This document shows, piece after piece, positions 1 to 64,000 of a DNA stretch of 64,000 bases. The translations under genes and the position numbers were made by a program. Positions within the stretch are counted from its first letter, which is position 1, and each line of letters begins with the position of its first letter. The notes beneath the pieces were generated by a model. The model was not told the origin of the DNA. It made no database searches and was given only the letters and a program-made list of their open reading frames with translations. Source of the DNA: a virus; the IMG/VR virus record IMGVR_UViG_3300025592_000986, one strand, 5' to 3'.

Positions 1-1148
1 CTTGAAACAGAGAAGATAAAATCAGCCACGAAGCATTTATTGAATGCCTCTGAAATAGACTCCATTGTAATGACCTCGGCGTTAAGACCTGATCTATTTG
101 TTTGCGAAGCTGTCCATATTGGACAACTATTAGCTTGAGAAATTCCTCGCAACTCCTCGTAAATAGTCTCTAGTTGGTGTCTTTTCTCATCTTTCGAAGA
201 AGATTCTGGTCTTATCAAATCAGCATAGTCAACAATTATCAAATCAGGCTCGAAACCGCGATTTATTAATTTTTCCAAGTGGTTTTTTATTGTGACGATC
301 GACGCGGATCTGGTCGGATATTCCTTTACGATCAATGCGCCGGCGATGTCTTTTATCTCGTCATACACTTTTTCTTTGAAAACTGGCAAGTTGTTAAGCT
401 CTATTCCGGTGATGCAACTATCATACCTCAAAGACACAACAGCGTCCGATAACTCAAGAGTGTAATGAACTACTTTCTTGCCTGCTTTTACGGCGGCTGA
501 GCCTAGATGTGCTAGGACCATCGACTTTCCTGCACCAGTTGGTGCGATCACAACCCCTAGTTCACCCTTACCTAGGCCGCCTTTGGTGATTTTATCAATA
601 TCCACCCAACCACTCGAAACTGGGTTTCTGGCTTTGAGTTCGAATCTCTTTTCAAAGTCTTTTAAATAATCATACCCGAAATCATTATCGCTGCCAAGAA
701 TCAGCGCGTTGTCGATCAGGCTCCTAACTTCGTCAAAAGAACAACGCTTCATCAAATCAACTGACTTAATCAGAGCTTCTTTTAGCTTCTGTTTTCTACA
801 GAACTCAAGAGCAGTGTTCTTGATGAACTCAGAACCCTCCACTTCAAGCTCAGAGGAAACCACCCTTGCGTAATAATCTCTTATTCTTATTTGAACAGAT
901 TCCGGCTCGGTTACAAGTTCTGTTCTTACGATAGCCCTCATGATCTTCTCTGTGGGGTGGACCTTGTATTTCTTGCGATAGCTGGAAATCTTACGGACGA
1001 ACACCTGCAGATGTTTTAACTCCAAAAAGTTAATGTCCAAGACTTCAAACATTCGGTCTGCAAATGGTCTGTCTCTCAGCATCAGTTGACACAAGTCCTC
1101 TTGGAAAGATTTTCCAAATTTGGAGAAGTCTTCTTTTTCTTGATTCAT
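1..1148 (-). CDS. DnaB-like replicative helicase (T4 gp41-like), 3' end truncated by window edge
   Basis: Missing from the ORF track; translated manually from ATG at 1148 (MNQEKEDFSKFGKSFQ). Contains GGLGKGELGVVIAPTGAGKS (Walker A), HYTLEL and IIVDYADL (Walker B). Confidence 0.9.
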   Translation of the reverse strand, partial: MNQEKEDFSKFGKSFQEDLCQLMLRDRPFADRMFEVLDINFLELKHLQVFVRKISSYRKKYKVHPTEKIMRAIVRTELVTEPESVQIRIRDYYARVVSSELEVEGSEFIKNTALEFCRKQKLKEALIKSVDLMKRCSFDEVRSLIDNALILGSDNDFGYDYLKDFEKRFELKARNPVSSGWVDIDKITKGGLGKGELGVVIAPTGAGKSMVLAHLGSAAVKAGKKVVHYTLELSDAVVSLRYDSCITGIELNNLPVFKEKVYDEIKDIAGALIVKEYPTRSASIVTIKNHLEKLINRGFEPDLIIVDYADLIRPESSSKDEKRHQLETIYEELRGISQANSCPIWTASQTNRSGLNAEVITMESISEAFNKCFVADFIFSVS

Positions 1149-1171
1149 TGTGTTCCTTCCTGGTTTTAACC

Positions 1172-1200
1172 AGATTAGCATAAGCTTTTGGGAGGGTCAA
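1172..1200 (-). promoter_or_regulatory. sigma70-type promoter upstream of helicase
   Basis: TTGACC-17 nt-TAATCT with TG extension on the minus strand, 24 nt upstream of the ATG. Confidence 0.6.
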
Positions 1201-1201
1201 C

Positions 1202-2164
1202 CTATTCGGGTGTTACCGTATGATTAAACGACGCGAACAGGTCAGACAGTCCTATCTGGCCGAATCCGTCTTTAGACATCATCGTCCTGAAGTTGGTTTT
1301 ATTGAACAGTGGGACAAAGCTGTCGATCTGGTCTCTTATTTTGTTCTTGGTCTGTGGGGATATACTAGGAGACGACAACTGCATCAATCCATAGTTTCCA
1401 GCAATCACTTCCTGATTCAATAGTATGTTCTCATAGACCTTGATCTTGGAACTTTCAGCCAGGGTTTGGCAGTACCTTAACAACTCATATATACTGTAGT
1501 CCTTCTCTTCCGCCAGGAAAGAGAACCTTTTTGCGACAGTGGGAAGGCCAACACCCTGAACCCCTTTCAAACCGTCACTTACATCTCCCGCAACAGCCCT
1601 CGCCAAAGCAAAGTTGTTCGGGTGTATACCGTGCTTCTCAACAACACTGTTCTTGTTAAGGACTTCTTTTTGTGTAGGTCTGTAAAGAACTGTCTTTTCA
1701 TCGAGCAATTGGATGAAGTCCTTATCGCTCGACACAATGATCTTTTGCCACTCTTTGTACTTTGTGAACTTACTGACAAAAGCGATAACGTCATCAGCTT
1801 CTATCGCGGGCTCCATAAACTGGATTACGGGCGAGTTGTTCAGATACTCAATAGACCTCAGTTGTTGTCTAATCTTATTGTCCGTCTCCTGTTCTGCGGT
1901 GAAGTTCGCGTTCACCCGATTCAACCTGAGAGGCTTTCTGCCGGATTTATAGTTCTTATTGGCAGATCTTCGTCTTTGAGATCCGCCTGCTCCGTCCCAA
2001 ACTACAATTATTTGATCTGGCTTAACCTCCCTAGAGAGCTTGTTCAGGACTTTCAAGAACCCGCAGATGCCTCCAATGTGTTCACCACTATAAGAGGTAG
2101 ACGGGTCTGATATATACGCCCTCAAGTACTGATTGTGCGCATCTACGATCATCGCTCTCTTCAT
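1202..2164 (-). CDS. 5'-3' exonuclease / flap endonuclease (PolA N-terminal domain, T4 RNase H-like)
   Basis: IVDAHN, VVWDG, YKSGR, EADDVIA, SSDKDFIQL, GDVSDGLKGVQGVG (H3TH). Likely start MKRAMIVD at 2164 after AGGAG; the longer track ORF runs through a terminator. Confidence 0.9.
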   Translation of the reverse strand: MKRAMIVDAHNQYLRAYISDPSTSYSGEHIGGICGFLKVLNKLSREVKPDQIIVVWDGAGGSQRRRSANKNYKSGRKPLRLNRVNANFTAEQETDNKIRQQLRSIEYLNNSPVIQFMEPAIEADDVIAFVSKFTKYKEWQKIIVSSDKDFIQLLDEKTVLYRPTQKEVLNKNSVVEKHGIHPNNFALARAVAGDVSDGLKGVQGVGLPTVAKRFSFLAEEKDYSIYELLRYCQTLAESSKIKVYENILLNQEVIAGNYGLMQLSSPSISPQTKNKIRDQIDSFVPLFNKTNFRTMMSKDGFGQIGLSDLFASFNHTVTPE

Positions 2165-2180
2165 AAAAACTCCTAAACAA

Positions 2181-2222
2181 AAAAAAGCACCCCAAAGCAT
2201 CTTTTTTAACACTTTGGGGTGC
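2181..2222 (-). terminator. rho-independent terminator after recA/uvsX
   Basis: GCACCCCAAAG-loop-CTTTGGGGTGC (11-bp stem) followed by a T run. Confidence 0.8.
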
Positions 2223-2247
2223 GGGGCCAAGAAATAATCGAAGATTA

Positions 2248-3372
2248 TTATTCCTCGGCAGGTGGGACCTCTTCACTATCGTAATAGTCAGCAGCATTGC
2301 CTTGTTTCTTATCGAATTTCATTATAACATCATCCTCGATAATTTTCAACACAGACTCTTTAAACTTATCGCTTTGAAGTTTATTAGTCCATTGCTTTCT
2401 TTGGAAGCGCTCTTCGGTGCCATCATTGTGGACAAGGGTGTACCAAGCTCCTGAAGATTTCAGTCTTTCTGAGATCTGAATCGCGTCAAACCAGCTTTCC
2501 TCGTCCTGAACTCCGATATCTTCGTCTCCCCATAGGATCTTAAAGTTGCAGGTTCGACCAGCGGTCCCGAAACGAGACTTTTCGATCTTCACTTTAACTT
2601 CAGATCCGATTCGGAAACCATTGTCATCCAATACGAAACTAGCCTTTGCTTTTCTGCCAGTTAGCCAGATCCTCAAAGAATATGCGTAGTGCATAGCTTT
2701 ACCGCCGGGCGTAACATATGGAGTTGTCATTGCCTCCGACGGTGAGCGAGTTATATTCGTCTTCAATTGGTTTAAGACTAAAAACGTAGCGTTACTATTC
2801 GCAATGGGCACTGTTAGTTTAGACATGCCCTTAGAGAGAATCCTAGCCTTTACTGCCATCGATGACAAAGGATTAAAATCCCCTTCAACGTCAGAGACTG
2901 ACGGCGTTAGAGCGAGAGAGTCCCAAATAAAGAGCCATCGGTTCTCCGTACCTAACAGTTCTTCAATCGTTTCTAGAACAAACTCCACGGACTCAGCTTG
3001 GATATACATCAAACCGTTCAGCGAACAACCTGCCCTTTCCAAAAAGGAAGGGTCGATTGCAGACTCCGAGTCGAAATAAACGACGTCGATGCCCATATCT
3101 TGAGCATTGGCTGCAACCTGTGCTGCTAGAAAGCTTTTGCCGGTAGCTTCAAGACCTGCAATTTCACAGATCTTGCCCACAGGGATGCCCGCTGAACGAC
3201 CTTTGCAAATTATGGAGTCTAACCACTTCGACCCAGTAGGAATCCAATCCGTAACTTCGGTTGGATTTTGGTTGTTTAAGTTGTGAGCAACCTCCCTGCC
3301 AGCCTTCTTGTTTATGAGGCGCATTGCCTCTTCTAGGGAAACATTCCCCGGTCTTAGTTTTGCCACTTTCAA
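2248..3372 (-). CDS. uvsX: RecA/UvsX recombinase
   Basis: IPTGS..LD, EIAGLEATGKS (Walker A), YFDSE, IWDSL, NQL, TPGGKAM. Confidence 0.93.
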   Translation of the reverse strand: MKVAKLRPGNVSLEEAMRLINKKAGREVAHNLNNQNPTEVTDWIPTGSKWLDSIICKGRSAGIPVGKICEIAGLEATGKSFLAAQVAANAQDMGIDVVYFDSESAIDPSFLERAGCSLNGLMYIQAESVEFVLETIEELLGTENRWLFIWDSLALTPSVSDVEGDFNPLSSMAVKARILSKGMSKLTVPIANSNATFLVLNQLKTNITRSPSEAMTTPYVTPGGKAMHYAYSLRIWLTGRKAKASFVLDDNGFRIGSEVKVKIEKSRFGTAGRTCNFKILWGDEDIGVQDEESWFDAIQISERLKSSGAWYTLVHNDGTEERFQRKQWTNKLQSDKFKESVLKIIEDDVIMKFDKKQGNAADYYDSEEVPPAEE

Positions 3373-3381
3373 GTCTTACTC

Positions 3382-4146
3382 CTAATTTTTGCCCAAGAGA
3401 TCGTTAAACGCAGCATCCACAGAGTCTGTAGAAGACTCAACAGCCATAGTCTTGGGGGCCGAGTATTTCTCTACCTGATTATCCGTAGAGTCGGCATCCA
3501 AGAAAGTGTCCAGTAACGATGAAACTTCACCAGAAGACTTTCGTTCAAAGAGGGAATCAAAAGCAGGGATCGACTCAAGCAATTCTGCACAGCGGTCATC
3601 ACCACCGGTTGAGTCGTCGCACAGAGTCGTCTTTCGAGGCCGAGGACGGATGTCTGTCCGTGGGAAGCTGGCTCCAGGCTGCTTTCCGTACATAATCTTA
3701 AGATCGTTTCCGCTTTCAGGGTCTGTAATATCCCCGTAGTCTGGGTCGAAGACAATCTTTAGCAAACTTTCGTATGCCATCTTGCCGTAACCCCAGATTC
3801 TAACGCCCTCAGACTCTTCTCCTCGGACCAAAACTGGAGAAAAGAATCGCTTCTTGGCAAAGAGGTCCTTCGCCATCTTCTTACTATCATCTGTACCTTC
3901 GTTCCAGAGCTTGCTTGCAAAATTACAAACCGAGCACTCGTCTCCGAAGTTATGCTTAGGGCACAAGAAACCACCCTGTGCTACGTTATAGTGGAAGTGA
4001 TATTCCTTAAACGGATCTCCATCTGCGGTCGGAACAATGCGAATATTGCTCTCTCCATCCACAGGCTTCCAAAAAACGTTCTTGGAATCGCCCTTGCCGG
4101 TTAAGTTGTTAAGCTTCTCTTTCATTCTATCCATATTCAGTGCCAT
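3382..4146 (-). CDS. single-stranded DNA-binding protein, T4 gp32-like
   Basis: FWKP..G...IRIVP, Zn-ligand pattern HY...CP...C..C, acidic C-terminal tail (DAAFNDLL). Likely start MALNM at 4146 after AAGGAGG. Confidence 0.85.
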   Translation of the reverse strand: MALNMDRMKEKLNNLTGKGDSKNVFWKPVDGESNIRIVPTADGDPFKEYHFHYNVAQGGFLCPKHNFGDECSVCNFASKLWNEGTDDSKKMAKDLFAKKRFFSPVLVRGEESEGVRIWGYGKMAYESLLKIVFDPDYGDITDPESGNDLKIMYGKQPGASFPRTDIRPRPRKTTLCDDSTGGDDRCAELLESIPAFDSLFERKSSGEVSSLLDTFLDADSTDNQVEKYSAPKTMAVESSTDSVDAAFNDLLGKN

Positions 4147-4225
4147 TATATTACCTCCTTGTGGTATTGTTTTTTTTGCACTCATCGCTATAGCAGGTCG
4201 GCAAATTTCCCGACCAACTCTCTCT

Positions 4226-4254
4226 AATATATCTTATGCTTTATTTTATGTCAA
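4226..4254 (-). promoter_or_regulatory. sigma70-type promoter upstream of SSB
   Basis: TTGACA-17 nt-TATATT. Confidence 0.75.
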
Positions 4255-5083
4255 GTTGAATTTGTGAAGAATATGAAACTACATATCCGTAGTTTGTGTC
4301 GTACTCTGTCGAGTAGATTCCATAACTAATCTTATTTTTATTGATGTTCTTGCCTTTTATCTGAGTTATGATCTTTTTTCTCAAGGTCTTGTCCTCATCA
4401 ATTTGTTTCTCTGACATACCGTAATAGTAGCGGGTCTCATTTGGGCTGTCAAGGGGAAAGAACATCTTTTCTTCACCGGTGGTGGGATCAAGCAGGCCAA
4501 TGGTGCAAATCCTGTTCCCAATCGCAGGGCCAGAGAATGTATCAGTAACAGAGTCTATATGGTTGAATACGTTGATTCCGTGGAATGTTGCTGAAATCAT
4601 TTGATTTAACTCGCCATAGTAGTTCCTAAGCGGAACCTCTTGCATACAGCCCTCCACACTGTCGTTGGAAACGAGGAACATCTTTTCAAAAACGCCCGAC
4701 CTTGTGTATTCTTGCAAGACATGTCGAACAGTTCGCTCAAGCAGTCTCTTTTTCTCGTTCAACAACGAAGCATCCGGCTGAACATACAAGACGTTGATAT
4801 TTGACTTGTGGTGTATTTGCTGGAGGATCGATAAGGTGATCGCAGAGATGTCGCTGGCCCCATTAACTACAAACAGGACATCTTTTGTGATTCTAGCCAA
4901 GAAACGTTTTACACTCGGGCAACTAGATTCGTACAACTCTGGCGAGTCCTGGGGTTGTACCCTGAAATACTTCTTTTCGTCTGACTCTTTAGAGTCGATT
5001 AAATATACTTTGTACTGTGGGAAGGCTGAAAAAGACCTCGCGACATTACAACCGGCGGTACCCAGGCCTATTATTGTATCCAA
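4241..5083 (-). CDS. divergent tubulin/FtsZ-superfamily protein
   Basis: N-terminal IIGLGTAGCNV (T1-loop-like), then YLIDS and a Rossmann-like pattern. The GGGTGSG signature position is degenerate (VVNGASDISA). Confidence 0.65.
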   Translation of the reverse strand: MDTIIGLGTAGCNVARSFSAFPQYKVYLIDSKESDEKKYFRVQPQDSPELYESSCPSVKRFLARITKDVLFVVNGASDISAITLSILQQIHHKSNINVLYVQPDASLLNEKKRLLERTVRHVLQEYTRSGVFEKMFLVSNDSVEGCMQEVPLRNYYGELNQMISATFHGINVFNHIDSVTDTFSGPAIGNRICTIGLLDPTTGEEKMFFPLDSPNETRYYYGMSEKQIDEDKTLRKKIITQIKGKNINKNKISYGIYSTEYDTNYGYVVSYSSQIQLDIK

Positions 5084-6264
5084 TTGACTTTCCTCATTTC
5101 ACCGAAATTCTTGCCGATACTTAGATTTACCCTGTAGTCTCCGAACCTAGTAGCCCCAAAGATGCTCAAGATTTCCATCAGGTCTGCTTTGTCTGAAGCG
5201 CAACAGTCCACAACTATCGAATCGTGCATTAAGAATACGATATTACTTCTTCTTTTTTCAAGAAAATTATTAACTTTTATTGCTTGTTCAATACACATGT
5301 CACTGCTTGTGCTTTGGACTATATAGTTCAGCGCCACTCTGTCGTCTGCCTCAATATAGCGCGAGAACGGCGTTCTAACGCCCGCCTTGTGCCGATAGTT
5401 GTCTTTGACCCAATCCCTGTTGTAAAGGCGCTCCAGTGCCCGATCTCGCGCTTCAGGGTTGTATAACCAGGCAAAAGTGCGCTTCTTAATCTCCTCTCTG
5501 GTCGTTGAGTGTCCCGAAAGGTTTTGAAGATTCCATTCGTGGATATCTAATTGTGGTTGGGGCTTTCCAGAAAGTGCTAGGAGGGTTCTCAACTCTGCTG
5601 CGTTAAAATCCAGTTCAACAAACAGGTCGTTTCTTGGCTTGACATACTTCCTTAAATCCTTGTCCAAGTTAAGTATCGGAAATGATCTTTTGTTGGTGGT
5701 AAGTCTTCCCGTCTTTGAACCAAAAACATTATACGAGACACAGTGTTCTATACCTTTGACCTTTTTGAGGAACCTCCTAACTTTCTGATCGTGGTAATCC
5801 TTTTTCAATCGTGCAAAGTCTATGTTGAGTTCTTCACAACCAATATCGTCAACTAGCCTTACAGCACCCAGCAAATGATTGTAGTTTTCTGGCTTTTTGT
5901 AATTCTCAAATACGTGTTGAGTTATTATGTTTCTACATTCTAAAAGCTCACATATGTGCTTTTCAGGTATGAGGTCGAACAAACAGTGATCTCTCATGTC
6001 TATATCTGCAGTCTTTATAGATTCGGAAAACGCTTTGAGTTTTTCATTTATTTTCTCGAACCTTTCGGATATTACTTCGGGGCAGTGGTCCGCGAGTGGA
6101 GCCCCAGAGACATAGAGATTTGCAAATTCAATATCTTTTCCGAAAAGAGATGAAGTGTAGCCCCAAGTTCTTTTACATTTTTCATCAATATCTTCATACT
6201 TCAGCGCTCCAGCGCTGTAAAAAGCTACACACTCTTTTTTGTCGTCGACAACCTGAAAGTACAT
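5071..6264 (-). CDS. minimal family A (PolA-like) DNA polymerase domain
   Basis: TGRLT, motif A ELDFNAAELR, DIH, motif B REEIKKRTFAWLY, ALNYIVQSTSSD, motif C MHDSIV. Confidence 0.85.
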   Translation of the reverse strand: MYFQVVDDKKECVAFYSAGALKYEDIDEKCKRTWGYTSSLFGKDIEFANLYVSGAPLADHCPEVISERFEKINEKLKAFSESIKTADIDMRDHCLFDLIPEKHICELLECRNIITQHVFENYKKPENYNHLLGAVRLVDDIGCEELNIDFARLKKDYHDQKVRRFLKKVKGIEHCVSYNVFGSKTGRLTTNKRSFPILNLDKDLRKYVKPRNDLFVELDFNAAELRTLLALSGKPQPQLDIHEWNLQNLSGHSTTREEIKKRTFAWLYNPEARDRALERLYNRDWVKDNYRHKAGVRTPFSRYIEADDRVALNYIVQSTSSDMCIEQAIKVNNFLEKRRSNIVFLMHDSIVVDCCASDKADLMEILSIFGATRFGDYRVNLSIGKNFGEMRKVNWIQ

Positions 6265-6277
6265 CTACCCTCTTTTT

Positions 6278-7564
6278 TTAATATGATCCGCCACCAGGAG
6301 TCCCAGCAGGTGCGTTTGGCACAGGTGGAACTTCATCCTCATCCTGGACAATATCACTGCTCGGGCGGGTTGTCAAGCCGGACCCTTGTCTCGATAATAT
6401 GATTTTTGGATTTAAGTCTGTGAACACTTTATCCAGGTATTTGAAAGAGGCTAATGGCCCTCGGCGATGTGCCTCATAGAGGGCGGCAACTCTTATCTCG
6501 TCAAACTGCACTTGAGAAGTTCTAACTGCATTTTCGTTGTATTTGCAGTGCAGGTATATTTCAACCAAAGTTCTTAGATCTATTTCCTGCTCGATCTGTT
6601 CCAAAGGGCTTGGTGCGGGCCTTGGTACCTGTTGCTTGCTCTTGATTGATCCATCCTTGCAGTATTTGTTTGTTACGATGACAGGGTTGTCTCTTGAGAA
6701 CTCGTAAAACATCTGTATTATCATTTCTTTCATCTTTGCAAAATCTTGAGCATATGTTTGAATAAAGTACTGGCTCAGAAACTCCACTCCGCCAGAAATA
6801 CCATAATAACTCATATGTTTCTGAATTGCTTTCGATGAGAGGTCGGCAATTAGGTTCCAGGGTGCGTTAATATTGATCTTGAATCCAGACTTTGCTGCCA
6901 ATTTTGTATACAAATCGTAGTCTTCATTCAAAAACAGGTCGTTTTTTAAAGAGTCGTCACCATAGTCCTTGCTCATTACGTCAATCGCCAAGCCAGTTGT
7001 GTGATGAGAGCACTGAGTGGATAAAATGAATGACCCATAAGTGATTGTCATAATGCTAGCGTGAACTTTGACAAATTCCAGAAATTCAGAAGCCATTTGG
7101 TTTATGGTTTGTATTTCGTTCCTCTTTGGAAACAGGAACTTTTCAGCAAAAAGCCCTTTCACTTGCTCAATGTGAGAGTTATACTTTTTAACAGGACTCT
7201 CGTAGCCTCGTGAGGCGGCTGCTGTCAGCTCTAATCCTGGGATCGTCAGACCGCCAATTTTCGCTGAATGTCTTTCCAAGTTTTTCCTAAACTCGTCGAA
7301 TGCGTCAGCGACGAAATCTACGCAAAAAATAGAACCACCAGCAGTGAGAGGAGCTAGCGTACCTTGGTTATTCAATGCGACAATCTCACCAAAGTGGTTG
7401 ATCTTTCCGTACAGAGAATACTTTAAGTTTAAATCAATGTGGCGATCGATGATGCTTGGACCCATCAGCCTCTTGGCGATGGTTTTATATTGCCTTCTAC
7501 CATAGTACGACATCCTGGTCTTGGAGTCGTTGGAAGCGGGTGGATATATTACTCCGTCTCTCAT
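6278..7564 (-). CDS. hypothetical protein with degenerate M15 (VanY-like) peptidase fold
   Basis: VADAFDEF...SRGYES...SHHTTGLAID...AAKSGF...APWN follows the order of M15B motifs A.AF..M/SGYRS/SxHxxGxAxD/YGF/EPWH. Confidence 0.55.
   Translation of the reverse strand: MRDGVIYPPASNDSKTRMSYYGRRQYKTIAKRLMGPSIIDRHIDLNLKYSLYGKINHFGEIVALNNQGTLAPLTAGGSIFCVDFVADAFDEFRKNLERHSAKIGGLTIPGLELTAAASRGYESPVKKYNSHIEQVKGLFAEKFLFPKRNEIQTINQMASEFLEFVKVHASIMTITYGSFILSTQCSHHTTGLAIDVMSKDYGDDSLKNDLFLNEDYDLYTKLAAKSGFKININAPWNLIADLSSKAIQKHMSYYGISGGVEFLSQYFIQTYAQDFAKMKEMIIQMFYEFSRDNPVIVTNKYCKDGSIKSKQQVPRPAPSPLEQIEQEIDLRTLVEIYLHCKYNENAVRTSQVQFDEIRVAALYEAHRRGPLASFKYLDKVFTDLNPKIILSRQGSGLTTRPSSDIVQDEDEVPPVPNAPAGTPGGGSY
6348..6376 (-). 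promoter_or_regulatory. sigma70-type promoter upstream of PolA-like gene
   Basis: TTGACA-17 nt-TATTGT with TG extension, inside the 3' end of the upstream ORF. Confidence 0.6.
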
Positions 7565-10314
7565 TTTGCTTTCTCCTGGGTAAGGCTGTTTGTGGAGCTG
7601 TCAGCTTTCTCGCTGCTCAGTGCACCGTTCGTGTTATAAACCGCCATAGACTCTTGTTTTGCCTGAATGGTCGTGTCAAATCTACCTGGAGATATCGTAT
7701 TGGATATGCTGTTGACGATGTAGTAGCCCCCCAAACCCAGACGACCAGCAGTGGACGCAGCACCCCTTCCAGGAAGGGTTGGAAGTAGATAAAATCTACT
7801 TCCCAACGTAAAAATCGTATTACCCAAAGCAGATATCCCTACTTGGTATGGCTGGCGAGCAATGTCTACAGAGGAACCTTTAGCGGCGGAGACAATGGCA
7901 GATTCTCTAAGCCCTTTAATCGGCTCCATTTGAAAGCTAACATTGTGTATCAAGCCAGAATCCTGACCCATATAATAATGCGCGATGCCTTTTGCCGCGT
8001 CCTTCGCTTTATTGCCACCAGAAGTTACCGGCTTGTTAATATCTGAAGAAATAAGTAAGTACGGCTTGGGTTTGCCGTTGCCTGGATAGTGGAATAGTCC
8101 TGAATCTTCCGACACTAAACTAGTTAAGTTTTGCCGCCCTAGGATCTTTGGAGAAAATCTTCTACTACTCATTTCTCCCGCAACCATTTTGACAACATTA
8201 GGATTTCCGCTAGCAGGTGATTCATAGAATGCCTCTCCTGTGAAAACAGGTCTAATCAAGGTTCTAATCAGGTCATTCAAAAAATCAGACAGAGGGATTG
8301 ACGAGCGCTTCTTTGCGACGTAATTCTTGTGAAACCAAGCGTTATATCTTCCCACCGTTATTGGAATGTCCACCATTTCAATCACTTGACTAGTGCCCTT
8401 GAAGAGATTATTAAAAGAGAAGCTCCCTAATATCATATATGGCATTTCTTCAGACTTGTTAGATTCTTCTGCAATCTTGTATAACACTTCGATCAAATCG
8501 CCAAGATAGAAGAATGATATATAATGAGAATTGGCAGCGTCCTGAGAGTCATAAGTTATTTCCGAAAGAATTTCACCGGCAGATATACTGACACCTGTGG
8601 GGCTTGCAGCGATGTCCGGTACAACAACTAAATCTTTTGGTTTCTGCTTCGGGCCCTTGGACCCCTTATCCTCCCCATTCCCAACTTCACCGTTCAGTTT
8701 TTCCTGATCTTGTTTTATTTTGGCGGCATCAGAAGCACGCGGGTCGTTAGACCTCTGGCTTTCGTTTACACCTTTTTCTACAATTGCTAGTTTTGAATTC
8801 TCTTCTCTGATCTTTTTGTTCATTTGACTTGCAGAGGCTCTGTTTTCAATACTCCGCTTATATTTCTCATAAGCGGCCTTATCTACTTTAAGTATCCTGA
8901 TCCTACTCTCATCTTTACCAAAGTTGTTAAGCATTCTCTGAACTCTTGACATATTCTCCTGTCTTCTTTGGGCTGTTTCTCTGTCAATGCTCGCGATGAC
9001 CTCTTCTTCTAAGAACTTTTCTGGGTTTCCGGCGTTGAGGGCGTCCTTGAGTTTGCCCTGCAACTCATCGGTGACATTAAGCTGATCTTGCTGATTCAAG
9101 TTCTCCGTTGCTTCAATTATAATTTGAGCGGCAGTGTTTTCTTCAAGCTGCATTGCCAATTCGGGGTTTGCCATTTTCAGTTCTTCAAAATTTTCTAAAC
9201 CAAATTCTTGTGCTTTCACGTCTAGGGGAGTCTCGTTGATCGGGCCAGAGACAGGAAGCCCTTTGGTGGCCAAAGGGCTATTTGATAAAGTGTTCAGTGC
9301 AGAGACGGCGGAGGCTCGGCGGACTACTTGATCTCTGTGCACCGACAACAAGTCGAAGCTTTTAGTGAAATTGTCAATTCTTCCAACGTAGTCTATCACC
9401 AAGTCGAACGATCCGTCTTGTTCGAAATTAAATTCAAATTGGACCATATTCATAACCAAAGTCGCTCTTGCCTGTTTTACGGCGTTGTAGAGTCTTTCTC
9501 CCAGAAGTTCTTTAGCGCCGGTGGATGCGGACCATCCAACTACCGCTTTGATCTCGACCCCGGTTTGGCTTCTAGCAAATATCGTTCTATATGGTTCTTG
9601 GTCCAACAGGGACAGAGTGTCGCAAAATATCGTAAGCTTTGCAGTTATGTTGCCCTGATATGCTGGGTCTTTGCCGCGTAAATCCCACTGAAATTGTTTT
9701 ATTCCTATATTACCTTTACCCACCTGGCCTCTGGCAAAAGGATCCAACATAGAGGAATTGGCATCTAGATAGCCCCCCTGAAAGGGTATCTCTACTTCGC
9801 TTATGTTTACCCCCAGGTTGCGGCGGTCTTGCCTGAGCAGAGAAAACCTCATATATGGAGTCAATAACGAAACTTGCATAGGTGTAATTGTGTTAAAGTC
9901 TTCAATTCCAGAAAACTTGTTGAATAAATTTTGCGGAGACATCGAACTTTCAGACCTAAGTGATGTAAAATATTTTCCATATGAGTTCTTTTGGTTATGC
10001 GCAACCAGATCCTCAAGAGCTGAGATCAGAAAGTAACCCTCATTGTAATTTCGTTCAAGTACTCCAATAGCGCTGGCGACGTCTGTCTTTTTTTGTAGTA
10101 TTCGGGCTAATTCGTCGTCTACAGCTTCCGCTGACGGTTCTACACCGCGCTTCTCCATAGCCTCCTCAATTTTGTCCAGTTGATCCTCTTTGGAGAGTTT
10201 ATAGAATGCATTTTCTTCGGGGGTAAACGCTCCTTGTAGTGCTGTTTTACTTTTACCCTCGGTTTTTACGACCCCACGAGAAGAGGGGGCCACCGCCTTT
10301 ATCGTTTCCGTCAC
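7561..10314 (-). CDS. baseplate hub-like protein (gp27/gpD-like C-terminus)
   Basis: C-terminal GNTIFTLG...GGYYIVNSISNTISPGRFDTTIQA pattern; located after tape measure, tube initiator and LysM gene. Confidence 0.55.
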   Translation of the reverse strand: MTETIKAVAPSSRGVVKTEGKSKTALQGAFTPEENAFYKLSKEDQLDKIEEAMEKRGVEPSAEAVDDELARILQKKTDVASAIGVLERNYNEGYFLISALEDLVAHNQKNSYGKYFTSLRSESSMSPQNLFNKFSGIEDFNTITPMQVSLLTPYMRFSLLRQDRRNLGVNISEVEIPFQGGYLDANSSMLDPFARGQVGKGNIGIKQFQWDLRGKDPAYQGNITAKLTIFCDTLSLLDQEPYRTIFARSQTGVEIKAVVGWSASTGAKELLGERLYNAVKQARATLVMNMVQFEFNFEQDGSFDLVIDYVGRIDNFTKSFDLLSVHRDQVVRRASAVSALNTLSNSPLATKGLPVSGPINETPLDVKAQEFGLENFEELKMANPELAMQLEENTAAQIIIEATENLNQQDQLNVTDELQGKLKDALNAGNPEKFLEEEVIASIDRETAQRRQENMSRVQRMLNNFGKDESRIRILKVDKAAYEKYKRSIENRASASQMNKKIREENSKLAIVEKGVNESQRSNDPRASDAAKIKQDQEKLNGEVGNGEDKGSKGPKQKPKDLVVVPDIAASPTGVSISAGEILSEITYDSQDAANSHYISFFYLGDLIEVLYKIAEESNKSEEMPYMILGSFSFNNLFKGTSQVIEMVDIPITVGRYNAWFHKNYVAKKRSSIPLSDFLNDLIRTLIRPVFTGEAFYESPASGNPNVVKMVAGEMSSRRFSPKILGRQNLTSLVSEDSGLFHYPGNGKPKPYLLISSDINKPVTSGGNKAKDAAKGIAHYYMGQDSGLIHNVSFQMEPIKGLRESAIVSAAKGSSVDIARQPYQVGISALGNTIFTLGSRFYLLPTLPGRGAASTAGRLGLGGYYIVNSISNTISPGRFDTTIQAKQESMAVYNTNGALSSEKADSSTNSLTQEKAK

Positions 10315-10316
10315 TT

Positions 10317-10655
10317 TTAAACTCCCAACTTGGTAAGTACATCGTCAATTGGAGTTGGTATATACAATAAGTCTCCCGGTCTTACATGACTGTCTGTGGG
10401 TTTTTGATTAAACCAGGATATGACCCACCAAAGTTCAGGGTTGCCATAAAAATCAGCAGCAAGCTTATAGAATTTATCGCCCAGCCCCCAACGATAAGGA
10501 AAGGTTTGAATCTCTGCTAGATCACGCAAATTTAGATGTTTTAAATTTGGAGAGGAGTACATTCTAATAAACTTTCTATTTCTTTTGGCGAACTTGTGTT
10601 GGTATTGCTCCAAATCATTAATTACTGTTCTTCTGTTGGAATATCTTCTAGTCAT
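10317..10655 (-). CDS. LysM/gp53/tail-X-like baseplate protein
   Basis: GDKFYKLAADFYGNPELWWVISWFN...PGDLLYIP; likely start MTRRY. Confidence 0.8.
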   Translation of the reverse strand: MTRRYSNRRTVINDLEQYQHKFAKRNRKFIRMYSSPNLKHLNLRDLAEIQTFPYRWGLGDKFYKLAADFYGNPELWWVISWFNQKPTDSHVRPGDLLYIPTPIDDVLTKLGV

Positions 10656-10656
10656 T

Positions 10657-11598
10657 TTAGTCTCCGCCTGACATATAATTACTTGGGTCATCAGGGTCAC
10701 TGAATATTTGCTGTTCTGCGAGTCTGCTTTGATTTAACTCCGCAACACTGATTGACATCGGAGCATCTGGACTGGATATACCTACCTCTGAATCTGATAC
10801 GATCTCTCTTTTCTCACTAGCTGCTTTGTTCGCAGGTTTTGCCTTTCTCGTGTCTTTACATATAGAATGATCTCCGGTCATCGGGTGAACGCCGTATGCG
10901 TAATTTGTCGCGCCGGCGTCATCACCAAGCCAGTTTATATTGTCTTCGTTCCACCCGAGAGCGTGAGAATGAAGAACCGTAAATGTACAAGAAAGCTCAA
11001 ACTCTTTTGGATACAGAATACCGGGTGCCGGATTAAAGAATCCCATATCAAGGTTTGGCTTCATAGAAAATCCAGAGACTGTTCCCACGAGACCCCCCTC
11101 GACTGCGCTGGGGGAGGTGGTATTTGTTCGAACATCTTGCACTAAGTTTGCAAATTTTATTTTCATCACTGGTGAAGAAGACATAGTGCGAATGGTTTGA
11201 CCTAAATTGTTCTTTCTCACTTCGTACGTTGGATACAACATCGATGACAAGTGTTCAAAACTGTGCAAGTTCGCTTGAGCGTCGTTCACACTAACAGATG
11301 GCACAGACCAGCCCAATTCTATAACCCTCTGTGTGCCTTGGAATATCTGAATCGGGTCCATCCTACCATACACTGAGACAGACTTGAAATCACTTTTCCA
11401 CCTATCTTCGAATTGAGTTAAGAAAGATTTAAATTGTACACATTTCCCTGTAGCAATGTGATGTAGGTCAATTTGCCAAAACCGAGTGTTTGCGAATCCG
11501 TCGTCGGCTGGCACATACCCTGGACCTATATTGTCTGCTGGTCCCGAGCGATGGCCAACTGAATTTAACGAACTATTGAATATCTTGCGACCTGACAT
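10657..11598 (-). CDS. baseplate tail-tube initiator-like protein
   Basis: YGRMDPIQIFQGTQRVI, LYPTY, SPVMKIKFANL; position between tape measure and LysM gene. Confidence 0.6.
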   Translation of the reverse strand: MSGRKIFNSSLNSVGHRSGPADNIGPGYVPADDGFANTRFWQIDLHHIATGKCVQFKSFLTQFEDRWKSDFKSVSVYGRMDPIQIFQGTQRVIELGWSVPSVSVNDAQANLHSFEHLSSMLYPTYEVRKNNLGQTIRTMSSSPVMKIKFANLVQDVRTNTTSPSAVEGGLVGTVSGFSMKPNLDMGFFNPAPGILYPKEFELSCTFTVLHSHALGWNEDNINWLGDDAGATNYAYGVHPMTGDHSICKDTRKAKPANKAASEKREIVSDSEVGISSPDAPMSISVAELNQSRLAEQQIFSDPDDPSNYMSGGD

Positions 11599-11624
11599 CT
11601 AGCGTTGTTCTCCTTGATCTTGTT

Positions 11625-14468
11625 CTATACAGTACTTAGATTATAAAAGTCTTTATTTATACCGTTTATTGCTGCCCTGGCTATTTCTCTTCTGTCTATG
11701 TTTATAACAACGTCTCTTTGATCCCCACCGCTGTTGGACATTATATCTATTAACTTGTCTAACTTCTTAGCCAACACACCGCCTTCTTTTGACGCCACTG
11801 CTTCAAATCCGTCACTGGAGTTGAATCTTGCGCCGCCGCCAGACGGTGAAGATATATATGCGTCGTTCATGGCCTGGGGTTGTTTTGGAGTTGGTTTCTT
11901 CAAATCGTCACCAAAGAATGCTTCAGAAACAAACCGACCGATGGGCACTGAAAGTCCTGGTAGGCTTTCAGCCATATAACCTCCAAGTGTGCGACCCAGG
12001 AAATCGCCGCCCATATAAGCAAGTAGCGAGGCACCTGCGCCGGCACCCACCGTAACGGTATTAAGCGCTGCGGTAGCGAGTGCGCCGCCTGCTACGCCTC
12101 CGACCGAACTAAGCACTTGTGATCCTATTTGCTGATGAAGGTCAGCACCCCGTTCGCCGGAGTCTATAAGTCCCTTGATGTTGCTGCCGGCCATAATAGT
12201 CTCGATCAACGCACCCACCAATGGGAGTTTACCTATTGCCTTGAAAATCTTCAAACCTTTGCCCTTGTCGATACTACTTAAAAGCTTACCTAGACTAGAA
12301 TTCATAGCTTTGTCTTTTAGTGCTCCTGCATGCTTGGATACAAACGCGCCGGCTTGCCCAGACTTTTCAGCAATAAAAGATCCTGCTTGCCCTGCCTTGT
12401 TTTTTACATATCCGCCGGCGTCTTTGGCCATATTCATTGCACCAGTACCAAACGATTTTGCACCACCCACCAAGGATTTACCCGTATCGGACAAGGACCC
12501 AAGGCTGAAGAGGCCCGCTGTCGCAGCGCCCATTTTTCCAAGCATACCTCCTCTGCCCATTCCGACGATTTTGCTGCCCAGTCCGCCGGGAGGTTTGCCT
12601 CCCTGGAATTTGGAGCCTGCGAACTTTCCGCCACCCTTGCCGCCGCGTATGCGGAATCTGCGTCTACCGCCGCCGCCGCCGCCACCCATACCGCCCATTC
12701 CACCACCAAGCGGAACAACATAAGAAGGATTTATTGGTGTGCCGCCTGGCATCAAGCGACCCATTACGGCACCCATAGCAGCTTTCACTGCTAATGTGCC
12801 AATAGCAGCAGCACCGCCGAGACCAAGAACACCCATTATCGGACTTCCGGTTATTGACGTTATGGCACCACTGACGGTTCCCATAACTTTGGCAATGCCC
12901 TTAACTAACCTAAATATTCCCTCAAAAACATTCTTGATATTTGTCATCGTCTTATCGCTAAAAAGATCATTGCCGAAAGCAGCCGTCATTGCTTTTTCTA
13001 GTTCTAAACCTAGGCGAGTCATGACGTCCATCATTCTGACTCTTTCTTTTTGCATATTGGCTGCTGTTTCAGCTTGGGTGTCTGCATCGGCCATTGCGGC
13101 TCGAATTTGGTCGGAGCTTTTTGCCATCATTTTTCCTAGTTGTGTGACAGACATACCCATCTGTTCAGCAATGGCGGCTTTTTTGAATTTATCAAGCTGA
13201 TCGAAAGACTTGCCGGACACCTCAAGACCTTCTTTAAGCAAGACAAGCCTCTCAGATTCTGTGGCGGACAGCAACTCTATAGTGTCCATATAGGGCCCAC
13301 CCAAAAGTGCATTAAGATTTCCAGCCGATGTTGCGGCGGTATCGAACGTGTCGAATTGTGCCATACTCTGTAACATTGAGCCAACATCCATATTCAGTAA
13401 CTGGCTAGCACCTTGGATTCGCTTAAATTCTCCGACCATTCTCGGGCCATATTTAGCCAGTTCTTTCGATGCGCCGTTGAATCCAGATATAATCATATCC
13501 GGTGGAAGCTTGAGTTGCCGCGCTAGTGCTGCTAGCTCTCTAGCCGTCTCTTCCGATGCTGGTAGCGACATACCCATTGAAGTGGTTAAAAAACCGATGG
13601 CTTCTCCGGTAGATTGTGCTGCGACTCCAAATTGTTCCAGGGTCGCGACAGTTTTCAATACAGTATCTTGATTAGTTGTGTTTAAATTATAAAATCCTTG
13701 AAACTCTGTCTGCATTGCTGCAAGCGCGTTTGCGACCTCTGGGCCACGCATTGACAGTGACTGACTCTCGTTGGCAATTTTGGCCATCCTGGGTGCCATA
13801 TCTGCCATACCTGTGGACTGAAACAAATTGTTTTGGGCTTTATCCAGTGACGTAAAAGATTCAACAGCAGCGTTGACGAAACCGCCAAAAAGTTTCATAG
13901 GAGTAAACGACTTTAAAACATTTTTAAAAAGTTGTCCAGAGGATTTAGATAGATCTTTAAATCCCTTGGCACTCAAGGTTGCATCGTCAACAAAGCTGCC
14001 GAAACCCTTTTGAGCAAATCCTATATTTTGCGCAAGGTTAGCTGAAGCACCTTCGATGGCGGCGAATATTTCCTGTCCTTTTGCTAGTGCTTTGTTGTAT
14101 TTAACCTGCTCTATAATTTTCGCTTTTTGGTCTTGAAGTTCCTTCGCCGTGGCGTCTTTAGAAGACAGGAGCAAGTCCATCTTCAGCTTTTCTATCTCTA
14201 ACTGCTCTTGGCCGATATGAGTTAAAACCTGATGCTTTGAGTACTGTTCTCCAACAGCATTCATTATCTTTTCTTCAAGTTCTAGTTTTTTTGCTTTTAA
14301 CTTAAGGTCTGCTTCCGCTTGGACAACCTGTTTTTGGATTTCCTCTGGGGATGAGGATTTTGGCCTGTTTCCCATCATAGCTTGAATAGACTTTACCGCT
14401 TGGGCTGCGTCTCTTGAGCTAAGGCCGGACTTTTCTAATATACTCTGTAACTCTTTTTTATCAGCCAC
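11625..14468 (-). CDS. tail tape measure protein
   Basis: 947 aa, helical and Ala/Gly/Met-rich with hydrophobic segments; follows tube and chaperone genes; C-terminal VVINIDRREIARA. Confidence 0.8.
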   Translation of the reverse strand: MADKKELQSILEKSGLSSRDAAQAVKSIQAMMGNRPKSSSPEEIQKQVVQAEADLKLKAKKLELEEKIMNAVGEQYSKHQVLTHIGQEQLEIEKLKMDLLLSSKDATAKELQDQKAKIIEQVKYNKALAKGQEIFAAIEGASANLAQNIGFAQKGFGSFVDDATLSAKGFKDLSKSSGQLFKNVLKSFTPMKLFGGFVNAAVESFTSLDKAQNNLFQSTGMADMAPRMAKIANESQSLSMRGPEVANALAAMQTEFQGFYNLNTTNQDTVLKTVATLEQFGVAAQSTGEAIGFLTTSMGMSLPASEETARELAALARQLKLPPDMIISGFNGASKELAKYGPRMVGEFKRIQGASQLLNMDVGSMLQSMAQFDTFDTAATSAGNLNALLGGPYMDTIELLSATESERLVLLKEGLEVSGKSFDQLDKFKKAAIAEQMGMSVTQLGKMMAKSSDQIRAAMADADTQAETAANMQKERVRMMDVMTRLGLELEKAMTAAFGNDLFSDKTMTNIKNVFEGIFRLVKGIAKVMGTVSGAITSITGSPIMGVLGLGGAAAIGTLAVKAAMGAVMGRLMPGGTPINPSYVVPLGGGMGGMGGGGGGGRRRFRIRGGKGGGKFAGSKFQGGKPPGGLGSKIVGMGRGGMLGKMGAATAGLFSLGSLSDTGKSLVGGAKSFGTGAMNMAKDAGGYVKNKAGQAGSFIAEKSGQAGAFVSKHAGALKDKAMNSSLGKLLSSIDKGKGLKIFKAIGKLPLVGALIETIMAGSNIKGLIDSGERGADLHQQIGSQVLSSVGGVAGGALATAALNTVTVGAGAGASLLAYMGGDFLGRTLGGYMAESLPGLSVPIGRFVSEAFFGDDLKKPTPKQPQAMNDAYISSPSGGGARFNSSDGFEAVASKEGGVLAKKLDKLIDIMSNSGGDQRDVVINIDRREIARAAINGINKDFYNLSTV

Positions 14469-14479
14469 GTTCGCCTACC

Positions 14480-14800
14480 TCATTTAACCGGCCAGGCCAG
14501 TCCCGTGTCTCTTTCGAACTTTTTAACCGCTGAATCCAACCTGTATCTGCTTTTGTAAGTGGCTGGATTGTTGAGTCCGTGCTTGTTGAAGGCGACAGCA
14601 AAGGCTTTCTCTGCAGCGAGAGCGTTACTAAACCTGTCAAGCTGTTTTGGTGTGCCTTTGACCTTTACCGGAAAAGGAGATCCAGTAAAGAGAACATTGA
14701 GCACCCTCTCCAATTGTGCACCTTGTTGCATAAGAAACATCGGTGCTTCGCTTATCTTTGTAAAATCTAATACTATCTCTTCTTGCTCTGTCAACTTCAT
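14480..14800 (-). CDS. hypothetical protein
   Basis: 106-aa ORF with GAGG SD and an upstream ACTAATTA motif. Confidence 0.7.
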   Translation of the reverse strand: MKLTEQEEIVLDFTKISEAPMFLMQQGAQLERVLNVLFTGSPFPVKVKGTPKQLDRFSNALAAEKAFAVAFNKHGLNNPATYKSRYRLDSAVKKFERDTGLAWPVK

Positions 14801-14823
14801 TTCCTCGATATAAGTCTACACCA

Positions 14824-14831
14824 TAATTAGT
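14824..14831 (-). promoter_or_regulatory. putative late promoter variant ACTAATTA
   Basis: Between a terminator and the next start codon. Confidence 0.5.
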
Positions 14832-14840
14832 AACCACTAA

Positions 14841-14868
14841 AATAAAATAGGGCCTCGGAGGCCCTATT
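14841..14868 (-). terminator. rho-independent terminator
   Basis: AATAGGGCCT-CCG-AGGCCCTATT followed by TTATTTT. Confidence 0.75.
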
Positions 14869-14877
14869 AGATTACGA

Positions 14878-15075
14878 TCATTTTCGTCTAGATTTTTGAG
14901 ACTGTTTTTCTATTTCAGCGTTCTCGTCTTCATTATGTTTTATAATCCTTCTAATGAACCACCTTCTAATCTGAATCGGTAAGTTGTAGGCTTCAAAAAA
15001 GCTCCAACCTCCGTGGTGTTTCAATATAAACAACTCCTCATAGACAGACTCTATGTATTCATTGTTCAGGCCAAA
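14878..15075 (-). CDS. gp51-like tail/baseplate assembly chaperone, probably the C-terminal part of a frameshift product
   Basis: FILKHHGGWSFFEAYNLPIQIRRWF. No Met after the overlap with the upstream gene; the frame is entered at a GGGTTTTTTT run. Confidence 0.7.
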   Translation of the reverse strand, partial: FGLNNEYIESVYEELFILKHHGGWSFFEAYNLPIQIRRWFIRRIIKHNEDENAEIEKQSQKSRRK

Positions 15076-15922
15076 AAAACCCGGTTGTGATTGGCACGTC
15101 CACCTCGCTGTCTGCTTCGCAATGTTCACAAGTCATCTCTTGAGAAAACTTGACGTTCGGTGACATGTCGGAATAAACACCCCTCAAGAACCTTGAGTCT
15201 GCGGCGGGCATCGCCTCTAGAAATTCACTCAACTGGGATGGGTCCTCGACGCCGTTGGCACTTACCACAATGCTCTTCAGCAAATCAGTAGATTGTGAGT
15301 CTGGCAAACTGTTCTTCTGCTTTAGCTGCGTCGATTTTGTCAACTTCTCTTCATCGTGGCCTGTCAAAAACCTAACATCAACACTAATTTTTGTGACAGG
15401 TAAATCCACACTGAAGGTTCCATTTGAATTTATTTGAATATCGCTCGTAGTCTCTGGCATACTGTAATGATCTGTGTACTTGGACAAATCAAAATTTATA
15501 TCGTTGTCGGACCCACACATATTACACGTCGCCTGAGCTTCGTATGCTGCACCGTAACCCGTTATTCTAACTGCATACATTAAAGCGTTTCTGTCCCCAA
15601 CTAACAAGTCTTTTGCATTGATGTTTTCATCAATGATGACACTTTGCAATAATCTATCAATAGCTATGCCCTTCTTGAGAAGGGAAGGAGAGGTCAGAAT
15701 GTCCTCGTCCTTGGCTGTCATAAACCTTATTTCTATGTTGTCTTTTCCGTACAGGGGACTGCCCTCTGGATAGAAGAGCCCTTTTGAGGGGAGATCCACG
15801 ATCTCCGTTGGGACTGCAAAGTTTAACAAACTGTTCGTGGTACTTATATTTAATGGCATTGAAGCCGGGGGTGGGGCCTGTGATGCGCCGGCTGCGCGTC
15901 GCTTGGCATTTCTATTACTCAT
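15059..15922 (-). CDS. gp26-like baseplate hub / tail assembly chaperone
   Basis: VDLPSKG..YP, MTAKDEDIL, LLVGDRNAL...RITGYG, two CxxC pairs, ends FFWP. Confidence 0.8.
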   Translation of the reverse strand: MSNRNAKRRAAGASQAPPPASMPLNISTTNSLLNFAVPTEIVDLPSKGLFYPEGSPLYGKDNIEIRFMTAKDEDILTSPSLLKKGIAIDRLLQSVIIDENINAKDLLVGDRNALMYAVRITGYGAAYEAQATCNMCGSDNDINFDLSKYTDHYSMPETTSDIQINSNGTFSVDLPVTKISVDVRFLTGHDEEKLTKSTQLKQKNSLPDSQSTDLLKSIVVSANGVEDPSQLSEFLEAMPAADSRFLRGVYSDMSPNVKFSQEMTCEHCEADSEVDVPITTGFFWPEQ

Positions 15923-15987
15923 ATATCCTCACTTTCTTTAACAAAAAAACTGTAACTTATATTCTCAAATTAGCCTTGTGCTTATTA

Positions 15988-16617
15988 TTAGAGCGCACTA
16001 AAGTCTGCGCCGGCTGCTAGAGCGCTGGGTTTCTTATCAAGCTCCGAAGCGATTACGCCAGACCCCCGACCGGTAAGGTCTGCCCAGTCATACCGAAGGG
16101 TTAACTCGATGTTTAAGAGATCGTCACTCTCGTAATCAAGCTCATCGAAACTGACAGATTTGATGAATGGATTGTAAAGTTTCCATTCCTCGTTGACCCT
16201 ACCGTTCGAATCAATCTGCTGAATGTATATCGCTCCGCCCAGCGCTTTCGTAGCGCCGGCCTTTGACATAGTGTATACGCGGTTTGCTTCCAATCCTTGC
16301 GTATCGGGTATATTGTTGGCGTTCAAAAAGTTGTGCGGTGGCACATAGCCAGACTGTTTAAGTAACGCCATCATTGTCCTAGAAGCGTCGGGGCTCACTG
16401 GGTCAACAAGTGTCATACTTATTTCCGACCACTCCACTCGGCCAGGGTAGTAGAACTTGTAGTTCAGGAAGCTATGTTCTGCTTCTCCCAAACTGAAGTT
16501 CGGTTTTCCGACCTTTTTCATTATCCACTGTGGTACCCCTCTGAAACTGAGGAGCCATCTGAATTTTCTCTTTGGCTCGATACTAGCATCTGACCAAAAT
16601 CCGTCTACGCCTGGCAT
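15988..16617 (-). CDS. tail tube protein (gp19-like)
   Basis: EPKRKFRW, YYPGRVEW..I..TL.D, EEWKLYNPF, LDYESDD...IELTLRYDWA; directly after the sheath gene. Confidence 0.9.
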   Translation of the reverse strand: MPGVDGFWSDASIEPKRKFRWLLSFRGVPQWIMKKVGKPNFSLGEAEHSFLNYKFYYPGRVEWSEISMTLVDPVSPDASRTMMALLKQSGYVPPHNFLNANNIPDTQGLEANRVYTMSKAGATKALGGAIYIQQIDSNGRVNEEWKLYNPFIKSVSFDELDYESDDLLNIELTLRYDWADLTGRGSGVIASELDKKPSALAAGADFSAL

Positions 16618-16655
16618 TATAACTGCCCTCCTAAAAATAATATGTTACACACTCT

Positions 16656-16663
16656 TAAATAGT
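16656..16663 (-). promoter_or_regulatory. putative late promoter ACTATTTA (tail tube)
   Basis: Recurrent intergenic 8-mer upstream of structural genes. Confidence 0.65.
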
Positions 16664-16679
16664 GTGGCCAAAGTTTTTT

Positions 16680-26529: not shown

Positions 26530-26910
26530 TTAAGACGCAACGTAGGTGATCATTAGAGTTTCGTCAGAATTGGGGGGATCTTCACTATTGAACGTTACCT
26601 GGTTTGGCGGAGTTAGTACATAATCGTTGCTAGAGCCGCTGTTCATAAGCATACCATCCCGAAAAACCATCTCAGAACCCTCGACATAGCTTGATGGTGC
26701 TGTGAATTCTGTCCTAGTACCGTTAGGAGATTCAGAGAATGCCTGTCTCACCTTGTATTTATCTGCAAAGTTGCCGCCTTCGACTAAGACTGCTTCGCCC
26801 TGAAGGTTGACACCCACGAAACTGCCACGGCCGGCAAGAGAGCCTGATACTATTTTTGTTAAATCTAATTGTCCCGCTGGTAGCTTTCTAAATTTCGTGA
26901 TTAATGACAT
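26530..26910 (-). CDS. small virion structural protein
   Basis: PNGTRTEFT...VFRDGML...NDY...VTF...LMITY; same module type as the C-termini of the two fibre proteins. Confidence 0.6.
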   Translation of the reverse strand: MSLITKFRKLPAGQLDLTKIVSGSLAGRGSFVGVNLQGEAVLVEGGNFADKYKVRQAFSESPNGTRTEFTAPSSYVEGSEMVFRDGMLMNSGSSNDYVLTPPNQVTFNSEDPPNSDETLMITYVAS

Positions 26911-26937
26911 AACTAAACTCTACCTTCCTTAAAAAAC

Positions 26938-27819
26938 TTATTCTTCATGATCCCTTGGATTTATTCCTGGCAGGCCATAAAACTGACCATTCTTGTATTC
27001 TAGCTCATCCGCGAGTACTGTTCTCTCTCGGGCGATTTTAATCTCAACAGCACTTTCTCTAATTACCATTTTGGGTTGGTCCTGGTTCTCGCCGGACCCG
27101 AATACATATCCTAGAACTTCAATTTGTATAGTTGTCTCAAATTTTCGTTCTTCGTTTGAAAAATTGGACAAGTTATTGTTAAACGAGTAGTCCTGTTGAA
27201 TAAAGCCTTCATACCTGTGATGCTCTCCATCTTTCAAGATAATGTAGTTTATTCCGCCTGGACTAGTGATGAACGATGTTATCAGTTCGTTCATCTGCTG
27301 TTGATACTCTGTCCTTATTACCACACTGTAGGTTATTGTAACATATACGGGAATAGGTATCGAGATAGTTTCGTAGACGACCTTGTTCTGCTTTAAGCTG
27401 GGAAAGTTTAATTGACCCCTCTTCCTCTTAGATTTAGTGTTCATAAAATTGGAAGTCTTATCTTGTTTTATTCTTCTCGCCACCTGTATACTGCCGCCTT
27501 TGGCGTCGTTCACTGGTAGGATATTCGCTTGAATTGTTCCTTTGTTCCCAGGATCCTTAACCACAGAAGTTCTATCGACTGTTATAAGCGGCATTATAAG
27601 TGCGCCAGATTTATCCCTGATTCCATCTTCTCTTTTGACTTGGTATGCCCTCTCCGCAGATGCCCAGATCACTGGGACTTTCTTGAAGCCTTCAGCCATC
27701 GTCACTGACAGGTTGAGTATGCCGTCGATATAATTCAACATAGCTTTGTCTATGTTCTCTAGTTTGGACTCTGCGAACGGCATTTCGGTTACCTTCCCAG
27801 GTATTTCTTTATGTGGCAT
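26938..27819 (-). CDS. tail completion / sheath stabiliser (gp15-like)
   Basis: KVPVIWASAER, PLIT, PVYVTITY...YQQQMNELI; follows the neck genes. Confidence 0.7.
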   Translation of the reverse strand: MPHKEIPGKVTEMPFAESKLENIDKAMLNYIDGILNLSVTMAEGFKKVPVIWASAERAYQVKREDGIRDKSGALIMPLITVDRTSVVKDPGNKGTIQANILPVNDAKGGSIQVARRIKQDKTSNFMNTKSKRKRGQLNFPSLKQNKVVYETISIPIPVYVTITYSVVIRTEYQQQMNELITSFITSPGGINYIILKDGEHHRYEGFIQQDYSFNNNLSNFSNEERKFETTIQIEVLGYVFGSGENQDQPKMVIRESAVEIKIARERTVLADELEYKNGQFYGLPGINPRDHEE

Positions 27820-28297
27820 TAAACAACCCCTCTCTAGACTTGACGCACTCAGCGGATATCTCTAACAAGTGGTTGATTTGGCCAAATAGCTGCTTTGGTT
27901 CGTTCAAGGTGACTATTTCATAAAAGTTTTCGCCATACAGCACGAAATCGCCCTCTCGAACAAACAGATCCTGATCTTCTGTTAGCCGCCTCTTATGGAA
28001 GTTGACCGTTATCTTCGATAGCCTATCAACACCCAGATTTGTGGTCTCTGTCTCGTATCCCTTCCACTCTACCAAGGCATAAACCCTTATCGGATTAAGA
28101 AAGTTTTTCTCGATGGCCTCTCCATATATCGGATGATAGTCTGTATGTTCTATCGAAATCGGATAATACAACACTGTCTGGCCAATGACCTTTTCTACAA
28201 GCTCGTCATTAACCTGCTTTACCAGATCCCTTTCCTTTTTGCCAGTAAAGAGTGGTGGTGGGGGACTGCCTGGCTGTTTCCATTTATTGTCGGCCAT
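27809..28297 (-). CDS. neck / head-closure protein (gp14-like)
   Basis: ELVEKVIGQTVLYY, IYGEA..K.F, REGDFV...FYEI. Confidence 0.75.
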   Translation of the reverse strand: MADNKWKQPGSPPPPLFTGKKERDLVKQVNDELVEKVIGQTVLYYPISIEHTDYHPIYGEAIEKNFLNPIRVYALVEWKGYETETTNLGVDRLSKITVNFHKRRLTEDQDLFVREGDFVLYGENFYEIVTLNEPKQLFGQINHLLEISAECVKSREGLFNAT

Positions 28298-28303
28298 ATT
28301 TCA

Positions 28304-29599
28304 TTACCCCACGAAGACCGTCAGTGGTATACTCTCTTGTATCTTCTTAGTAGATTCCATAAGAGCCGAATCAGATTCTGCAAGCTTAACATAAGTCATT
28401 TCTGCCAAGGTAGTTTTCAACTCTTCACGCAAAGCAGATTGCTCTTCTCTGGCCTCTGATATTAACGCACTGCCATTCAACGTCACCGATTCGCCAGGAA
28501 TAGGTATTGTAGCAAACTTGGACCTGATTTGTCCTAAAATCTCCTTACTGAGAGAGAGTGCAAATCTTCTGATCCACTGCTTACCTATAGCGTTGATACT
28601 TCTATAAGGCAAGTTGGCAAACGGGAGAGTATTCATATTGTTTATACCATCAATAGATTCATCGTCGCCGGCACCTATAAAAGGATCTGTTGGTATAGAA
28701 AATTTGAACCAAATTCTTGTTGGTCCACCACTGTAAGGTTTTGGAAATAACCTTAACTTGTTATTCTTAAGCTCAAAAGAAAAGTGAGACATCCTTGTAT
28801 AAATAGCGTCCTCAAACGCCATAGACTGCAGTTTGTTTTGCCAAGCAGGTATAATCTCAAAACTGGAGTTGTCGGAGAACTGCCCGTAATTGTGTAGATT
28901 TCCAACAACATTCAACCCGCCATAATACCCAAAAAATCTCCACATAGATTGGGGAGTCTTGTAAAAAACTTGGTTAACAATTATTTTTTTCTTACCTACT
29001 TTGCCAAAAAAGAGGCTGCCGCTTTGAGATATGGACGCTGATAAAACTGCTGCTTGCAGGTCGTAATCTTGCGTGCCCGTGTCCAGGTCCACTGAGGCTG
29101 AATATTCTACGCTGCCCCTTCCGACACCAACCTCCGCTCCCGCTGCCTCAGATGCTCTGCGAGCGTAACCAAAATCGAACTTTGGATATTTTAAAGAAAC
29201 ATGTTTGCCGTCCAGAGATGAAGATAACGTGGTATCTCCCGTCGATTTTAGCTGCCCGTTGTCGTCAAAAGATGCGGTTGAATGCCCCAGATAGCTAGCT
29301 AGCGTATTGTTGGCCTGGTGTATGTTTAGTATATAAGAATATTCTAGCACAGCCTCCTCGTAAGAAGCATAGACACTGGCGACGTTAAGCTCTATGTCTA
29401 AGACATCGCCGCCGAGTTTTCGATAAACATACGTTACTTGATTTGCAGCGCCAGATAAGAAAGTGGTGTCATACAAGCCAGAACTTGTATCAGAATAAAC
29501 TTTGTACGGAACAGACTTGTTAACATCACCCTCACTACCAGTTGCGGGCAAGATGCTCTTACTCGAATTGCTAGCAGGCGTAAGTGTTGGTATTGACAT
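28304..29599 (-). CDS. neck protein (gp13-like)
   Basis: YRKLGG.VLDIEL, WIRRFALSLSKEILGQIRSKF..IP.PG..VTLNG..L. Confidence 0.85.
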   Translation of the reverse strand: MSIPTLTPASNSSKSILPATGSEGDVNKSVPYKVYSDTSSGLYDTTFLSGAANQVTYVYRKLGGDVLDIELNVASVYASYEEAVLEYSYILNIHQANNTLASYLGHSTASFDDNGQLKSTGDTTLSSSLDGKHVSLKYPKFDFGYARRASEAAGAEVGVGRGSVEYSASVDLDTGTQDYDLQAAVLSASISQSGSLFFGKVGKKKIIVNQVFYKTPQSMWRFFGYYGGLNVVGNLHNYGQFSDNSSFEIIPAWQNKLQSMAFEDAIYTRMSHFSFELKNNKLRLFPKPYSGGPTRIWFKFSIPTDPFIGAGDDESIDGINNMNTLPFANLPYRSINAIGKQWIRRFALSLSKEILGQIRSKFATIPIPGESVTLNGSALISEAREEQSALREELKTTLAEMTYVKLAESDSALMESTKKIQESIPLTVFVG

Positions 29600-29623
29600 T
29601 CATGGATCCTCCGGTTGTCCTTC

Positions 29624-29633
29624 TATAAATAGT
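29624..29633 (-). promoter_or_regulatory. putative late promoter ACTATTTATA (neck operon)
   Basis: Recurrent motif. Confidence 0.65.
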
Positions 29634-29661
29634 CCGAACAAGAGAGAATTGCCATAATACA

Positions 29662-30057
29662 TTATTTGTTAGTGGCTGGCTTTCGCGTAGAGCGCTTTCT
29701 TGTTGCTTTTGGCTTAGCCTTGGTGTGAGTAAGGGGCTCTTTTTTTACAGCGGGTGTAGTTAACACTACAGGCTCTTCAACTTGAATGACTTTTTCTTCT
29801 GGCAGTGGTACCTTTTCGACCTTTTCAGTAGCGGGGCTGATTTCGACGGCTTCGACAGTAGTGACGGCTTCTGTGGTGGTTGTGGTTTCGACAACGACGG
29901 GGTGGTCGACGGTAGGGATGGCGGGGGATGGTTCGGCCTGTGGTGAAGTTTCGAGCGTAACGTCAGCCCTGGCTCTGAGTGCCTCAACTCTGTTTCTAAG
30001 TGTTGCTGCCTTCTTTGCGTACTTAGGGCTTCTCAGTTTTCTAGATTTCTTTCCCAT
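29662..30057 (-). CDS. hypothetical low-complexity protein with basic termini
   Basis: MGKKSRKLRSPKY start after GGAG; Thr/Glu/Pro-rich middle; Lys/Arg-rich end. Confidence 0.65.
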   Translation of the reverse strand: MGKKSRKLRSPKYAKKAATLRNRVEALRARADVTLETSPQAEPSPAIPTVDHPVVVETTTTTEAVTTVEAVEISPATEKVEKVPLPEEKVIQVEEPVVLTTPAVKKEPLTHTKAKPKATRKRSTRKPATNK

Positions 30058-30106
30058 AATTAACTCCAATCATTTACATTAACATAGCATAAAAACTATT
30101 ATATTT

Positions 30107-30130
30107 AAAAAAAAGCCCCCTTTCGGGGGC
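30107..30130 (-). terminator. rho-independent terminator
   Basis: GCCCCC-GAAA-GGGGGC followed by T8. Confidence 0.85.
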
Positions 30131-30137
30131 CAAGAGT

Positions 30138-30371
30138 TTAATCCTCTTTCTTCTTGCCTAAGAGTTTGAAAATCACAGATCTCCTCTCTTGTGGCTCTTT
30201 AGCCTTTGGTTTCTTGGCTTTAGGCTTCTCAGCCTTTTTTTCAGGCTCTGGAATTGGTTCCGGTTTTTCTATCTTTGCTTTTTTGGCGGGGCGCTTAGCC
30301 GCCTCCTTTAAAGCCTCAAGTCTAACTTTTTCCTTTCTGTCCAGTTCTGTCATTTTCCTATTGCTGCCCAT
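30138..30371 (-). CDS. small Lys-rich hypothetical protein
   Basis: 77 aa with AGGAGG SD. Confidence 0.65.
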   Translation of the reverse strand: MGSNRKMTELDRKEKVRLEALKEAAKRPAKKAKIEKPEPIPEPEKKAEKPKAKKPKAKEPQERRSVIFKLLGKKKED

Positions 30372-30393
30372 AATAGACCTCCTATGTTAATTC

Positions 30394-31515
30394 CTATTCG
30401 AAGAAGATTCTACTCATCTTCTGATAATAAACCACCATATCACGCTGTGTCGCGTCCTGGTTCATTATACCAACGTATGGAATAAAATCAATATCATCAG
30501 TCAATGCAAGACTTACTTGTGCCTCGTCACCTGACGCTGGGGACTGAGTGGTGCCACCAGCTACTGCTGTGTGAGTTAAGGCGTACTGAACGCCGTTGAC
30601 CCAAGCAGAGACCTTTCTATCAGAATCAATCTGAATTCCCAGTCTGTAATCAGTTGCTGCGGCGACAGTGATGCCGAGATCGGTCACATAATCAACGTTT
30701 GCGAGACTGTACACGAAATGCAAGTTAGCGTTTGTTGTCAACGCACCAGCATCATCATCCTCTGCGCCATAGATAAAATACGCTTGATTTGCGTCTGTAG
30801 CAAGGGTGGGTGTGTTAGTCAGCTTAAGACCTGCCCAGATTGTGGTGTCATCAATGTCAGCAGCGTCGGTGCGGATTGCGCACTCCCAATAAACTGAGTT
30901 TTCAGATCCCCATTTAGTTGATGCCCAAGCAGTCTGATTTGAGTCGAGGTGTGGCGTCAAGATCAATTGATCTCCGTTTGCCCCGTCAGGCTGTAAAACA
31001 ATCCCAGCAGTCGTAGCAGCAAATGTCAGGTCGTCGCTTGAAGCGTTTGTACCAAGAACCTCAAAGTTTCGGTTAGCGTGTGAGTTGCCGGCTGTGCCAG
31101 TATCTCTTTTAACAACCATTGCGGCCAAAGTGGTGCTAGCTAAGTCAATAGCACCGCCTGACTGGTTTTCTAAATTCACTGTTACAGTGTTTGTCGCGGT
31201 TACTTGAGCCGTGACTATCAAGTCTACAATGTCGACTCCAATTGACACTGTTGCAAAGTCGCCCATTGCCGCACCAGTGACAACTATGTCCTCACTAAGG
31301 TCAGCGCCGTCGGCGATTGAGCCAAAGTCTTTAGTTTCGCTACCAACCAAAAAGCCGTTGACCTTTGGTAGTTGTGTAAAATATTCTTCGTAACAAACAC
31401 GATCTGGATCTGTTATTGAAAACGGACTTCCATTAAGCCCACCTAGTCTTTTGTGGCCTAAAAGGTTATCAAGCGTTGCTTCTAGCCTTCTTGTGCCTAT
31501 TCTTCTATTACCCAT
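30394..31515 (-). CDS. probable head decoration / minor virion protein
   Basis: 373 aa, beta-rich and Ala/Thr/Asp-rich, directly downstream of the major capsid gene; AAGGAGG SD. Confidence 0.55.
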   Translation of the reverse strand: MGNRRIGTRRLEATLDNLLGHKRLGGLNGSPFSITDPDRVCYEEYFTQLPKVNGFLVGSETKDFGSIADGADLSEDIVVTGAAMGDFATVSIGVDIVDLIVTAQVTATNTVTVNLENQSGGAIDLASTTLAAMVVKRDTGTAGNSHANRNFEVLGTNASSDDLTFAATTAGIVLQPDGANGDQLILTPHLDSNQTAWASTKWGSENSVYWECAIRTDAADIDDTTIWAGLKLTNTPTLATDANQAYFIYGAEDDDAGALTTNANLHFVYSLANVDYVTDLGITVAAATDYRLGIQIDSDRKVSAWVNGVQYALTHTAVAGGTTQSPASGDEAQVSLALTDDIDFIPYVGIMNQDATQRDMVVYYQKMSRIFFE

Positions 31516-31552
31516 AATTTGTTTCCTCCTTATATGTTTTTATTATGGTTAC

Positions 31553-31645
31553 GTAACCTCAATTTTCACGACATCGTGCCCAGCCGCTTCGGGCACGAAT
31601 CTTCAAGGGACAGCGGCCCCGTCCCAGGAGAATTTTGAAAGTTAC
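31553..31645 (-). ncRNA. candidate structured RNA: three-way junction with two kissing hairpins
   Basis: Outer stem GTAACTT.../...AGGTTAC; hairpin 1 GGGAC-GGGGCCGCT-GTCCC; hairpin 2 TCGTGCCC-GAAGCGGCT-GGGCACGA; loops GCCGCU and AGCGGC are complementary. Confidence 0.7.
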
Positions 31646-31647
31646 AG

Positions 31648-31655
31648 TAAATAGC
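31648..31655 (-). promoter_or_regulatory. putative late promoter GCTATTTA directly 5' of the structured RNA
   Basis: One-mismatch copy between the gp23 terminator and the RNA element. Confidence 0.55.
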
Positions 31656-31661
31656 TTTCAG

Positions 31662-31697
31662 AAAAAAGAAAAGCCCCACCAAATTAATGATGGGGCT
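31662..31697 (-). terminator. rho-independent terminator after major capsid gene
   Basis: AGCCCCATCA-loop-TGGTGGGGCT followed by TTTCTTTTTT. Confidence 0.85.
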
Positions 31698-31730
31698 AAA
31701 TCTTTTGCTAGTTTTGACCTAAGTCAATTC

Positions 31731-33440
31731 TTAGCTAGCGCCTTCCTCACCGAGGAGACCACGCACGATAACAAGACCATACATATCTGGTCTAACCATC
31801 TTCTTCGCGTAACGGGTCATTACACCCTTACGAGGTACAAAATCCTCTGTACCGAAAATGGTTGGTGTTACCTGCAACGGTACATATGGTGCGTATACGA
31901 AGCCACTCTCAAGGAATGAACTACCCTTACGACCAACAAGAACAACGTTGCGAGGAAAGTAAGGATCAACATAGATCTCGAACTTCTTGCTTAAAGCGCC
32001 GACCTTAACAGCACCGATGTCACCACGATCTGCATCAGCAGTTACGCTTGCACGGAAACCGCTTGTGAACTCAAGAATGTTAGCGACCTCTGGAGAGCAA
32101 ACAACAAAGTTTGCGCCGCCGCGAAGCGTCTTGCGGTGAATCTGAGCACTTACGTCATTGATCGTCTCAATGAGGGTCTCATACCACTCGCTAACAGTAC
32201 CAGTGAAGTCAGGTGCCGCTGAAGCTGCACCAAGCTCATTTCCGTTGCTATCAACGAAGAGACCTGGAGCGCGTGACCAGTAGCGAGTACCGGCCTTAGC
32301 ACCGACAATAAGATCACCAAGAATTTCCTGATCGATTTCAAGAGCAATTTGCTCAGAAAGAATGCCAGTTAATTCGACCTCGGCGTCAAGGTTGTGGTAA
32401 GCATTGAGGTCCTGGCCAAGCTCAGGAGTCCATTTTGCTTTCAACTTCTTGGTCGTTGCGGTAACAGCGATACTGTCAACGCGGATGTCGATTTCTGGAA
32501 TCGCTTCGCCGCCTTGTAGGATCTGCCCAGGCATTGAAGGATCTGAAACACCTGCACCTTCGAAAGGCATACCGGCGACATCTACTGCACCAACAGTATC
32601 AGCAGCACCGAGTGTGTCCTTCTTAGGGTAGGTAATGCTTACTGCATCGGTGTTGACACCTGCGTCAGTAGCGTGGGTGAAGACGACGTTAACTCCACCA
32701 TCAGTAGCGAAAGAAGTAAGTCTTCTAACCTGGGAAGCCTGATGAGAGTCAACAGAAGCACTTAATGCGAAAAGATTATTATCGTTAAGATCCGCTGGAA
32801 CGCTCCCTACTGGAATCTTAAGAACAGAAATAACATCAGATGCTGCAAGAACGTCCGGGTCGAATCGAATGCTTTTCTTTTGCGCCTCTGTCAACGAAGC
32901 AACAGCAACGTTTTCAAGAGCAGTATCAGCAGCAGCTACGTTAATAGCCGCAGATGAACCTGTAGCAGTCGTGTAACCTGTACCCAAGTTGTAAAAACCG
33001 CCGCCGTCGCCAGGATGAGATAAATTAACACCACCAGTCAACTGCGAAGCAATTACTCTACCACCATAGATAGATTCTTTTGTAACAGAAGCAGCCTTCG
33101 TGCTGTTGGTTTCAAAGTCCAAGAAGAAAATCAATCCACTTGGAAGACTCATAGGCTGAACGCTTACGAGATCGTTTGCAATCAATCCACCGAATACACG
33201 ACGAACGATTGGGAAAGCAACTGATGCGAAACCTTCGACATCACCTGCAGCCATTGATGAAGCTTCGCGAAGAAGCTCTTTAGCCTGATTCTCAAGGAGA
33301 ACGGCCATTGTATTTTGGGCTCTTTCACCAGTTAATCCTTCAAGAAGACCAGTCTTTTCCCACTTATTGAGAAGAGCAGTACCTTCCTTCTGGACATCGC
33401 GATGAACGATACCTTCAGTTAATGTTTGTAAAACAGACAT
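31731..33440 (-). CDS. gp23: major capsid protein (T4 gp23-like)
   Basis: AVLLENQ, VRRVF..LIANDLVSVQPM..PSGLIF, KLKAKWTPELGQDL.AYH.LDAEVEL, YAPYVPL, F.PRKGVMTRY. Confidence 0.97.
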   Translation of the reverse strand: MSVLQTLTEGIVHRDVQKEGTALLNKWEKTGLLEGLTGERAQNTMAVLLENQAKELLREASSMAAGDVEGFASVAFPIVRRVFGGLIANDLVSVQPMSLPSGLIFFLDFETNSTKAASVTKESIYGGRVIASQLTGGVNLSHPGDGGGFYNLGTGYTTATGSSAAINVAAADTALENVAVASLTEAQKKSIRFDPDVLAASDVISVLKIPVGSVPADLNDNNLFALSASVDSHQASQVRRLTSFATDGGVNVVFTHATDAGVNTDAVSITYPKKDTLGAADTVGAVDVAGMPFEGAGVSDPSMPGQILQGGEAIPEIDIRVDSIAVTATTKKLKAKWTPELGQDLNAYHNLDAEVELTGILSEQIALEIDQEILGDLIVGAKAGTRYWSRAPGLFVDSNGNELGAASAAPDFTGTVSEWYETLIETINDVSAQIHRKTLRGGANFVVCSPEVANILEFTSGFRASVTADADRGDIGAVKVGALSKKFEIYVDPYFPRNVVLVGRKGSSFLESGFVYAPYVPLQVTPTIFGTEDFVPRKGVMTRYAKKMVRPDMYGLVIVRGLLGEEGAS

Positions 33441-33454
33441 GTTATAGTAACCTC

Positions 33455-34537
33455 CTAATTATTTTTTTTATTATTGATGCCAGCTAAACGCTGCATCCGC
33501 TCAGAAAAGATATCATCATCTTTCTTGTGTTCTTTTCTTTGCGAGTTCAAAATTAGAGAAGAATTTCTACTGACTGCTTCGCTCAGTGATTTCGGTACGG
33601 AAGGAGCTTCTGTACTACCCACGGTGCTTTGAAGAGTTTCATAAATAACCTTCGCTTCTTTTGGTGTTTCTGCCTTTGAAATAGCTTCGACAAGTTTTCT
33701 TCTTTGTCGCTCATTCAGGGAGTCGCTCTCCAAGGTCTTGTTAATATAAAGTAGTTTCGCATTTGAAACATTCACGATTTCAACTTTCTCCTTCAATAGA
33801 AGTACGGCATCGACGTATTTTTTGTTTTCTTTTGCTAACTTGATTTGCTTTGATTTGTGTAATTTAATAGACTCTTGGAGTTCTTCGATCGTAGACTTGA
33901 GTGCATCCATTTCTTCGGCGACCTCTTCGTCTTGGCGCTTAGCCAACTCCATTGCCTCCATCTCTTTCATCTCTGACTCTGGCCTGTTCATATGGCCGCT
34001 CATCTGAGGTTCGATATCGACTGACAGTTTTTCCATAATCTGATCTACAATAGATTGTTCAAGGTCAATCTCTTCGTCAATATCGTCATCTTCCAACATA
34101 GGAGAAGCGGTGGCGGTGAGATCAACATCAGGAGTCGCTTGAGACATTTCTGGTGCAGCGTCAATTGCAGGTTCTAGATTTGTAGCAAGCTCGTCGCTAG
34201 TCATATCCGGTTCTGGCAATTCACCCATCTCTTCTTCATAGTCTCTTATTCTTTGCTTCAGTTGCGGAAGATCAATAACTATAGGCGTGTCTTCGTCGGC
34301 GACTTCGCTCTCCAAATTATCTGGTAGATCTTCTGCTGTTGCTAATGGAATTTCGTCCAACGAAGGATCAAACTCTTGATCGCCCTCGTCTTCGAGCCCA
34401 TCTTCTTCCAAAATAGAAGAAACGGCTTCCTTGATTTGATCAGAATACTTCTCTACAATCATTGCTTCGGCGTTCTTGATTGCCGATTCCCTGAGTGCGT
34501 TCGCGTCAATTATTGCTTGTTCTAACATGGATGACAT
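33455..34537 (-). CDS. prohead core scaffold protein (gp22-like)
   Basis: Acidic and coiled-coil, many L-x-E sites, NAKLLY.NK, ends RMQRLAGI; immediately upstream of gp23. Confidence 0.8.
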   Translation of the reverse strand: MSSMLEQAIIDANALRESAIKNAEAMIVEKYSDQIKEAVSSILEEDGLEDEGDQEFDPSLDEIPLATAEDLPDNLESEVADEDTPIVIDLPQLKQRIRDYEEEMGELPEPDMTSDELATNLEPAIDAAPEMSQATPDVDLTATASPMLEDDDIDEEIDLEQSIVDQIMEKLSVDIEPQMSGHMNRPESEMKEMEAMELAKRQDEEVAEEMDALKSTIEELQESIKLHKSKQIKLAKENKKYVDAVLLLKEKVEIVNVSNAKLLYINKTLESDSLNERQRRKLVEAISKAETPKEAKVIYETLQSTVGSTEAPSVPKSLSEAVSRNSSLILNSQRKEHKKDDDIFSERMQRLAGINNKKNN

Positions 34538-34571
34538 ATACTTACCCCTTAAATGAAAAAATTCTCACTAA

Positions 34572-34579
34572 TAAATAGT
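34572..34579 (-). promoter_or_regulatory. putative late promoter ACTATTTA (scaffold-capsid)
   Basis: Recurrent motif. Confidence 0.65.
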
Positions 34580-34625
34580 AAGCATAAATGCTAAATGACT
34601 GTAAAAATTGTAGGTACAAGTAGTA

Positions 34626-34790
34626 CTATACGCCTTGAGGGGCGTGCCTTAGTGATGGGCGACCGACAATTCCGAATATAAAAGGCAAGTCTTCCTGCTT
34701 TTGGTCGACTTGAACTTTGGTAACTGCATCGTTATTCTTAAAAGTCTGGATGGTAAAATCAGCATCTACTTGTTTTTTTGGTCGTCTCAT
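34626..34790 (-). CDS. unannotated 54-aa protein
   Basis: Manual translation MRRPKKQVDADFTIQTFKNNDAVTKVQVDQKQEDLPFIFGIVGRPSLRHAPQGV*, with GGAG SD; fills the gap. Confidence 0.6.
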   Translation of the reverse strand: MRRPKKQVDADFTIQTFKNNDAVTKVQVDQKQEDLPFIFGIVGRPSLRHAPQGV

Positions 34791-34799
34791 AGCCTACTC

Positions 34800-35246
34800 C
34801 TAAAAAGTTGATCCGGCGGCGAAGACATCTACATCGGCGTCCGTACCCACAAAGGCCACTCGGTCGATGCCGACAATATGATATAAACGATACTCTCTGT
34901 CATCGGGGGTTTGATCGGCAGGGGCGGCACCAGAATCTCCAACCACGATTGATGCTGCTGTCGCGGCGGAGTTGGCGGAAGCTAGATTAGTCTCAGGTAT
35001 CTCAAACCAGCGCTGAAAAGCGTGACAGTACCCAAACACTGTTACAGTCAAAGACGTCGACTCATTCGTGTCTGTGACTAAGACGTGTAAAAACCTTTGG
35101 TTCTCCGTAGCATAACCAGCAGTAGATGCGGTGACACCTTTTAGAGTGTTCGGATTTGCAAGAACTGCCACTGGTGTTCCGTTGGAACCTGCCAAATTTT
35201 TAGGGCCTCTCGTGCGACCCCAGCTTGTATTTTTATAAACTGACAT
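34800..35246 (-). CDS. hypothetical virion protein, tandem paralogue 2
   Basis: Start MSVYKNTSWGRTRGPKN after AGGAG. Confidence 0.75.
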   Translation of the reverse strand: MSVYKNTSWGRTRGPKNLAGSNGTPVAVLANPNTLKGVTASTAGYATENQRFLHVLVTDTNESTSLTVTVFGYCHAFQRWFEIPETNLASANSAATAASIVVGDSGAAPADQTPDDREYRLYHIVGIDRVAFVGTDADVDVFAAGSTF

Positions 35247-35257
35247 TATATAGTCTC

Positions 35258-35716
35258 CTAAAAAGTTGAACAAGCAGCAAAGATGTTAACCCTTGCTGCG
35301 TTTGCGTTGACGAATGCCACCCTGTCAATTCCAGCTATTTCATATATCCTCTGTTCTCTTGCCGAGGGGACGTGGTTCGCTGGAGTTGTTGAAGAGTTCG
35401 GCGGGTCTATCGATGCTGCTGTGGCGGCGGTGTTAGCCGAAGCTAGATTGGTCTCGGGTATCTCGAACCATCTTTGGAAAGCGTGACAGTATCCAAAGAT
35501 AGTTGTTGCTGTAGCATTCGTGTCGCCGCCGTCGTTTGTTTCTTCTATCAAGACGTGAAGATATCTTTGGTTTTCTGTTGCATACCCCGCAGTGGAGGCT
35601 ACGATGCCAACAAGAGTTGAAGTGTCCGCCAGAGCCGTGATTTCACCACCCTGCGAGCCCGCAACATTCTTTGGGCCCCTTGTTCGACCCCAGCTTGTGT
35701 TTTTATAAACTGACAT
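35258..35716 (-). CDS. hypothetical virion protein, tandem paralogue 1
   Basis: Same N-terminus plus shared AGYATENQR, FGYCHAFQRWFEIPETNLASAN and GIDRVAFV. Confidence 0.75.
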   Translation of the reverse strand: MSVYKNTSWGRTRGPKNVAGSQGGEITALADTSTLVGIVASTAGYATENQRYLHVLIEETNDGGDTNATATTIFGYCHAFQRWFEIPETNLASANTAATAASIDPPNSSTTPANHVPSAREQRIYEIAGIDRVAFVNANAARVNIFAACSTF

Positions 35717-35744
35717 TATATAATCCTTCGTTATTCATACATAG

Positions 35745-35966
35745 TTAATACTTGTTTCTCTTTGCAGTATCTTCTTGAGAAAGTCTACGCTTTGTTCGTT
35801 TTTTGATTCTTTTCTTTTCAGACTTGCTGATAAAATATTTCTTCTCTCTAAGGAGGTCAATTAAACCCGCTTTCTTCACTTTTTTTGAAAACTTTCTTAT
35901 CAGGATATCATTTTCATCTAGACTTCTACTGTCGGACTCAACCGAAACATTTACTGCTTTTCCCAT
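35745..35966 (-). CDS. rpsU: phage-encoded ribosomal protein bS21 homologue
   Basis: 73 aa, basic; V.V....LIRKFSKKVKKAGLIDLLREKKYFISKSEKKRIKK matches the bS21 pattern LRRFKR...AG...E.R.R..Y.KPS..RK. Confidence 0.82.
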   Translation of the reverse strand: MGKAVNVSVESDSRSLDENDILIRKFSKKVKKAGLIDLLREKKYFISKSEKKRIKKRTKRRLSQEDTAKRNKY

Positions 35967-35984
35967 CTTTACCTTCTTTCTTGC

Positions 35985-36395
35985 TTAAATTAAGTTTTTC
36001 CAGCGTGCGCCGCCGATTTTCAATATTCCATCTATGTTTATGCCTGGATCTTCAGGTGCTACGTCCGCCAAGGGGTTTGCTCCAGGTTGTGATTTGCTGG
36101 AAGACCTTAGCGGCTTCACGTCCTCAAAAATGTTTACACCGTTGTAACCATCAGAACCGATAGCCTTTGCCATTCGGTCTTTCGTCTCTTTTAGCTGTTG
36201 CCTCTTTTTCGTTTCCGCGAGGTGCTGGCTGACAGGCTCTTGCTTCAGGGATATGGATTCATCTATTCTAGAAGCCCCAAGACCTTGAACCACTTCAGAA
36301 ACAATGTTGGATAGCATCCCCTCTTCTAGGATAACCTCCTTTATACACTGTTTTATCAAGGGCTTCAATATCGTCTTCAGTTCGCTACTTTTCAT
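35985..36395 (-). CDS. hypothetical head-region protein
   Basis: MKSSELKTILKPLIKQCIKEVILEEG N-terminus; coupled to the protease gene. Confidence 0.7.
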   Translation of the reverse strand: MKSSELKTILKPLIKQCIKEVILEEGMLSNIVSEVVQGLGASRIDESISLKQEPVSQHLAETKKRQQLKETKDRMAKAIGSDGYNGVNIFEDVKPLRSSSKSQPGANPLADVAPEDPGINIDGILKIGGARWKNLI

Positions 36396-36988
36396 AGTTT
36401 CGTCCTTAGTATATTTTCGATTAGATTGTTTATCTTAACTTTCTCGTTGTTGACCTCTAACTCCTTGCCCTCTTTCACCATGTAGGCACCAGGGGTTGAT
36501 GGGTCAGCGACCATATCAAAGCAGATTAATTGAAAGTCGTCTTCCACCATAGTGACCCCGTTACTCTCAGTAACAGAGCCCATACCCCTAGAGGATATGC
36601 CGCAAGGAACACGAGCGTGTATGAGACTTTCCAAGATCTTTCCGGCCGGGGTTTGCAGCACTTCAATCTTGCCCATACACTTATTGCCTTCCATCCAAAT
36701 GTCTGTCACCAGGTGCGAGCAGTTTTGCAAATTAACAACTCCAGACTCGGGATGATCAAGTTCCCCTAAAGCTCGGCGGCCCTTAACGGACTCCTTGTAC
36801 CTCTCGACTTCTCTTTCTAGAATCGCGTGGGGATAGACTCTACCGTTACCGTTTTGCCTTTCTGACATTTGCATAACGCCCGAAAGTATAGTAGCTCCGT
36901 TTGCAACTCTCTCTTTCTCAGCTTCCGTGAGATAGTCTTGGCAGACGCCGCCTTCGCAAAGTTCGTAATATTCTCTTAATAACTTCAT
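36392..36988 (-). CDS. gp21: prohead core protease (T4 gp21-like)
   Basis: NGNGRVYP, ALGELDHP, SHLV, TPAGKIL, GISSRGMGS, FDMVADPSTPGAY; likely start MKLLRE after GGAG. Confidence 0.95.
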   Translation of the reverse strand: MKLLREYYELCEGGVCQDYLTEAEKERVANGATILSGVMQMSERQNGNGRVYPHAILEREVERYKESVKGRRALGELDHPESGVVNLQNCSHLVTDIWMEGNKCMGKIEVLQTPAGKILESLIHARVPCGISSRGMGSVTESNGVTMVEDDFQLICFDMVADPSTPGAYMVKEGKELEVNNEKVKINNLIENILRTKL

Positions 36989-37024
36989 CAATCGTTCTCC
37001 AGTAGCGGGGGCGACCCGCATCAT

Positions 37025-37090
37025 CTATGAGCCTTTACAGCAATTCGCTACAGGTCTGATCATCCATCTAATTTTTGTTAATGGTCTCAT
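37025..37090 (-). CDS. unannotated 21-aa Cys-Cys peptide MRPLTKIRWMIRPVANCCKGS
   Basis: TAAGGAG SD, ATGA overlap with the upstream stop, ends in TAG. Confidence 0.6.
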   Translation of the reverse strand: MRPLTKIRWMIRPVANCCKGS

Positions 37091-37407
37091 TTTAACTCCT
37101 TACCAACGTGGATTACTTTCTCCACTTTTATACCATTGTCATCAAAGACGACACCAAGCATATAAGATACAGCCGAGCTTGTGCTGGCGCAAAGAAAGGC
37201 TGTCACATATGAACTGTCAAGATTAATTAGTTGTGTATAGGAGGATAAGTACCATAAAAATATTCCAACCCAAAAGCCGGTGCACATCGTGCAATTAAGA
37301 AGTTTTCCAAAAAAACCCTTAGAAGGCCTAACCTTGTCAAATATCTTTCCATATACAATGATTTGTGTTGCGCCGTAAGATGAAAGGCAGAACCAGAGCA
37401 AGTCCAC
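37087..37407 (-). CDS. membrane protein with CxxCxxxW motif (DUF1360-like)
   Basis: IFDKVR...LLNCTMCTGFWVG; three hydrophobic segments. Confidence 0.7.
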   Translation of the reverse strand: MDLLWFCLSSYGATQIIVYGKIFDKVRPSKGFFGKLLNCTMCTGFWVGIFLWYLSSYTQLINLDSSYVTAFLCASTSSAVSYMLGVVFDDNGIKVEKVIHVGKELK

Positions 37408-38021
37408 TATTTTTGTCCTTCCCTCAACAGGGAATACATATACTGATATCCGTACGGTCGAGTTCTGTGGTCTAGTGAGCCCTTCGTATCTGATTGTGGT
37501 ACTTCACCAAGTTCTGTTGAGTCTTCTTCATCTGGATCCAAATGATAAGTCATTAAGTCGTGTTGCAGATGCTTCCTGGCCAAAATGTCTGGCCTTTCTT
37601 CTTCCATAAAGAGGCTTACTGCAAAGAGTGCGCTCTGGACCTCGTCTACACCATTTATGACTGATTCATGTAACTTGCATTCCAGAGAAGAATAAACGTT
37701 GCCGCCCTGTACATCCCCTTGGTCTATCACGCCCTTCTTGTAAAGGAATTGAAAAAACCTGTTTTGAACTGGATATGTTTCTCGTTGGACCATATCCTTG
37801 GGGAAGACTACCACCTTCTTTTTGGACGGAGAGACGACGACATCAATTAGATCGTGTTCGTAAACCATAATATCGCCGTTCAATGCGCGGCGGGCTAACA
37901 TCTCCACTTTTGTAGCTTCGTCTTTTAGTATCTTTATTTTTATTGCACCAGATGCTCCAAGGCCTTCTTGCGACAGAGCGTCGTCTGGAACTATCTTTAT
38001 GTTAACTGACATAGCTTTCAA
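37407..38021 (-). CDS. hypothetical protein
   Basis: 204-aa ORF between portal and protease. Confidence 0.7.
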   Translation of the reverse strand: MKAMSVNIKIVPDDALSQEGLGASGAIKIKILKDEATKVEMLARRALNGDIMVYEHDLIDVVVSPSKKKVVVFPKDMVQRETYPVQNRFFQFLYKKGVIDQGDVQGGNVYSSLECKLHESVINGVDEVQSALFAVSLFMEEERPDILARKHLQHDLMTYHLDPDEEDSTELGEVPQSDTKGSLDHRTRPYGYQYMYSLLREGQK

Positions 38022-38826
38022 TCTCTTTCTTAAGTTGCTGAACCTTTAAGACCTTTTCAACCATACCGTTAGTAACTTCTTCGTTGGCCATTGCCTCAAG
38101 AGACGAGACGACTTCCGATACTCTATTCTTTAAGTCCTCGTTTTCTATTTTAGTTCCGACTTCTCTCAGACTAGACTTCAAATCTCCAACCTCTTCATTC
38201 AAAAACATCTTTAGCTCAAGGCCGCCGTCGGCAAATGATGTAACGAATTTTGTCATAAGGCTTTTCTGAGATTCGGTTAACTCCTCGTGATACTTTTCGT
38301 TAAAGTTCTTGACGAAAGACCTGTATATCAGATTATTTATTGGGTGTTTTGGTTGGTGTGATTCTGCCTGTTGTCCCTTTATTGCAGACTTTATTAAACT
38401 CTGTTCCAAGAGGACCTTACTCTTGATGGAGGTCGAACTATTGAAAATTGAGTAAATTGTTGCAAGGTTTTTGTAATTCGGCACGAAGTTATCGTAAACG
38501 TTTACTCCAAGTTGCTTGTTTATCTTCTCAATCATTTCAGATTGTTCTTTAAAGATAGCGTCCTGATCAAGCTTTGAGTGTTGGATCTTTGCTTCCATAA
38601 CAACCTTTTCGATTGTATCACTGGCAAGTTCTTCCAAACCAGTTAGACTATGGTAAGTGTCTAGTTCTTTTTTTAGATTTTTATTCCTTGAGAAGCTCTC
38701 TTTGATTATCTTGGTTATTTTAGTCTTCCTGCCTGTATCTTTCTTGATGATGCTCTTTGTCAACTCTCTGACCAGGACTTCATATATGAAAGCGGTATTT
38801 CTTTTTTTGTTATGCTTTATCTTCAT
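38002..38826 (-). CDS. hypothetical helical protein downstream of portal
   Basis: 274 aa, MKIKHNKKRNTAFIYE N-terminus. Confidence 0.75.
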   Translation of the reverse strand: MKIKHNKKRNTAFIYEVLVRELTKSIIKKDTGRKTKITKIIKESFSRNKNLKKELDTYHSLTGLEELASDTIEKVVMEAKIQHSKLDQDAIFKEQSEMIEKINKQLGVNVYDNFVPNYKNLATIYSIFNSSTSIKSKVLLEQSLIKSAIKGQQAESHQPKHPINNLIYRSFVKNFNEKYHEELTESQKSLMTKFVTSFADGGLELKMFLNEEVGDLKSSLREVGTKIENEDLKNRVSEVVSSLEAMANEEVTNGMVEKVLKVQQLKKEIESYVS

Positions 38827-40771
38827 TTTTGCCCCTCAACTCCAAATTCTCAATTAACTGCTTTAGCTCCTGTCCAACTTGGCCAATAATTGCTTCCTCG
38901 TTATTATAAGTAGTATCTTTGCGTTCATAAAGACTCTTCAATTCGTGGTAGCCCTTGTGTGTGTTTCTTCTAGAGGATGAAGCGATTGAGGCTCCTCCTT
39001 GAGCTAGTTGAGATCTGCGATGGGCACCTTGCGGGCGGCTATCGTTTTTTACGGGAGTGTATTCTTTCCTCCTCTTAGCCGGCGAGCGGCCCCTATTGTC
39101 CACACTATCGTCTCTCTTGCCAGGGGCTGCCAGTAAGCTACTCTCAGGATCATCAGAATCTGCAGCTACATCATCCAAGCCGGGTTCTTCCTGTCCGACC
39201 GTACCGGTTCCGCCTTCTGGCGCACCGGCATCATCAAGGTCAAGAGGATCTTCACCACCAGATGTTGGATCGTCAAAAGAACCTGCGCCAGTGATCTCAG
39301 CCTGAACTTGTTCGGCCACTGCTTCGAGGGTAGCCTCGAATTTTCTGTCATAGAACATCTCTCTCTGATTTCTGAGAAACTCTTCTTCTGACATATTGAA
39401 CATCTTGGTGGCAACCCACCTCTTACTAAAGTATCCCTCGGTTGCATTTGAGGCTGCGTCGAACTTGACCTTCCAATGTTCGAGTTCTTGTAACTCTGCT
39501 ATCTTAGATGGGTTTGACAAAGATATTTTGAAAGACGTGAGGTCAGCGCCCCTAAATCCAAGTATATAAAGGTGCACCAGCCCGACCTTTTCCAACTCCG
39601 TCACTACCGAGCGTTGCATTCTCTGGACAGTTCTAGCAAATCTTATATCTTTTTGAGCTAGCGTCGCCTTATCTTCTTCTGCGCCTTCAGTTGCGGAAAG
39701 GTATGATGGTGGTATTTTCAGTGCTGAAAAAAGCTTGTCGCGGAGATATTTAACATCGTCTATGTCTCCAGTATAGGTTCCACCCGGCAGTGTTTCTATT
39801 TTTGTGCTAACTCCGCCACGTACTGGTACAAAATAATCCTCATCTATAGACATCGGATTGTATCTTAAGTCAACCCTTCCTGTGTTCGGGTCAACAACTT
39901 GATGCCTCTTCATTTGTGTCATAACTTTTTGCATATATTGTTCAACATCTTGTGGTGCGATACCTCCAGTGTCGATGTAGAACACCCTTCTCTCTGGAGA
40001 TCTTACAATTCTATACGCCATCATAGCATCCTCAAGGAGAGTTAATTGACGCCAAATTCGTCGGGCAGGTTCGAGGGCGCTCGTCCCGTATGGTGCGTGT
40101 TTGTCGTTGCCCAGGATTCTAAAGTGAGCAATTTGCCAATTTTCGAAAGTCATTCCGGCACTATTCCATTGGTACTGAATATAGTTAGGATTTGATTTAT
40201 CCTCCCCTTCAAGACGTTCTATCTCTTGACCGGGTAAACCTATGCAACTTTTTATACCAAGGGTTTCATCGATGTCCATATATAAAAAGAAGTCTCCATA
40301 CTTGCACATCGTTCTTGACCAACCAAAGAGATTAAACTCGATGTTCATTATATTGTGATATAGAGAGTCAAGTATGTTTTTGATTTCGTCATTAGGACAA
40401 TCTATCGTAAGCAAAGGCTGCAAGTTAGAACTTGTGGTCATCTCATCTGCATAGATGTCAAGAGCAGAAGCGATCTCAGGTGTGTACTCCATCTGATCGA
40501 AGTCTACATATCTTTCAAGCCGGTTTTGATTGGCCATGACGCCAGCCATAAGATTGTCGAATGGATTATATTGGGTCTTTTTGAACTGCTGACCGCTCGC
40601 TGATTTGAATCTCTGTGCGTATTTGTCTAATTGTCGGCGTCGCAACCTTCTAGCTGTCTGGGTGCGGTGAACTACTAGTGGCCCAGAAAGCAACCTAGTC
40701 AAACTTTTAAATAAGCTGTTTTCTGGATTTCTGGTGTTGTTTGTGTTTATATTCTTTTTGTTAGAAGCCAT
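38810..40771 (-). CDS. gp20: portal protein (T4 gp20-like)
   Basis: PEIASALDIYADE, WRQLTLLEDAMMAYRIVRSPERRVFYID.G, EDYFVPVRG, IETLPGG, DVKYL..KLF.ALKIP. Confidence 0.95.
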   Translation of the reverse strand: MASNKKNINTNNTRNPENSLFKSLTRLLSGPLVVHRTQTARRLRRRQLDKYAQRFKSASGQQFKKTQYNPFDNLMAGVMANQNRLERYVDFDQMEYTPEIASALDIYADEMTTSSNLQPLLTIDCPNDEIKNILDSLYHNIMNIEFNLFGWSRTMCKYGDFFLYMDIDETLGIKSCIGLPGQEIERLEGEDKSNPNYIQYQWNSAGMTFENWQIAHFRILGNDKHAPYGTSALEPARRIWRQLTLLEDAMMAYRIVRSPERRVFYIDTGGIAPQDVEQYMQKVMTQMKRHQVVDPNTGRVDLRYNPMSIDEDYFVPVRGGVSTKIETLPGGTYTGDIDDVKYLRDKLFSALKIPPSYLSATEGAEEDKATLAQKDIRFARTVQRMQRSVVTELEKVGLVHLYILGFRGADLTSFKISLSNPSKIAELQELEHWKVKFDAASNATEGYFSKRWVATKMFNMSEEEFLRNQREMFYDRKFEATLEAVAEQVQAEITGAGSFDDPTSGGEDPLDLDDAGAPEGGTGTVGQEEPGLDDVAADSDDPESSLLAAPGKRDDSVDNRGRSPAKRRKEYTPVKNDSRPQGAHRRSQLAQGGASIASSSRRNTHKGYHELKSLYERKDTTYNNEEAIIGQVGQELKQLIENLELRGKNEDKA

Positions 40772-40776
40772 CAGTT

Positions 40777-42363
40777 TTATCCCTTAAATAACCACGGAAA
40801 GTTTTCGTGATTGCTTTTTGTTTTTACTATACCATCAAATACACTATCTTTTTTGTAAGAATTCATACCTGGTATACTTGTATTCAAATTCGTCTTGGTA
40901 CTAAACATAGCCCCCATTGCCGCCTTTTTGTATTCTATAGCCTTGTAGTTTTCAGAGAGTGTTGTATCTCGGACCCAACAACCAATCGAACAAGCTAATA
41001 TTAAGTCGTCATTGTAAGATCTCATAGCAGTAGGTTTACCGTTGTGCCATACGAACGTTTTCATCTCGCTTAAAAGTCTCGACGAATATATCTTAATTAG
41101 CTTGTTTCTCACGAATTCTTCAAATTTAGCTATTATTAGTGGCCTAGTCTTTGATGATGTCGTAAAGCCAGCTATTGTGTTACTTCTATACTCAGCCTCG
41201 ATGGGGTCGATGTAGTCGTGACTAGACTTTACAGAAAAATAAACATTTGGATACCCTCTATCTACCAACTTTTCAAGCACAGAATATCCAACAGAGTTAT
41301 TTTCGACCACCAACATACAATTTCCGTACTCGACACCAGCGTTGAAAAGCAGTTCAGAGAATATGTCGGGGGTAACTTTTCCTTGGTATTCTGCAATTAT
41401 CTCCATACTGTCAAGTTTTATTATGTGAAACACGGAGTAGTCTCGCCCGTCGCCTCTAGCGACGTCTGCAGAGATTAAGTATTGCACACCTTGCTGATAT
41501 TCTTGCCAAATCCAAAAGTTTCTATCGAATCCAGTCCTGTATTTGGGTTCAGTGATCAATTCCGCAATCCACTCTAGATCTTCTGGGTGGAAAACGGTTT
41601 CACCAGACATATTGAAACTGCACTCAAGCTCTTGCGCGATCTCTCTTCTAGACATATTTTTTGTCTCTCTGTCAAACCAATCTTTGTCTCGGTCTGGGTG
41701 GACCTCCCAGGGCAACACAGTTGGAAAGAAATCGTTAACCGAAGATTCAGATTCTGAGTATATTTTATGAAACCAATTACCGACGCCGTTTGGAGTGGAA
41801 AGCGCGATGCATCGCCCACCAGTAGACAGTGTAGGATACAGCCCCATCCACAACTCATCCAGTCCGTCGATGTGAGCAGCTTCGTCTATAACTAACAAAG
41901 ACAAGGCCTCTGAACGCCCTGCGTCGCCGGAGGTAGAAGAAGCTTTTATTTGAGAGCCGTTTGATAATTCGAAGGAAGTCCTGTTGTCTATAGTCACATG
42001 TGCGATGGTCAACCAGTCGGGAACGTTTCTTAGTATGTTTTTGACCTTCTTAACCAGGTTTGCGGCGGTGCCGAACTTTGTAGCAATAACCAGAACGTTC
42101 TTTTCTTTATGAAACAACATTTGCCATACAACAAAGCCTGCAGTAATCGTAGAGATACCTAGCTGCCTAGCCTTCAATATAACATTGAAACGGTGATCTA
42201 TAAAATTCTCTACTAAGTCTTCCTGAAATGGGTATAACTTGAATGGAATCAGCCCACGCTGCGGGTGAGTGATCTTGGCGTAGTTATTGATAAAGTAGTT
42301 TGGATTCTTGCCACACTTTATTATTTCTTTGCGGATATCTTGCTTGGTGAGTTTAAAAGACAT
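40777..42363 (-). CDS. gp17: terminase large subunit (T4 gp17-like)
   Basis: LKARQLGIST (Walker A), LLVIDEAA (Walker B), STPNG, ADVARGDG.DYS, NDDL. Confidence 0.95.
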   Translation of the reverse strand: MSFKLTKQDIRKEIIKCGKNPNYFINNYAKITHPQRGLIPFKLYPFQEDLVENFIDHRFNVILKARQLGISTITAGFVVWQMLFHKEKNVLVIATKFGTAANLVKKVKNILRNVPDWLTIAHVTIDNRTSFELSNGSQIKASSTSGDAGRSEALSLLVIDEAAHIDGLDELWMGLYPTLSTGGRCIALSTPNGVGNWFHKIYSESESSVNDFFPTVLPWEVHPDRDKDWFDRETKNMSRREIAQELECSFNMSGETVFHPEDLEWIAELITEPKYRTGFDRNFWIWQEYQQGVQYLISADVARGDGRDYSVFHIIKLDSMEIIAEYQGKVTPDIFSELLFNAGVEYGNCMLVVENNSVGYSVLEKLVDRGYPNVYFSVKSSHDYIDPIEAEYRSNTIAGFTTSSKTRPLIIAKFEEFVRNKLIKIYSSRLLSEMKTFVWHNGKPTAMRSYNDDLILACSIGCWVRDTTLSENYKAIEYKKAAMGAMFSTKTNLNTSIPGMNSYKKDSVFDGIVKTKSNHENFPWLFKG

Positions 42364-42367
42364 CTAG

Positions 42368-42949
42368 TTACTTTAGGTCTGAGTTTCTTTGCCCTGTGGT
42401 CACATTAAAAGGGTCAAACTGTTTATAGTTATCGCTTTTTGACTTATCATTCTGTGGCCTTTTAGCTTTACCGCCAAGCTCCAAGAATTTCTTAAAAGTG
42501 TCATCTAGTTTTCTTTCTGGTTCTTTCGCAAGTAAACTTGACGCTAGCTTAAACTTCTGAACGGCGGTGACACTAGTTCTAATTTTAGAAATATACTGGA
42601 CTAGTATATCTACCTCTCCATCCTTTGTTAACTGCAAGGCTGATCCAGTTGCGCTCTTGTATTCTTTCTTTAAGTGCTTGGCAAGGTCAGCCATAGTAGA
42701 TTCAATGTCGCTTTCAAATGACGTGTTGTGCACTTCCTTGATTTTAGTTTCAAGGTTGTAAGTGAGAACAAGGGTCTCACCCTGTATTCTAGCGTTGAAC
42801 CCATCCATAACCCTAGGGTCAAATATAGGGTTCCCGTCCTCTCTTTTGAGGCCAGATTTAACTGGCTCTCCATCTTTGTCTGTCGCTCCGTCGTAATTGC
42901 TTGACAGCGCTTGTGATATTCCGTTGATAACGTCTAATATAGTAGCCAT
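42368..42949 (-). CDS. hypothetical protein
   Basis: 193-aa ORF with GAGG SD and upstream late motif. Confidence 0.7.
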   Translation of the reverse strand: MATILDVINGISQALSSNYDGATDKDGEPVKSGLKREDGNPIFDPRVMDGFNARIQGETLVLTYNLETKIKEVHNTSFESDIESTMADLAKHLKKEYKSATGSALQLTKDGEVDILVQYISKIRTSVTAVQKFKLASSLLAKEPERKLDDTFKKFLELGGKAKRPQNDKSKSDNYKQFDPFNVTTGQRNSDLK

Positions 42950-42969
42950 TTAAAAACCTCGCTTTATAC

Positions 42970-42979
42970 TATAAATAGT
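42970..42979 (-). promoter_or_regulatory. putative late promoter ACTATTTATA (terminase-portal operon)
   Basis: Recurrent motif. Confidence 0.65.
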
Positions 42980-42983
42980 ATTT

Positions 42984-43379
42984 TTATTTACCAAAACCCC
43001 TAGTATTATTGGGTCTCCAACCAGAGAGCCAACGTTGTGTACGACCCTCCACATATTGTATGTAGCACCCAAAACAACAATCGTACTTGGTAAAATACAC
43101 GTCGTCTCTAGAATTAAAGGAGTATGAGTCACACGTTTTACAGGAGCGGTCCATAGTTTGAACCTCCGACTTCCTAGATATGAAAAACCCAGACCTCTCT
43201 TCCCTTTCAGACTCCACCTTACTTAATTCAAGTTTTTTGTAAAACTCTTTCATTTGTTCTATATAGGTTTTCTCTTTTTCATCAGTCCAGTCGTTCTTGG
43301 GGTGAGCAACGGCTTCTTCGCCATATTTCTCTCTTACGGCCTTTTCTATTTTGGCCACCTGATTAAGATCTTTCTTCAA
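42984..43379 (-). CDS. hypothetical protein with C-terminal Cys cluster
   Basis: CKTC...CCFGC; likely TTG start (LKKDLNQ) next to the upstream stop. Confidence 0.65.
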   Translation of the reverse strand: MKKDLNQVAKIEKAVREKYGEEAVAHPKNDWTDEKEKTYIEQMKEFYKKLELSKVESEREERSGFFISRKSEVQTMDRSCKTCDSYSFNSRDDVYFTKYDCCFGCYIQYVEGRTQRWLSGWRPNNTRGFGK

Positions 43380-43819
43380 TTTACAGCTTCCACGATCAGG
43401 ATAGAGGATACAACACCTGCAAGAAAACCTGCTGAAACAAAAACATACCAATAACTGTTCGGTTGTTTCAGGGCAAGTGCCTCTAGTTTTTTATTTTCAA
43501 CTTTCAAAATCTGTATTTTTTTGCCGCTTACCGATTTGTAATACTCATATTCTACCTGAAGCTTTCCCATTTTCAAGGTGAATTCCGCTTTCTGTCTAGA
43601 GATCGCGGTATCGATTTTCAATTGGCATCTTTCTGGTTCTGTCTCTTTGTCGGCTAATAGCTGCGCTGCTGCATGCAAGTCGAAACAGTACGAATCAAAT
43701 GGAGTGGGTTCGCCCTTCTTTAGTCGGGCGAAACTTGGTGGGGATGCTAATGAAGTCGACAAGAAACTAGTTAGCGTTAGTAAAACCAAAAAGGTTTTCA
43801 AGCTTTTTGTCAATCTCAT
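43376..43819 (-). CDS. exported coiled-coil protein with C-terminal TM segment (spanin-like)
   Basis: Signal-peptide-like N-terminus, coiled coil, hydrophobic C-terminus. Confidence 0.5.
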   Translation of the reverse strand: MRLTKSLKTFLVLLTLTSFLSTSLASPPSFARLKKGEPTPFDSYCFDLHAAAQLLADKETEPERCQLKIDTAISRQKAEFTLKMGKLQVEYEYYKSVSGKKIQILKVENKKLEALALKQPNSYWYVFVSAGFLAGVVSSILIVEAVN

Positions 43820-44174
43820 CTGGTTGTTCCTTTGCTATTCTTGCAATCTCTTTGACTTTCTTTTTATTTTTTCTAGAAAGCTGTTCTTCTTTGAGATTGT
43901 ACTTTTCATCTATCTTACCAAGAGTTAGTCGATAATTTAAGTCAAGTTGTTCTATTTTTTTAATTTTTATCGCTTGTTGTTCTTCTAGGGCCTTGATTTG
44001 ATCTTCATACGATTTCTTCTTGGCATTCAGTACTTCAAGGGCGACCTTTGAATTTCCTCTGGACACTATCCACACTATTAAAGTCCAGACAATTAGTGCG
44101 GACACCTTCCAGTTCTTCTTGGCCCAAAGCCAAATGAATTCAAGCTTCGACATCATCACTTGCCGTGTTTCCAT
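43767..44174 (-). CDS. i-spanin-like protein
   Basis: One N-terminal TM segment followed by a long coiled coil; downstream of the holin-like gene. Confidence 0.5.
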   Translation of the reverse strand: METRQVMMSKLEFIWLWAKKNWKVSALIVWTLIVWIVSRGNSKVALEVLNAKKKSYEDQIKALEEQQAIKIKKIEQLDLNYRLTLGKIDEKYNLKEEQLSRKNKKKVKEIARIAKEQPDEIDKKLENLFGFTNAN

Positions 44175-44353
44175 TGAGCTGCCATATCTACAAGCGCCTG
44201 GGTTCCAATGTACGCTAAAGTTACCGCAACCCAGTCACTGCTAGTAACCGTGCCGACATAACAAAGTCCCGTTGCTGTTATCCAAGCCAAGAATTTTCGA
44301 GAAATAAACCTCTCCGTATATTTATCTGCAATTGATTTTAGTACCGCCACCAT
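44156..44353 (-). CDS. small holin-like membrane protein
   Basis: 65 aa, SRKFL followed by two hydrophobic segments (W..V.LAYIG.QA.VD). Confidence 0.55.
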   Translation of the reverse strand: MVAVLKSIADKYTERFISRKFLAWITATGLCYVGTVTSSDWVAVTLAYIGTQALVDMAAQWKHGK

Positions 44354-44362
44354 TATATCCTC

Positions 44363-47300
44363 CTAAACGTTTACGTGAGCGTAACTTCCGAGCTTGTCAA
44401 TGTTAATTTGAGTATCTACAGAGTCCTTGAGCGCATCTAAATGCGATATCAAAATGACAGTCTTAAAATAAGTCTTGGCCATATCGATAATTCTAACAAA
44501 ACCTTCCATATTGTCCTCATCCAAAGCCGTGCCCGGTTCGTCCATAATAAATAGGTCCGGTTTTGGTAAATTCGTAACTGCTAGTAACGCAAGCCTAATT
44601 GCCATAGAGGCTATTGTCTTCTCGGCACCGGAGCCCATCTCTAATGGCCTTGGGTCATACTTCGGGTGCTTGATAAATATGTTCAAATCCTTGTCGTCAT
44701 CCAATATAAACGTCTCAAAGTCAACAATACCCGTCAGTATTTTTGCGATCTCTTCGTTAATTACCGGGAGTCTGTTTTTAATAATGTCGTAAGATATGCC
44801 ATTAGAATGACAACATTTTATATACAATTCAAAAGCGGAATATTCTTCCCTCAGAGATTGTAGTTCCAGCTTTTTGGCCTGCAGTGTCTTGACCACCTGT
44901 TCATTAGAACCTATCTCCCTAAATAGATCGTTCGTATCTGATTTGCAAGCGTCCCATTCCCTCTTGACTTTTGGTGACTCTGTCTGTAGGGCCTGCCTTT
45001 CAAGTAACAGTTCTTCTAGGCTCTCCATCGCGTCCTTGTTGCCTTCATATTCTGCCATCCTGGAATTCAACGGCTTTAAGTCTGCCTCTTCTTTGTAGAT
45101 TAAACCTTCGTTTCTTTCCTTGTTTAATTTCAAACTGGCCAGAGACGAAGCTAATCTGTTCTTTTTCTCTACAAGTTGATTGTATTTCTCCAAATATTCT
45201 CCAACCTTGTCTGGCTGCAATTCAGATATTTCGTTTCCGACTTCATTTGCCTTTTTGGAAACGACAGACATCTTGGATTCAACGACCTTCACCAGGTCTA
45301 AAGAACCGTAAGCGTCTTTAATAAATTTACAATTAGGAAACTTGTCACCACAAGGAACCTCTGACAACAAGTCTTGTTTCTTGTAAAGTCTCGTCCTCTG
45401 TTCCGAATAGCTTTTGATTTCCGACAGCAAGAGGTCCAGGTCTTTCGACTTTGTATTTATCAGGTTCAGTTTTTCTTGGTACGAACCTACATCAAACTGC
45501 TCTACAAACTTTTCCATTTTCTCTAAAGTCACGGAGTCTGAGCTTATCTGTTCAGTATACGACTCGTTTTCAACTTTGGCAGTGGATATCGTATTCTCTT
45601 TAGCACGTATCTGCTTTTTCAGTCTAACTGGGTCTATCAGTTCCGACGGGGCCGAATCTACCTTTGCCTTGATGCCCTCCATCTTTATTGCCAACTGTTG
45701 GGCTTGTTCCTCCAGGGACGAACACTTACTCTGGCTCTCCACTAGGCGTTTGTTGCTGAGTTCAAGAGCTTCATTCGCTTCCTCAAGTTGCCCCTCGAAA
45801 TCTATCTCTTCGAGCTTTTTCAAAAGAGCTTTCGCTTCCGCTGAATCTTTTTTAGCCATCTTAAACTTTTTATCAAAAATTTCTAAATCTAAAAACTTTG
45901 CCAGAATCTTCTTCCGCTCTGTGACGCCTTGATTGATAAAGGTTAGAGAATCCATTTGGCTGGTCATAGAAGTCATCAAAAAGTCTTCTAACGTCCCGAA
46001 ATACCTTCTGATCTCTTTGTCCGTACCTCCTCTGGCCAAGGCGTTGAGTTCTTCGACCTGCCCCATTGCGTCGACACAAACAAAGTCAGCACTCGTCTTT
46101 GCCTCGATTGTTTCCACACCTTTTAATTTTTTGAGATACTTTTCCGACTTTCGTTCTATCGTATAAGTCCTATCTCCAATCTCGATAACAGTCCTGCCAA
46201 ACGCATTGACCTCGTTCTGGTTGATGAAATTCAGATTCTTCCTGACGGACTTTGACGTGCTGTTGTACATCGTATAAAGCAGGCTATCTATGATCGAAGA
46301 TTTGCCTGAAAAGTTCTTACCAAAAATACCGACGATACCCGACAACTTGTCAAAATTTACCTTGTTGCCTTTTCCGTAGTTAAACAGATTGTCCCACTCG
46401 ACACTCTTGAGGGACCAGTTTATATTTCTGTAAACCTCTTCTTCCTCCTCGATAGACGTGTTGTACTTTGAGTTCAGGAGCAGGATCCTGTTCATAACCT
46501 CGTCAGTTATTTCGTAATCATTCAAGTACTCCCTGATTAGGCGTTGTTGTACTTCGATGTCTCTTAGATCTTCTTTAGTGGAAACCGAACTAACATCCAC
46601 CTCAGAACCTTTTGAGCTTGCCCTGTTCATATACGTCAAGGTGTCTGGCTTGTACTTGTGTTTTACAAGATCAAGGGCCCTTCTCATTCTGGCCAAGGGA
46701 ATGTTGTTTTCCGATACGACCCTGAGACGTGCCCCAGGAGGAGCGTTTATGTTGTTCGGAAGCTCGCCCTTGGAGTTTAAGAAGATGGTAACAAAGGGTT
46801 TGGGATTCTTGAACGTGTGCAACTTACAGGTAAATTTATCTTTACTTGTGATATCCCAAAGCAAGTAGCCTTTGTCTAGAGACTCTCCAAAATTCTGCTG
46901 AACTGTCGAGCCGGCATATCTTACCTTGCCTTTATGATCCAGAATTTGAGTCTTGTGTATGTCTCCTAAAAAGGCAAAGTCAAACCTGTCGAAGATACTG
47001 ATGTCGTGGTCGCCGGTCAATGTCCAGTTCAAATCAGTTTTCGATCTGTCGATTGCACCGTGGTACAGGGCAATGTTGACAAGCTGTTTGTTGGAGGGCT
47101 CACTCCAGTTCTCCTCATCGAACACAGACAAGACGTTTAAAGCGAACTTGTCCTCCAGCACTACCTCTTGGGCCCGTTTAAGTATAAACAGATTAGGGTT
47201 TTGCAAAGCTTCAGCGATGGGCGTTATCGCATCTTGACGACTTGCATTTTTCAGGTTACCGTCGTGATTTCCCAGGATCACGTACGTTGGGGCGATGTTG

Positions 47301-47503
47301 GCAAGCCTGGATAGAAACTTGGAACACATCTCGACGAACTCTGGTGATATTTGAGTCTTCGTGTGTGCGATGTCCCCACAATGGACTATGTAATCGACAT
47401 CTTGCTCCTCTAGAGATTTGTATAATTGATCAAAAACTTCATTATATTCATGATGATACTTCAAATTTCGGATATGAGTATCCGCTATGTGGGCAAAACG
47501 CAT
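44363..47503 (-). CDS. fused SbcD-SbcC (Mre11-Rad50; T4 gp47+gp46-like) nuclease-ATPase
   Basis: ADTH, GDIAH, GNHD, GDIH metallophosphoesterase motifs, then GKNFSGKSS Walker A, coiled coil, GSGAE signature, IMDEP Walker B, ISH. Confidence 0.93.
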   Translation of the reverse strand: MRFAHIADTHIRNLKYHHEYNEVFDQLYKSLEEQDVDYIVHCGDIAHTKTQISPEFVEMCSKFLSRLANIAPTYVILGNHDGNLKNASRQDAITPIAEALQNPNLFILKRAQEVVLEDKFALNVLSVFDEENWSEPSNKQLVNIALYHGAIDRSKTDLNWTLTGDHDISIFDRFDFAFLGDIHKTQILDHKGKVRYAGSTVQQNFGESLDKGYLLWDITSKDKFTCKLHTFKNPKPFVTIFLNSKGELPNNINAPPGARLRVVSENNIPLARMRRALDLVKHKYKPDTLTYMNRASSKGSEVDVSSVSTKEDLRDIEVQQRLIREYLNDYEITDEVMNRILLLNSKYNTSIEEEEEVYRNINWSLKSVEWDNLFNYGKGNKVNFDKLSGIVGIFGKNFSGKSSIIDSLLYTMYNSTSKSVRKNLNFINQNEVNAFGRTVIEIGDRTYTIERKSEKYLKKLKGVETIEAKTSADFVCVDAMGQVEELNALARGGTDKEIRRYFGTLEDFLMTSMTSQMDSLTFINQGVTERKKILAKFLDLEIFDKKFKMAKKDSAEAKALLKKLEEIDFEGQLEEANEALELSNKRLVESQSKCSSLEEQAQQLAIKMEGIKAKVDSAPSELIDPVRLKKQIRAKENTISTAKVENESYTEQISSDSVTLEKMEKFVEQFDVGSYQEKLNLINTKSKDLDLLLSEIKSYSEQRTRLYKKQDLLSEVPCGDKFPNCKFIKDAYGSLDLVKVVESKMSVVSKKANEVGNEISELQPDKVGEYLEKYNQLVEKKNRLASSLASLKLNKERNEGLIYKEEADLKPLNSRMAEYEGNKDAMESLEELLLERQALQTESPKVKREWDACKSDTNDLFREIGSNEQVVKTLQAKKLELQSLREEYSAFELYIKCCHSNGISYDIIKNRLPVINEEIAKILTGIVDFETFILDDDKDLNIFIKHPKYDPRPLEMGSGAEKTIASMAIRLALLAVTNLPKPDLFIMDEPGTALDEDNMEGFVRIIDMAKTYFKTVILISHLDALKDSVDTQINIDKLGSYAHVNV

Positions 47504-47525
47504 TCAGCCTCCATCTTTTTTTATT

Positions 47526-47554
47526 ATTATATTGTATTACTGTTTTTAAATCAA
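47526..47554 (-). promoter_or_regulatory. sigma70-type promoter upstream of sbcDC fusion
   Basis: TTGATT-17 nt-TATAAT. Confidence 0.7.
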
Positions 47555-47742
47555 GATATTTTGTCGTTAACTAATTTTACAAAGTTTTCTAAAAATATTT
47601 GTTGGTTGGATGAGTCAAGGTTGGCGAACTGTTCAAATAGGCCGTTGGCCATTTCAAGCCCCTTGCTTTTCTCTTCTTCAACAGTCAAGCGGGTGACCTC
47701 TTCTTTTATCATCTTTCTTATTTGAGATTTAGTGATTTGCAT
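47551..47742 (-). CDS. small hypothetical protein (MQITKSQIRKMIKEE N-terminus)
   Basis: AAGGAGG SD; late motif at 47772-47781. Confidence 0.7.
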   Translation of the reverse strand: MQITKSQIRKMIKEEVTRLTVEEEKSKGLEMANGLFEQFANLDSSNQQIFLENFVKLVNDKIS

Positions 47743-47752
47743 AATAACCTCC

Positions 47753-48685
47753 TTATAAACTTAAGCACTGATATAAATAGTTGGTTTGATCAATAAGAGC
47801 CGCACCTTCTTTTCTTTTTAGAAATTCACCCTTAGTCATAGACCCAACATCATCATAGCCCGACGTGCTCACTTTGTAAACCTTTAAATCGTATTGGAGT
47901 AATAATTTTATAATTCTCATTTCTTTTTTGGCTGCATCTGCGTCCAAGGCCATATAAACTGTTGGGCACTCCTCTATTATTCTCTTGAACACCTGACTTC
48001 TTTCTGAGAGTGTCGACCCCAACAGTGGTAGCGCATTGCCCGCGACTATCGCGTCGAACACACCCTCAACAAGTATGACAGGTTCTTGCCAGTCTATGTA
48101 CAATTCATTAAATACCACGTTCCTATCTACGGGAGGGTTTTTATATTTAGGAAAATCGTTCTTGTAAGTTCTTGCTATAAAGTAGCTTAAATTTCCCCCC
48201 TCGTCAAAAGAGGGTATGCATACCCTTCCTGCATACGCTCCCGTGCGGCAGAAGCCGATTCTCCACCTCACAATGTCATCCCTGGTTACGTTCCTGTACT
48301 TCAAATAGTTAAGAGCCTTCCTGTACTCGACATCGTTCATTCTTTTCGTCAAAGAGAAAAAATCTTCTGGGAGGCTTGTTGTTCTTTTGGGGATGTCGTT
48401 TGGATCAATCTCTTCGAACAAGGAATCAAAAGAGCTTAAGTCCACAACCTCATCTAGTTCTGACCACGCGGCGAAGTGACTCCTGTCTCCATACCTTTTT
48501 ACCAGGGAGGAAAGCTTCAGGCCAGAGTAGTCACAGACCCAGCACTTGTACACACCCTTGTCTAGATTTACTGAGAATTTCTTCTTGTGATGTTTGCAAC
48601 TAGGGCACTCAAACAAGTATTCCTCGCCAGAGACATAATACCTGCCGAGGATGCTCTCTAGTATACTTACCTTTTCAGATTCCAT
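47753..48685 (-). CDS. DNA primase (DnaG / T4 gp61-like)
   Basis: CPSC...CWVC zinc finger, YLKYR, GRVCIP, YFIAR, KYKNP, TOPRIM VEGVFDA and LDADA. Confidence 0.93.
   Translation of the reverse strand: MESEKVSILESILGRYYVSGEEYLFECPSCKHHKKKFSVNLDKGVYKCWVCDYSGLKLSSLVKRYGDRSHFAAWSELDEVVDLSSFDSLFEEIDPNDIPKRTTSLPEDFFSLTKRMNDVEYRKALNYLKYRNVTRDDIVRWRIGFCRTGAYAGRVCIPSFDEGGNLSYFIARTYKNDFPKYKNPPVDRNVVFNELYIDWQEPVILVEGVFDAIVAGNALPLLGSTLSERSQVFKRIIEECPTVYMALDADAAKKEMRIIKLLLQYDLKVYKVSTSGYDDVGSMTKGEFLKRKEGAALIDQTNYLYQCLSL
47772..47781 (-). promoter_or_regulatory. putative late promoter ACTATTTATA in the primase 3' end
   Basis: Recurrent motif, 30 nt upstream of the 63-aa ORF. Confidence 0.55.
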
Positions 48686-49203
48686 TGTAGATAACCCGCC
48701 CTTGCAATAACGTAGCTGTCAGACCGATCCATTGTTCCTGGTTTCGGATTTCCAGCTTTTGTATATTGTATGACGAAGGAAGGCTCCCGGTCAAGTACAA
48801 ACTCTAAAGTTTTTTGTTTGGCGTTGTCACCTCTTTTGATCTCTACCCCGGCCTGTTTCCTTGCGGAAGTTGCAGCTATCATCTCCGGTTCGGTCTTAAA
48901 AATTTCAAAACAAAGCCAGGATACAATACCATTAAATCTAGATAGTGTCGAGAGGGTCTGTGCAGAGGAAAAACCAGAACGGAACGAGTGCAAAGATTGC
49001 TCTATAAAAATCGACCTTACGTTGTAACTCTTTTTTACTTCTTTCAGGTTCTTTTTGATAAGGTCTGCTTTTTGGTACAATGTTGGAAAGTGATTTTTAT
49101 TTCTTGTGTCCCATTGTTCGTTAAAAACCATAACACCGTCCTCATCCATAATTGTGATACCGGTGATGGTCGTAGATATATCTAGTCCTAGTATATGCTT
49201 AAT
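48667..49203 (-). CDS. ruvC: RuvC-like Holliday junction resolvase
   Basis: In-frame upstream extension ILGLDISTTITG, then IFIEQ, L.RFNG.V, ARK..G, DRSDSYVIA; start codon apparently non-canonical. Confidence 0.8.
   Translation of the reverse strand: MKHILGLDISTTITGITIMDEDGVMVFNEQWDTRNKNHFPTLYQKADLIKKNLKEVKKSYNVRSIFIEQSLHSFRSGFSSAQTLSTLSRFNGIVSWLCFEIFKTEPEMIAATSARKQAGVEIKRGDNAKQKTLEFVLDREPSFVIQYTKAGNPKPGTMDRSDSYVIARAGYLQWNLKR
48765..48794 (-). promoter_or_regulatory. possible sigma70-type promoter for primase, inside ruvC
   Basis: TTGACC-18 nt-TACAAT, 80 nt upstream of the primase start. Confidence 0.45.
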
Positions 49204-49204
49204 T

Positions 49205-49894
49205 TTAATTCCCCATATTGTGGTAGACGTAGTTTATGTAATCTTTCATCAGCAAAATTTTCTCGTCCTCGTCATTATGATACCATCTCCAGGCCGTAGA
49301 TTTTTCTATTGTTTTTATTTTTAGCCTAACTTTGTTCACATTGCCCTTGGCCAAGTCGACATCCTCTTCTGTTGGGTCTGGGAACTTAACATTCAAATGC
49401 AGTGCGACGTCCATCAAATCTATAAAGTTTTCATTATTGAACGCCTTTTGTGCTCTTATGAACAGATTCTCTTTCTGTAATCTTTCTAATTCTGGCAGAT
49501 CTTTAAGTTTGTCAGGGTGAGTGATTTTCGCTACTTCCCGGTAGACAGATTTCAAGTGCTTCGGAGCTTCTCTCTTTGGCTCGACTTCTCGATCAGCTTC
49601 TTGTGGCGTGGAGGCTGATTCGGTTTCAGCGCTAGCCTCCGGCTCCTGGTGGCGTTCTTGGGCGCTCTCTTGCTCGGGCTGATTGGCTGTTTCTCCTGGC
49701 TGTTCACCTTCCTCCTGTTTCTTAAAAAATTCCTTAATTTCATCTGGCATTCCTTTTAGGGTTTCCTTGAACTCTTTTGAGAACAAAGCCCCCGCTTCAC
49801 TCTCTGTCTGCCTGTGGAGTGTCAGCTTTTCTTTTAGGAACCTTATCTGTAGTATTAGTAGTTTAAACTTTTGCTGCTCACTAACCGAAGACAT
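49205..49894 (-). CDS. J-domain (DnaJ-like) protein
   Basis: LKSVYREVAKITHPDKL...LFIRAQKAF (HPD motif). Confidence 0.8.
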   Translation of the reverse strand: MSSVSEQQKFKLLILQIRFLKEKLTLHRQTESEAGALFSKEFKETLKGMPDEIKEFFKKQEEGEQPGETANQPEQESAQERHQEPEASAETESASTPQEADREVEPKREAPKHLKSVYREVAKITHPDKLKDLPELERLQKENLFIRAQKAFNNENFIDLMDVALHLNVKFPDPTEEDVDLAKGNVNKVRLKIKTIEKSTAWRWYHNDEDEKILLMKDYINYVYHNMGN

Positions 49895-51189
49895 TAGAAA
49901 TCCATCTTCAGTTTAAACGTCAGGTCCCTAGTTTCTGTTTTTCTGACTGGGGAGGCCAGCTTTGCGATTGCTATCAAATTCATATTGTCATCGTAAATTC
50001 CGATCTTCGATATATATGTTTGCTTGTCAAAAGATCCCGAATCTCCATATTTGTTGTGTTCTAGACTCTTTATCTTTAAGTTCGAGTTTTCATAAAAATG
50101 ATAAGAAGATGTGCTAGGTGTTGAGGGCTCGTTCTGATCTTTCTGGATGAAAGTTGGATTCGTTGAGTTGTTAAGTTCACCTCTCTTCGCGTGGGCAAAC
50201 ATTGTAACAGTTGGAATTTGATTCGTACCTTCGAAATGCACGGCGAAGGCAGAACCTGTCAAGACTGCTGCAGCCTTTCCGTCGTTGGCTCCAGCGCCAA
50301 AGTTATACCACTTTGGACTTGAGTAATCATTGCCAACATACTTGTCTTGAAAATTAGGATTTATGTCCCAGCTTCCAGTCAGCGCGATAAAACCTTCGTT
50401 GTAGAGCACCAGGCCTGCCACCTTGTTGCTGTTTGTGGTCGAACCAATCGTCCCAGAGACTTGAACCAATTCTCCGTTCTGGTTTACATCCTGCAGTTCT
50501 GCTGCGAGTGTGCCAGTTATGTAAAATTTTAAACTAACAGACCCCTTTCTTATGGAAGATCCGTAAAATATTGACGGTATCTCTATCAAGCTCATTTCCT
50601 GGTTCGATTTGTCCCAGGAGACCTTGGCATTTAAGTGATCGTCTATCGATGATGTGTTAAAAGCGTGGTGAATACTTTGTGGTACATAATTGTTGAATGT
50701 GTTCTTGAGCGCGATGATCCTTTGTTTGTTCAATGACGCTTTGACAAAACTTCCATTTTCCTCTTCGACTGTGGATGTACTTGTTGTCGTCGGCGCGAAT
50801 CGAGTCCTGAAGATACTAGAGCTGAGCGGGTAGTGAGACTTGATAAAATCTCCATAAGCAAACTGCGACGTAGAGTCGAACACCGATGTGCTTATTGACC
50901 TAAACGCAGTTCTGGCCCCTTCTTTTGTTACAAAGGGGTAAATAGAGGTTCCATCTGGAGGGGCTTGGGTTCCGACACTTATGTTAGAGGCAACGTTAAG
51001 TTCATACAAGCTGATGAAGCCTTGTGGCACATTGTTCTCGTTAACTGTGGTAGTGTGGTTTTTTACGCCAGCATTCTTACCGCCGTCGATATAGACTTTC
51101 GCATCATATATTAGAAAGTCTTTTTTCGGGTAAGTCTTTACTCTGTTGTAAAATAAGTCTTCTTGATTGAACTTGTATACAGTCGACAT
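49894..51189 (-). CDS. virion/baseplate structural protein
   Basis: G.V.YNEG, N.STNPTF, C-terminal TYISKIGIYDDNMNLIAIAKL..P.RK; paralogue of 51194-52477. Confidence 0.6.
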   Translation of the reverse strand: MSTVYKFNQEDLFYNRVKTYPKKDFLIYDAKVYIDGGKNAGVKNHTTTVNENNVPQGFISLYELNVASNISVGTQAPPDGTSIYPFVTKEGARTAFRSISTSVFDSTSQFAYGDFIKSHYPLSSSIFRTRFAPTTTSTSTVEEENGSFVKASLNKQRIIALKNTFNNYVPQSIHHAFNTSSIDDHLNAKVSWDKSNQEMSLIEIPSIFYGSSIRKGSVSLKFYITGTLAAELQDVNQNGELVQVSGTIGSTTNSNKVAGLVLYNEGFIALTGSWDINPNFQDKYVGNDYSSPKWYNFGAGANDGKAAAVLTGSAFAVHFEGTNQIPTVTMFAHAKRGELNNSTNPTFIQKDQNEPSTPSTSSYHFYENSNLKIKSLEHNKYGDSGSFDKQTYISKIGIYDDNMNLIAIAKLASPVRKTETRDLTFKLKMDF

Positions 51190-51193
51190 AGCA

Positions 51194-52477
51194 TTAGTAA
51201 TCCAACCTTACTCTTAAAGTGAGTTCGTTCGTGGGATCCTTTCTGAGTGGCTCAGAAAGCTTCGCTGTGGCCATCAACTCATTGTCTGATGAGTAAAGCC
51301 CCACAGATGTTACGTAACTTATCGGCATATCGGAAGATACGTTCTTTACACGAATTTTGCTCTCCTGGAGATACGTTGGATTAGAACTGTAATTGAATTC
51401 ATTGTGGTGCGCTCTGCAAAAATACACTGAAGAATTAAGTTCTGTGGTATTGTTGAAAGACACTGACTTTATTCTGTGTCGCAACGAATCACAGGCAGTT
51501 TGGATTGTAGACCCTGTAAATAAGGAGTACACATCCGACTGCGCTGTAGCTGTGATATCCAAGCCAGCTGCGTCTGTGATCTGCTTGTGCATCATACAAC
51601 TGGCAGAGTTCAAAAGACCTCCGGTTAAATGATGTACAATTCCTGTCGAAGCAGTGACTTGACGAACACCGGCGTCGCCGCCGCCGTCGTGTGTTGCTTT
51701 TGCAAACATTCTTGCATCGAGAACTACGATACCAGCTTGATAGAAAATCAATCCGATATTTGAAGGCTTGGTTGGGTGAGCAGAGCCTGTAGTTAGGCCG
51801 TGGGCAATTGCGCCAGCGATGTTGCCCGCGCCAGTAGAAGCTGAAAGTATACCGAATTCTCCTGCGGGAGAGTTTACCCTATAGTCGTTTGCCGCGTTTG
51901 TATCCTTAATGGTTATAATTCTTGAGGCATACTTCCTTAGATCACCTGATTGTTCGACCGGACCAATGTAATGAGGTGAGACGCCAACATCCATAGAGAA
52001 GGAGCCTTTCTTTATCTCATCCTTGGTTAAAAGTCTTGAAAAATTCAAAAAGAAACATTCGTGAATCTTACCCTCGGATGGGTTTTGACCAGCAGTGTTT
52101 CCATCTTGGTCAAAGGCTCTGATGTTTCCATCTTTATCATGCCCCATAAGAACTTGCGCCATCTGGTTGTAAATTTGAATCTTCTTTTCCTGCTGTGTTC
52201 TCGCTACCTCATAGACGTTTCCAGAAAGTGCGCTGCCAGTGGAGTACCCAGAAGTGATATCAAATATGTGGTTGGCAGAAGAACTTAAAAAAGGATAGTC
52301 AAACACCGATTGAAACATTCCGTGAGAATAATTTTTTATGTTTATTTCTGTTCCGTCTGGCGAACCTCCGTTGTAAGTACCTGATACAAGCGCTCCCGTG
52401 ATCGGAATTGCTTCGTGAAGTAGCGTCTTTGTCGTTACAAGGTCGCTGTTAAGAAAAGTTTTAAACGTAGTTGCCAT
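51194..52477 (-). CDS. virion/baseplate structural protein
   Basis: GLIFYQAG, EFNYSSNPTY, SYVTSVGLYSSDNELMATAKLSEPLRK. Confidence 0.6.
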   Translation of the reverse strand: MATTFKTFLNSDLVTTKTLLHEAIPITGALVSGTYNGGSPDGTEINIKNYSHGMFQSVFDYPFLSSSANHIFDITSGYSTGSALSGNVYEVARTQQEKKIQIYNQMAQVLMGHDKDGNIRAFDQDGNTAGQNPSEGKIHECFFLNFSRLLTKDEIKKGSFSMDVGVSPHYIGPVEQSGDLRKYASRIITIKDTNAANDYRVNSPAGEFGILSASTGAGNIAGAIAHGLTTGSAHPTKPSNIGLIFYQAGIVVLDARMFAKATHDGGGDAGVRQVTASTGIVHHLTGGLLNSASCMMHKQITDAAGLDITATAQSDVYSLFTGSTIQTACDSLRHRIKSVSFNNTTELNSSVYFCRAHHNEFNYSSNPTYLQESKIRVKNVSSDMPISYVTSVGLYSSDNELMATAKLSEPLRKDPTNELTLRVRLDY

Positions 52478-52492
52478 ATCGAAATCCTTATA

Positions 52493-53515
52493 TTATGTAG
52501 TCTTCTTCAAGAACCTTATTGGAATGTCTACAGAGACGCCGACAGTTGCGGCGGTCAATCTAACAAACGTGTCAATGTAGTAAAGCGCAACGCCAGACCT
52601 GAATAGCTGGTCACCTGCGGTGGCGGCGGTGCCGCCTAGCAAAGTAGTGGTGGTCGTCAGAGTAGATCCAAGCCTCTCAAACAAATATGTTGAATTTGCA
52701 AGAGTTGGATTAGGTGCAATCTTAAACGATACCACCTTGTCTCTAGGTCCTCTAATTCTTTGCCGTGTTGTACCTTGATTGTTATCGTTTGTGGAAGTGA
52801 GCGTGTCTAGGGGCCCGCCAATGATATTGCTTCCGGCTGCAGCGCCCACAAAGTAAGATGCAATCTGATCGTCGTCAATAAAAGAGACCGATACTGGTTG
52901 TCCAGTTACATCAACGAGGGTGCCCAACCTAGAATCAAGCTCTATTATGAATTGTGTCTCTTGCAAGTCAGATGGGTAAAGCTGGGTCGGTGACAATTGA
53001 GTCGTGTCTAACCCAAGCTCGACTGCAATGGTTGCCGAATCAGATGCGGCGACTGTCTGAACCGTTGAACCTTTAATCAGACCTAACCCATTAATATTCA
53101 CGTCCGCAAGACTGTCAGATGTATCTTCAGTGTTTTCGTCGACAGTGATAAGGTAGGAAGAGAGGTCTCCGCTTAGCTTTGTGTTTAGGCTGCCCGCTGC
53201 TGTGCCGTTTAGACCGCCGTTGTGAAGCTTTAATACCGGCAAGTGCAATATATTTGTTCTGGAGATCGTCATCAATTTTGACTTCATTCCAGATGTGTTG
53301 TTAGTGAAGGCTTCTAAGATCGGAGTCTTCAGGACCTCAAGGTCATAAAAAGCCGATCCACTGGGGTGTGCCTTGTTATATAAAGAATAATCTATCTCGT
53401 CATCGCCGAGGGCGAACTTCGTTATTCTAAAGTCGCCGCGAGCCATTCTGTATCTACCGGTGTCGGTCAGAACCGCATCTAAAAGTATATCACCAGAATT
53501 ATCAAGAAACGCCAT
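52493..53515 (-). CDS. virion/baseplate structural protein
   Basis: N-terminal DAVLTDTGRYRMARGDFRITKFALGDDEIDY. Confidence 0.6.
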   Translation of the reverse strand: MAFLDNSGDILLDAVLTDTGRYRMARGDFRITKFALGDDEIDYSLYNKAHPSGSAFYDLEVLKTPILEAFTNNTSGMKSKLMTISRTNILHLPVLKLHNGGLNGTAAGSLNTKLSGDLSSYLITVDENTEDTSDSLADVNINGLGLIKGSTVQTVAASDSATIAVELGLDTTQLSPTQLYPSDLQETQFIIELDSRLGTLVDVTGQPVSVSFIDDDQIASYFVGAAAGSNIIGGPLDTLTSTNDNNQGTTRQRIRGPRDKVVSFKIAPNPTLANSTYLFERLGSTLTTTTTLLGGTAATAGDQLFRSGVALYYIDTFVRLTAATVGVSVDIPIRFLKKTT

Positions 53516-53554
53516 ATTTTTTACTCCTCACAAAAATGCACCTAAAACACAAAC

Positions 53555-53562
53555 TAATTAGT
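53555..53562 (-). promoter_or_regulatory. putative late promoter variant ACTAATTA
   Basis: Intergenic, upstream of 52493-53515. Confidence 0.5.
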
Positions 53563-53591
53563 TTTTTAAAAAATAAAACATACAAATTTTA

Positions 53592-56500
53592 TCAAGCATC
53601 AAAGTCGAAACCGCTGTTCGTGTTAACTCCGCGTGTCGAAGCCGCCGCTCCATTGGCAAAATCATCGTAATCTATCTTGCCGTCAGCGTCAACAATACCA
53701 TCTTTTCTCGTAAATTTTAGTTTTAATTCAACCATCTTACCAGTTGTTTTAGATTTTACCTTTATTACAAATTTCTTTCCCCAAAGCGGGTTTGTTGAAA
53801 CACCTAATCGACGACCGGCCGTTCGCCACCTAGAGTATGACAGATCTCCCGCATTAGAGAAATCTAACTCTGTCTGCAACAAAGCAGGTCTAAGGTGTAA
53901 GTATCTCTGAAAAGATTTAATAAATATCTTTTCTTCCTTTTCTTTAATCTTGTGTACATCAGATAACAAGTACATAACCTCACCATCCGAAACAAGTTCG
54001 ACTTGATACACGTTGCTAGGCATAGATACGTGTCCGTGAATGTCTTTGGATCTAAACGTGTACCAATACTTCTTGTTTGGAGAAATCGTGTCTATAAACG
54101 CCCCGGATGGGGCACCGTTATCTATGGTTTGGATTTCCTTGTCTTTGAAATCGCTCAAGCTTGTTGGCTCAGTATCTAGCCTATACACTTCGAATTCCAA
54201 AGTTAAGTCATCATTCTTAAAATGTATCAAAGAGGCTTCCATCGGAGAATCATCATCAGACGGGCCGAGCACTATAGCCGGCTGTAGGCCTTGATTTGCC
54301 GCGAGGAGTGCATAATCGAGGGCGTCCGAATCTTTTAGGATGACTGGTTTGGCAAACATTTCGCCAGTCATACTGTTGACGTTAAGCAGAACCTTGTTTT
54401 TGACCCCCTTGTACGGAATCACATCTACGTCTGGTGGTATCGGTGGCTTGTCAAGGATAGCGACTGTTAGGGTCTTGTCGAAAATTTCACTTATAGTGAC
54501 TTCAGGTTTATTGACTACGCCGAAATACAATTTTGGGCTAAGATGAATCGGACCCTCTGGGCCACCCATACCTTCGCTGTGCCAGTTGTCCCACCTTCTA
54601 ATAATGTCCAACAGGGCAAATTCCTCAGTGGGGGGGTTCGCGACTGAAACTTTAACCCTCCCATCACGATTAAACGACCTGACTGCTCTACGAGTCATTC
54701 CATCGATATAAGCGTACTTGTTGCCTACAGTCATAAGAACAGTGCTTATATCTAGTTGATAAATTTTTCCATATTCTACTTGACTGTCAAAGTACTTTAT
54801 CAGATCATCTTCATTCGTTGAAGAGAAGTATTCTGTTTGCACTAACTCTCGATTGCCTTCTGCGGCAGATGCACCAGCGATGATTCTATATTTGTCAACC
54901 TTGTACCCTAAGACCTCAGAATGTGCCAGTTTGCCTCTCATTATGTCAGCATAACTTCTAGAGTGCTTTTCGATAAAATCTTCCAGCTTTGCCTTGGTTA
55001 AAAGAAAGCCAAAAGATGAGTTTATCCTTTCCAGATAGCTTGAAAAGTTGTTTGGATTTTGAAGCGAATCTTTGACATCTTTCAGCCAAGTGTCCAGTTT
55101 TACCGTCTTGACCTGTTTCGGCGTCACCGGACTCTGGTCTTGAACTTCCGTAGATCTGATAAGCTCCTCTTCGGAAGTTATGTTCCCCTCTTCATCTCTC
55201 TGCTCTGACCTTAATGTGAACTGATCTCTTGTATTTAAAATAATAGCAGACTTGTTTCTAACCGGATTTGATTCTTGTCCAAATTCTCCCAAGGTCTTTA
55301 ACAGTGGGGTAGAAAAATCTATCTTGCCATACGCATTAAAAAGGTCAACCAACAAACTCTTACTCTTCTGTTTGAGTTCAAAATCAATCACCATCGGTGA
55401 TGTGTTCTTTAACAGGTACCTTTGCTTAAAGTCTTGAGATGTTAGCCTCGAAGAACCAAAGACTTGAACTGGTGGAAGTGGTTCTGGGGGGATGTTGTAA
55501 TCTTTAATTGATCTGTCAGATAAATTTGCATAATTTGCATACCTAGACCATATAATTGAGCTTGGCCCAATGCCATTTTCTACTGTCCTTCTGAATGAAA
55601 GTTGCCCACCATTAGCTTCATAGTCTTCAAAATTAAAAGAGTATGGATCTGGTAAGGATCTAATATCTTCTACTGTTTCTATGTTTGCCAATATGTTGTT
55701 TTCATAAAATTCATCGTAATAGTTGTAGTGGCCTTTAGCATCACAATAAGCAGAAATAGCTTGGTCGTTTGTTTCAAGCTCAACTCTCGATGCAAAAGTT
55801 TGCATCTTTGTCGCAAGGTCTACAAAAATAGCGTCCTTGCCAACCCTAGGAGGCCTGGTATAATACGAGGTATGCGGACTAAATTGCAGTTGGCCCGGTG
55901 ACATCTGAGGTGATGCGGTCCAGGCGTTGACGCCCTGCTTCGTAATTTCCTCTGTGTAGCCTTGTGCAAGAAATTGCGCTGCTGGTGGTGGCAATTCTAA
56001 ATCAGGAATATGCAAATGCGTTGCGGCGCTTTCCACTTCAACTTCATCTGGAAGATACCTGTTGCCCCAAAACGGGATTACAGGGAATAGGTTTTCAGAA
56101 TAGCTTTCATTAAAATCGACCATGGACTCTCCGGCCCTTTTGCGTGACATAAGATCTGCGGCCATAGACGATTTATCGTTTATGGCTCCGAAACCAGCAC
56201 CTGACTGTCGGTACAAGTCTCTCTGTCCCGTTATAGATACCATAGACTCATTCATTCGTAACAGCTTGTCATTCGGATGATAAAGAGAATTGTCTACTAA
56301 CGGCTCTGTCAAAAAATTTCTAAAGTGCTTCATATCACTATATCTTTGACTGACAAGTGGGTAGAAGCCATAAAAATAGTTTCTCCAACTCCAACCTGAC
56401 TTCATGTAGGTTTGATATTCCGGGTGCGAGATAGAATATAAATTTCCAGCGGCGTCGAGTGATGCAGGTAATAACTCGACTGATGCAGGTCTCTCTACGT

Positions 56501-57341
56501 TTTCGCACTCAATAGCATACTTTTCAAACTTGGGTTCAAATTTTATTATACTGTCCTCTGCATCTTTAAAGTCTTCATTGTCCAGAAGCTCAGTCAATTC
56601 CTCAATGTCGCTCAAGCTTTTAAATTTGTTTTCACTTTCTTGTGGGGTTGCTGGTCTTATTTCTGCTGATCCTAACGATTGGTTCGGTAAAATGCTAGTA
56701 CCCCTATTAAGGAAAGTTACACCATTCCTTGATGGGATCGAAGTCAACACAGCAGATAATCCGTTTTCTGTCTCATCCAGATATGAAAAATGCTTACCAG
56801 TAACATATCTAAAAGAATCGAATTTGTGTAGATCAAAACCCGGTGAGTACAAGGGTAGCTTGGTGGACGGGTTAAGCCACGACTTTTGATAGGTATATGG
56901 CCTTGGACCTAAAGTTTGACTGCCGGGTCGTACGAGCCCGAAAGCCAAAGCCTGTCTTGCCAGAAGGCTTTGACTTTGTTTTAAAAAATACTCTCCCATA
57001 ATTGGAGCGTTGTATGCGTATGGCGCAAACTCTTGCGCCAGAAACCGAACTCTTGTGTTGAGATGTGAACCACCATTGGGAAATATGAATCTACTTTTTG
57101 TAAAGTTCTCTTCGCTTTCAACTCTTGGTCGAGGGGGACCTGGTTCAAATTCTGGCGGCGTTAGATCTATGGGATTTGGTGTCAGACCTAAGCCTGGCGG
57201 CTCAACAGTGATGATCGCTTCAGGGTTTTCTGCTGCAGTTTCTCTAACACCTTCAATAAATCCTTGGCGTGGATTGTTTGAGCTTGGTGTTGTCCCCCCT
57301 CCGGGGGTTTGGACTTCGCAAGGATCTTGAATATCTGACAT
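53592..57341 (-). CDS. large hypothetical virion protein
   Basis: 1249 aa; FN3-like segments (FEVYR...DTISPNKKYWYTFRS.D.HG..S.PS). Confidence 0.6.
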   Translation of the reverse strand: MSDIQDPCEVQTPGGGTTPSSNNPRQGFIEGVRETAAENPEAIITVEPPGLGLTPNPIDLTPPEFEPGPPRPRVESEENFTKSRFIFPNGGSHLNTRVRFLAQEFAPYAYNAPIMGEYFLKQSQSLLARQALAFGLVRPGSQTLGPRPYTYQKSWLNPSTKLPLYSPGFDLHKFDSFRYVTGKHFSYLDETENGLSAVLTSIPSRNGVTFLNRGTSILPNQSLGSAEIRPATPQESENKFKSLSDIEELTELLDNEDFKDAEDSIIKFEPKFEKYAIECENVERPASVELLPASLDAAGNLYSISHPEYQTYMKSGWSWRNYFYGFYPLVSQRYSDMKHFRNFLTEPLVDNSLYHPNDKLLRMNESMVSITGQRDLYRQSGAGFGAINDKSSMAADLMSRKRAGESMVDFNESYSENLFPVIPFWGNRYLPDEVEVESAATHLHIPDLELPPPAAQFLAQGYTEEITKQGVNAWTASPQMSPGQLQFSPHTSYYTRPPRVGKDAIFVDLATKMQTFASRVELETNDQAISAYCDAKGHYNYYDEFYENNILANIETVEDIRSLPDPYSFNFEDYEANGGQLSFRRTVENGIGPSSIIWSRYANYANLSDRSIKDYNIPPEPLPPVQVFGSSRLTSQDFKQRYLLKNTSPMVIDFELKQKSKSLLVDLFNAYGKIDFSTPLLKTLGEFGQESNPVRNKSAIILNTRDQFTLRSEQRDEEGNITSEEELIRSTEVQDQSPVTPKQVKTVKLDTWLKDVKDSLQNPNNFSSYLERINSSFGFLLTKAKLEDFIEKHSRSYADIMRGKLAHSEVLGYKVDKYRIIAGASAAEGNRELVQTEYFSSTNEDDLIKYFDSQVEYGKIYQLDISTVLMTVGNKYAYIDGMTRRAVRSFNRDGRVKVSVANPPTEEFALLDIIRRWDNWHSEGMGGPEGPIHLSPKLYFGVVNKPEVTISEIFDKTLTVAILDKPPIPPDVDVIPYKGVKNKVLLNVNSMTGEMFAKPVILKDSDALDYALLAANQGLQPAIVLGPSDDDSPMEASLIHFKNDDLTLEFEVYRLDTEPTSLSDFKDKEIQTIDNGAPSGAFIDTISPNKKYWYTFRSKDIHGHVSMPSNVYQVELVSDGEVMYLLSDVHKIKEKEEKIFIKSFQRYLHLRPALLQTELDFSNAGDLSYSRWRTAGRRLGVSTNPLWGKKFVIKVKSKTTGKMVELKLKFTRKDGIVDADGKIDYDDFANGAAASTRGVNTNSGFDFDA

Positions 57342-57360
57342 AATATAAATACTCTCTTAA

Positions 57361-60300
57361 TTAATAAAATCTATTCGCGGTTACACCAGAAAAACTTCCT
57401 ACCCTGCTGGCTCTGAATCTGGTAGCTGCTGTGGTTTGTGTAGATTGAACTGTTGCACTCGTTGCAGTGGTCGAATTGGCGGTAGTGGTAGCCAGGGCCG
57501 CTGATGGTGCGGCTTCGACTGTCGCCTTTGACTTTACAACGAAGGTAGAATCAATTAAACTTACATTCTTGTCCTGTGTTATTCCCAAAGCTGGGCTTTC
57601 AAACGGCAGCGTCTTGTATGTCCCCGGTTTTAATCCGGCTCTCATTTCTCCGACCGTGACTGGTTTCAGAATAGGTTTGTCAAGTTTGGGTGTCCCAAAA
57701 GCATCTTTCTCGAAGCCAACCTGCTTCTGTACAGACATCATATTTCCATACAAACTCCTCGACAAAAGACCTTCTTTTGTGACTCCTAAAACTTGTGGCT
57801 TCTTTATCGCACCAGCTATCTGCCAAGGCAATTTTTCTACTTCCGGCAGGGGACCGTTGATGATTGATGTCTTGTCGAACATCCTTAAAATAGAACTTTC
57901 TCTGGTCAGCGCAGGGAACGTAGTGGATTCAGAAGTTTCTCTACTGACATCTCTAATCTGAGGCTGGGCTTGCCCAATCATATTCATAATAGAGTTTGTT
58001 CTATTTCGAAGTAATTCCATAGCCCGTTCGGACCTTTGTGTCGATTCCTGCATTCTTTGGGAAGATATCAGTGCGTCGATACTAGACCGTGATAAAGATT
58101 CGCACTCACTTAGTGCAGCCGGTGAAATATCACGCGGGTCATCTCCGTCCTGGGATATTATATTGAAGCTCCTTGTCACAACTCCGCTTTGGGCAGGCTG
58201 TTCTGCTTGGATCTGTTGTAGTGCGCCTTGGGTTCGCTCTCTTGTGTAGGAATGCATCTCTCCATACCCTGCTCTACTAAAAGAGTTGTTTGAAATTACC
58301 GCGTCTAAAAGAAACATCTGCTCTGTTGCCAAGCTGTTTCCACCTGTTGGGGCACTTGTCGTCGAACCAAAAGAGTACATCATAGATCCAAAAAACTCGA
58401 ATGGTGCAAAATAAGCGATAGACTCGTTTAAGGTTTCCAAGTCTTCTTCTGAAACATTTGAACTTTCAAATCTTCGAATCTCGTTTTCTTGAAGTTCCGC
58501 CAACGTTTCCGACTCGTATGATTCTAGAAAAGGGTTGACCCTACCTGGTAAAATGGCCGCTCTCGCTTTAGTTGGAACTCTGAGGTCTACAACCCCCTCT
58601 GTGTCCATTTGTGTTAAAAACTGCCCCATTCTTGGATCCGATATAAACTGTCCGCCTGTAACTTCTTTAAAGAATTTTTTAGCCTTTATAAGCGATGGGG
58701 TCCTACCAGAAACATGAGACTTGTCAAAAGTCTGTCCGGCAGCGTCGACGTTGCTTGCTAGGTCTAACATTTCAGTTAGACTCTTGATAAGTAAATCGTA
58801 GTGACTTTCGAACAAATAAAAGTTTTCCAGATTTTCTGGACTAAACGCACCGTTTTCAGAGTTAAAAATTCCCTGCACTAGTCTGTCCAACAGCAACCCT
58901 GGTAGGCTTTCTCTGTCTCCAGTGCCTACGAATTCAAACATAAATTGCAAAACGCCTCTTTCAAAAACCGAGCCAGAAAACTCATCACCAGCGTAGGCGT
59001 TAGCGTATCTCGTAATAGTTTCTTCGTCTTGACTCATCGTATATGAAGTGAACAGCATCATTGCGTCAGCATAGGCACTGATCATAAACAGCCTAGTTAC
59101 AGTATTATTTCTAAGGTACTCCAAAAATTGATCGTTAAACCTGCCAGGCCTATCGTAATTTGAAGTGTTTTTTGTTTCGGAAGAAAGTTCTTTCAAGAAC
59201 GTCTGATTCTTTTTAAGATTGTCTATCACTTCAAAAATATATTTTACTAGTCCGTCTTCGTAAGTCAACTCCACACCGTATTGATATACACCTGTGAGAT
59301 TCTTGTTTTGCTCAAACGTGTAATCTTCCATCACTAAGTTCCTAACCCAAGGGAAAAGTACCTCTGACGGGTCGTCAGGGTTCGTACCGTACGTTTGAGA
59401 AGACTGTATCGCACCTTGTAACGGCAAACCTCTCGTAATCCAGTTATGATCTCTAAGTGTTGCCTTTACAGGTTCAGATACAGGCAAAGCATCTACGGCG
59501 GACTGGGCGGAACTTAGTTCTAATTCCGCAAGAGAATTGTCCGAGGCAGCCTGCTGCGCTGCTGACTCCGCGTCCCTAAATAGGCTCTTTGCTTTTCTTA
59601 ACCCAATTGCACTTCCTACCTTTCTTACATTGTCTAGATCAACTCTTGCCCTTTTGTAGTCGGCTGTTGCTATAGTTAAATCTTTTTTGCTCTCGCCGAA
59701 AACCTTGTTGGCCACATAAAGTCTATTTTCAACTTCGCGGCGATGGCTGTCTAGCTCTGTACTTAACCTTGTTGAGTCTAAAAGCGAGCTTGGATCGTAG
59801 TAGTCGGTGGAAGATAACCTCTGTTGTCTTTCGGCGTCCAGTCTGGGAGTCGTTCTAATTTGATCTATCACGGTGGAGTTTGTCTCCCCTGCGCTGACAA
59901 TAACTTCTTCTATTTCGTTCGAATCAAAAACTTTCCTGTCAGGAAACCCGTTCTTGTCATGACCGATGTATTCGTTCGTCAACCTTCTTCTGATTATCTT
60001 AGCATCTACTAGACGAAACATGTCTCTCCACCAAAGAGAATATAGTTTCTGTCTTGGTAGCAACGCATCAAACAGAAACCCAAAAGCTGATCTCTCTCTC
60101 ATAATCTCAACCTGATCTATCTTGATTTGCCCTGAAACAACATTATCAGAGAAAAGTTGCGTTTCGATTGACGTGTTATTAAGCTCGTAACTATCACTAG
60201 TCCTGTTTCTTAGCTTTATCTTTTCTTTCATTGCTTTTACCGATTCGTTGGCAATTGCGCTGAAGTTGTTCAACAGGCTGTTGAGGTTGTTGAAGTCGTA

Positions 60301-61182
60301 TGGATTTGGCTGATTTCTAGAAAAAGTTCTAAAATCTTGCACCTTATCATTTCTTACTGCAACCTTTTTCAGGTTTCTATGCGGAGTCTGCTGGTGGAAA
60401 GATCCCTCCATATATGTTTCGGTTGGCGGGTGATAGTGGTACGGCCCAGTATATTGACCACCGTTCTCTCGAACTAAGACAAACGAAGTTGGATTTAGTC
60501 TTCCGTCCGAAATAATCAAATCCTCAATGCCAGGGCCCCTGATCGATGAAACTAAATACGCTCCCGTTTCTGTTATAGAATCGGATGCAACAGGATTTCC
60601 AATAAGACCTAGCTCTGGAAATATGTCAAACAACCTATTCTTATCGATGTAGCAAAAAGATTGTATGTGAAGATAGTTCAAGTCTTTCGGTAAGCCCTCG
60701 ATAGTAAACCTGATCGGGTATCTTGCGCCGAGGTCGTTGTCTGAATCTAACACTGCGTCGGAACTTGCTTCTGGTGTTTGTAGGATCGTTATATCATTTG
60801 ATATAAAATTTAACCTCGAAGATCTCTTAGCGGGGGCGGTAGTGAAGTATACCGAATTGGATTCTATCAAATCGCCGAATGCTGGTCCTGAAATTTGTAT
60901 TCCGCTTCTTATGATTTGATCTGCCGCTAGTTTTGCCTCCAGCGATGTTGACACTATTATCGCTACCTTGATGGTGTCCGCGATACCAAATGAATCGCCA
61001 GGCTCTACTATTTCCCCAGTTGTTGATACGACCCTACCGGTTACAGCGGGGTCGATATCGTCAAACGTCTTGTCCTCCGAGTAAAGGTTGACGCTTAAAT
61101 TTATATCTCCAGAGGGCGAGGTGGTAAGCGTGACCCTGTTCGTATTTATGGTTGGAAGTAGCGCACCTAAAATATCATACAT
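57361..61182 (-). CDS. large hypothetical virion protein
   Basis: 1273-aa uninterrupted ORF in the structural block. Confidence 0.6.
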   Translation of the reverse strand: MYDILGALLPTINTNRVTLTTSPSGDINLSVNLYSEDKTFDDIDPAVTGRVVSTTGEIVEPGDSFGIADTIKVAIIVSTSLEAKLAADQIIRSGIQISGPAFGDLIESNSVYFTTAPAKRSSRLNFISNDITILQTPEASSDAVLDSDNDLGARYPIRFTIEGLPKDLNYLHIQSFCYIDKNRLFDIFPELGLIGNPVASDSITETGAYLVSSIRGPGIEDLIISDGRLNPTSFVLVRENGGQYTGPYHYHPPTETYMEGSFHQQTPHRNLKKVAVRNDKVQDFRTFSRNQPNPYDFNNLNSLLNNFSAIANESVKAMKEKIKLRNRTSDSYELNNTSIETQLFSDNVVSGQIKIDQVEIMRERSAFGFLFDALLPRQKLYSLWWRDMFRLVDAKIIRRRLTNEYIGHDKNGFPDRKVFDSNEIEEVIVSAGETNSTVIDQIRTTPRLDAERQQRLSSTDYYDPSSLLDSTRLSTELDSHRREVENRLYVANKVFGESKKDLTIATADYKRARVDLDNVRKVGSAIGLRKAKSLFRDAESAAQQAASDNSLAELELSSAQSAVDALPVSEPVKATLRDHNWITRGLPLQGAIQSSQTYGTNPDDPSEVLFPWVRNLVMEDYTFEQNKNLTGVYQYGVELTYEDGLVKYIFEVIDNLKKNQTFLKELSSETKNTSNYDRPGRFNDQFLEYLRNNTVTRLFMISAYADAMMLFTSYTMSQDEETITRYANAYAGDEFSGSVFERGVLQFMFEFVGTGDRESLPGLLLDRLVQGIFNSENGAFSPENLENFYLFESHYDLLIKSLTEMLDLASNVDAAGQTFDKSHVSGRTPSLIKAKKFFKEVTGGQFISDPRMGQFLTQMDTEGVVDLRVPTKARAAILPGRVNPFLESYESETLAELQENEIRRFESSNVSEEDLETLNESIAYFAPFEFFGSMMYSFGSTTSAPTGGNSLATEQMFLLDAVISNNSFSRAGYGEMHSYTRERTQGALQQIQAEQPAQSGVVTRSFNIISQDGDDPRDISPAALSECESLSRSSIDALISSQRMQESTQRSERAMELLRNRTNSIMNMIGQAQPQIRDVSRETSESTTFPALTRESSILRMFDKTSIINGPLPEVEKLPWQIAGAIKKPQVLGVTKEGLLSRSLYGNMMSVQKQVGFEKDAFGTPKLDKPILKPVTVGEMRAGLKPGTYKTLPFESPALGITQDKNVSLIDSTFVVKSKATVEAAPSAALATTTANSTTATSATVQSTQTTAATRFRASRVGSFSGVTANRFY

Positions 61183-62246
61183 TAGTCACAATCCTCGTCG
61201 TCTTCTGTCGGAAGAAAGTTGTCATACAGATTACCTACAAGATTTTCATTCTCGCCTGAACCTGCAGGTCCAAAATTATCACCAGGCCTAAGAACGTCAT
61301 CAGTGCCCTTGTCGGCAAATTCTTGTTCTGATATTTCTGCATCAAATTCTATGTGGAAGTAAGTATCGATGTACTTTTGCTTGTCACTAAACTTTTCATA
61401 TGGTGGTGCAAACAGGAGCCTTCTCAACGATTCCTTTTCTTCTCTAACTACCACTCCTGATGAGTTTTCAGTTTCGACTGTTTCCTCTTCTACAATGTAA
61501 AACTCTATATCAAAGTTTTCTTTTTGAAGCTCTATGTTTTCTTCAAAAAAGTCGAGAAGCACTTTTTGATCGTCTACCAGCACTCTCTTGGCGTCTTTGA
61601 AAGTTATGTCTCTTGATGTAGCGGGTTGCGAGTCTAGCATTTCTTCGGTGTAATCTTCCGTGTCCTCGTAAGTAAAAGTACGATAGTCTATGTCTATTTC
61701 AATGAGGGGTGTCTTTAACGATGGACCAACGCCAGTGTCTCTTGAGGAACTAAGAAATATAGGAGATTTAAATTTTTGATTGTTTAGTGATTCTATCTTC
61801 CACGCTGGTACATTCTGGTTTCCGATCTGGGCTTTGCCTAGTATGTTTCTGAATAAACTTCTTTTTTCTGGCTCCATCCCAATGTCGTCGATATAGTCTT
61901 TACCATAAAGCTCATCAACAGGGATTTTGTTTATCTTACCACTCCTAGTGACCAGGCCACTGCTTTTGTTAGTTTCAAAAGAATGTCCATTTAACTTCAA
62001 CACCCTTTCTTCTGCACTGTCACTGTCATAGAGGGTCTTGGTTCTTATATTCTTTCTCACTATTCTTTCGAAAGTTTCCTGCTTTGACTCAGTAGATCCA
62101 GTAGTGTTGTAAGATGGGTCGTAGATTATCTCATCATCAGAAAATGCATAGTACGCTGGCTTCAGCTTCCCTTTAGAAAGTAGGTACCTGCCGTATTGTG
62201 TCAGCTCTATATCTATTACATCTTCTTTTTTGTTAAAAAAAGCCAT
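61182..62246 (-). CDS. virion/baseplate structural protein
   Basis: N-terminal DIELTQYGRYLLSKGKLKPAYYAFSDDEIIYD, paralogous to 52493-53515. Confidence 0.6.
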   Translation of the reverse strand: MAFFNKKEDVIDIELTQYGRYLLSKGKLKPAYYAFSDDEIIYDPSYNTTGSTESKQETFERIVRKNIRTKTLYDSDSAEERVLKLNGHSFETNKSSGLVTRSGKINKIPVDELYGKDYIDDIGMEPEKRSLFRNILGKAQIGNQNVPAWKIESLNNQKFKSPIFLSSSRDTGVGPSLKTPLIEIDIDYRTFTYEDTEDYTEEMLDSQPATSRDITFKDAKRVLVDDQKVLLDFFEENIELQKENFDIEFYIVEEETVETENSSGVVVREEKESLRRLLFAPPYEKFSDKQKYIDTYFHIEFDAEISEQEFADKGTDDVLRPGDNFGPAGSGENENLVGNLYDNFLPTEDDEDCD

Positions 62247-62254
62247 CTACTAAA

Positions 62255-64000: not shown

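Follow-up and report, generated by a model that had tools for sequence, protein, structure and literature searches.

Locus layout

The window, by which we mean the whole 64,000-nucleotide stretch of viral DNA analyzed here (IMG/VR record IMGVR_UViG_3300025592_000986), carries a T4-type head/neck module. Its capsid protein is less than 50% identical to that of any isolate, and a nucleotide search of isolated phage genomes gave no match. The element that is the subject of this study lies between the major capsid protein gene and a gene for a 373-amino-acid (aa) protein. The genes and signals concerned, in window coordinates, are as follows.

40777-42363: large terminase, T4-type head/neck module
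38810-40771: portal, same module
36392-37024: prohead protease, same module
31731..33440, minus strand: major capsid protein gene, gp23 family (PF07068, E = 1.7e-74)
31662..31697, minus strand: intrinsic terminator of the gp23 transcript (stem-loop 31697-31672 plus T-tail; 10-bp GC-rich stem, 6-nt loop)
31655-31648, minus strand: promoter-like motif GCTATTTA (CTATTTA at 31648..31654)
31553..31645, minus strand: three-way-junction RNA, P1/P1b plus S1 plus S2 (from the fold, covariance model R1, and covariation)
31525..31531, minus strand: Shine-Dalgarno (SD) sequence AAGGAGG, inside the 37 nt between the element and the ATG (31515)
30394..31515, minus strand: downstream gene, 373 aa, ATG at 31515
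28304-29599: gp13-like neck protein of the same module (weak PHROG match; the syntenic gene in relatives is Pfam Phage_T4_gp13)
26938-27819: gp15, same module

Read along the minus strand, the end of gp23 is followed by its terminator, which has the same position in all relatives, and then by GCTATTTA, 2 nt, the 93-nt element, 37 nt, and the ATG. The initial annotation of this DNA had described a terminator, a late motif, the element, and an SD-containing spacer in that order, and the sequence matches this layout exactly.

Fold of the element

The element consists of a basal stem and two GC-rich hairpins whose 9-nt loops pair with each other. Its minimum free energy (MFE) is -36.6 kcal/mol (z = -3.3), and 1 of 200 shuffled sequences was equally stable. 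Its parts, together with two short sequences on its 3' side, are listed below.

31635..31645, minus strand: P1 5' strand GUAACUU.CAA (partner 31553-31562, UUGAGGUUAC)
31626..31632, minus strand: UUCUCCU, in which UUC is the P1b 5' strand and CUCCU is 31630-31626
31607..31625, minus strand: hairpin S1 GGGAC/GUCCC with 9-nt loop L1 GGGGCCGCU at 31612-31620 (covariation)
31599..31606, minus strand: J2 UUGAAGAU, the junction strand that had been likened to a hammerhead core
31574..31598, minus strand: hairpin S2 UCGUGCCC/GGGCACGA with 9-nt loop L2 GAAGCGGCU at 31582-31590 (covariation)
31582..31588 with 31612-31618, minus strand: kissing helix of L2 AGCGGCU and L1 GGCCGCU (six Watson-Crick pairs plus G.U)
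31553..31567, minus strand: 3' strands of P1b (GAA) and P1 (UUG AGGUUAC) (fold and covariation)
31547..31558, minus strand: perfect palindrome GGTTACGTAACC, overlapping the P1 3' strand
31512..31518, minus strand: AUUAUGG with the start codon, possible 3' strand of a helix P4 whose 5' strand would be CCAUAAU (31542-31548) and whose loop would hold the SD

The complementarity of the two 9-nt loops that had been reported earlier, GCCGCU with AGCGGC plus a G.U pair, was confirmed. The outer stem is likewise present; it is longer than the initial annotation had it, since P1b (UUC/GAA) extends P1. An anchored comparison gave P1b as UUC/GAA in the window, UCC/GGA in homologue L008, and CUGGUC/GACCAG in the subtype C homologues described below, and the whole basal stem, P1 plus P1b, measures 13 to 16 bp. 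Because P1 continues into P1b, little is left for the actual junction strands: UCCU plus 0 to 2 nt for J1, 6 to 10 nt for J2, and 5 to 7 nt for J3. In the window, J3 is UGUCGU, ahead of the GAA of P1b.

Homologues and distribution

Homologues were sought in 80 capsid-relative loci from IMG/VR (59 to 71% identity) and by two pattern scans of viral contigs, and a covariance model built from the family (R1) was used to find copies. The window holds exactly one copy (104.7 bits), and 71 distinct homologues were found in IMG/VR marine phage contigs, again with one copy per source. Some of the 80 capsid-relative loci have the element in the same position, and the other 66 are without it. Of 70 loci, 67 have the end of a gp23 gene fewer than 400 nt ahead of the element, and the remaining three are at contig edges; wherever the upstream sequence is present, the element stands between the gp23 terminator and the following gene. 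A scan of prokaryote genomes (one per species, exact pattern, commonest loop variant only) gave four matches, none of which was confirmed by the covariance model, and among the matches listed in a metagenome pattern scan there were chance hits only, none being real by HMM.

The element appears to be an undescribed RNA, as had been proposed. Rfam 15 contained no match to the window at the gathering threshold and none over the element at E <= 10. For three homologous loci, nothing relevant was found at E <= 1, the sole match being a weak, unrelated T-box elsewhere. No description of the motif was found in the literature searched. Fremin et al. 2023 (PMC10690425) list 8,495 unnamed candidate RNAs from IMG/VR, with which the family may overlap. 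In a quick tree of the capsid proteins, the carriers are scattered among noncarrying sisters with high branch support, which indicates that the leader and the gene behind it are exchanged as a cassette independently of the capsid gene.

Covariation

The element is a real, evolutionarily conserved folded RNA of uncultured marine T4-like phages. In the alignment of the 71 sequences (A3), 95.1% of the pair cells held standard pairs, compared with 82% in 500 shuffled alignments, and the covariation score was 0.403 versus 0.165, a value of 0.403 being reached in none of the 500. When the 3' partners were slid by one to three columns, pairing fell to 31 to 47%. S1 is 100% paired and shows double changes at three of its four pairs; S2 shows them at six of eight. 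P1 displays A-U, G-C, and G.U exchanges (for example, 26 and 14 U.G), and P1b covaries too in the anchored comparison. The many G.U pairs in P1 mean that the structure is that of the sense-strand RNA; together with the single copy per genome piece, they rule out a DNA-level cruciform or repeat element.

The kissing helix is paired in all 71 sequences. Five of its pairs are invariant (G.U, G-C, C-G, C-G, and C-G). At the variable pair, which is never unpaired (n = 71), 42 sequences have A-U, 23 have C-G, and 6 have G-C, and a seventh pair is either U-A (49 sequences) or U.G (22 sequences). The fourth possible variant, U-A at the variable position, was not seen among the fetched loci. Unguided RNAalifold recovered P1, S1, and S2 and proposed an alternative of two pairs inside loop 1; these pairs do not covary and so cannot account for the covarying column of the kissing helix. 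The check that had been suggested for this RNA, covariation of both hairpin stems and of the loop-loop helix, was therefore borne out.

Promoter-like motif and leader status

The family consensus of the motif ahead of the element, ACTATTTA, occurs eight times in the window, always on the minus (gene) strand, compared with 2.3 copies expected, and lies 15 to 40 nt upstream of many gene starts. Its positions 1 to 3 and 5 to 7 (C, T, A, T, T, and A) are invariant in the 71 homologues. The T4 late promoter is an 8-bp sequence, and by analogy, we regard CTATTTA/ACTATTTA as the presumed late promoter of this lineage. The enrichment and strand specificity of the motif agree with the earlier suggestion that the element has a promoter of its own. 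P1 begins 2 nt past the motif in the window and 4 to 7 nt past it across all homologues. Transcription would start a few bases beyond CTATTTA, and with a start just past the motif, the RNA would begin with the 13- to 16-bp basal stem.

There is no terminator 3' of the element, which indicates a leader rather than a separate small RNA. At 132 nt, the leader in the window differs from those of the other late genes, which are 15 to 40 nt long and unstructured. The gene behind the capsid gene in relatives always has some 5' hairpin.

Subtypes and invariant parts

The homologues fall into three subtypes.

Subtype A (the window): kissing pair G-C or A-U; J2 UUGAAGA; J3 UUCGUGA; palindrome present
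Subtype B: kissing pair A-U; J2 UAGAAAG; J3 AUCAUUGA; palindrome present
Subtype C: kissing pair C-G; J2 ACUGUCU; J3 AAACU; longer P1b, larger loop 2, no palindrome

All of them share the basal stem with the promoter-like motif ahead of it, both loop sequences, CUCCU in J1, and the SD sequence AGGAG; CUCCU and AGGAG are each found in 71 of 71 homologues, and AUUAUG at the start codon is present in most members of all three subtypes. The lack of conservation in J2 and J3 makes it unlikely that the junction contains a ligand pocket or acts as a catalytic core. Perfect even-length palindromes were found in 46 of the 48 subtype A and B homologues; their cores differ (TTGCAA, TCGA, ACGT, and AACGTT), and the symmetry is kept. 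A symmetric site in the DNA, or a symmetric duplex, would account for such sequences better than a hairpin. Both loops are nearly invariant beyond what their pairing needs.

Downstream protein and natural variants

The 373-aa product has a basic N terminus (MGNRRIGTRRLE), an Ig-like sandwich, and a ConA-like jelly roll (AF2, pLDDT 74); the N terminus is modeled at low confidence and includes a helix. No Pfam family was found for the protein, and none of its at least 1,539 metagenomic homologues has a functional name. The best Foldseek matches were PL7 alginate lyases, legume lectins, and the lectin-like Hc-N domains of neurotoxins. The same protein body, with another N terminus and without the element, is found in an unrelated phage behind a capsid gene of the HK97 type. 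The lectin-like jelly-roll fold and the position of the gene directly after the major capsid protein gene, even in an unrelated phage, make a role as a decoration or capsid-surface protein plausible. The loci that carry the element encode at least three unrelated protein bodies (approximately 190, 270, and 373 aa), all with the N terminus M-G-[NS]-R-R-[LI]-G-x-[KR]-R-[LIV].

One natural variant, L375, encodes a 69%-identical protein with a changed N terminus, MGALGTRRFERL. It keeps the promoter motif, the basal stem, the palindrome, and the SD, and a UUCAU loop stands in place of both hairpins and UCCU. This deletion indicates that the head of the element is dispensable for expression of the 69%-identical protein and that the basal stem is the retained core. 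In relatives that lack the element, the same promoter motif precedes structured leaders of other kinds. A plain hairpin, AAGGC...GCCUU, goes with MAKLGRYSADRKK proteins, and a second conserved leader family, GACAUGAUUAUAAAUGG...GGAGGG, goes with MGTKRVGLAR proteins.

A possible anti-SD switch

The CUCCU of the junction is the exact complement of AGGAG in the SD, from which it is separated by approximately 90 nt that include S1, S2, and the palindrome. Transcripts of all 71 sequences, from P1 to 18 nt beyond the AUG, were folded. For 59 of the 71, the MFE structure was the closed junction, which leaves the SD free; for the other 12, it had anti-SD:SD pairing. When each fold was enforced, the two were nearly isoenergetic in subtypes A and B (mean differences of -0.1 and 0.5 kcal/mol), and the closed fold was favored by 5.8 kcal/mol in subtype C, in which the covered state may rarely form. 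Thermodynamic prediction put the direct-path barrier at approximately 15 kcal/mol for subtypes A and B and approximately 22 kcal/mol for subtype C. In prefix folding of the window, the leader was closed at 90 to 110 nt, had anti-SD:SD pairing at 120 to 130 nt, and was closed again, with a start-codon helix, at full length; anti-SD:SD pairing was also predicted for the window in a longer sequence context.

These predictions suggest two competing folds. In the closed fold, the RNA forms the three-way junction that covariation supports, and the GC-rich 6- to 7-bp kissing helix would lock the hairpins into a compact T-shaped structure; P1b and the junction would engage part of the anti-SD tract, leaving the ribosome site free. 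In the covered fold, the basal stem would be open, CUCCU would pair with the SD across approximately 90 nt, and the ribosome site would be hidden in a cloverleaf of S1, S2, and a palindromic hairpin that reuses the P1 3' strand. Judging from the prefix folding, the closed fold would form first during transcription. The two competing folds and the anti-SD tract point to a leader that most likely doses translation of the capsid-surface protein. We give a probability of about one-half to this reading, in which a late mRNA begins with the element as a 5' leader that sets the amount or duration of this translation. Protection of the 5' end of the message is likely to be an added or alternative role. 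For such protection a simple hairpin would be enough, which leaves the elaborate, invariant loops unaccounted for, and the dispensability of the head in L375 also weighs against the leader reading.

Since CUCCU and the SD are both invariant, covariation cannot test their pairing. The U/C base beside CUCCU, inspected by eye, does not cleanly track the SD, and two of its C variants face an A. The mean best helix between the start-codon region and its upstream partner (CCAUAAU/AUUAUGG) is 6.6 bp, compared with 5.4 bp in shuffles, and it reaches 8 to 9 bp in subtype C. Together with one compensatory case, CCAUUU/AAAUGG in homologue L041, this hints at a start-codon helix, P4.

The closest functional parallel that we found is the leader of the maturation (A-protein) gene of MS2 and other leviviruses, in which an upstream SD complement closes a cloverleaf and blocks ribosomes (PMC4615214). 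An alternative, metastable fold that forms first delays this inhibition and permits a burst of translation (PMC4615214; Groeneveld 1995, Poot 1997, and van Meerten 2001, cited therein). The element resembles that leader in having an SD complement 5' of several hairpins (CUCCU/AGGAG in 71 of 71 sequences), in the predicted closing of a cloverleaf by SD pairing that would bar ribosome entry, and in the putative control of a virion protein of low or fixed stoichiometry. Thermodynamic prefix folding predicts the closed fold, which engages the upstream sequence, before the SD is made, and this fold may play the part of the first-formed fold of MS2. However, the element belongs to a transcribed late mRNA of a DNA phage and has no sequence homology to the MS2 leader. 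Unlike the short metastable hairpin of MS2, its permissive fold is a long basal stem that is approximately as stable as the inhibitory fold; two of its hairpins are locked by a kissing helix, and both partners of its long-distance pairing are invariant. The likeness is one of working principle and not of homology.

Alternative explanations

Of the roles that had been proposed for this RNA, cis-regulation of the next head-associated gene remains the best reading, given the leader position, the missing terminator, and the conserved structure. A plainer explanation, which we consider possible although rather doubtful, is that the element is a purely structural 5' cap that shields the message from RNase E/RppH or RNase J decay, with an unstructured ribosome site, no switching, and a CUCCU that is incidental or has a tertiary role. 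Such a cap would be consistent with the basal stem directly after the promoter-like motif in all homologues, with the closed, SD-free fold as the MFE structure in 59 of 71 sequences, and with the high refolding barrier; the element-free relatives have other stable hairpins at the same place, and L375 retains only the basal stem of the fold. However, a cap leaves unexplained why CUCCU and both loops are invariant, although the other junction strands differ by subtype. In relatives, a simple hairpin suffices. Another explanation is that a phage protein binds the kissing head or the start-codon hairpin and represses translation, the candidate being the encoded protein's own arginine-rich N terminus, MGNRRLGRKRL, before the protein is assembled on capsids; synthesis of the protein would then be coupled to the availability of capsids. 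We regard such an operator as unlikely. Conservation is indeed highest in the loops and not in the junction, at least three unrelated protein bodies share the leader and the M-G-[NS]-R-R-[LI]-G-x-[KR]-R motif, the deletion variant L375 has an altered N terminus, and the N terminus is basic in sequence and modeled, with low confidence, with a helix. On the other hand, similar basic N termini (MGTKRVGLARVEAL) occur with a different leader, and no correlation between the peptide variants and the kissing base pair was seen by eye. Moreover, the leader adjoins the first codons, so that joint inheritance is expected regardless of any operator. The specific form of this idea, in which unassembled decoration protein represses itself through the kissing head and capsid binding lifts the repression, is equally improbable.

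The remaining explanations compare the element with known structured RNAs. As in the purine riboswitch (RF00167), there are a three-way junction, a closing stem, two hairpins with interacting loops, and a 5' leader position upstream of an SD, and together with the anti-SD, these features recall translational purine riboswitches; lysine and cobalamin riboswitches also have kissing loops. A small-molecule or ion riboswitch, with the junction or the loop-loop interface as the aptamer, is nevertheless highly improbable: J2 and J3 vary in sequence and length among subtypes, a GC-rich loop helix of 6 to 7 bp should form without ligand, the gene is structural and late and not metabolic, there is no Rfam match, and the close relative L375 has simply lost the head. 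Membership in the purine class in particular was rejected, because the shared architecture does not define that class and there is neither a conserved junction pocket nor a model match. The junction strands of the element are unconserved, there is no link to a purine gene and no indication of a ligand, and the loops of RF00167 interact through two pairs plus quadruples, whereas those of the element form a continuous Watson-Crick helix of 6 to 7 bp. The kissing loops of lysine and cobalamin riboswitches and the 9-nt loop of the HIV-1 DIS type form approximately six GC-rich loop-loop pairs, within one molecule or through a 9-nt loop as in the element. A further likeness is that two unpaired 5' purines stand before the pairing tract (GA in both loops of the element). 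These RNAs are unrelated to the element, neither loop of which lies in an expression-platform hairpin that holds the ribosome site. The initial annotation had also seen an echo of the hammerhead in UUGAAGA and GAAA, which in the window are J2 and part of J3, and the three helices, the open end of the basal stem, and the loop-loop contact of the hairpins do recall type III hammerheads. This echo did not hold up. The two strands vary, reading UAGAAAG or ACUGUCU and UCAUUGA or AAACU in relatives; J1 and J3, at 4 to 6 nt or more, misfit the hammerhead core, C3 is absent, and no ribozyme model matched at E <= 10 over the element or at E <= 1 in relatives. A self-cleaving ribozyme, either a hammerhead variant or a new class, is scarcely credible. 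Membership in the type III hammerhead class was rejected. The element lacks the CUGANGA core between stems I and II, the GAAA, and the geometry of the cleavage site, and homologues do not conserve them either; no GAAA joins stem II directly to stem III, and no single unpaired H17 separates stem III from stem I (J3 varies from 5 to 7 nt, and J1 is UCCU plus 0 to 2 nt). Finally, the RNA might act in trans or oligomerize, its loops, its palindrome, or both pairing between molecules to give dimers or rings. Intramolecular and intermolecular loop pairing are indistinguishable by covariation, the palindromes of 46 of the 48 subtype A and B members, whose cores differ, suit a symmetric duplex or DNA site better than a hairpin, and L1 contains GGCC. 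Like phi29 pRNA, the element is a phage RNA with two complementary loops; however, the pRNA loops pair intermolecularly to form a ring on a phi29-like portal, and the element is the leader of a message in a phage of the T4 kind. Membership in the pRNA class was rejected because there is no Rfam match, no terminator that would yield a discrete RNA of approximately 120 to 174 nt, and a terminase and portal of the T4 type; pRNA is not needed for T4-type packaging. The missing terminator, and hence the missing discrete small RNA, also argues against oligomerization in general, as do the T4-type terminase and portal, the lack of a palindrome in subtype C, and rough geometry, by which intramolecular pairing should be feasible with a J2 of 6 to 10 nt. 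We consider this explanation very unlikely.

Significance

To our knowledge, few structured regulatory RNAs have been described for the late genes of DNA phages. The element is the leader of a capsid-accessory gene and has no Rfam counterpart. It occurs widely among uncultured T4-like phages that are abundant in the sea, and its kissing loops are supported by unusually clean evidence. It is a new conserved cis-acting phage RNA and probably neither a ribozyme nor a metabolite sensor. If its head does serve as an operator, then the promoter, the leader, and the first dozen codons would be a portable device for making as much protein as the capsids can take. If the anti-SD reading is correct, a DNA phage would be dosing a virion surface protein by means of an MS2-like folding device, and the leader would offer a natural part of small size, in which a locked T-shaped fold comes with its own competitor for the ribosome site. 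The cassette of promoter, leader, and N-terminal peptide, joined to varied protein bodies, marks a hypervariable locus behind the capsid gene, and this locus is a place in which the modular exchange of capsid decoration can be studied.

Symmetry and deletion in the leader

The 3' strand of the basal stem (P1) of the kissing-loop leader is directly followed and overlapped by a perfect, even-length palindrome.

31547-31558, minus strand: palindrome GGTTACGTAACC

Other perfect, even-length palindromes (GTTATTGCAATAAC, GTTATCGATAAC, and GGTTAACGTTAACC) occupy that place in homologues from alignment A3, which comprises 71 distinct elements; symmetry was maintained despite differing cores in 46 of the 48 members of subtypes A (the window's own) and B, and the subtype C members of A3 had no palindrome. 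A self-complementary loop is not required for an RNA hairpin; conservation of symmetry through different cores is suggestive of a duplex between two RNA molecules (a dimer), of a DNA-binding site with twofold symmetry, or of repair by template switching.

In one relative, L375, part of the leader has been deleted naturally.

L375:2425-2503, plus strand: leader deletion variant

Here, UUCAU caps the basal stem, and the palindrome and Shine-Dalgarno (SD) sequence are retained; both kissing hairpins and UCCU, part of the junction anti-SD, are absent. The downstream gene encodes a protein with 69% identity and an N terminus altered to MGALGTRRFERL.

Other leaders downstream of the capsid gene

At several loci (L003, L019, L028, L033, L036, L039, L043, L074, L079, and others), the spacer after the capsid gene holds a leader of 61 to 168 nt from another family, the second that is both conserved and structured. 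Its members read GACAUGAUUAUAAAUGG ... GGAGGGUUUUUAAC(U)AUG, their start codon can pair with an upstream CAU, and their invariable partner is a protein that starts MG[TS]KR[VIL]GLAR..ENLKRE. The kissing-loop family and some second-family members have AAGUUAUUGC in common.

A third leader type in this spacer (L001, L004, L009, L022, L029, and others) is a short hairpin, AAGGC-loop-GCCUU, immediately 3' of the promoter motif. The 3' arm of the hairpin is also complementary to the SD sequence AAGGAG, and the type accompanies proteins beginning M[AS]K[LV]GRYSADRKK. At locus L016, promoter motif and hairpin are duplicated in tandem (two copies).

Other genes in the window

20372-20728 and 23920-24276: 90-nt tandem repeats, three copies each, 64 to 93% identical
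Between 20279-22715 and 23827-24955: further long direct repeats
34800-35273 and 35258-35716, minus strand: adjoining ORFs of 157 and 152 aa
44363-47503, minus strand: 1046-aa ORF with calcineurin-like phosphoesterase and SMC/AAA domains

Since all of these repeats fall inside adjoining ORFs of 1134 and 709 aa, the two look like paralogous repeat-bearing proteins, possibly fibre-like. The 157- and 152-aa ORFs, between the protease and scaffold-like genes, are paralogues (DNA stretches of 71 to 96 nt, 83 to 85% identical, spaced by ~460 nt) with no family match. In T4, gp47 and gp46 are separate genes, whereas in the 1046-aa ORF both functions appear, from its domains, to be fused: residues 1 to 218 form the Mre11/SbcD-like phosphoesterase domain, and the SMC/AAA domains are Rad50/SbcC-like.

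Candidate late promoter and a portable module

The sequence ACTATTTA occurs eight times in the window (2.3 expected), always on the gene strand, and near-variants lie upstream of additional genes.

167, 16663, 19887, 26486, 29633, 34579, 42979, and 47781, minus strand: first bases of ACTATTTA
31480-31515, minus strand: shared N-terminal motif

ACTATTTA may be the late-promoter consensus in this T4-like lineage, which is uncultured; the T4 late promoter reads differently, TATAAATA.

Among element-bearing loci, the N-terminal motif M-G-[NS]-R-R-[LI]-G-x-[KR]-R-[LIV] follows the leader in at least three unrelated protein bodies, of about 190, 270, and 373 aa. Promoter, leader, and the first dozen codons behave as one portable module.
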